This document shows, piece after piece, positions 1 through 64,000 of a DNA stretch of 64,000 nucleotides. The position numbers and the translations under genes are program-made. Source of the DNA: Macrostomum lignano (Eukaryota); assembly GCA_002269645.1 (NCBI GenBank), contig NIVC01000149.1, positions 248,001-312,000 on the forward strand, in the 5' to 3' direction. Within the stretch, counting starts at the first letter, position 1; each line of letters starts with the position of its first letter. The notes below the pieces were generated by a model. It was not told the DNA's origin. It saw only the letters and a list, made by a program, of their open reading frames with translations, and searched no databases.

Positions 1-42
1 CAAGCCAGTCACTCCTGCATCAAGCCAGTCACTCCTGCATTA
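1..42. repeat. 20-bp tandem repeat (caagccagtcactcctgcat) x2 at the window edge, overlapping the GPCR stop codon
   Basis: Positions 1-20 and 21-40 are identical. The array probably continues beyond the window. Confidence 0.85.
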
Positions 43-2138
43 CTTCATTTGGCTCATTCAGAGGCTGCATCTCAACAGTCTTTCTATCGTCGCCTCCCGC
101 GCTGCCGCCGTTGCCGCCGACATGCGAGCCGGATCTTCGCTTCTGCATCAGCGAGCTGGCGTAGGCGCCAGGCCGCCGGCGCCTCTGACTTCTAGTCAGC
201 AGCTCCTCGGCTCGCCGAACTGGCGCCCTGTTCACCGACTCGCTGCTGATGCAGCCGCTAGAGAGGCAAACCACGGCGCCGGCGAAGGCCACCCGCTGGC
301 GGAAGGAGGCGACGCAGGCCAAGTAGACCCAGAAGCCGGCCGCAAAGCTGGCGTCCTGCACCGAGTCCAGCAGCTTGGTCAGCTGGGCCAGGTAGCGGCA
401 CCAGCAGCTGTCGCGCGGGTTGCAGACTCCGCAGTTGGCGCGCATCACTATGGCAACGCATAGCGGAGCGGCCAGCAGGCAGCTGGCCAGAGACAGGGCC
501 AGGTTGGCATAGTAACGGGACAGCTCGATGCGATGCGAGTCCTGTAGGCCGGAGCCCGGTGACGACGTCGGCGAGAGGAGCTCGCGGCGGCGACGGCGGG
601 CGCGGAGCAGCAGATAGAGCAGGGCAGCGCTGAGGGCCACCTGTGTGGCGACATGAGGAGCAGAAATTGATTTCACAGGTGATGTAGCAGACAGATACGA
701 TTGATTGATAAAGACACCTGTGATAAAGACACCTGGAATTTTCCAGGTGAAGCAGACAAATACGATTGATCGATAAAGACACCTGTGATAAAGACACCTG
801 GGATTTCCCATGTGAGGAGCAGACAGATACGATTGATCGATAAAGACACCTGTGATAAAGACACCTGGGATTTCCCATGTGAGGAGCAGACAGATACGAT
901 TGATCGATAAAGACACCTGTGATAAAGACACCTCGGATTTCCCATGTGAGGAGCAGACAGATACGATTGATCGATAAAGACACCTGTGATAAAGACACCT
1001 GGGATTTCCCAGGTGTAGCAGACAGATACGATTGATCGATAAAGACACCTGTGATAAAGACAACTGGGATTTCCCAGGTGATGTAGCAGACAGATACGAT
1101 CGATTGATAAAGACACCTGTGCACCTGGGATTTTCCAGGTGAGGAAGCAGACAGATACGATCGATCGATAAAGACACCTGTGCACCTGGGATTTTCCAGG
1201 TGATGGAGCAGACAGATACGATCGATGGATAAAGACACCTGTGCACCTGGATTTCCCAGGTGAGGAAGCAGACAGATACGATCGATGGATAAAGACACCT
1301 GTGCACCTGGACCTGGATTTTCCAGGTGATGAAACAGACAGATACGATCGATCGATAAAGACACCTGTGCACCTGGGATTTTCCAGGTGGGGAAGCCCAC
1401 GGACAATTTTCGGCATCTACATTAATATCTAGCAAGTAGGGGCCCTCTGACCTGCAGACCGAACGGGACCACAAAGATCCCAAAGCCTTTGTAGTAGATG
1501 GCAAAGTTGGCCAGCCTGTTCTCAGTTGTTGCATTGCAGGTCACGTGACAGGTGCGCCACAGGTGCAGCCCTGCCGACTGTCCCGCCGTTGATGCGCTGT
1601 CATTTTGTCGCGAGTGCCACTCCTCGGCGACATCGTAGACGACGGCAGCCGGCGCGTTGAGCGCCAGTCCGGCCACGCAGACGGCCAGCACGGCGCCGAC
1701 AGTTTCGCGGACGCAGCCGCGGGCGGCGAAGCGCAGCGGCCTCCAGACGCCCAGAAGCCTGTCGACAGTGAAGGCTAGAAGCAGATGGGCAGACACGAAT
1801 AGAAAGTAGTTCTGTAGGAACTCCAGCAGCTTGCAGCTGGCCACGCTGACCGTGTCAAGCTTCAGCACCGCCCGGCCGGTCGCGTGCATCAGTCCGCGAC
1901 CGAGGAAGTCGTCCAGCAGGCCGCTGACCAGCAGAACTCCGGCGTCTGACACGGCCAGCGCCGAGCAATAGATTCCGAATCTGTTCCAGCGGCTGAGCCG
2001 GGCTTCCAGCGTGAATATGATTAGCGTGGCTATGTTGCCAAGGATGCCAGTTACCACTATGATTGGCGTGAAGTAGGCGCGAGTGGCGCCCACAGCGAAG
2101 CGCAGGTCCGCCTCCAGTGGACAGGAACTATTAGACAT
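29..2138 (-). CDS. Orphan class-A (rhodopsin-like) GPCR, 2 exons, ~432 aa
   Basis: Exon 1 is 2138-1452 (ATG; ends CAG|gtcaga, phase 0). Exon 2 is 640-29 (cacag|GTG GCC ... TGA). Seven hydrophobic segments: TM1 'GILGNIATLIIF', TM2 'LAVSD', TM3 Cys plus 'FTVDRLLGVWRPL' (DRY-like), TM5 'FVVPFGLQVALS', TM6 'CLLAAP', TM7 'GFWVY'. Confidence 0.85.
670..1390. repeat. ~67-bp minisatellite filling the GPCR intron
   Basis: Unit gcagacagatacgattgatcgataaagacacctgtgataaagacacctgggatttcccatgtgagga, about 11 variant copies. Confidence 0.95.
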
Positions 2139-2859
2139 GTTCTCTGTGCTTTGATTCCACAGTCAGTCTACAGTAGATCGCGCTCGTCAGGCATGTTCGA
2201 GTGCAAAGATTTTGGTTAAATTTGTATTATCGATACAACCTGAATTAAAATAAGTTTCTAGAGTCGAGTAGTGTAGGTAATGTTAAGGTAAGAACGCTGC
2301 TGTTTAAGTTCAATTCAGGACTGCAGATCTCGTACTCAGTAAATTCTACCGTTAGTTTTTGAACTATTATTACTCGCATTAAAAGCCACGCGCACCTCCT
2401 GCTCGGCGTTTATAAATTGGAGCAAACGGGCTTGGGTGGAGTGGAGTGGAAACAAAGAAGGGCCGCCTCGCACCCTTTCTCTTCACTTCTCTCTCTCTGC
2501 ACAGCGCGCGCGCGTTCCAAATAGATAGCGCGGCCCACCTTGCCTTTAAAGTCTGGTAAAGCCCAAGCCCAACCCCCGCAGCTCTAACTTAGTCAACAAA
2601 CTGAATGTGCATAACCAGCCCGCCCGTGGTGTACGTTGAAATGTACAGTCACTCTAATGACGTTTAGATCCCCTTATTGGATGAGAGGGGAACTCTCATC
2701 CCCTCCTTATGAAAGTCGTTCTATTATATTTTGGTCTTTATCCGACGCGTTACCTATTCCTTTAATTTCGCATTCTCAAAGTTTGGAATTACCTGATTCA
2801 GATCAGATCCTCTTATTGAGTACTTTCAATTTCCAATTACATGTACATGTACAACGATT

Positions 2860-4067
2860 CATAGGCGTAGGAACGTTTCAAAATGTGGGGGGCAGGCGCA
2901 CGCCCCCCCCCCCCGTCGAGTTAGATTTTTTATTTTTTATATGAGAAATGCACATCATCATGTACCGATTCTAAAAATAATCGGTGTTGTCAGCTCAGCA
3001 CTCATTTTGGCGCCGCAGGCACTTGTTTTGGCGCCGCAGGCACTCGTTTTGGCGCCGCAGGCACTCGTTTTGGCGCCGCAGGTACTCATTTTGGCGCCGC
3101 AGGCACTCATTTTGGCGCCGCAGGCACTCATTTTAGCGCCGCAGGCACTCATTTTGGCGCCGCAGGCACTCATTTTGGCGCCGCAGGCACTCAGTTTGGC
3201 ACCGCAGGCACTCATTTTGGCGCTGCAGGCACTCATTTTGGCGCCGCAGGCACTCATTTTGGCGCCGCAGGCACTCATTTTGGCACCGCAGGCACTCATT
3301 TTGGCGCCGCAGGCACTCATTTTAACGCCGCAGGCACTCATTTTGGCGCCGCAGGCACTCATTTTGGCGCCGCAGGCACTCATTTTGGCGCCGCAGGCAC
3401 TCATTTTGGCGCCGCAGGCACTCATTTTAACGCCGCAGGCACTCATTTTGGCGCCGCAGGCACTCATTTTGGCGCCGCAGGCACTCATTTTGGCGCCGCA
3501 GGCACTCATTTTGGCGCCGCAGGCACTCATTTTGGCGCCGCAGACACTCATTTTGGCGCCGCAGGCACTCATTTTGGCGCCGCAGGCACTCATTTTGGCG
3601 CCGCAGGCACTCATTTTGGCGCTGCAGGCACTCATTTTGGCGCCGCAGGCACTCATTTTGGCGCCGCAGGCACTCATTTTGGCGCCGCAGGCACTCATTT
3701 TAACGCCGCAGGCACTCATTTTGGCGCCGCAGGCACTCATTTTGGCGCCGCAGCCACTCATTTTGGCGCCGCAGGCACTCATTTTGGCGCCGCAGGCACT
3801 CATTTTAACGCCGCAGGCACTCATTTTGGCGCCGCAGGCACTCATTTTGGCGCCGCAGGCACTCATTTTGGCGCCGCAGGCACTCATTTTGGCGCCGCAG
3901 GCACTCATTTTAACGCCGCAGGCGCTATGTTTTGTCATCCTGCAGCAAAATGCATTCATGCAAAGCAGAAAAAACCAGAAATAAGAGTAAAAAATAAGCA
4001 AAAGTCTACATTTTGCATTTAAAAAGCGGGGGCCATGCATGGCATCTCCCCCGTTTCTGCGCCTGTG
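2860..4067. mobile_element. Non-autonomous TIR element (MITE-like, possibly hAT) carrying a 21-bp satellite
   Basis: Left TIR cataggcgtaggaacg (2860-2875) matches the reverse complement of 4052-4067 (cacaggcgcagaaacg) at 13/16. Flanking direct repeat caacgat at 2852-2858 and 4069-4075. Confidence 0.75.
2995..3925. repeat. 21-bp minisatellite (caggcactcattttggcgccg), ~44 copies
   Basis: Highly homogeneous tandem array. It explains the ALILAPQ and ACGAKMS pseudo-ORFs. Confidence 0.97.
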
Positions 4068-4927
4068 TCAACGATGTAACATGTACGCAACACTTTAAGC
4101 GGTAACTTTTGCTGCTGTAAATTCTAATGTTTATTTACGGTTATTTACGGTTTCAAAATGTTTGGAAACACAAGCCCATGAATGTGTGAATCTGTGCATT
4201 TGATGTTAGCAATAGCATCGAATTTATTTAGTTTCAAAATGTACATTTCAGGGGTAGTTTTCAGTTTTCCACATGCACAACTGGAAGCTCAAAGGTTGTC
4301 AATAAGCGTCATTGACATGACTAAATATGCACTGTCGTCTGCATTTATTTAAATAAAAGCGAGTGGGTGACAAAATCGCTTTCGTTCGTTCGGTACAGCT
4401 ACATGTGAATACGGCCAAAGAAATAAATACTTATGTGCTAATCACGCAAGAACAGCGGTATTTAGCTACTGTTAGTAGCAAACGCAGCTATTTATGAATA
4501 TATTTATTTAGATAAATAAAATTTTCGCGATAAATAAAATTTTCGCAAATAAGGTAATCAATAGCAATATGGAATAAAAAACTTTTGGAGAGCAGGCAAT
4601 CGGATCACATTTATAGCATTTTATTTTAATAAACATTCAACTAATTATCTATTCTCAAATTGGAATTGCTGAAATTTCCAGGCTTACTGGGGGAATTGCT
4701 GAGATCTCAAGACTTACGGAGGGATGGGAGGTGGTCATCCCCCCCTCCAGAGGGGGGTTAGGAGGGTGGTCACCCGTGGGCAACAGCCCCCTCTGCCCCC
4801 GCCTGCGCCGCCACTGATGTCAAGGCTTACGGGGGAATTGCTAAGATGTCAAGGCTTACTGGGGCAATTGCTGGGTTGTCAAGGCCAAAGGGGGCACTAG
4901 ATTGCTGTTGGATTCTATAAAGCTCCA

Positions 4928-7900
4928 TTACTCGCCCACTGTGATATTGCCGCCATAGATGGCCAGCAGGAGGATGGCGCCGAAGCCCGTGAACAGGCCC
5001 AGATTCTGCAACAGGAAGATCTTCGCCCGGCCAATTTGCTTTGCCTGAGGCTCCTCCATCGCGCTGTTCACTTCCGGCATCTGTGTTAGAAAAAATGTAT
5101 AATTTAAGCACGAAAATAAAAAATCATTTTTTTTACCAGAATCGCCAGAAAAGAAACGACCCATTCTGCTACTCGCAAAAAGGAAAACCGCAACCAGCAA
5201 AGAATTTCCTATTAGAGATTTATGATTCTATCAGATACCGTAAAGACGCGGCATTTCTCGGGTTGTGCCGCAATCCAATTGGCCTGGCACTCGCTAGCCC
5301 AATCCAATTATAGAGTCCTCACCGGAGGTGATGTACTCATCTAAAAATAACCCTTCCTTTTCGTACTTTCCAATTCGCTTTTTGGCCCTCGGCCTTGGTT
5401 CAGGGGGTGTACCTGGAGTGAGTGTGATCTCTGGACTGCAGTGTGACTAAAACGGGACTTGAGCCCCCCGGTCGCACCCGCCCTGCAGGAAAGAATGACC
5501 ATTCACAAAGGTGTACGGTAGAGCCCAGTAGCATGCCAGCCCTGAGGCTGAGCCCCGGGTTTAGGGTTCAGGTGCTCCTCCTAATGCTTTTATCCCTTTG
5601 TGCTTTTATTAATGTAAGGCCTAATGCCGCTCCAAAAATCCGGAGTTATGAGCTCTGCCCTCCCCGCCAGGTCCATCTTGCTCTCCTCGGTCCATCTGCT
5701 GGCTCCTCTGGAAGTTCCCTGCCCTTGTGTCTCGGCTCTCATCCTGACAGTGGATTGGAGTCCTGGGGTTGATGTTCGTCCCGAATCGGGGATACCGGCT
5801 GAGTCCGGGTCCTCTTGCCCCTTGTGCCCCTTCCCGACCCCTTGGCCTGGCCTCCAATATAGAGCTGGGAAGGTGACACCCTTGGGCTCGCAGCCCTATA
5901 GGTAGACGGTCTTCCTGCCTGATAGGAGACTCGCCCTCGGATACAAGCCTCCCAGACTCACTCCAAAATTAAGCCATTTCGTAGACTTCGGGGTTTCCCC
6001 GCTCTCGGACCGCTTTCAGTAGTATTTCAAACATTTTCCAATTCTTTTTTCGCGCACTACCGGGACTTGTCTGCTGGGTGGTGGCTTGGGTGGACTCGGT
6101 CTTAGCACCCTCCCTGATTCCACTTTTGGGTTGGCGGTGTCTTAGTTCATAGGTTTGGGTTAGTAGCTTCCCCTGGCCTCGTCGTCAGGGTCCAACCCGG
6201 GCTTGCTCGGGCTATATGCCCCTGGTAGATGTTCCCCCCCCCACAGCGGCAGAGCCCCTCTCAGGGCTGATCAGCGGGTTGCCCCCGGCTTCCCACCCCG
6301 TTTAACAACAACAATTTCCTATAAGAGATTTTCAAACAATCCCAACCTGTCAAAGAATCCTCACATGTCAAATAATCCAAACTTGTCAGAGATCCCAACC
6401 TGTTAGAGATCCCAACCTGTCAAAGAATCCTCACATGTCAAATAATCCAAACTTGTCAGAGATCCCAACCTGTTAGAGATCCCAACCTGTCAGAAATCCC
6501 AACCTGTCAGAGATCCCAACCTGCCTGACATCCCAACTTGTCAGAGATCCCAACCTGTTAGAGATCCCAACCTGTCAGAAACCCCAACCTGTCAGAGATT
6601 TCAACCTGCCTGACATCCCAACCTGTCAGAGATCCCAATCTGTTAGAGATCCCAACCTGCCTGACCCAACCTGCCTGACAGAGATCCCAATCTATCCAAT
6701 GATCCCTACCTGTCGGACACCAGAACCCGTCAGAGATCCCAACGCAGCTCACCATGTCCACCAGGCTGATGTACAAGAACATGCCGCTGGCGACGGCGAA
6801 GATCCACACGCTGGCGCCGGTCTCTCCCAGCCAGACGCCCAGCGCAAAGCCCAGGTAGCAGGTGCAGGCGGACAAGAAGTTGCACAGCAGCGCCATCGGC
6901 ATAGACATCCCGGCTGACAGCAGGATGGCGAAGTCGCCGAGCTCGTGCGGCAGCTCCTCGCACAGCACCGCCAGGCAGATGCTGACGCCGCTCAGAGTCG
7001 ACCGGGTGAAGGCCGCCCCGATGCTCAGGCCGTCGATGAAGTTGTGCAGCGCGTCGCCGAGCAGAATCATCCAGGCCACCGGCTGCACCTTTGCCAGCCA
7101 GGTGGACACGTCCCTGTTGCTATTAACCATGTCGGTCTGGCTGTAGCAGGCGTCGCCGTTTTCGATTGCTTCTATCGGCAGCACGATGGCAGCTCCGTTC
7201 GCCGCGAGCTCCCCAGTCGGCGAGGAAGGCGCTTTGCTTCTATCCTGATCGGCCGACTCTTGTGGAGTGAAGCAAATCTCGGCCGTTTTGAAGTTGGCCA
7301 GGCTGGACGAGTCACCGGTGGGTGCCGCCGCTGGCAGTGAGTGCGAGCGCCCATGCCCGATGCCGCCGCTCTGCTCGGGTTTTTGAACGTTGAGGAACTC
7401 CATGGTATCTATGATTTCTGTGGTGCACGAACTATGCTATGTGTTGCATGTGAGCATGATTTGTAAGGAGCTGGTTCAACGCTTTGGACAACATCGTCCC
7501 ACGCCTGGTGAGGCAATCCTGGTACCCACTCCATCGCCTCGCTCCGCCGCCAGCCCAGAACCGCTGCAACGCGTACTTAGGCACGTACGAGCTGCTTCTT
7601 TAAACTCATCAACTGTGCTTTCGGGGTAGCCTTTGTGGACGTTATCGAAATTCAAAAAGTTCCTGCATGGACTTCAAAAACAATACGTACCTTCTTTCTG
7701 ATGAGCTCCTTAAGCATTCTTTCAATGATGAAGAACATGTAGATACCACCAAACACCGCGCAACAGCGCCACAAGTACCACGGATGCTGCGAGAGGAAAT
7801 CCTTCCATGCTGTGTGCCCAGAATTCTCAGCGTGAAACAGATGGAGCTGACGGTCGTCATCGATTAGGCTGGAGTTTGCTTTGTTTACTTCCTCGTGCAT

Positions 7901-9836
7901 GAAAGCCAGCTGCAGGCACTGCGGATGTTGAAATTAGCGTGAGAGAATCGTCTTGAGACGTATCAAAAAATGCGAGGGAAGAGGATGCAATACACAGGAC
8001 AACAGCAGGAAAAATACTAAAGTCTAATAAGGAATCAGCATCTCTCTGTGCGTTGGTCTCTGAATTGAAAAGCTGACCCGACACAGGCATTCATCTCATC
8101 GCCATTCCCATCCAAGGCTCAGTGCCACAGAATTGCGTCGTCATGTTTAACTAGAGAAAAAGTAAAAAAGTAAAAACGCTCACGGAATTTTCTTCATTCA
8201 AAGTGCCTTAAGTAACTTGACAAACATTTCATTATTTTTTATTTGAACAGTCTCCCCCGACACTGAAACAATGTGAAGCTACAGTCAGGCTCAAGCAATT
8301 CAAGCTAACGTCTTACCGAAAAGTGAGTTTTTTTAGAGACAAAATCTCTCCAAGTATTGTGACAGGAAAATTCGCCGCTATCATAATGAAAGCTGTGTTT
8401 ACTCTGGGCATTCAATTTGGAGACAATGCTAAATTCCTTATTCATAGTGGGAGCCTTGAGTCTATTGACTCTTCTTACCTGGGCCAATATTGTATAGTCT
8501 GAGAGATGCAAGTTTATAAAAATGGATTCAGAAATATTCAACGTACTTGGCCCTTTCAATGCAACAGAACGGTTCGAACGGCAGATGGAAACTGGAAAAC
8601 TGAAAAACTTTGTGACACGATAGAGATGATGCAATACAACAGTATCTTTCTTGCGAAACAGTTGGTGCGCTAAATTCAGCATAGATTGGAACTAACCACT
8701 TTCATTCAATATTTTTTGAACCCCTGCCACCTTTAAGAACACGGAACTGTTTTCCCGCCGGTGCATATAGCATGCAGAATCTGTTGGCTATTATTTTATC
8801 CCTGTCTTGAAGTGGCTCAATCACAGAAGCTGAATAAACGAGTCAAAGATACCTTGGCGTTGTGACAATTAAGGGTGTCAAAGTTAAGGTGAATACTACG
8901 CACAACAGATACTTCAGTTGCGACCTCCGCAGTTTATGGAGCTTCAAAAATCAGAAATTAACATTTTTTTCTCATACTAACGCCACTGTAATCCACTTTT
9001 GCACTTTTTACAACAAGCGGCAAAATCCACTACAGATTTTTAATTTTTAACAGGCAGCGCTGCATAAATGGATGCTGCATAGTCTCGATCTTCACCAGAA
9101 TCTTCATCAAATAAATCTCTCCTACCAGCATTCTATACACATCCGGCCTCCATCCCCGATTTCCATTTGCAACTCACATCCGGCAGCAGGATGAGCAGGG
9201 CGGTGGCCACGAGAGATCCCACAGCCAGGGAGACCATGAACGTCATGAGCAATTTGAAGAACCGCCGGCCCATGAAGGGCAGGAAGATGATGCCCAGAAC
9301 TGCGCAGAGGTTGATGAGCGTCACAAACAGCAGGCCGTAGCCCCACACTGTGGGTGGTTTGATGAATTTGCTTGTTGATTGGCTTGTGGTTGACTGAGTA
9401 ATGCACTATTCACCATCAATTACCGTGTAATGGATTCTGAGCAGTGTGGCCGCCCCCGTGCTCACTATTGTCAGCTGCCACCAGCTGTTGAATATAGCAG
9501 TCCGGAGTTTGAACTCCGCCTAGCAGAGTTGACACCAGGTGAGTGGCGTTGTCCCGCGTCCAGGTGAGGGACTCAATGCTCTGAGACTGGCTGGGACACT
9601 GCACTCGTCAGTGACATGGGAAAAGTTTGCACGAATGATCTTAAGTCTCACCTCACTCATTTTTTCTAATCATTTACCTCCATGACCGACGTTACTCTAC
9701 TGAGCAAATTGGAGTTCATGCTGATTGACGCCAGAAATTCAGTCACATTATGGCCATATACAATGCCATTGCGGCCGTAGAGGCTGATAAACTGTCCTGC
9801 CAGGGTCGAGATAGACTCGCCGGAATCGACCGCTGC
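4928..9836 (-). CDS. ZIP (SLC39A) metal transporter, LIV-1 subfamily, ZIP8/ZIP14-like, copy A
   Basis: Exons: ~9836/9832-9678 ([13 protein letters not shown]), 9598-9424, 9347-9178 ([15 protein letters not shown]), 7909-7691, ~7417-6753 ([21 protein letters not shown]), 5080-4928 (stop). The first exon and the loop exon(s) in 7418-7690 are unresolved. Confidence 0.9.
5222..6312 (+). mobile_element. ~1.09-kb retroposon-like insertion with an (AAC)n tail in the last intron of ZIP copy A
   Basis: Flanked by aatttcctat(t/a)agagattt at 5203-5221 and 6313-6331 (18/19 match). Ends ...ccccgtttaacaacaac. No recognisable RT ORF. Confidence 0.7.
6335..6740. repeat. 17-bp minisatellite (agagatcccaacctgtc family) in ZIP A intron; same family as 19620-20420 in ZIP B
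   Basis: Reverse complement of the ggttgggatctctgaca unit in the equivalent intron of copy B. Confidence 0.9.
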
Positions 9837-11639
9837 CTGAGAGTTTTGTACAGTGGATACTTAAAGTATCAAGGCCAGTTTAAAGCAGTGTATTATTTTT
9901 CGAGTGTATTCACAATTAAAGTTCGAAACCACGTCCAAAAATTAAATACATGTAAGCATGTAAGTATAATTCTGTTGCATGCTATTATCGATCCCGTACA
10001 GCAATCCGACGTCGGTGACGTCGCTAGACGCTCCCGACGTCTACGAAAAATATGTACTTTTAAATTACATCGACGGTGTAGCGTGTGACGTCGTTATCCG
10101 CCGATGTAATCTAAAAGTTACTTTTTTGACGTTGGATTGCTGCAGGCGGGTATGCTATACTAGATTAAGTGATTATACGTAGTTGCTTTCTTCGTGACAA
10201 GTCTTTCAATAACTTATTGCATTTCATTCGAAAATTCACAGCATTCATACATTAAATTGAGAGCTTTTTACTTATTAAGGGACTTGATTTAGTTTACAAA
10301 CAAATTACACGTTTTAGAAAGTTTATCCATGACGCCATACTTGGCAAACATTAATGTACGTGTGTGTACACATCTTTAAGCCAAGGCCATTGCAGGAGTA
10401 TGCTTCGCCTAGGTTGAATTAGAAGCATGTTATTTAATGATCTTACCATTTCTGAAGTTAGATACACTGAACGTATAATTCGCAAGGTAAATTAGAGTAT
10501 ATTCCAATGAGGGAACAATAAATTTGAAATTTGGGTTTGTTTTATTTCGAAGCACTAAAATTTAATGAAACAAAGGAATTTAATCTTAAAGACATCGAAC
10601 GAAGTTAGTGATAGTAAAATATATTTTTAGACGCTCTATTTCAAATTCTTGCAGTATATGCATTCAAGAAAAAACGATCATTGTTCCTCAAAAACGTACA
10701 CGTAGCTACATGACGCAACAGTGTATGTACAATATTAAAACTGTAACTTTGCACTGTCGGCTATTATTTATTGCTAGTAATTTAGAGACCTTAATTTATT
10801 TCCAGTAGGAAGGAAATTAGAAGGTAATGCTACTGGTTATGAAGTTTAATGATAGACTATACAAAATGCATGCTGTATATTTTCACCTTCGTCCTTCAAG
10901 GTCAAAGTAAACTTGTGGTTTAATCTTTTACAGAATAAATTTTAACACATGTAATCAATACTGTAACGCGAAAGCTAAAGAAATATGAAAAAAACAAAAA
11001 ATCGGTTAAAAAGTGACGTCTGTATTTTGTTTTAATATTTCATATGCGTCCACCACATTCAACGGCGAATTTAATTTGTAAGTAAGAACGTAAACATTAT
11101 TATTAAGTAAACATATTATTCGTGTTTTTCGTATTTATTCAGATTACAATATTTGTTGGTATTAATATTACTGACTGAAATCATACTGTTGCTTCCTGCA
11201 TTAGTTGAATTGAATGTTTTTAGTATAGAAGAGTAGCTCCAGCAGTAATAGTTTAAAGAGGCACTTCACTCAGCACATCACGCTACGCCCACGTGGTGTA
11301 GACCTAGGCGTGGGTGTGTCACTGCGTGTGGAGTATCATACTTGTATAAGTACAAGACAATCAGATAAATGGTATGGGCTTAACTAGGGTAAAATCATTA
11401 AAATTATATAAATTTAGGAGTGACGAAAGGGATAATGGTTAGGCCTATTCCAGCAAACATGACTTTTATTTTAAAAAATCATGATGAAATCATAAAATTC
11501 AACTGCACCACATTAAATTAGCTTTTTTTATGCTCCTTGTTTAAACAATTTTTCTTTGCAATGTTAATTCCATTTTTAAAAGGAATAAAATCAAAAAACA
11601 TAATTTATTTATCAACATATTGCATTACCAATGCCCTAT

Positions 11640-11860
11640 CTACATTTACTGGTCTTATGCTCAAATTTAATGCAATTTGCCCATGCCAATGGAAGGCTAG
11701 TCTCGTCTGCTGCATGATGCACAGAGCATTCAATATCTATAGTACCTGGCAATCTTTCTACCCAGAAGTGGTTAATCTTATTAACATTTTTCAATGGAAT
11801 GATTTCCCTAAGGGTTTTGATAGTAAAGTGCTAAACAGATTTCTAATTAGGAAAATGACC
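11640..11860 (+). mobile_element. Degenerate Penelope-like element remnant (post-RT thumb/linker region)
   Basis: Translation STFTGLMLKFNAICPCQWKASLVCCMMHRAFNIYSTWQSFYPEVVNLINIFQWNDFPKGFDSKVLNRFL fits the recalled PLE pattern T.TG....F.S..P...K..L+..L+HRA..I.S....F..E+..L..IF..N.YP..F+...+..FL. Confidence 0.7.
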
Positions 11861-11969
11861 TCCACTGAGTCTAGTTTGGTAGGTTATTTAGGTAAATCTA
11901 GTTTTTTAGTTTATTCAGCTCAAGTAAATCTAGTTTACAGTTTAGTTTTCTAGGTTTAATGTTGGTATC

Positions 11970-11985
11970 TTTCTCTCTCTCTCTC

Positions 11986-12021
<36 letters not shown>

Positions 12022-12026
12022 ACTCT
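11970..12026. repeat. (CT)n microsatellite
   Basis: Direct reading of 11970-12026. Confidence 0.95.
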
Positions 12027-13182
12027 CTGCCAATATTGTTCTATATGAAAGCCTAGTAATTTAATTTATTTTTGTCCATTAATGTACAATTATTGACTAG
12101 ACTGAACCCATTCATCTATTGCCCTATATAGTTTTTGATTTGTTTTATTTAAATATATGGAATTGTGGACCATGTATATAAGCCCTAAAGATAACCACTT
12201 GTGTCAAAATGCCTTGGCTATAAATTTACTTGTATGTTGGTGTTAAACTTCATTTTTTATTACTTAATAAATGAGCATTGTTACCAGATATATTGTTATC
12301 TTTCCTTAGATAATATTGATGGTAGTGGTCATTTAAAAGCTATGGCTATTATAACATTAATACTCAATAAAAGCTTATAGCAATATATAATTAAAGTTTT
12401 ATATTGATAGGGTTTAATAGTTTTTATCTTAAAAAAATATTAGACCTTGTCCATATTTTGGTGCCTTTCCTTAAATTTTATAATAGGTCATAGCCTCTTA
12501 GCCAGACTCCGGATGGTATACATATACGCCGGAAAATTCCGGCGTACAGAGGGACCTAGATTACACATTGGCGTACAACTTGGCGTACAAAGGCGCCTGG
12601 CGTGCCCTCTTGGCGTACAGCTTGGCCAAGACCAGCAGGTGGGACCAAAAGTTCCGAGTCCCAACAATCAATCTACATAATTAGCATACAAAAATGATTA
12701 AGTTTGCATTTGGCATAGTTTCCATGTACATAGTTACAGTAGCTAAATTTTGATCAGAAAGAATGGCTGGCCCTTTACGAAAAAAACGGAAAACTAAATT
12801 TAAAAAACCGGGCTTAACCTTTCCAAGAAAGTAAAAGTAAAACAAAATTAGTTAAAATGAACTAGTTCTCTACAGTTTAGTAAAAAGATTTTCAGTTTTA
12901 ACACATAGGTTGATCAAATATTAAAATTTTGCAAGCTTTTAATATTAGTTGTAGTTTGTAATTTCTATTTTGGCGTATTTTTGTATGCGATAAAAAGTTC
13001 GTTGGCGTACATTGGCGTGCATGAGCTACGGAAGCAATTTTCGTTCCGGCGTACAGCGGTACACGATCCTGACCCTGGCCTCTTAGGATATGGCAAATGT
13101 TATAAAACAATAAAAATATTAGACAATATTATTGCTTGATATTATATTTATTAGTACTTTTTACTTCTAATCGATAGATAAG

Positions 13183-16100
13183 ATGGTTTTGTCATTAAAT
13201 AGAGTTTATTTAGCATTATTATTATTATACATTTATGGTTTATATAATTTATTAGACATTATTTTCATTTTTATGAAATGGTCATAATCTGTTTAGGCCT
13301 ATTATATAGTGATAAATCATAAAAGATAAAAATATGTATATTTCTTAAATTTATGTTTCCTTTAAATGAAACTAATACACCTATATTAAATTGAAATAAT
13401 TTCAGATTCAACAATTATGAATTTTGAAAATTCAACTATAGCTCTAGCTAATAAATTCATAGAAATCTATGGCTACAATGGAACTGTCTATGGAAAGAAT
13501 ATTACTGACTTTCTGTCTGGAATCACAATGAGCACTACTATGCTTAGTCGGCTATCAATACAAGAACAGGTAAGAACTGAAATAATGAGTATATATGCCA
13601 ATAAATTTAATTTTTCATTAGTGCAAAAGGTATAGAAAATTTTAGTGATGAAATTTGCTATAAATGTAATTCTTCCAAAATATGATTTAATTTAAAGTTT
13701 TAAATAGTTAGTTACACTTGTATAGCCAGACTATCGCCATCTACTCTACCCTCTCTACCCTCCCACAGTGTCCTGTCCAAGTGGACAGTCTTCGGCTGCT
13801 GCAATGGACTGAGGCCAATGCCAGCAGTCTGATCTCTACTGTGCTGGGTGGCGTTCAAACTCCTGCCTGCTATTCCAGGGCTTCATCAGCTGCTGCCGAG
13901 TTTGCAGCCGCCTCTGCCACAGCTGCAGCGCATGACAGGGAAACAAATCCCCTTCATGGTAATCTCTGACGCCAAAAATCTCTCTTTATAGTCAATATAT
14001 TTTTGGATCTCAAGTCCACAATTTACGATCCCAAAACCTCTACTCGCTGATCGAAATCCGAAAATTTGAATTGCCATTGTGATGAAGCTTAAATAATCAT
14101 TGATCCTAAAAATCCTTGATCTTTATGAAGCTTCTAGAGTCCCTGATCCATCAAAAATCCGCCAACTTGATGAAGCTTTAACAATTCCCAAATCGTCGAA
14201 AATCCCCCATATTGATGAAGCTTCTAGAATCCTTTATTCCCAAAAAAATCCCCCATATTGATGAAGCTTCCAGAATCCTCTATTCCCAAAAATCCCCACC
14301 ATTGATGAAGCTTTTGAAGAGTTCGCTTTTTCACACTAGAGAGAGGGAAAGAGAGAGAAAGAGAAGAGAGAGAGAGAGAATTATGTATAGTGTCTAAACG
14401 CTCGAACTCCCACTTCCAGACCCTAAGCCTGGGAACAAAATTTAGTTATCACTTACTGTTGCGGGCTCCTCTTCTTTGTTGGGCAGGTTCTCCGAGCTCG
14501 TTTCTTCGATTTCTCTTCTTTGTCGCGCGCGTCTGTAGAGCTTGTCTTCGCAGATCTGTTCCTCCCGGGGTGGTCTTCTTGAAGTGTAGAATCGGCCGAA
14601 AGTGAGAGTGTAACAATTAAATCGACGTCGCAGTATTTTCTCTAGTGCAGAATCAATATATTCCTCGAGTGCCGAAATTAATATATTCCTCGAGTGCAGA
14701 AATCAATATATTCCTCGAGTGCAGAAATCAATATATTCCTCGAGTGCAGAAATCAATATATTCCTCGAGTGCAGAAATCAATATATTCCTCGAGTGCAGA
14801 AATCAATATATTCCTCGAGTGCCGAAATCAATATATTCCTCGAGTGCAGAAATCAATATATTCCTCGAGTGCAGAAATCAATATATTCCTCGAGTGCAGA
14901 AATCAATATATTCCTCGAGTGCAGAATTCAATATATTCCTCGAGTGCAGAAATCAATATATTCCTCGAGTGCCGAAATCAATATCAAAGATGCGACCTAA
15001 TAACAAAATCAACTTCTATAACAATACGAGGTCCTCCAGAAAGGGCGTCTTCTTCTAGAACTAACGGAATCGGAGTCGTGTGCTCCTATCGGTTAATCTA
15101 GGATAATCCAAAATCAATCACTCGATAATCCTCTAAGGGTATCGGAATCGGTCCGCAGATCCTATCCAAGCCCTTAGGAAAATGGGAGGCCTCAAATTCA
15201 ATGAACTCAGCCAAATCAGCTGATCAGTAACGGCCGGCAATAAAATCGCTCTCAATAATCCAAATAACAAAGGCTCGAACACGGCTTACCGAACGGTATT
15301 GATTCCCTCAGAGATGTAGCCTCGCTTAGCTGCTCCAGCAAGCTTTGAGATCTTTGGTGGCTGCTCCGAGTCTGGGATTTCAGCTCGGATTTTGATTTGT
15401 ATTTATAGGCAAGTTTTCATTATATCAATAGTAACGTGATTCATTTTTCATCATAAGTTTTACGATAAATCATCTTTCATCATAAGTCGCAACATGATTC
15501 ATATTTCATAAGTCGTAAATGATTAATCTTTTATCAAAGTTTTGCTACCCATGTTTACGTTAGTCTACTTACAGTAGCTTTTTATGAATAATGGTGCTCT
15601 ACACTTCCAGAATCCTCTATTCTCAAAATTTCCCCATACTGATGAAGGTTCCAGGATCCTTTATTCCGAAAAAAATCCCCCATATTCACGAAGCTTCCAG
15701 ACTCCTTTATTCCCATCTTGGTGACGCTTCAGGAATCACCGATCCCCAAAATCTTTCCATCCTGCTAAAATTCTGCATTACTTAACAACCAAGTGCCGTA
15801 GAATCATCCACCATATTTATGAAGCCTTAAATCCCTGTGGTCTTTTATTATCATACCGATATTAATATTCATGAAATCGTTTGCTACGCGATGCCACACC
15901 CGCAGTGTGGGGCTACGGCCTGCTGTTTGTCACGCTCATCAACCTCTGCGCAGTGCTGGGCATCATCTTCCTGCCCTTCATGGGCCGGCAGTTCTACAAA
16001 CTACTCATGACGTTCATGGTGTCTCTGGCTGTGGGATCTCTCGTGGCCACCTCCCTGCTCATCCTGCTGCCGGATGTGAGTTAGGGATATTGGGCTGGGA

Positions 16101-19100
16101 TGAAGGGAGATGGGGAAGAGAAGACTGGGCTGAAGGGGAGATGAGGAAGAGGAGACTGGGCTGAGGGGGAGATGGGGAAGAGGAGACTGGGCTGAAGGTG
16201 AGATGAGGAAGAGGAGACTGGGCTGAGGGGGAGATGGGGAAGAGAAGACTGGGCTGAAGGGGAGATGGGGAAGAGGAGACTGGGCTGAGGGGGAGATGGG
16301 GAAGAGGAGACTGGGCTGAGGGGGAGATAGGGAAGTGCAGACTGGGCTGAGGGGGAGATGGGGAAGAGGAGACTGGGCTGAAGGTGAGATGAGGAAGAGG
16401 AGACTGGGCTGAGGGGGAGATGGGGAAGAGGAGACTGGGCTGAAGGTGAGATGAGGAAGAGGAGACTGGGCTGAGGGGGAAATGGGGAAGAGGAGACTGG
16501 GCTGAAGGTGAGATGAGGAAGAGGAGACTGGGCTGAGGGGGAGATGGGGAAGAGGAGACTGGGCAGAAGGGGAGATGAGAAAGAGGAGACTGGGCTGAGG
16601 GGGAGATGGGGAAGAGCAGACTGGGCTGAGGGGGAGATGGGGAAGAGGAGACTGGGCTGAAGGTGAGATGAGGAAGAGGAGACTGGGCTGAGGGGGAGAT
16701 GGGGAAGAGGAGACTGGGCAGAAGGGGAGATGAGAAAGAGGAGACTGGGCTGAGGGGGAGATGGGGAAGAGCAGACTGGGCTGAGGGGGAGATGGGGAAG
16801 AGGAGACTGGGCTGAAGGGGAGATGGGGAAGAGGAGACTGGGCTGAAGGGGAGATGGGGAAGAGGAGACTGGGCTGAAGGGGAGATGGGGAAGAGGAGAC
16901 TGGGCTGAAGGGGAGATGGGGAAGAGGAGACTGGGCTGAAGGGGAGATGGGGAAGAGGAGACTGGGCTGAGGGAAGATGGTTATTAAATGGGGTCAGGAC
17001 TAAAAAGTCTCATAAGTCTAAGGAGACAGCGAGAGGATGATAAATATGACAATGAAAATCCAGCTGCAACTTTAATCAGCCATGCTCACCCACCTGATGC
17101 ACTGCAGTCTCTTCAGTTGGCCTTCATCCACGAGGAAGTGAACTTTGCCAACTTCAGCCTGGTGGAAGAGCACCACCACCACCTGTTCCGGGCAGAGCGG
17201 CCCAGCCACGCCACCTGGGAGGATTTTCACTCTCAGCATCCCTGGTACCTGTGGCGCTGTTGCGTGGTGTTCTTGGGTATCTACCTGTTCTTCTTGATTG
17301 AGCGGCTGCTCAAAGAGCTCATCAGGTGGAAGGTGAGGGCTAAGGAGGGAATTTATTCCCCTTGCAGGTACCCACTGACCCTCACTGTGGATATCAGATC
17401 TCTGAGTATATCAGATCTCTGATGATATATGATTAGATCCCTAAGTGTATCAGATCCCTGAGTGTATCAGATCCCTGAGTGTATCAGATCCCTGAGGATG
17501 TATCAGATCCCTGAGTGTATCAGATCCCTGAGGATGTATCAGATCCCTGAGTGTATCAGATCCCTGAGGATGTATCAGATCCCTGAGTGTATCAGATCCC
17601 TGAATATATCAGATCCCTGAGGATGTATCAGATCCCTGAGTGTATCAGATCCCTGAGGATGTATCAGATCCCTGAGTGTATCAGATCCCTGAATATATCA
17701 GATCCCTGAGGATGTATCAGATCCCTGAGTGTATCAGATCCCTGAGGATGTATCAGATCCCTGAGTGTATCAGATCCCTGAGGATGTATCAGATCCCTGA
17801 GTGTATCAGATCCCTGAGGATGTATCAGATCCCTGAGTGTATCAGATCCCTGAGTATGTATCAGGTCCCTGAGGATGTATCAGGTCCTTCAGTATGTATT
17901 TTTTAAACCAAATAATTACTTACTATATTTATAAAAGTATGCACTTTTTCAATACTGATTTAGCCGGCAATATGCAACTGTTAACCAAGCCATTAAGCGA
18001 TTATCAACCACTTGTATCAAGCCTCTATAATTATTTGTTGATATTCAATCGAACCTTAGCAACCGGTTGCCACGGCCGCCACTGGCGCAGCTGCCGCCGC
18101 CTCCGCAAAGCATCAGCACAGTCACCAGCAGTCCAGGGAGCGACTCCCGTCCTGCAGCATGAACATCGAGCGGAAGCCGACTCGCTCTGACAAGCAGATT
18201 CGATACGCCAGGCCCGACGGCAGCCGCGGCTGCGCGCGCTGCGGCAACGACGACTTCGACAACGCCTTCGCCGAGGAGTCGACGCCGAAGCTGGTTCTGG
18301 AAGTCGAGGCGGCGATGCTGCCTAAGACGGTTTGTGTCTCCGAGTTGTTTGAATGAGCGGCTGTTTTGGTTTCTGAGGCTGCGGGGATCCTGATCTCCCC
18401 TGGCTGTGGGATCTTGGGAGTCATAGGCTGGGATTTTGAGATTCATAGGCTAGGATCTTGGGAGTCATAGGCTGGGATTTTGAGATTCATAGGCTGGGAT
18501 CTTGGGAGTCATAGGCTGGGATTTTGAGATTCATAGGCTGGGATCTTGGGAGTCATAGGCTGGGATTTTGAGATTCATAGGCTGGGATCTTGGGAGTCAT
18601 AGGCTGGGATTTTGAGATTCATAGGCTGGGATCTTGGGAGTCAGAGGTTTTAATTTTGGGAGTCATAGACTGGGATCTTGGGAGTCATAAGCTGGGATCT
18701 CGGGAGTCATAGGCTGGTATTGCGGGAATCATAGGCTGGGATTTCGGGAATCATAAGCTGGGATTTTTAGAGTCGTAGGTTCGGATTTTGTTACACGTAG
18801 TCATAGGCTGGGATCTTGGGACTTGATATCACCACTATCTTTTCCCATTTGTACACTTTGCAACTGGAACCATTTTTGCTCAATAAAAACTGATTAATAA
18901 ATTACAGATTCATAAATACAGCAAAGCAAAATGCAGGTAACAATATGCTCATACTATATTTATAACGGACAGTTTAGTAATTTTCTGCTTTCGCGTCCTA
19001 CTTCCCGCTCTGCTTATTCTAACGGACCATTTTCTAAGAAACCCTACCTACGCCCGCCGTCCAGGGCGGCCAGGTCGGCAGTTCGCAGCCGGACACGGTG

Positions 19101-20720
19101 GCTCCCTCGAGCGCCGCGGCGTCAGGTGACCACAGCGTCAGCCTGGCGACAAACTGCAGCGCCAAGGCTCGCCCGGCCGACGCCGCCACCGCCGCAGTTG
19201 CCGATGAAAAGAAGCTGACAAGGAACGGCGGCCTCTGCGACGACCGCGACGGCGTGTCAACCCGGCTGGCGAAGGTGCAGCCGGTGGCCTGGATGATTCT
19301 GCTCGGCGACGCGCTGCACAACTTCATCGACGGCCTGAGCATCGGGGCGGCCTTCACCCGGTCGACTCTGAGCGGCGTCAGCATCTGCCTGGCGGTGCTG
19401 TGCGAGGAGCTGCCGCACGAGCTCGGCGACTTCGCCATCCTGCTGTCAGCCGGGATGTCCATGCCGATGGCGCTGCTGTGCAACTTCTTGTCCGCCTGCA
19501 CCTGCTACCTGGGCTTTGCGCTGGGCGTCTGGCTGGGAGAGACCGGCGCCAGCGTGTGGATCTTCGCCGTCGCCAGCGGCATGTTCTTGTACATCAGCCT
19601 GGTGGACATGGTGAGCTGCGTTGGGATCTCTGACGGGTTCTGGTGTCCGACAGGTAGGGATCATTGGATAGATTGGGATCTCTGTCAGGCAGGTTGGGTC
19701 AGGCAGGTTGGGATCTCTGACAGGTTTGGATCTCTTACAGGTTGGGATCTCTAACGGTTTGGGATCTCTGACAGGTTGGGATCTCTAACGGTTTGGGATC
19801 TCTAACGGTTTGGGATCTCTGACAGGTTGGGATCTCTGACGGTTTGGGATCTCTGACGGTTTGGGATCTCTAAAAGGTTGGGATCTCTAACAGGTTGGGA
19901 TCTCTGACGGTTGGGATCTTTAACAGGTTGGGATCTCCGACAGGTTGGGATCTCTAACAGGTTGGGATCTCCGACAGGTTAGGATCTCTAAAAGGTTGGG
20001 ATCTCTAACAGGTTGGGATCTCTAACAGGTTGGGATCTCTGACGGTTTGGGATCTCTGACAGGTTGGGATCTCTAACGGTTTGGGATCTCTGACAGGTTG
20101 GGATCTCTAACGGTTTGGGATCTCTAACGGTTTGGGATCTCTGACAGGTTGGGATCTCTGACGGTTTGGGATCTCTGACGGTTTGGGATCTCTGACGGTT
20201 TGGGATCTCTAAAAGGTTGGGATCTCTAACAGGTTGGGATCTCTGACGGTTGGGATCTTTAACAGGTTGGGATCTCCGACAGGTTAGGATCTCTAACAGG
20301 TTGGGATCTCTAACGGTTTGGGATCTCTAACGGTTTGGGATCTCTGACAGGTTGGGATCTCCGACAGGTTGGGATCTCCGACAGGTTGGGATCTCTGACA
20401 GGTTGGGATCTCCGACTCTTGGGTATTATGGGGAAGGTTTGGATTCTCTGACAGGTTCAGGTTGGGATTATTTTACAGGGTAGGATGTTGGGTCAGATCG
20501 CAGCCATAACTTGGCATGGACTCTGAGAGTGAATCGCGAATTCCCTCGCCCCATTTCCCTCCAGATGCCGGAGGTCAGCTACTCGATGGAGGAGCCTGGG
20601 GCCAAGCAGCTGGGCAAGGCGAAGATCTTCCTGCTGCAGAATGTCGGCCTGTTCGCCGGCTTCGGCGCAGTGCTGACGCTGGCCATCTACGGCGGCAACA
20701 TTCAGCTTGGCGGAGAGTGA
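13183..20720 (+). CDS. ZIP (SLC39A) metal transporter, LIV-1 subfamily, ZIP8/ZIP14-like, copy B, ~588 aa
   Basis: Phase-compatible exons: 13183-13237 (signal-peptide-like [18 protein letters not shown]; tentative), 13406-13569, 13769-13958, 15906-16075, 17117-17332, 18060-18329, 19065(or 19089)-19610, 20565-20720 (TGA). Motifs [10 protein letters not shown] and [11 protein letters not shown]. Confidence 0.93.
14338..15600. mobile_element. Unclassified ~1.26-kb insertion interrupting an older AT-rich repeat in a ZIP B intron
   Basis: The same gatgaagcttccagaatcctttattcccaaaaatcccc units lie on both sides (14030-14320 and 15601-15780). Possible acact direct repeat at 14333-14337 and 15601-15605. 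Starts with a GA-rich tract and contains a 25-bp array. Boundaries are ambiguous. Confidence 0.5.
14640..14985. repeat. 25-bp minisatellite (gcagaaatcaatatattcctcgagt), ~14 copies
   Basis: Direct tandem array with one CTCGAG per unit. Confidence 0.95.
16095..16975. repeat. 31-bp purine-rich minisatellite (gggctgagggggagatggggaagaggagact), ~28 copies
   Basis: Tandem array starting about 20 nt after the 16075 donor. Confidence 0.95.
17390..17890. repeat. Alternating 17/19-bp minisatellite (tcagatccctgagtgta / tcagatccctgaggatgta), 36-bp higher-order unit
   Basis: Direct reading. It gives the [12 protein letters not shown] pseudo-ORF. Confidence 0.93.
18395..18825. repeat. 22-bp minisatellite (gtcataggctgggatcttggga / ttcataggctgggattttgaga)
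   Basis: Tandem array in a ZIP B intron. Confidence 0.9.
19620..20420. repeat. 17-bp minisatellite (ggttgggatctctgaca)
   Basis: Fills the last intron of ZIP B. Confidence 0.95.
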
Positions 20721-20864
20721 CGGAGGGCCGCCCTGTTCAGTCCTGACTGTGTGGGCAGCTGAAGCTGGAGGCGTTGTTCTTGATCATCGGGCCAGTTTTG
20801 CTCCAAGTTAAATACATAGGCGCGAATTTCGCTTCCTTTGAGCTGTATTGAATGGAGTTTGGCC

Positions 20865-21185
20865 ATAGAAAGATTCTGTCGAGACAGATTTGGCCATAGA
20901 CAGATTTGGCCATAGACAGATTCGGTCGAGACAGATTTGGCCATAGAAAGATTCGGTTGAGACAGATTTGGCCATAGACAGATTTGGCCATAGACAGATT
21001 CGGTTGAGACAGATTAGGCCATAGACAGATTCGGCCATAGACAGATTTGGCCATAGACAGATTTGGTCGAGACAGATTTGGCCATAGACAGATTCGGTTG
21101 AGACACATTTGGCCATTGACATTTGGCCATAGACAGATTTGGCCAGAGACAGATTCGGTGAGACAGATTTCGCCATAGACAGATC
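20865..21185. repeat. ~15-16-bp minisatellite (agacagatttggccat / agacagattcggtcg)
   Basis: Tandem array just 3' of ZIP B. Confidence 0.9.
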
Positions 21186-21794
21186 GGCGCGCTAGAAAAA
21201 GTACATTAAAGGGACAGGAACAACAAAAAATTTCACCAATGAATTTTGCAGCGAAATTGTAGCAGCCTTCCGCTTCAACTGCCCGCCTGAAGGTGTCGGT
21301 TGGCATCTGTGTTTTAGCAGTGGAAGCTATTTTTAACTAGAATGGAATTCTTTTTTAAGGGTTTTATTGTCATACTGTTTTGCATCATTTTTGCATGAAA
21401 ATATCCGCGTGTTGTCAGCAGTAACTTTGCTAATTGCAAATTTTTTTATTGAAGTCTTCAGCCGGCATTCGAAGTCATTGCTGATAGTCGATAAACACCT
21501 GGATTTATGATTTATTCCAAACTTTGCGCTAATGCGGCTGGTTTGCTTGATGAAACAATTTTTTTCTTTTTTTCCTATTGATAAGCTTGTATGTGGCCTG
21601 CAATTCTGTTGAAGTTCTGTCATTTTATGTTTTTTCTCTTGTCGCCTTTTAAATTTTTGTGTAGCTAGCAGCTGCTTCTGGAGGTTTTTTTATTGATCCT
21701 CTTGAATTGATTTGATTTTGCAATATTTCTCTGGTTTATGAATTGTACTTATGGCTTCATTGTCTCCAGCTTTTATGGGATGCTTGAATTTTAA

Positions 21795-22135
21795 CCATAA
21801 CCCTAGCCCTAGCCATAGCCCTAGCCATAGCCTTAGCCCTAACCCTAGCCATAGCCCTAGCCCTAACCCTAGCCCTAGCCATAGCCCTATCCCTAGCCCT
21901 AGCCCTAGCCATAACCCTAGCCGTAGCCATAGCCATAGCCATAACCCTAGACATAGCCCTAGTCATAACCCTAGACATAACCCTAGTCATAGCCCTAGAC
22001 ATAACCCTAGCCCTAGACATAACCCTAGCCCTAGCTATAACCCTAGCCATAGCCATAACCTTAGCCATAGCCATAACCCTAGCCATAGCCCTAGCCCTAG
22101 CCCTAGCCAAAACTTTAGCCCTAGCCATAGCCCAA
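21795..22135. repeat. Degenerate hexamer array (ccctag/ccatag/ccataa), telomere-like
   Basis: A 6-nt register is kept over ~340 bp; ccctaa occurs rarely. Confidence 0.85.
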
Positions 22136-23744
22136 CCAGCCTATTATTGCATACAATGAGATCAAGTCTAGCCCCAATAAAAAATTCAAGCATCCAATCA
22201 TGACGAAGCATTAGGGAGGACTATTCACAAGCTATAAATCACCTTATCACCGCGTGTCTCCCTGCTCTCCACTGCATTGTGGAGAGCATTTTTCAGACAG
22301 TTGGACCAATGGAATCTTGAAACTTTCTGATGCTTTTTGTCCATTCTGCGCTCTGCTTTAGATTAGATTTTGGTTAGAGGGTTTAGCACTCTAGCGATCT
22401 TTTTTTAATTAGCTTTTTCAGCTACTGTTAGTAGAACAGCTGCACATTTTTCCGTTTTTGTGTAGTATTATTTCGGTACATATAAATGTTAATTTGCTGT
22501 GATTTTCAATGCCAATAAAGAAAATTTCAGCAACTTTGAATTGGTTGTGCTCAATTTCTAAACTTAATTAGTCCTTGATTACGGTAATAAATCACTAGTA
22601 GTAAATCACTATTAATAAATCATTAACCATGTCGTAATTTCGTTTTGAGGAATGTTATATCCTCTCTACGCTACTCTTGAATTTTGCTGGCTAAGTAGCC
22701 AGTTGCAGCTATTAGTTTTATTTTTTAATTGGTGGGTTCTGCAAAAGCAGCAATTCATAAAGAGAATTGGTGCGAGGTGCCTCAGCTCAGATTGAATGCG
22801 CCCTCAAGTGCTTCGGCTGCCCTCTGGGACCTGACCTCCTCATTCACCAGATTGCTTGTGCGCAGCTCAGTTATGGAAGCGCTGAAGTCCATGGAGAGCA
22901 GCTCTTCCATTGCTGGCAACGGTATTAAAGATGGGAGAGATTTTCTGAGTGCATGGCAATGTTTATGCAAATTGAACTGGATATCCACTGAGTCTGTCTG
23001 CCAGTTAGTACTTCTGGGTTGGGCTCTTTAGTATATCTATCTGGCAGACAGACAATAAACAAACGGACACAGACATGGACAGACGGGCAGACAGTCAAAC
23101 AGGCAGATGCAGACAGACGGACAGGCAGACAAACAGACACACAAAGACAGACAGACATACAAAGACAGACAGACGCAGGTTGAATGAAGGCAATACACCA
23201 GTTTTGAAAACTTTATAGATAGTGTCAATATATACGAGTACTATGTTTATTAATTTCAGGACAATAAATCTTCGAAATCAGTCGCAAGTCGCGGCTATTC
23301 AGTTGGAGTTTTACGAGTAACAGAAACAACCGGCTGAAGAAATAATTGATTTTACGGGAAGCGACTCTATTAGTAAAGTTTTACGCAGTTGGAGTTCAAA
23401 CAGAGGCATAATGGGAAATATTAAGCCCGATTGCGGTGCAGACGCTTCGGTCGTACTTTTAAGTTTATTGCATCGGTGGAATTTCAGTCCAGATTGATAG
23501 GACTTAAAATCTGTTGCTCATAAAGTAGAAAAAAGCAGCTACATGTAGTATCGCAGGAGCAGAGTTTAACTCTAAAGTAAACATGGGAAACTCGTGCATG
23601 AGCTCGGCTATCTGTACAGGCATGGCCCAGATTTTAACACCGAGCGCATTTGGCTTATTGTCTCATTTGTCCTTTGGGTCAGCCTTGCTTGCTTAAACAC
23701 ACTTTGCAAAGCGTTCATTTACGAGATTTTTTGTTTATGCTCAT

Positions 23745-24790
23745 TGAGTCACCCAATCAGAAACTCGTGTTGAGTCACCCAATCAGACACTCGTTGAGTC
23801 ACACAATCAGACAACCGTTGAGTCACCCAATCAGACACTCATTGAGTCACCCAATCAGACACTCGTTGAGTCACCCAATCAGACACTCATTGAGTCACCC
23901 AATCAGACACTCATTGAGTCACCCAGTTAGACAACCGTTGAGTCACCCAATCAGACACTCGTGTTGAGTCACCCAATCAGACACTCGTTGAGTCACACAA
24001 TTAGACACTCATTGAGTCACCCAATCAGACACTCGTTGAGTCACCCAATCAGACACTCATTGAGTCACCCAATCAGACACTCATTGAGTCACCCAATTAG
24101 ACAACCGTTGAGTCACCCAATCAGACACTCGTTGAGTCACCCAATCAGACACTCGTTGAGTCACCCAATCAGACACTCGTTGAGTCACCCAATCAGACAC
24201 TCATTGAGTCACCCAATCAGACACTCGTTGAGTCACCCAATCAGACACTCATTGAGTCACCCAATCAGACACTCATTGAGTCACCCAATTAGACACTCAT
24301 TGAGTCACACAATTAGACAACCGTTGAGTCACCCAATCAGACACTCGTTGAGTCACCCAATCAGACACTCGTTGAGTCACACAATTAGACAACCGTTGAG
24401 TCACCCAATCAGACACTCGTTGAGTCACCCAATCAGACACTCGTTGAGTCACCCAATCAGACACTCGTTGAGTCACCCAATCAGACACTCGTTGAGTCAC
24501 CCAATCAGACACTCGTTGAGTCACCCAATCAGACACTCGTTGAGTCACCCAATCAGACACTCGTTGAGTCACCCAATCAGACACTCGTTGAGTCACCCAA
24601 TCAGACACTCGTTGAGTCACCCAATCAGACACTCGTTGAGTCACCCAATCAGACACTCGTTGAGTCACCCAATCAGACACTCATTGAGTCACCCAATCAG
24701 ACACTCGTTGAGTCACCCAATCAGACACTCGTTGAGTCACCCAATCAGACACTCGTTGAGTCACCCAATTAGACACCCGTTGAGTCACTC
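23745..24790. repeat. 24-bp minisatellite (ttgagtcacccaatcagacactcg), ~43 copies
   Basis: Direct tandem array ending about 90 bp from the Nav stop codon. Confidence 0.97.
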
Positions 24791-24881
24791 GGCACTCATT
24801 TAATCCCAACATGCGCTCATGAGCACACGGCTTCAATCCCCAAGCAAGCGGAATTGAGTACAGGAGGGCCAGGCTGCTTAG

Positions 24882-45822
<20,941 letters not shown>

Positions 45823-46547
45823 GCCAGCCAGGAGGCTTAGAAACTGCTGCTGAGTTCACCCGATTAGTCTGTGGCCCAATCTGACTCAGCCAGCGCCATC
45901 TCCGCGACGCTGTCTCTTCAAGAAACCGAATTCTGGCCGAAAGTCCAGCCTTACCAGTGTAGGGCTTTTTAAACACAAAAACACAAACAGGCCGAACCGA
46001 ACGGGACCTCCGCTCGCTGGGACCGGGCGGACACAGGCAGCAGCAGCCAATCCCACGAGACACCCTCCAGCGACCGGCCTCGCCGCGGCGTATGGACCAT
46101 TTCCACCGCCTGTCGATTACCCCCGCCTCAAGGCTTGTTCGCTCCCCATCAATCCAATCCATCTCCATCAACTGCCGCCTCCCACTCCTCCCTTGCTCAC
46201 CCGCCTTCTCTGTTTCACATCTCCCAGTCTGTGTCGCTAGGGGGCTGTGGATGACGCTCCCCGTATGGATTTCTGTCCGGGGCCTCTCCGCCTCATCTGC
46301 CTTCTCCTCCTGGCGCCCCCTGCTTTTCCCATCTCTGTTGATCTGCCGTCTCGGCAGTTCGGGCGGGGCGGGGGTGACAGCAGGTGGCGAAGGTGGCAGC
46401 CTTGAAGAGTTTTTGCACTTCATTGCTTTCAGTAGCACTTACGGATGACAGTGCTTGCTGCAAGGCGCTTGTGGATGCTCCCTTGTGTTTAAAATTTTCT
46501 GCTTTAAAATTTTTAACAACACGGGTGCTTTGAACAGCCCATCTTAA

Positions 46548-47335
46548 GGTATTGAAAGCAATGGGTCATTGCAGCCATGATGCACTGAAAGCAATGGTCA
46601 TTGCAGCCATGATGCACTGAAAGCAATGGTCATTGCAGCCATGATGCACTGAAAGCAATGGTCATTGCAGCCATGATGCACTGAAAGCAATGGGTCACTG
46701 CAGCCATGATGCAATTGAAAGCAATGGGTCACTGCAGCCATGATGCACTGAAAGCAATGGGTCATTGCAGCCATGATGCACTGAAAGTAATGGGTCACTG
46801 CAGCCATGATGCACTGAAAGTAATGGGTCACTGCAGCCATGATGCACTGAAAGCAATGGTCATTGCAGCCATGATGCACTGAAAGCAATGGTCATTGCAG
46901 CCATGATGCACTGAAAGCAATGGTCATTGCAGCCATGATGCACTGAAAGCAATGGGTCACTGCAGCCATGATGCAATTGAAAGCAATGGGTCACTGCAGC
47001 CATGATGCAATTGAAAGCAATGGGTCACTGCAGCCATGATGCACTGAAAGTAATGGGTCACTGCAGCCATGATGCACTGAAAGCAATGGGTCACTGCAGC
47101 CATGATGCACTGAAAGCAATGGGTCACTGCAGCCATGATGCAATTGAAAGCAATGGGTCACTGCAGCCATGATGCAATTGAAAGCAATGGGTCATTGCAG
47201 CCATGATGCACTGAAAGTAATGGGTCACTGCAGCCATGATGCACTGAAAGCAATGGGTCACTGCAGCCATGATGCACTCACTGAAAGCAATGGGTCACTG
47301 CAGCCATGATGCACTGAAAGCAATGGGCCACTGCA
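46548..47335. repeat. 32/33-bp minisatellite (tgggtcactgcagccatgatgcactgaaagcaa), ~24 copies
   Basis: Tandem array upstream of the Nav first coding exon. Confidence 0.95.
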
Positions 47336-48832
47336 GATCCCGAAGCACCGCAGAGGCCATACCAAGGCAGCTCATTAATTTCACAGAATCCGCAGTCCCC
47401 CGAGAAGCCAAGAAATTAGTATTAATTGCAGCCATTATTACCTCTATAAAATTAATCACATTTAAGTGGCCATTTTTGGCGAGCTTCTGACCCCTTCAGG
47501 ATCTCCCCATTTCTATCACTCGATCATCTCGTCCAGTGGAATGAGACGGGCCTCCTCCAGTTCTGAGCAACTCCCTAAGCAATCCGTGAGCCATCTGCCT
47601 GCCTGTCCCGAGTGCATGCAGCATCTGGCAGATGGAAACGCAGAGGCGATGCAGGAAGCTGGGTCTGCAGTTACTGAGCTGAGCACTTTCCCTCCTCCAT
47701 TTTTTATTTTAGGCCAATCTTCGAGCGTCTCCTCTTCCCCAAGTCCCGCCAGATTAAAAATTCGAATCCCCTTCGCTCAATGATGGCCAGATATTGCTAT
47801 TGTTATAAAAAATGTACTTTTAGCTGCCCGGCATTCCATTGATTGACGCCGTAATCGGGGGTTGAGACGGAACTAAGCACGGAGTTGGCCTCCATTGGCA
47901 GTCTGCATGCGGCCTTCAATCCCAATTAAAAAGGATGCAATTCAAAACCAAGTAAAAGTGGATAAATTTTGAGTTTAACCCATGGCGGGCCGCGGCAGTG
48001 ATGAAGTTGACAGCTGTGAATGACAACAAGAGTGGCGGTCGAAGAATGCGGGTTCACCGGGTGCTGTCGCTCTCGTCAAGCTCGGCAACCCCGCTAGCAA
48101 AGCCGACGCCAGACACGCAGCCAGCGCCGAACTTGTCGATTTTGACTACTGAATAATTTACGCCGACAAATATAAAGTGGAACTGATTGAGGAGGGAAAT
48201 ATCGTCCTCATCAAACTACTTATAGTAGAACTGCATATTTCTACTACAGAAAAAAACGAAATGCTAAAATATAAAAAAATGTCAAGATTCTGACCAGAGA
48301 GAGTGCGCTGAGAGCGACAGAGGAAGAGAGGAGGATCAAGGAGGCAGGTGCGCTGCGGCACAATGGGAGAGTGCACAGCATCCGCGCCAAGTCTCATCTT
48401 TCTCAGCTGAGCTCAGCCCAAGCAAGATTGGAGGCCGCCGTGCATTATTGAATAGCCCCCTGCTGGCTGAGAATCTGTACTAAAGTTCTAAGGCCTCAAG
48501 CAGCTACATATATCGGCAGGGTAAATCCTTCAGCTGCGACCTGTCTCCCCTGCCCAAGAATTTTGGAGGCTTGCAGATTCTCCTCTCTGGGGGGGGGAGA
48601 GGCAAAGCCATAAAGTCATAAAAAGTAGTCCGTTGTCAATGGCAACGACCCACGCCCATGCCGGACTGGGAGAGGTGGCACGGGCCTGTCGGAGCGGAGC
48701 TGGGGGCAGGCGGGGCGGGGGGAGGCTGCAGTATTAATATCACCTGGGCTGCCCGCGCCTCTTCCATTCATTGAGCAGCAGCAACTGCCTGCTAGGCTTT
48801 AGCATCTGTCAACTCCAACCCCAAGCGCCGAC

Positions 48833-49683
48833 ATGTTCACAGACGACGACGCCGAGATGCAGGCGCGAATCCGGCAGGCCCTGAGGTCGCAGCTGGTCAG
48901 CACCTACGGCAGCGACTTTCTGTCGCCGGAGGCCTGCCGCGAGAAGGCGGCGGAGCTGCGCAGTCAGCAGACGACAACCCGGGGAGCGCAGCGGCAGCCG
49001 GATGGCAGCGTGATGCGAACCGACTACCGGAACTTCGGGGACCGGCCACGGGAGCTGGTGAACTCGAAAACCCGGTGAGAAAACTCCGAAAAGCTGCAGG
49101 CCCCCTTAGTCGAATTGCCGATATGTAGCGAAAAAAACTTTGTAAAGCGTAAATTCAAAGGAGCTTTAAAGTTGCAGGGATGGCAGCCTGGATGGAGCCC
49201 CCCCCCGAGTCGAATTGCCGATATGTAGCGAAAAAAAACTTTGCAAAGCGTAAATTCAAAGGAGCTTTAAAGTTTCAGGGATGGCAGCCAGGAAGGAGCC
49301 CCAAGGAGCCTCAAGGATTCAAAGTAGTCCTTGAGAATACCTTCTTCAGCATGATTGTTGCGTAAAAATGCGCCTAGGTCCCTTGTTAATTTTTTTTAAC
49401 TGCTATCTAATTGGTTTTCCAATCCATTCCCATCAGCTTCGGCGCCAGGGACAGCCAGGTGCCCAGATACCAGAGCGGAGTGCTGCCCAAGGAGGCGGTG
49501 AGCGCGGCTTACCTGAGCGGCCCCGGCGCGGCGGGAGACGCGGCCACCACCTACAAGGAGGAGATCAGCGGGCCGGGCGGGGCGCGCGTGGCGTCCGGCG
49601 GCCAGCAGCAGCAGCGGGAGCCGCAGCCGCGCCGCTGGAAGCAGGCCCAGTGGGAGGGTCCGGTGGGCCCAGTGAAAAACTGA
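48833..49683 (+). CDS. TEX26-like / ciliary microtubule-inner-protein-like, 2 visible exons (~162 aa; possibly 5'-incomplete)
   Basis: Exons 48833-49074 (CG|gtgaga) and 49437-49683 (catcag|C TTC, TGA), phase 2, GC3-rich. Motifs RQALRSQLVSTYGSDF, MRTDYR, RFGARDSQVPRYQSGVLP and TTYKEE recall the C-terminal half of TEX26. An in-frame acceptor at 48802 suggests upstream exons. Confidence 0.6.
49095..49295. repeat. ~100-bp tandem duplication in the intron
   Basis: agtcgaattgccgatatgtagcgaaaaaaactttg...cagggatggcagcc occurs twice. Confidence 0.85.
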
Positions 49684-50457
49684 CGCACTGACTGACCGGC
49701 CCTGCTGACAGACTTTATCTGACGTTTTCTCAATTCCTTGCTTCCGTCTTTCCTTGCCCTGTCGCCTTGCGCTTTTTTTAAAAATCAAGTCTTCTAGGAG
49801 AGGAAACCAGTTGATGGGCACCAGAAAAGCAATATTAAAACCTTTTAGCTCGTAGCATTGAAAATCAATCCTATATACTATAAGTAAAACGCAGCGGAAG
49901 AATTATTGAAATATAAAAAATTCCTACAAATGAAATACTACTAAAAGTAACAAAGATTGCTTAAAATTTTGCAAGTTTTATTTTGTTTAAATTTTTACTC
50001 ACTTGCTCTGACTGTTTTCCGATTGCTTTAAACTTGTTTATTGGCTCATTCGCCTCCCCCTGGAAAATTGTTTTGAGTAGTCATTAAAATCATTTGCCAG
50101 TAAAGCGGCATATTGTACTACAGTAGTATATTATGGCTAGTACTCGTATATTTATAACGGAAGAAAACAAAGAGTTGAATAGAAATTATTGCTCAAATAT
50201 TTGTTACAAAAATAATTAGGGAAGCGTGAACTGATTATTTAAAGACAATAAATTTCCTAGCAAGATGATAGTTCTATCATAGCAGAAAGACGAGATCAAT
50301 AAATTAGAGTGACAGGCTCCTACTGATTACTTTAAGTAGTTGGAAATACATTTTTAGAAATTCTAACAGTTGTACATGTAGTTGAGAGTAACGGCCAGTC
50401 TGGCGAGTATAAACTGAGAAGGCGATGCTTGTTAATTTAAGACGTTTCTAAGAATCG

Positions 50458-52418
<1,961 letters not shown>

Positions 52419-52424
52419 GATTTT

Positions 52425-52742
52425 CTGCTGTGGCTGCTGCTCTGGGGTGTCCGGTGCTGTGGCTGCTCTGGGGTGTCCGGTGCTGTGGCTGCTGCTCTGG
52501 GGTGTCCGGTGCTGTGGCTGCTGCTCTGGGGTGTCCGGTGCTGTGGCTGCTGCTCTGGGGTGTCCGGTGCTGGCTGCTCTGGGGTGTCCGGGGCTGTGGC
52601 TGCTCTGGGGTGTCCGGTGCTGGCTGCTCTGGGGTGTCCGGTGCTGCAGCTGCTCTGGGGTGTCCGGTGCTGTGGCTGCTGCTCTGGGGTGTCCGGTGCT
52701 GTGGCTGCTGCTCTGGGGTGTCCGGTGCTGTGGCTGCTGCTC
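52425..52742. repeat. 29/26/23-bp minisatellite (ggggtgtccggtgctgtggctgctgctct)
   Basis: Immediately upstream of the CCDC177-like ATG. Confidence 0.92.
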
Positions 52743-53468
52743 CTGCACTCTTGGCTATCTATCTGCTATTGTTTGTGCCGCAGCTTCTCTACTGCATAGC
52801 CTGGCTTAATAAACGAAAGGTGAGAAACTGGACTCACTCTCTCAAAGAAGACTCTTGCTTTCGTCAGATTTGGCCTCGCATCTTTCTTCTATAAGGTAGC
52901 CGCAGATATATAGAGAAGAGTGTAGCGGGGTTGGGCTAAAGCACTTGGCAAACAGAACAATTTGCAGGGTAAGTGCAGTCAGATGGAGAAAAGACTGGCT
53001 ATGCAGAGGTAGGAGAGACAGAGAGAGCTCAGCGATATTGTCAGGCCTAGGGCTGGGGCCGCGGTTGGTTGAAAACTCATAGCTCTGAGCATGTTCTCCA
53101 TTCTCAGCGTGAGCTCCAATGCGCACTGGCTTGTTCCTGGGGGCAGAGGATGAAGAGAGCTGCATGGCAGAGACGGGATAGCCAAGTAGGCAGGGAGAAG
53201 GAAGCTGGACTCAAAAGCAGAGGAATGCAATGCGATCACGGGGAAGCTGTAAAAGTCGTGTCCCAACTGTGTCAATAAAGTTTGCCGGGCCCAAAACCAG
53301 GAACCAGGGAACAGCTTTCAGTTCCGTAAATGATTCATAACTTCCTGATCGATCAGCAGTGCCAATGAGAAACGAATCAGCAGGCTGCATGATACTCTTC
53401 ATGTGTTGGCAGTGCTTACAGTTTACTGACTAATTTATATGCATTGCGCGCAGACCGGCCCCTCAGCT

Positions 53469-54308
53469 CAGGGGTATCGCCATAGATTTTATGATGGGGG
53501 ACAAAGCCAAGAATTATACATGACTAAATTCCTACATTATTTCGGGAATTGGTGCCGTTAGCACTCATTTTGGCGCCGCAGGCACTCATTTTAGCGCTGC
53601 AGGCACTTAATTCAGCGCCACAAGCACACATTTTGGCGCCGCAGACAGGCACTCATTTTGGCACCACAGACAGACACTCATTTGGCGCTGCAGACTCGAC
53701 AGTCATATGGCGCCACAGAAAGACACTCATTTGGTTCCGCAGACTTGACAGTCATATGGCGCCACAGACAGACACTCATTTGGCGCCGCAGACTCGACAG
53801 TCATATGGCGCCACAGACAGACACTCATTTGGCGCCGCAGACTCGACAGTCATATGGCGCCACAGACAGACACTCATTTGGCGCTGCAGACTCGACAGTC
53901 ATATGGCGCCACAGACAGACACTCATTTGGCGCCGCAGACTCGACAGTCATATGGCGCCACAGACAGACACTCATTTAGCGCCGCAGACAAATATTTTGG
54001 CGCCGCAGACTCGACAGTCATATGGCGCCACAGACAGACACTCATTTAGCGCCGCAGACAAATATTTTGGCGCCGCAGACTCGACAGTCATATGGCGCCA
54101 CAGACAGACACTCATTTGGTTCCGCAGACAAATATTTTGGCGCTGCAGACTCGACAATGATTTGGCGCCGAAAGCGCTTTATTTTAGCGCCCTGTTGCAA
54201 AATTATTGTTTTCATAACGGGTCACCAGGTAGGGGGTGGGGAAAAAATAGCTTTTACTGGGTGGACATGCCCCTCCACCCTGTCCCAACCCCGGTGGCGA
54301 CGCAACTG
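53469..54308. mobile_element. Non-autonomous hAT-like MITE with an internal satellite related to 2995-3925
   Basis: Perfect 8-bp direct repeat cctcagct at 53461-53468 and 54309-54316. CAG...CTG termini with imperfect TIRs (10/14). Internal gcactcattttggcgccgcag-derived array with a ~51-bp higher-order unit. Confidence 0.82.
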
Positions 54309-55926
54309 CCTCAGCTGTGAAACACCCAAGTGCCTAAAAACCCTCATCATGTTGGCCCTGTAGGATTGCAAGCAGACCGCAAGCTACAGTGTTGACACAA
54401 TCCAGTTAAACTTTCTAGCTTAGCACTTTTATATATAAAATTCGAGTTTTATTTATCATACGTCGAGCATCTTAATTTTAGAAATAGTTGACTTTAAAAC
54501 CATAATCATAATAATCATAATTAATTTATTTATTATTACAATTGAAATGGCAACAAATCTCTGAGCCACAGAATTCAAAATAACTAATATGTATATTTAC
54601 CATATAATATAGATATAGATATTCATCAATACCAGCATATGTACGCTCAGCACTCTAGCAAAGCAAAGGGGGGGAAAAGAAAATTGAGCAAAACTGATGA
54701 CAACACTTGAAGCTGTGCTGAAGACAAAAATTTGAGAACTTGTTAAGCACACAACCCGGCGCAGATGGCGAGGCCAAAAGGCAAACAGAAGCGGCTCCAC
54801 CCCTGGGTTTGAGTTTAACTGGAGAGGCCGGCTAAGGAAATTCAATAGCGTTGCAAGGGAAATTGCTGCGCCTAGTGTGTATAGTATTAGTAATGCATTT
54901 CTTGCATGCAAGGTCGAGCAGTCCGTGGTTCGAGTCCAACAACTGATAAACCAAAATCAATCAATTGCGATTCTCCTCACTGACTATTTGAAAAGTAGGC
55001 AAAACAGTAAACCATTAAACTTAGAAATAGTATGTGTGGAGGCAAGAATTTTCGTGAATTACTATTTATCGTGTTCTCCCGATATGTATAGAAAAACGAT
55101 ATAATTTCTCCGAGTAGGAAGGTTGAAAGGTCAGTGCCGCTATTGCCTATCATAGAATCAATAAGAAGCAAAGCAGAGCTGCAAAATAGCATCAAATATT
55201 GAGATTGTGGCAGTTTTACGACAAGCAAAGTTTAAATGACTACAGCATTTACTGTTTCAAGAGTTAAAATTGAAAGCCCTTGCTAGGTAGCACAGTTAAA
55301 GACAGCAAATAAAATGAATTTTTTATTGGAGTCTTCAAGCGAATAATGCAATAACAGCTATGCGAATTCAGTAAAATTCGAATAAAAATTCCCAGACTAT
55401 GACGTCATTGTCTAGAATGTACCAGCGCGTTTCGGTAATAATTTACTGATATTTCTACTTAGTCAGTAGTTGCCAATAGAAAAACTTTTTCTTGGAAAAT
55501 ATTTGAAGGCTATATTTGACTTAACTTTTCGCAAAGATCTTTTTAGGAAATCGTATAATTTTAATCCTTTCATCCAGCCCAGCTTAAGACAAATGGATGT
55601 CAACTGACCGTTCCGCCGACTCCCCTGAGCAGGCGCACACAATCGCGCGGATAACTTTATTAATCGTTAGGCATGTACACTTCACTGTGCCCTGGGAGTT
55701 GGCCCTCAAGGGTGTTAATTGCACGAGCAGAGAGCCAAGCCAAGATTCCAATTTAAAATTTATAACTAGACCGTGCTATTTTTGTCTAAAAATGAACTTC
55801 TTTATCTCGATTGCACTTTTTCACGCAAACCCCAGCCTTCAAAGATTTTCTAAGAACCGCATTTCCCCCTTCTTTTACAGTAAATAAGTGGCCATTGCCA
55901 CAAATGTGGTCAATTACAAAGCACGG

Positions 55927-56580
55927 TCAGACCCCCGCAGCCAGCTGCCTGGACATCCTGTCTGTCAACAGCTGATCCAACTGTCGCTCCCGACGCCGAA
56001 CGCAGCCAAATGCGATTAAGAATAGAAGCAGCGAAGCGCCCTGTGCGACAAAGAACTTCACCCGTTCACTGGCACTGTTAGCCGGCACCTTCGGCTGGCA
56101 GGAAATCCAGGCTGCTGGACAGCCGCTGGAGCCTCCAACGAGACGCTTGAAGCCGGTGTCAGCGCATGCGGCCGCCATGACGCTGCCGGCAGTCAGCTGA
56201 CTGGCGACCCGCTGCTCGAATTCGGTGCACGGCTGGCAGGCCTGGCTGGGATAGTCTGATGCAGCCTGTTGCTGCTGCAGCAATGCGGCGCAGCTTGGGG
56301 TTGCTGCGCTGTGTAAATTGCTTGATGCAGCAGGTGCCGATGCGGGGGAGACTGGCAGAGCAGCTGGCGGTCCAGCGTGCTGCTCATGCTGGTGCTGCAT
56401 CAGAGTGTCCTCAAGGTAGAGAACGGCAATGCAGAGTCTATGGACAAAATAGGTAAATTATACTTTGACTGAATTATTACTTAGATATATGATCGTATGC
56501 AAAAAAAGAGTTACTCACATCATTTTCATTAGACTACTAATAGTAGCCATCATAATTTTCTTAGTGCAGTACTCAATCAT
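55927..56580 (-). CDS. JTB: JTB (jumping translocation breakpoint) family protein, 2 exons, ~190 aa
   Basis: Exon 1 56580-56519 (MIEYCTKKIMM..., AT|gtgagt) joins exon 2 56437-55927 (catag|A CTC) in frame. The Cys pattern C...CQPCTEFE...CADTGF...SC, ERVKFF, a TM segment and RRRERQLD...RMSRQL match the recalled JTB family. Confidence 0.82.
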
Positions 56581-57663
56581 TTCTTTGCATGCAGTTTAAT
56601 TGTCCTGTCATAAAATAATGAGCAAAAAGGCATATTATAATTTTTAGTATTGTCATAGTACAAATAAAACCATTTGTTCTATTTGAGCACCTATACAATA
56701 CTAGCAATCATCACCCAAGCCCCCTATTGGGAAGGTAACAAAGAAAGGAATAAAAAATGAATAAACTACAGGTAGAGTTTGACCTTGTACAGTCACTAAA
56801 TAGTCTAATCATGCTTATTGGTCTAAGATATCAGAATCCCCTGTGAGCTTTGGCATCAAAGCCTCTTCTTAAGCATGACTTAACTTTAACTCACTTTGAT
56901 CTATCTTTAGCTTAGCTTAATAGCAACTCCCAATTGACTCTTGGCATCTCAGCAATCACCTCTCAGTCTATAAATGATGAGCTTGGTCATTATTTTAGTA
57001 TAAATACAAGCTCAACTGGCAACTTAGGCCTTTCAATTCTTTTTTCTTCAGTTTCCTTCTTTACTAACCATTCATTCAATTTTCAATAATAATTAATTGT
57101 CAATTTTGACAATTAGTCTAGATTCAAAATTGAATTAGTACATTTTTTCATAATTCTTATAATGAATTTGATGAAAAAACTGCTTGACCTTTGCAAATAG
57201 CACCTTTTCTTTTATTGAATCCCTTTAGCATTGATCTATTTATTACCTATAGCTATGATATATACACTATCAAATGAAAATTTCTAATTGGATAATGCAA
57301 GTTTTATGAAAAAATTGAGCCATTTTTATTCTAAAACCAATCATTGTAATAAATACAAATAAAAGATAAAATAAGCCGAATCATAAAAGATAAAACAAAA
57401 TTTGAATAAAATAACAATGAAAATATGCTATAATATTAGGCCTAATTCTATCAAGCTATATAAGCAATATCCCTATAGTTATTATAGTTATAGCCAATGG
57501 CCATTATCATAAACAATATTTAATGCAAATAGGTTCCAATCACTTTGTCAATTGCCAATAATCTATTATTAACTTATCTACTAAAATATACAAGGTAAAC
57601 TTATCTGCCAATAGGGCCTAACTTGTCTATTGCCAACTTGTCTACCAATAATACCAATTTCAA

Positions 57664-58019
57664 AGGGGGGCTGTTGCCCAGCAGTCTAGTGCAGGCTCTG
57701 GTGTGCTAGTGACCTTGGCTTGATTCCAAGTGTAGTCACATTAATTTGAGGCTGAATTGGAATCTTGGCTTGGCTCTGCTTGTGCAATTAATGGCCTTGA
57801 AAGCCAACCCCCAAGGCGCAGTGAAATGTATATGTCTAACAATAAAATAAAGTTAGGGCCACTGTATACTCCTGTGTGAGTGTGTGCCTGCGTACATATC
57901 TGCATGCTTGTATGCCTGCTTAGGGGACTAGGGAGTCGGCAGTAATGCCTCTTGCTAGTTGTGTGCCTATGTTGCTTAAAGTGTGCCAGGGTGCATACAA
58001 CCCCTGCCTCTAATTAAAA
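57664..58019 (+). mobile_element. Decayed tRNA-derived SINE
   Basis: 13-bp TSD ataccaatttcaa at 57651-57663 and 58020-58032. A-box-like ttgcccagcag, B-box-like ggcttgattcc, and an A-rich 3' end. Confidence 0.75.
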
Positions 58020-58106
58020 ATACCAATTTCAAGAACTTGTGCATTTTTGGATTTTCAGAAATATTGTTTAAAACATTTTAATTAGGCCTATAATTAAATA
58101 TGAATT

Positions 58107-59555
58107 GGCAGTGCTTATTTAGCCGGCACCGGCCAAATAAGTTTGCTACTATTTAGCTGGCAGTCCTGCCCCATTGCCGGTCAAATAAGCTCGTCACTAT
58201 TTAGCTGGCAGTCTTGCCCCATTGCCGATCAAATAAGCTCGTCACTATTTAGCCGGCAGTCCTGCCCTACTGCCAGTCAAATAAGCTTGTCACTATTTAG
58301 CCGGCAATCCTAGCCCCCAATGGCCACGCCATTATATATATGGCAATGCTTATCCTCACGGTACCATAGGAATAATTTTTGTCTTATTCCACCTATACCA
58401 TGGGGATAATTTTCTGCTTATCCGCACGGCACATAGACGAGATAGCTGCCCCATCTTCTACATATGCCGTGGGAATAATTTTCTGCTTATCCGCACGGCA
58501 CATAGACGAGATAGCTGCCCCATCTTCTACATATGCCATGGGAATAATTTTCTGCTTATCCGCACGGGTGAATTGTTGAAGCAATGCAATAATCTATACA
58601 AACAAATTGAGAACTTACATGTCTAGTAAGAAGTCTACAGAAGCAGCAGCAATGGACTTTTCGGGGATATTGGGATTAGACTAGTTGCTAAAAGTTTTTA
58701 AATTGTAAACAATTACTAGAGCAATTCATCTTAAATCATACGTCATAAATACAAAAAAGTGTTTTTTTGCGTAAAAAGGCCATTAAATCTTTACTTCTAT
58801 AAAAATAATGGCCAAGCAAAGTTATGTTGTTATACTGCACTCAAACTGTAAGTACTAAACTAAATTATGAACCCACGGCATATGTAGAAGATGGGGCAGC
58901 TATCTCGTCTATGTGCCGTGCGGATAAGCAGAAAATTATCCCCACGGTACCGTTGGAATAAGACAAAAATTATTCCTACGGTACTGTGGGGATAAGCACT
59001 GCCTTAATTTATTCAAGATATTTAAACTTTGGGCAATACAAAGTAGGTATAGCAAATATAAATCAATGCAGATTCAGTACAATTTATTACTTGCCTTCAA
59101 GTTTGTTTAATTGTTTCAATGTTTCTGGAAGTCTTGCATATTTCGGAAATTATTTGTACACAATTGTAGCAGCAGAAGAGTGAAGACACACAAACAAATT
59201 AAAAATTAATCATGCATGTTTTACTTTCACTTTAATCTCTAAATCAAAAACACTCATTAAAGCCAAAAAACCACTGCAAACACCTTTATTGAAAAACTCC
59301 AAAATTGTAGTATAAATAATTAGCTCGTAGTATGTTAAATTATTAATTTAAGGTCATGATGAGCAGTGCGCAGTTATAAAATGTATTTTGACCAGCGTGG
59401 CCATTGGGGGCCAGGATTGCCGGCTAAATAGTGATGAGCTTATTTGACCAGCAGTGGGGCAGGACTGCTGGCTAAATAGTGACAAGCTTATTTGACCAGT
59501 GCCAGCTAAATAGTAGCGAACTTATTTAACCGGTGCCGGCTAAATAAGCACTGCC
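58107..59555. mobile_element. Mutator-type non-autonomous foldback element with nested inner inverted repeats
   Basis: 9-bp TSD atatgaatt at 58098-58106 and 59556-59564. Long TIRs ggcagtgcttatttagccgg... (58107-58330 vs 59395-59555). Inner IR pair at 58342-58570 and 58870-59003. Confidence 0.85.
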
Positions 59556-60672
59556 ATATGAATTATTATTAATAATTATTAATTAATAATTCACATAATA
59601 TAATAAAACAATTAAATAATTAAAATAAAAGGGGTATCCAGCATGGTTCAGACCTTGGTTGCAATAGGTATCTATGTCTGAGCCTGTGAAAGGATCAAAG
59701 TTTGCCTATGCACTTAAAAACAAATCAATAATTTTTTAGTCAGGATGGTAGGTAACTTAACTTGTCTGCACTGGAAAAACCTGCTTAGGAAAATTCCCAG
59801 AAAACAGCATTAGAGGAAATCTAGAGAATAGATACTTTAGATTATTCTATATTCTAGAAGACACTAGAAAAATAATAATTTTATATTGCAGCATGCTTAG
59901 CTTAACAGGCTTAAGAATCATAAAAAATTTAAGTTGCGAAAAGTTAAAAAAATACTCTTTATTCATAAAAATAAAAAAAATAGCTTTAGCCTGTGAAATA
60001 GCTTTATTATGTTTTGTTTTATGCAGTTATATGTGTCGGCACGATTTCAAGTTCAACGAAACCCGAGGTGAATCTTAAACAGAGTTCACTCAGTCACTCA
60101 CCTGATCGACAGACGAAGCAAGAGCCAAGTAGGCTTATTATTATCATATTACTAGCTAGCTTATTACTTACTAGCCGGAGTATATATGAACATTATTTTA
60201 GACGCGCTCCTGTGTAGTCCTGAGCAGTTTTGTTGTATTATATGTTCTTAAACTCCCAACGTCGTGACAACGTTCCAAGATAGCTGCAACTGCAAGCAAT
60301 TTTTTGTGCTTGTGTTACATGTTGACAGCATTACTAGGCCTAGTAAAATGGTCATGGAAGTCAAATTCGGATTTTCTGCTGTTGTATTTGTCTACATCAA
60401 GTAATAAATTCTGATTTAAAAGTACTGGTTTAAATTATTTTCAATAACAATGTGTTAAAGTCAAAGAGATCATGTGAAGTCTAAATATCATTTAGTACCA
60501 ATCATAATCAGACCTCCAGAAAGATATTTAAAGTTATTTCTAGTATTTTTCCATTCCATTTGTTAAATATTTCTTGAATATTAGAATAGTAATAAACAAG
60601 TTGAATAGGCCTACATTTTTCATCTTGAATTTTTGACATATGATATATAATCCTTTTGCCTATTGCATTAGG

Positions 60673-61233
60673 TGGATGCCCGTCAAAACAGCCACATGCG
60701 GAATGGCCACACGACAAAACGGCCACACTGTCAAAATGGCCACATAAAACAAAAAGGGTTGCAGATCAACTTTGTTCTATTCGTTATGTTAAGGAAGCTT
60801 CGTTATATTAATTATTTTTAGCTTTGGTACTTGCATCAGCATCAAAATGCAAAAGAAGTGAATGCATTGAGATATTGTGAAATTTATGTAGGCCGAAAAG
60901 GATCCAAAAAGGAAGCACCAGAGAAGCGAAGACAAAATTGTATTTTATGGAGCAACCAACAGTTATGCAAATTTTTAAAATATGCTAAAATAGTTATGTA
61001 AGAAAGTTAAAAAATGCTAAAATGGTTCACAAAGTATCACAAAGTAAAATTTACCACAAAAGTTAAAAAGTTAAGAGCTTAAATGTCACTCAAAGCTGCA
61101 CTAAAAAATTCCTGTTGCAATCATCTCCAGCAGCATTATTACATTGTGTGGCCATTTTGTCGTGTGGTCGTTTTGACGGTATGGCCATTTTGTCGTGTGG
61201 CTGTTCCACGTGTGGCCGTTTTGATGGCACCCC
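60673..61233. mobile_element. MITE-like element with subrepeated inverted ends (aaaacggccacac motifs)
   Basis: 60673-60745 is the approximate reverse complement of 61146-61233. No TSD was identified. Confidence 0.55.
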
Positions 61234-61479
61234 CATTGGGTACTATGAATATGATCATTTTTGGTTCCAGCCAAAGTCGTCATATTCGAGATCATCATCT
61301 GCGGCTTATGAGAAAAAAAACTAAATTATCTAAATTGTCATTATCTCAGTATTGGACAATGCTGCATTCACTTCACTAAATCATCATATTGTGTTGCATT
61401 GGCTGCGCAAGGATCTTGCTCATGGCGGCAACGTGTTCTTGTTTGCCAACAAATTAAAATGATTTATAACTCCATATCT

Positions 61480-61900
61480 ATCTGCATCTTAGCAATGTTA
61501 TGCCTAAGGTGGAAATTTTTAACTTCAAATGTGCTATGTAATAGGTGATTTGTGAAGTATTCCCCACCACAAGGAAACAAGGCTGCCTATTTCATTTCAT
61601 TAGATCCACGAATGATGCCAGGCTGCTCTGGCTAGTAGAATACATTGAGATGACTTGGCTGACATATCCTGTGTAGACCAAGACAAATGTTAGCATTTTT
61701 TGGCAGAAAGTATGCATAAATAATGAAAAAGGCTAGCATCGTTGGGTGAAGAACAGAGCAGGCAATGCAAATGTATATATGCTATTCCAGCTGCTATACA
61801 AGGAGGCCAATGTTGCTGCTATACAGGTGGAACTAGTACTACAGGGCTCCAAAAGTTGCAACCATTGTGCAAAATATGCCAAACTGCAGATGCGACTCAG
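61480..61900 (+). pseudogene. Degenerate MULE (Mutator) transposase fragment
   Basis: One frame reads LVEYIEMTWLTYPV*TKTNVSIFWQKVCINNEKG*HRWVKNRAG...LLYKEA, fitting the MULE Y+E.TW...W..WSVF...RTNN..EGWH.R pattern. Two TGG codons have become TAG and the catalytic Glu position is lost. Confidence 0.7.
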
Positions 61901-64000
61901 TGAGCTATGGAGATTGTACATAGCTGGGCAGCAGAGCATCCACAAATTCCTACGTGCCTGCAGTCAGCTTCAGCCTGAAGGATTACAAGCTTTTGCTTAA
62001 AATTTTTAATTCATAACATTTTTATCTACTAAAACTAAAATATAAAATTTGCTTTTAACTTTGAACTGATTTGTTAATTTGATTTGTTTGTTAATTTGTT
62101 AGTTTGTTAGTTTAAATTGATTTGTTCATTTTATTGCATCATTGCGCCTAGCCTTATAAAAAATGTAAACTATACAGTATAGTTCATTTTTATCTTTGTT
62201 TTTTTACTTAATTGGCCAATAATTGATACTTATATCAATGAATGAAATATAACTTTAAACTTGTGAATTCCTTGCTAGTGTTCTCTTTGCATAAATTTGT
62301 TTTGATATTTGTCAATCCTCTAGGCTTTATTGGTATATTATATATTAGTCTCAGTAGTCAGCAATCAGCATTAATTGACATGCTTAGTATAAAAAATTAT
62401 GGGTGCATGCAAGGGATTTTTGCCTGAAAGTAGAAAAATCCTAAATTAATACACCCTTGCCTTTGGTCTAAGTTGTCATATTTAAATGTTTAAGTCTTCC
62501 AGATTTGTTCAAGTTGTTATCATCACATGACAATTTTAAGTATGACGATTTCGGCTGCACCTTCATTTTTGCCCAAAAAGATATTTTTCTTACAAATATT
62601 TTCTGTATAAATCTTATATTGCCATGACCATGCCTAATGTGTCATTTTTAGTTTTTGTATTTTAATGATTTTAATAATATATAACTAGAATAGCCAAAAC
62701 CTTTGCAACAAGCTATAGGCCTAGTCTCTAATAGATTGATAAAAGGCAAAAATACTAGAATAAGTATATATGTCACTTGCTAAAAATATATTCTACTTTT
62801 TTCAGTAGCAAAGTTAGTGGTTTTTGCCTTTTTAATTAACTAATTAATTAAATTTCTTTACTTTGAAATATATATACTACTTGTAAGCAACAGCTTTCAA
62901 GCTGCAAATTTTTTCTTAGTACCAATGGTGCAATTGTAAGCAAACAAATGCTAAGATAATACCATTGTACATATAAGAAAAATGTGCACTGCAAGCTGGA
63001 AATTGTATTTCATCAGCCATGAGTTTTCTAACAATTTGTGTAGCTACCTTTAGATAAAAAGTTCATATTTCATTTTTTGTAAAAAGGATGTTTCTAATCT
63101 TGAAAATGCCTAAAAGGTAGCAATTTAATTGAAGGCTATATTAATCTATCAAATGTATGGCTAAATAGCTTATTCTTTAGGTGTACACCATTAGGCTCAA
63201 TGGTAGTTAGCACCTACTTGCATGCATGGCACTCTAGAACATATTTTGTTATAATTACTAAGCTACTGATATACTCAGCACAATAGCTTTAGCAAGAATA
63301 GGATCTGGTTGAGATGGCTATAATGCCTACTATGCAACATTATGCAAAATAAAAATCATTTAGAAATGCACAGCTGGTATATATATCAGTATGCAAAAAA
63401 TTGGCTATCATAACCACAGTGCATCTATCATCTTCACAATTCTATGTTACAAAATCAGGGTCATTTAGTTTTCTTAACTGCCACTGATCTCAATGCTCTA
63501 ATAAATGCTATAGACATAGACATAGACAGACCATTTTTGGTATATGGACTCTTACTATTTCAATTTATTATCATTAAAATTATTCTACAACCCACTTCCA
63601 CATGATCCTAAGTCAGACTGCAAGTATAGACAAAGTCAAAACTCTCTTTGTCAATCAGTGCAATTGAGAGCTCATGAATTGATGCAGCTAAAAGGCGCTA
63701 AGCATCTTATAACTTCAGTAGACTTTTCAATCTTGCCACTCTAATAAAAACCACAAACTCTATAGAAAGGCCTTAGCTTTGTGTAGGTTGTTAGTTTATG
63801 CCAGTTGCTTGAAGCTTTTTTGTGCACTATTGTGGATATTCCAATTTTTGTTTAGTTTTAAAAATATAAAAGCCTAGATTTTCCAGAATTTTCATAATTT
63901 TTTATGAAAATGAAACCCAGTTATGTATTTATGCAAAAAAATAATATATATATATGTCTTTTTTCTATATAATTGATTTATAAAGTCATTTATTTGCAAA

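Follow-up and report, generated by a model that had tools for sequence, protein, structure and literature searches.

How do two strongly diverged genes come to share a block of almost identical sequence, silent and intronic sites included? The question is raised by a 64-kb stretch of the Macrostomum lignano assembly Mlig_3_7 (contig NIVC01000149.1; hereafter the window), which holds two head-to-head, divergently transcribed ZIP8/ZIP14-like genes (SLC39, LIV-1 type), here called A and B. Gene A lies on the minus strand at 4928–9836, and its coding exons (9836–9678, 9598–9424, 9347–9178, 7918–7691, 7436–6753 and 5080–4928) were placed by tblastn of P0003/P0128 and by inspecting the sequence for splice sites; we saw no start codon in the first of these exons (9836–9678), so the 5′ end of the model is provisional. 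Gene B (PAA89550.1, BOX15_Mlig024403g1) lies on the plus strand at 13406–20720, with splice sites likewise read from the sequence and exons at 13406–13569 (ATG at 13417), 13769–13958, 15906–16075, 17108–17332, 18060–18329, 19065–19610 and 20565–20720. Matches of P0121 to gene B by tblastn were exact outside exon junctions, where adjoining matches overlap.

Both products score above the Pfam Zip (PF02535) cutoff of 35.1 bits, at 207.2 bits for A (E = 4.9e-61) and 207.8 bits for B (E = 3.2e-61). Their best named relatives in a protein search are annotated as 'metal cation symporter ZIP14-like/ZIP8-like', and among Macrostomum species that search returned relatives from M. lignano only. The family motifs are HNFxDG in TM4 and (H/E)EXPHEXGD in TM5, the latter beginning with E in ZIP8 and ZIP14; HNFxDG and the E-first form of the TM5 motif can be read directly in both A and B. 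A crude Kyte-Doolittle scan places three hydropathy peaks before the loop, a TM4–TM7 block at residues 409–521 and one peak in the last exon, in keeping with an eight-TM topology with a long, variable TM3–TM4 loop. As a PDB sequence search with gene B returned nothing at E ≤ 1e-5, the TM assignment rests on the motifs and hydropathy. On these sequence features, we class A and B as predicted metal transporters of the LIV-1 ZIP8/ZIP14-like type.

The first-pass annotation had reported a near-perfect inverted identity between the two genes with a single synonymous TCT/TCC change, and direct comparison reproduced it exactly: the reverse complement of 6645–7091 matches 19272–19718 at 446 of 447 bases, the sole mismatch (C at 19460, T at 6903 on the gene A strand) separating TCC from TCT, both Ser. 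It had also assigned the tract to TM4–TM7 coding sequence plus the first 108 nt of the next intron, which agrees with the exon structure we find. In gene B (plus strand) the tract comprises 339 nt of coding sequence (19272–19610) and the first 108 nt of the last intron (19611–19718), the core exon ending at 19610 where GAC ATG meets GTGAGC; in gene A (minus strand) the corresponding parts are 6753–7091 (339 nt, TM4–TM7) and 6645–6752 (108 nt). An inverted-repeat search recovers the tract within a longer ungapped pair, 6455–7110 and 19253–19908 (656 nt, 95%), with arms about 12.1 kb apart. Along this register, three mismatches fall in the 19 nt at the 5′ edge of the tract (19253–19271, plus strand, alignable with 7092–7110 of A), one falls in 19272–19718, and from 19719 on they recur every few bases, inside a 17-bp satellite. 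Upstream of 19253, the mismatch map contains no alignable nucleotide similarity between A and B in the part of the same exon that encodes the cytoplasmic loop.

Outside this block, the two genes have little in common at the nucleotide level. Regional dS between A and B is 1.43 in exons 1–2, 1.29 in exon 4, 1.21 in the loop and 0.59 in the last exon, falling to 0.139 in exon 3 and 0.012 in the core. The N-terminal exons align as protein only (50–56% identity), the last exon keeps 76% identity across 50 residues, in line with the roughly 13 differing residues counted earlier, and no intron other than the last aligns. A and B are old paralogs, and outside the tract and exon 3 their silent sites have reached saturation or come close to it. 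A sharply bounded block of near-identity between paralogs that are otherwise this diverged is what gene conversion would leave behind.

The run of identity is not due to chance, because 383 of 1083 aligned coding nucleotides differ between A and B (summed over exons 1–2, exon 3, exon 4, the loop and the last exon) and because permutation does not reproduce it. GENECONV or a sliding dS comparison had been proposed as a check; a Sawyer-type longest-run permutation test, in our own implementation rather than GENECONV itself, gave a longest concordant run of 51 polymorphic sites when the maximum among 10,000 permutations was 25 (0/10,000 reaching the observed value), and the drop of dS in the core points the same way.

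Selection might be expected to produce a similar outcome if codon bias and very strong purifying selection acting on the metal-binding core had kept the two exons alike without any transfer of DNA. The core exon does encode the most conserved segment of the protein, being 92.9% identical to C, an unlinked ZIP paralog, and 80.5% to the paralog D, and a GC3 of 0.95–0.96 in the converted exons (compared with 0.39–0.63 in exons 1–2) cuts the number of silent differences that are possible. However, in an identical-codon test restricted to same-residue sites, which allows for codon bias by drawing on each gene's own codon usage, the cores of A and B share 103 identical codons out of 104 when 71.7 are expected from their own core codon usage (z = 7.3). 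The core of D, under the same protein constraint, lies near random expectation (z = 1.2), and the identity of A and B extends 108 nt into the intron, whereas the last intron of C is unrelated to theirs. Excess silent identity was otherwise confined to exon 3 of A and B (45 identical codons, 30.4 expected, z = 4.5) and to the cores of B and C (84, 65.3 expected, z = 4.5), every other exon or pair giving z between −1.1 and 0.7. We therefore give selection alone almost no credence, in line with the earlier statement that protein selection does not explain identity at silent and intronic sites.

Comparison with C adds a discordance between trees. Outside the tract, A is closer to C than to B, with amino-acid identities in the loop of 44% for A–C versus 22% for A–B and 24% for B–C, and in exons 1–2 of 61% for A–C versus 51% for A–B; A and C also have in common an undivided loop-plus-core exon (7436–6753 in A). 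Within the core, A equals B and C is 23–24 nt away. This conflict between tract and flanks is a signature of conversion, and the core exon of C shows an older exchange of its own (dS 0.2). No second ZIP partner was found beside C or D within the fetched flanks. Since the relationships among A, B and C flip between exons, paralog trees built from conserved exons can mislead in M. lignano. As an outgroup, C was tried as a guide to the donor of the main tract and gives no direction there, A and B being the same at all coding sites and the C intron being unrelated.

The tract is present in all three assembly copies of the locus, on different contigs (L003, which is the window, L001 and L004), giving six near-identical tract copies in the assembly. 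The three copies show private changes only, with no fixed difference between A and B in the tract, which argues against collapse; divergence among them in the tract is lower than the gene-wide silent divergence of A (pS 0.014–0.043), a comparison that involves very few sites. These copies bear on the possibility that the identity is an assembly or polishing artefact, the true genes differing and their likeness having been created by read correction, collapse or multi-mapped Pilon polishing. Mlig_3_7 was assembled from PacBio reads with Canu and then polished by Pilon with Illumina short reads and RNA-seq (PMC5730564), short reads multi-map when six tract copies are present, and the two public assemblies, ML2 and Mlig_3_7, were built from the same PacBio reads. 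Because of this polishing, the figure of 446/447 could slightly overstate the real identity, and with six near-identical copies in the assembly a few true differences could have been erased. Yet both arms lie on one contig with unique flanks and the pattern recurs in three contigs; individual copies keep private SNPs and a 14-bp indel, so any homogenisation was incomplete; polishing with RNA-seq leaves the 108 identical intronic bases unexplained; and polishing acts only on near-identical copies, so that a divergence of about 35%, as in the rest of the genes, would be beyond its reach. An artefact is, in our judgement, highly improbable. Exact look-ups of two ORFs spanning the paralog-specific loop, the tract and the intron, sought in independent Illumina or Logan assemblies, returned no match, and a literature search turned up no relevant account of gene conversion in M. 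lignano.

The subgenome copies also reveal exchange beyond the main tract. Exon 3, which encodes TM1–2, lies at 15906–16075 (plus strand) in B and at 9178–9347 (minus strand) in A, and we count 9 differences in about 170 nt between these partner blocks, the number given by the first-pass annotation. In the 3′ part of this exon, one subgenome copy of gene A, A3, carries B-state bases at three sites at which the other two, A1 and A2, agree with C. Exon 3 has thus been patchily converted, with a B-to-A patch in A3 only, for which B was the donor; it is only in this patch that a direction can be read. Relative to A1 and A2, A3 also has the B state at the edges of the main tract, including site 19263, and the tract ends vary among subgenome copies. 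Together with the core of C, these patches indicate that conversion here was more than one isolated event, and the finding that the three M. lignano subgenome copies can hold differing conversion states is a hazard for genome work.

Both last introns contain the same satellite, GTTGGGATCTCTGACAG, with a 17-bp unit: about 47 copies at 19620–20416 (plus strand) in B and about 23.5 copies at 6339–6743 (minus strand) in A. The 3′ end of the tract lies within the first units of the B array, so the earlier placement of that end inside a shared 17-bp satellite was correct. Neither the remainder of the 64-kb window nor the loci of C and D contain copies of the satellite, and on that ground we rejected the idea of a dispersed family that landed in both introns by chance. 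The satellite is more likely to be transferred material than a pre-existing shared aid to pairing. A one-off replicative or template-switch replacement (MMBIR/FoSTeS-like), or a recent partial duplication over the old exon, would produce a block pasted in with sharp ends that looks alike, and a satellite is a type of sequence that may stall replication. Nevertheless, the replaced block keeps perfect register, and neither of its junctions bears a scar, an insertion or a duplication; its 5′ end falls exactly where homology runs out; and several independent patches (exon 3, the edges of A3 and the core of C) are typical of recurrent homologous conversion. We consider such a single replacement very unlikely.

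Non-allelic (interlocus) gene conversion between two ZIP8/14-like paralogs, ancient and head-to-head on one chromosome, is, in our view, very probably the correct explanation and agrees with all the tests applied. Ectopic conversion was also the explanation first offered, and it stands on the block of silent and intronic identity, the saturation of the flanks, the tree discordance and the presence of the tract in three subgenome copies with private mutations. By this mechanism, one copy would suffer a break within or close to its core exon or its intronic satellite. Strand invasion into the inverted partner gene some 12 kb off, either on that chromatid or on its sister, would repair the break and be resolved without crossover, so that at least 447 bp, running from TM4–TM7 coding sequence into the beginning of the last intron and its 17-bp satellite, would be overwritten. 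The 5′ end of the tract would mark the limit of alignable homology, at the junction of the unconstrained loop and TM4, while its 3′ end would be blurred within the fast-evolving satellite array. We infer that initiation lay near the satellite and that the event fell close to or after the subgenome split. The process is recurrent, with an older patchy tract in exon 3, extra B-state patches in A3, for which B was the donor, and an older exchange in the core of C.

A bolder proposal is that the ZIP core exon is a standing conversion hot spot, seeded by the adjoining intronic minisatellite and GC-biased (hence the higher GC3 of the converted exons than of exons 1–2), with B as preferred donor, that links A, B and the unlinked C across three neopolyploid subgenomes. 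This we regard as a speculative and rather unlikely extension; were it true, the transport core, possibly including the dimer interface, would evolve as a unit while the N-terminal domain and loop diverge freely. To speak of homogenising the transport site is in any case to describe the outcome, with no implication of selection for it. A and B share one transport core, their differences lying only in the N-terminal domain, the cytoplasmic loop and TM8, and it is in those three parts, or in regulation, that any functional difference should be looked for. The 447-bp near-perfect inverted repeat is also a potential substrate for a 12-kb inversion: a crossover inside the tract would invert the 12,180-bp interval between the arms (7092–19271, where the two genes have their 5′ parts, with an AT-rich region in between) and exchange the last exons of A and B. 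The three subgenome copies are collinear across this interval wherever the fetched DNA permits comparison.

Events of this type are well known. In human HBG1/HBG2, Slightom, Blechl and Smithies reportedly described in 1980 a tract over exons and part of an intron, with flanks much more diverged and a boundary at an intronic simple-sequence repeat that they are said to have proposed as a recombination hot spot. The A/B tract resembles it in all of these respects (exon plus partial intron, a boundary at an intronic repeat, more diverged flanks), but HBG1/HBG2 are young tandem direct duplicates with a (TG)n repeat, whereas A and B are inverted, head-to-head, ancient and near-saturated outside the converted exons, and their repeat is a 17-bp minisatellite. 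RHD/RHCE are similar in their opposite orientation, their spacing of a few tens of kilobases and their exon-sized conversion exchanges; they differ in being tail-to-tail, young and similar over their full length, whereas A and B are head-to-head with only two exons similar enough to exchange. The ampliconic palindromes of the human Y undergo intrachromosomal arm-to-arm conversion and have arms identical over tens to hundreds of kilobases. Intrachromosomal conversion between inverted copies is common to both cases, but in A and B only 447 bp and a patchy 170-bp exon have been homogenised, out of a gene of about 5–7 kb; we rejected a large palindrome with arm-to-arm homogenisation here, as elsewhere the introns and exons either fail to align or are saturated. 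In the hsp16/hsp70 pairs of C. elegans and Drosophila Hsp70 at 87A/87C, adjacent inverted paralogs are kept identical by conversion, with tracts that cover mostly the coding region and sometimes run into introns (PMC3966223). There, the whole ORF is homogenised and dosage selection is invoked, whereas in A and B only the membrane core exons have been converted, and the N-terminal domain and loop are fully diverged. Set beside these systems, A and B are a clean but unremarkable instance of gene conversion, and to the wider field they add a further, fairly clean case of ancient paralogs in exon-limited concerted evolution.

Four M. lignano ZIP8/14-like paralogs were compared: A and B of the window, C (BOX15_Mlig017980g1), which is on a different contig, and D (BOX15_Mlig029158). 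Gene B, on the plus strand (PAA89550.1, BOX15_Mlig024403g1), has seven coding exons, with exon 1 at 13406-13569 (ATG at 13417; placed by sequence comparison and splice sites) and the others at 13769-13958, 15906-16075 (exon 3, TM1-2), 17108-17332, 18060-18329, 19065-19610 (the core exon) and 20565-20720 (the last). Six exons are recognisable in gene A, on the minus strand, at 9836-9678, 9598-9424, 9347-9178 (exon 3, TM1-2), 7918-7691, 7436-6753 (loop and core) and 5080-4928 (the last); no start codon was found in the first listed of these, 9836-9678. Loop and core form one undivided exon in A and C and are split in B by an extra intron (18330-19064, preceded by the exon at 18060-18329), the TM3-TM4 loop of B also having ~60 extra residues relative to A and C. 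The genes lie head-to-head. Their first recognisable exons are ~3.6 kb apart, with AT-rich DNA in between, and the two arms of the near-identical tract are separated by 12,180 bp. Both score ~207 bits against Pfam Zip, contain the TM4 motif HNFIDG and share in TM5 the EEXPHEXGD variant, which is of ZIP8/14 type; a hydropathy scan is compatible with an eight-TM ZIP layout in which the tract covers residues 409-521, TM4-TM7. The joined exons of B retrieved 100% identical M. lignano proteins and, as next-best matches at ~40%, proteins named 'metal cation symporter ZIP14-like/ZIP8-like' from animals that include molluscs and nemerteans. All probes compared between the window and the PAA89550.1 locus (L003; GCA_002269645.1, NIVC01000149.1) agreed at 100%, which places the window in the Mlig_3_7 assembly. 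Neighbouring minus-strand exons belong to a rhodopsin-family GPCR (1425-2138; 7tm_1, 2e-10) and a voltage-gated cation channel (24885-26123; Pfam Ion_trans, 5e-35, and GPHH above cutoffs, with a match to the SCN5A-like C-terminal IQ motif below cutoff).

Direct comparison of the reverse complement of 6645-7091 with 19272-19718 gave 446 matches in 447 positions, a figure that may slightly overstate the truth, as short reads multi-map. The sole mismatch (19460 C against 6903 T, gene strand) is a TCC/TCT change, both serine, exactly as the first-pass annotation had described. A repeat search returned the ungapped inverted pair 6455-7110 / 19253-19908 at 95%, and a mismatch map was drawn along this register: 5' of 19253 A and B show no similarity, 19253-19271 holds three mismatches and 19272-19718 a single one, and from 19719 onward mismatches recur every few bases. 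Since the core exon ends at 19610 (GAC ATG/GTGAGC), the tract comprises 339 coding nucleotides and the first 108 nt of the next intron, in agreement with the earlier reading of TM4-TM7 plus 108 intronic nucleotides. The intronic part is the degenerate beginning of a 17-bp satellite (unit GTTGGGATCTCTGACAG), so that the tract indeed ends inside a shared satellite. This satellite occupies 19620-20416 in the last intron of B (~47 copies) and 6339-6743 in that of A (~23.5 copies), and was found neither elsewhere in the window nor in the C and D loci. Because A and B share no other intron sequence, it most probably travelled with the converted DNA, and the two arrays afterwards grew separately in each gene.

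The remainder of both genes is old. Comparison of A with B gave Nei-Gojobori dS values of 1.43 in exons 1-2, 1.29 in exon 4, 1.21 in the loop and 0.59 in the last exon, so that silent sites are at or near saturation wherever the exons are not converted; dS was 0.139 in exon 3 and 0.012 in the tract. Among introns, only the start of the last one could be aligned. Given the extreme GC3 of A and B (0.95-0.96 in the core), we added a codon-bias-aware test, in which identical codons at same-residue positions were compared with independent draws from each gene's own usage. An excess was observed for A-B in the core (103 against 71.7 expected, z = 7.3) and exon 3 (45 against 30.4, z = 4.5), and in the core also for B-C (84 against 65.3, z = 4.5) and A-C (83 against 65.0, z = 4.4). 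Paralog D gave z = 1.0-1.2 in the core, and all remaining exons and pairs gave z from −1.1 to 0.7, with no detectable excess of silent identity. In a Sawyer-type analysis the longest concordant A-B run spanned 51 polymorphic sites, against a maximum of 25 in 10,000 permutations. Both the codon-bias-aware test and the identity of intronic bases exclude selection alone as the force keeping the core identical.

In the parts of the genes that were not converted, A is nearer C than B, with amino-acid identities for A-C, A-B and B-C of 44%, 22% and 24% in the loop and 61%, 51% and 52% in exons 1-2. In the core, A equals B save for one synonymous base, and C lies 23-24 of 339 nt away and D 76-77. That A's closest relative changes from C in the flanks to B in the core is beyond what protein-level selection can bring about, but is accounted for by DNA transfer between A and B. 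Saturated silent sites elsewhere, the codon-bias-aware test, intronic identity and tree discordance thus support ectopic interlocus gene conversion between A and B, the interpretation first proposed for the tract. The core exon of C (L002 14789-15153, with subgenome copies at L006 7230-7568 and L007 7121-7459) is 92-93% identical to A/B in nucleotides, with dS of 0.19-0.21, and in the central 126 nt (TM5-TM6) differs from them at two silent sites only. The remainder of C has no nucleotide match to A/B, and its intron holds an unrelated satellite. It is therefore likely that A/B and the unlinked C exchanged sequence at an earlier time.

M. lignano is a neopolyploid with three subgenomes, S, L1 and L2 (PMC10733133), which fits the presence of the whole A/B locus three times in Mlig_3_7: in the window, L001 (NIVC01000604) and L004 (NIVC01002133). 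The tract is carried by all six genes, here numbered by locus copy, and among them shows no fixed A/B or subgenome-specific difference, only private changes: a TCT SNP in A1, a CTA SNP in B2 together with the loss of 14 bp from its intronic satellite, and one intronic SNP in A3. This distribution argues against a collapse artefact and indicates that the last homogenisation roughly coincided with the subgenome split or came after it. Mlig_3_7 was assembled with Canu from PacBio reads and polished with Pilon from Illumina and RNA-seq data (PMC5730564); because the assembly contains six tract copies, short reads map to more than one of them, which may have wiped out a small number of real differences. 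However, polishing cannot build identity from ~35% diverged sequence, the intron lies beyond the reach of RNA-seq polishing, and private variants persist in single copies, making an assembly or polishing origin of the identity highly improbable. Over the whole gene, subgenome copies diverge at silent sites by 0.014-0.043 in A, ~0.0095 in B and 0.042-0.054 in C. Separately, copy identity is mosaic in gene B (13400-21800 against L001 and L004): window and L004 are 100% identical in exons 1-2, the core exon and the region downstream of B, and only 95% in exon 5. This mosaic, and a silent divergence of ~0.0095 for all B pairs, below the 0.014-0.054 of A and C pairs, suggest that homeologous copies also exchange sequence.

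Tract ends vary among copies. A3 matches B at 19263, and in 19719-19749 it does so at five sites that set A1 and A2 apart from B. Exon 3 (A 9178-9347, minus; B 15906-16075, plus) forms a second block of excess silent identity. Over its first 84 nt A equals B except for private changes, its middle holds a cluster of five fixed A/B differences, and its 3' part contains three sites where A1 and A2 differ from B and agree with the outgroup C. At these three sites A3 is in the B state (L004 4203-4386). The 3' patch is thus a B-to-A conversion in one subgenome copy only, polymorphic among subgenomes.

A single replacement of the block by template switching would look no different, but this explanation fits poorly with several independent patches, each bounded by homology. 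Under gene conversion, a double-strand break would have been mended from the inverted paralog, intrachromatid or on the sister chromatid, without crossover. On the 5' side the tract would then stop no more than 19 nt short of the point where alignable homology ends, at the junction of unconstrained loop and TM4, and the 3' limit would be blurred in the fast-changing satellite array. Once formed, the 447-bp near-perfect repeat would be an improved substrate for more exchange, and the state should hence be self-reinforcing. Were a crossover to occur inside the tract, the 12.2-kb interval would be inverted and the last exons would trade places in frame; the locus is collinear in the three copies wherever fetched DNA permits comparison, and no inversion was seen in that comparable DNA. 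GC3 is high in the converted exons, at 0.95-0.96 and 0.84-0.86, and only 0.39-0.63 in exons 1-2. GC-biased conversion could give such a pattern, but this is only a correlation, because GC3 of D also peaks in the core (0.75) without significant excess silent identity.

The window is rich in minisatellites (70 TRF rows), which fits the 15% simple and tandem repeats reported for the M. lignano genome. Three different ones lie in successive gene B introns, at 17392-17899 (36 bp), 18407-18821 (22/44 bp) and 19620-20416 (17 bp), all carrying a GGGATCT core or one-base variant. The last intron of A holds ~1.1 kb of GC-rich sequence between 5204-5222 and 6313-6331, the two copies of an imperfect 19-bp direct repeat, AATTTCCTAT[T/A]AGAGATTT; nothing similar occurs in the last intron of B. 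The segment is also present in L001 (99.9%) and, over the part covered, L004 (98%), and had no further copy in the window or the C/D loci. It is possibly an inserted element, the repeat being its target-site duplication. Arrays of a 19-bp satellite, GCAACACCCACCTCACTCC, and its reverse complement (28434-28883 and 32604-33051; inverted, ~3.7 kb apart, 84% similar) lie between the minus-strand ORFs 24885-26123 (the ion channel) and 32540-33463 (no Pfam match). Those of a 21-bp satellite (unit GCACTCATTTTGGCGCCGCAG) at 2998-3923 and 53549-54170 are in direct orientation, ~50 kb apart. An inverted pair at 58229-58481 / 58862-59495 (~92% identical, arms of 100-140 nt, amid 34-69-bp tandem repeats) may be a foldback or terminal-inverted-repeat element.

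The A/B tract is interlocus gene conversion of a classical kind, and the case adds a further instance of a process that is well known, of which a literature search returned no report in M. lignano. Its closest parallels are three. In the fetal globin genes, Slightom et al. in 1980 (cited in PMC3966223) reportedly placed a tract end at a simple repeat in an intron, like the A/B tract end in the 17-bp satellite. Segment exchange between genes in opposite orientation is found in RHD/RHCE (PMC4824203), as in A/B, and the inverted heat-shock gene pairs of C. elegans and Drosophila offer a further parallel (PMC3966223). Unlike those three systems, A and B are ancient paralogs, with silent sites at or close to saturation in all but the converted exons, in which exchange persists only in membrane-core exons, probably involves an unlinked third paralog, C, and has reached different states in three subgenome copies.
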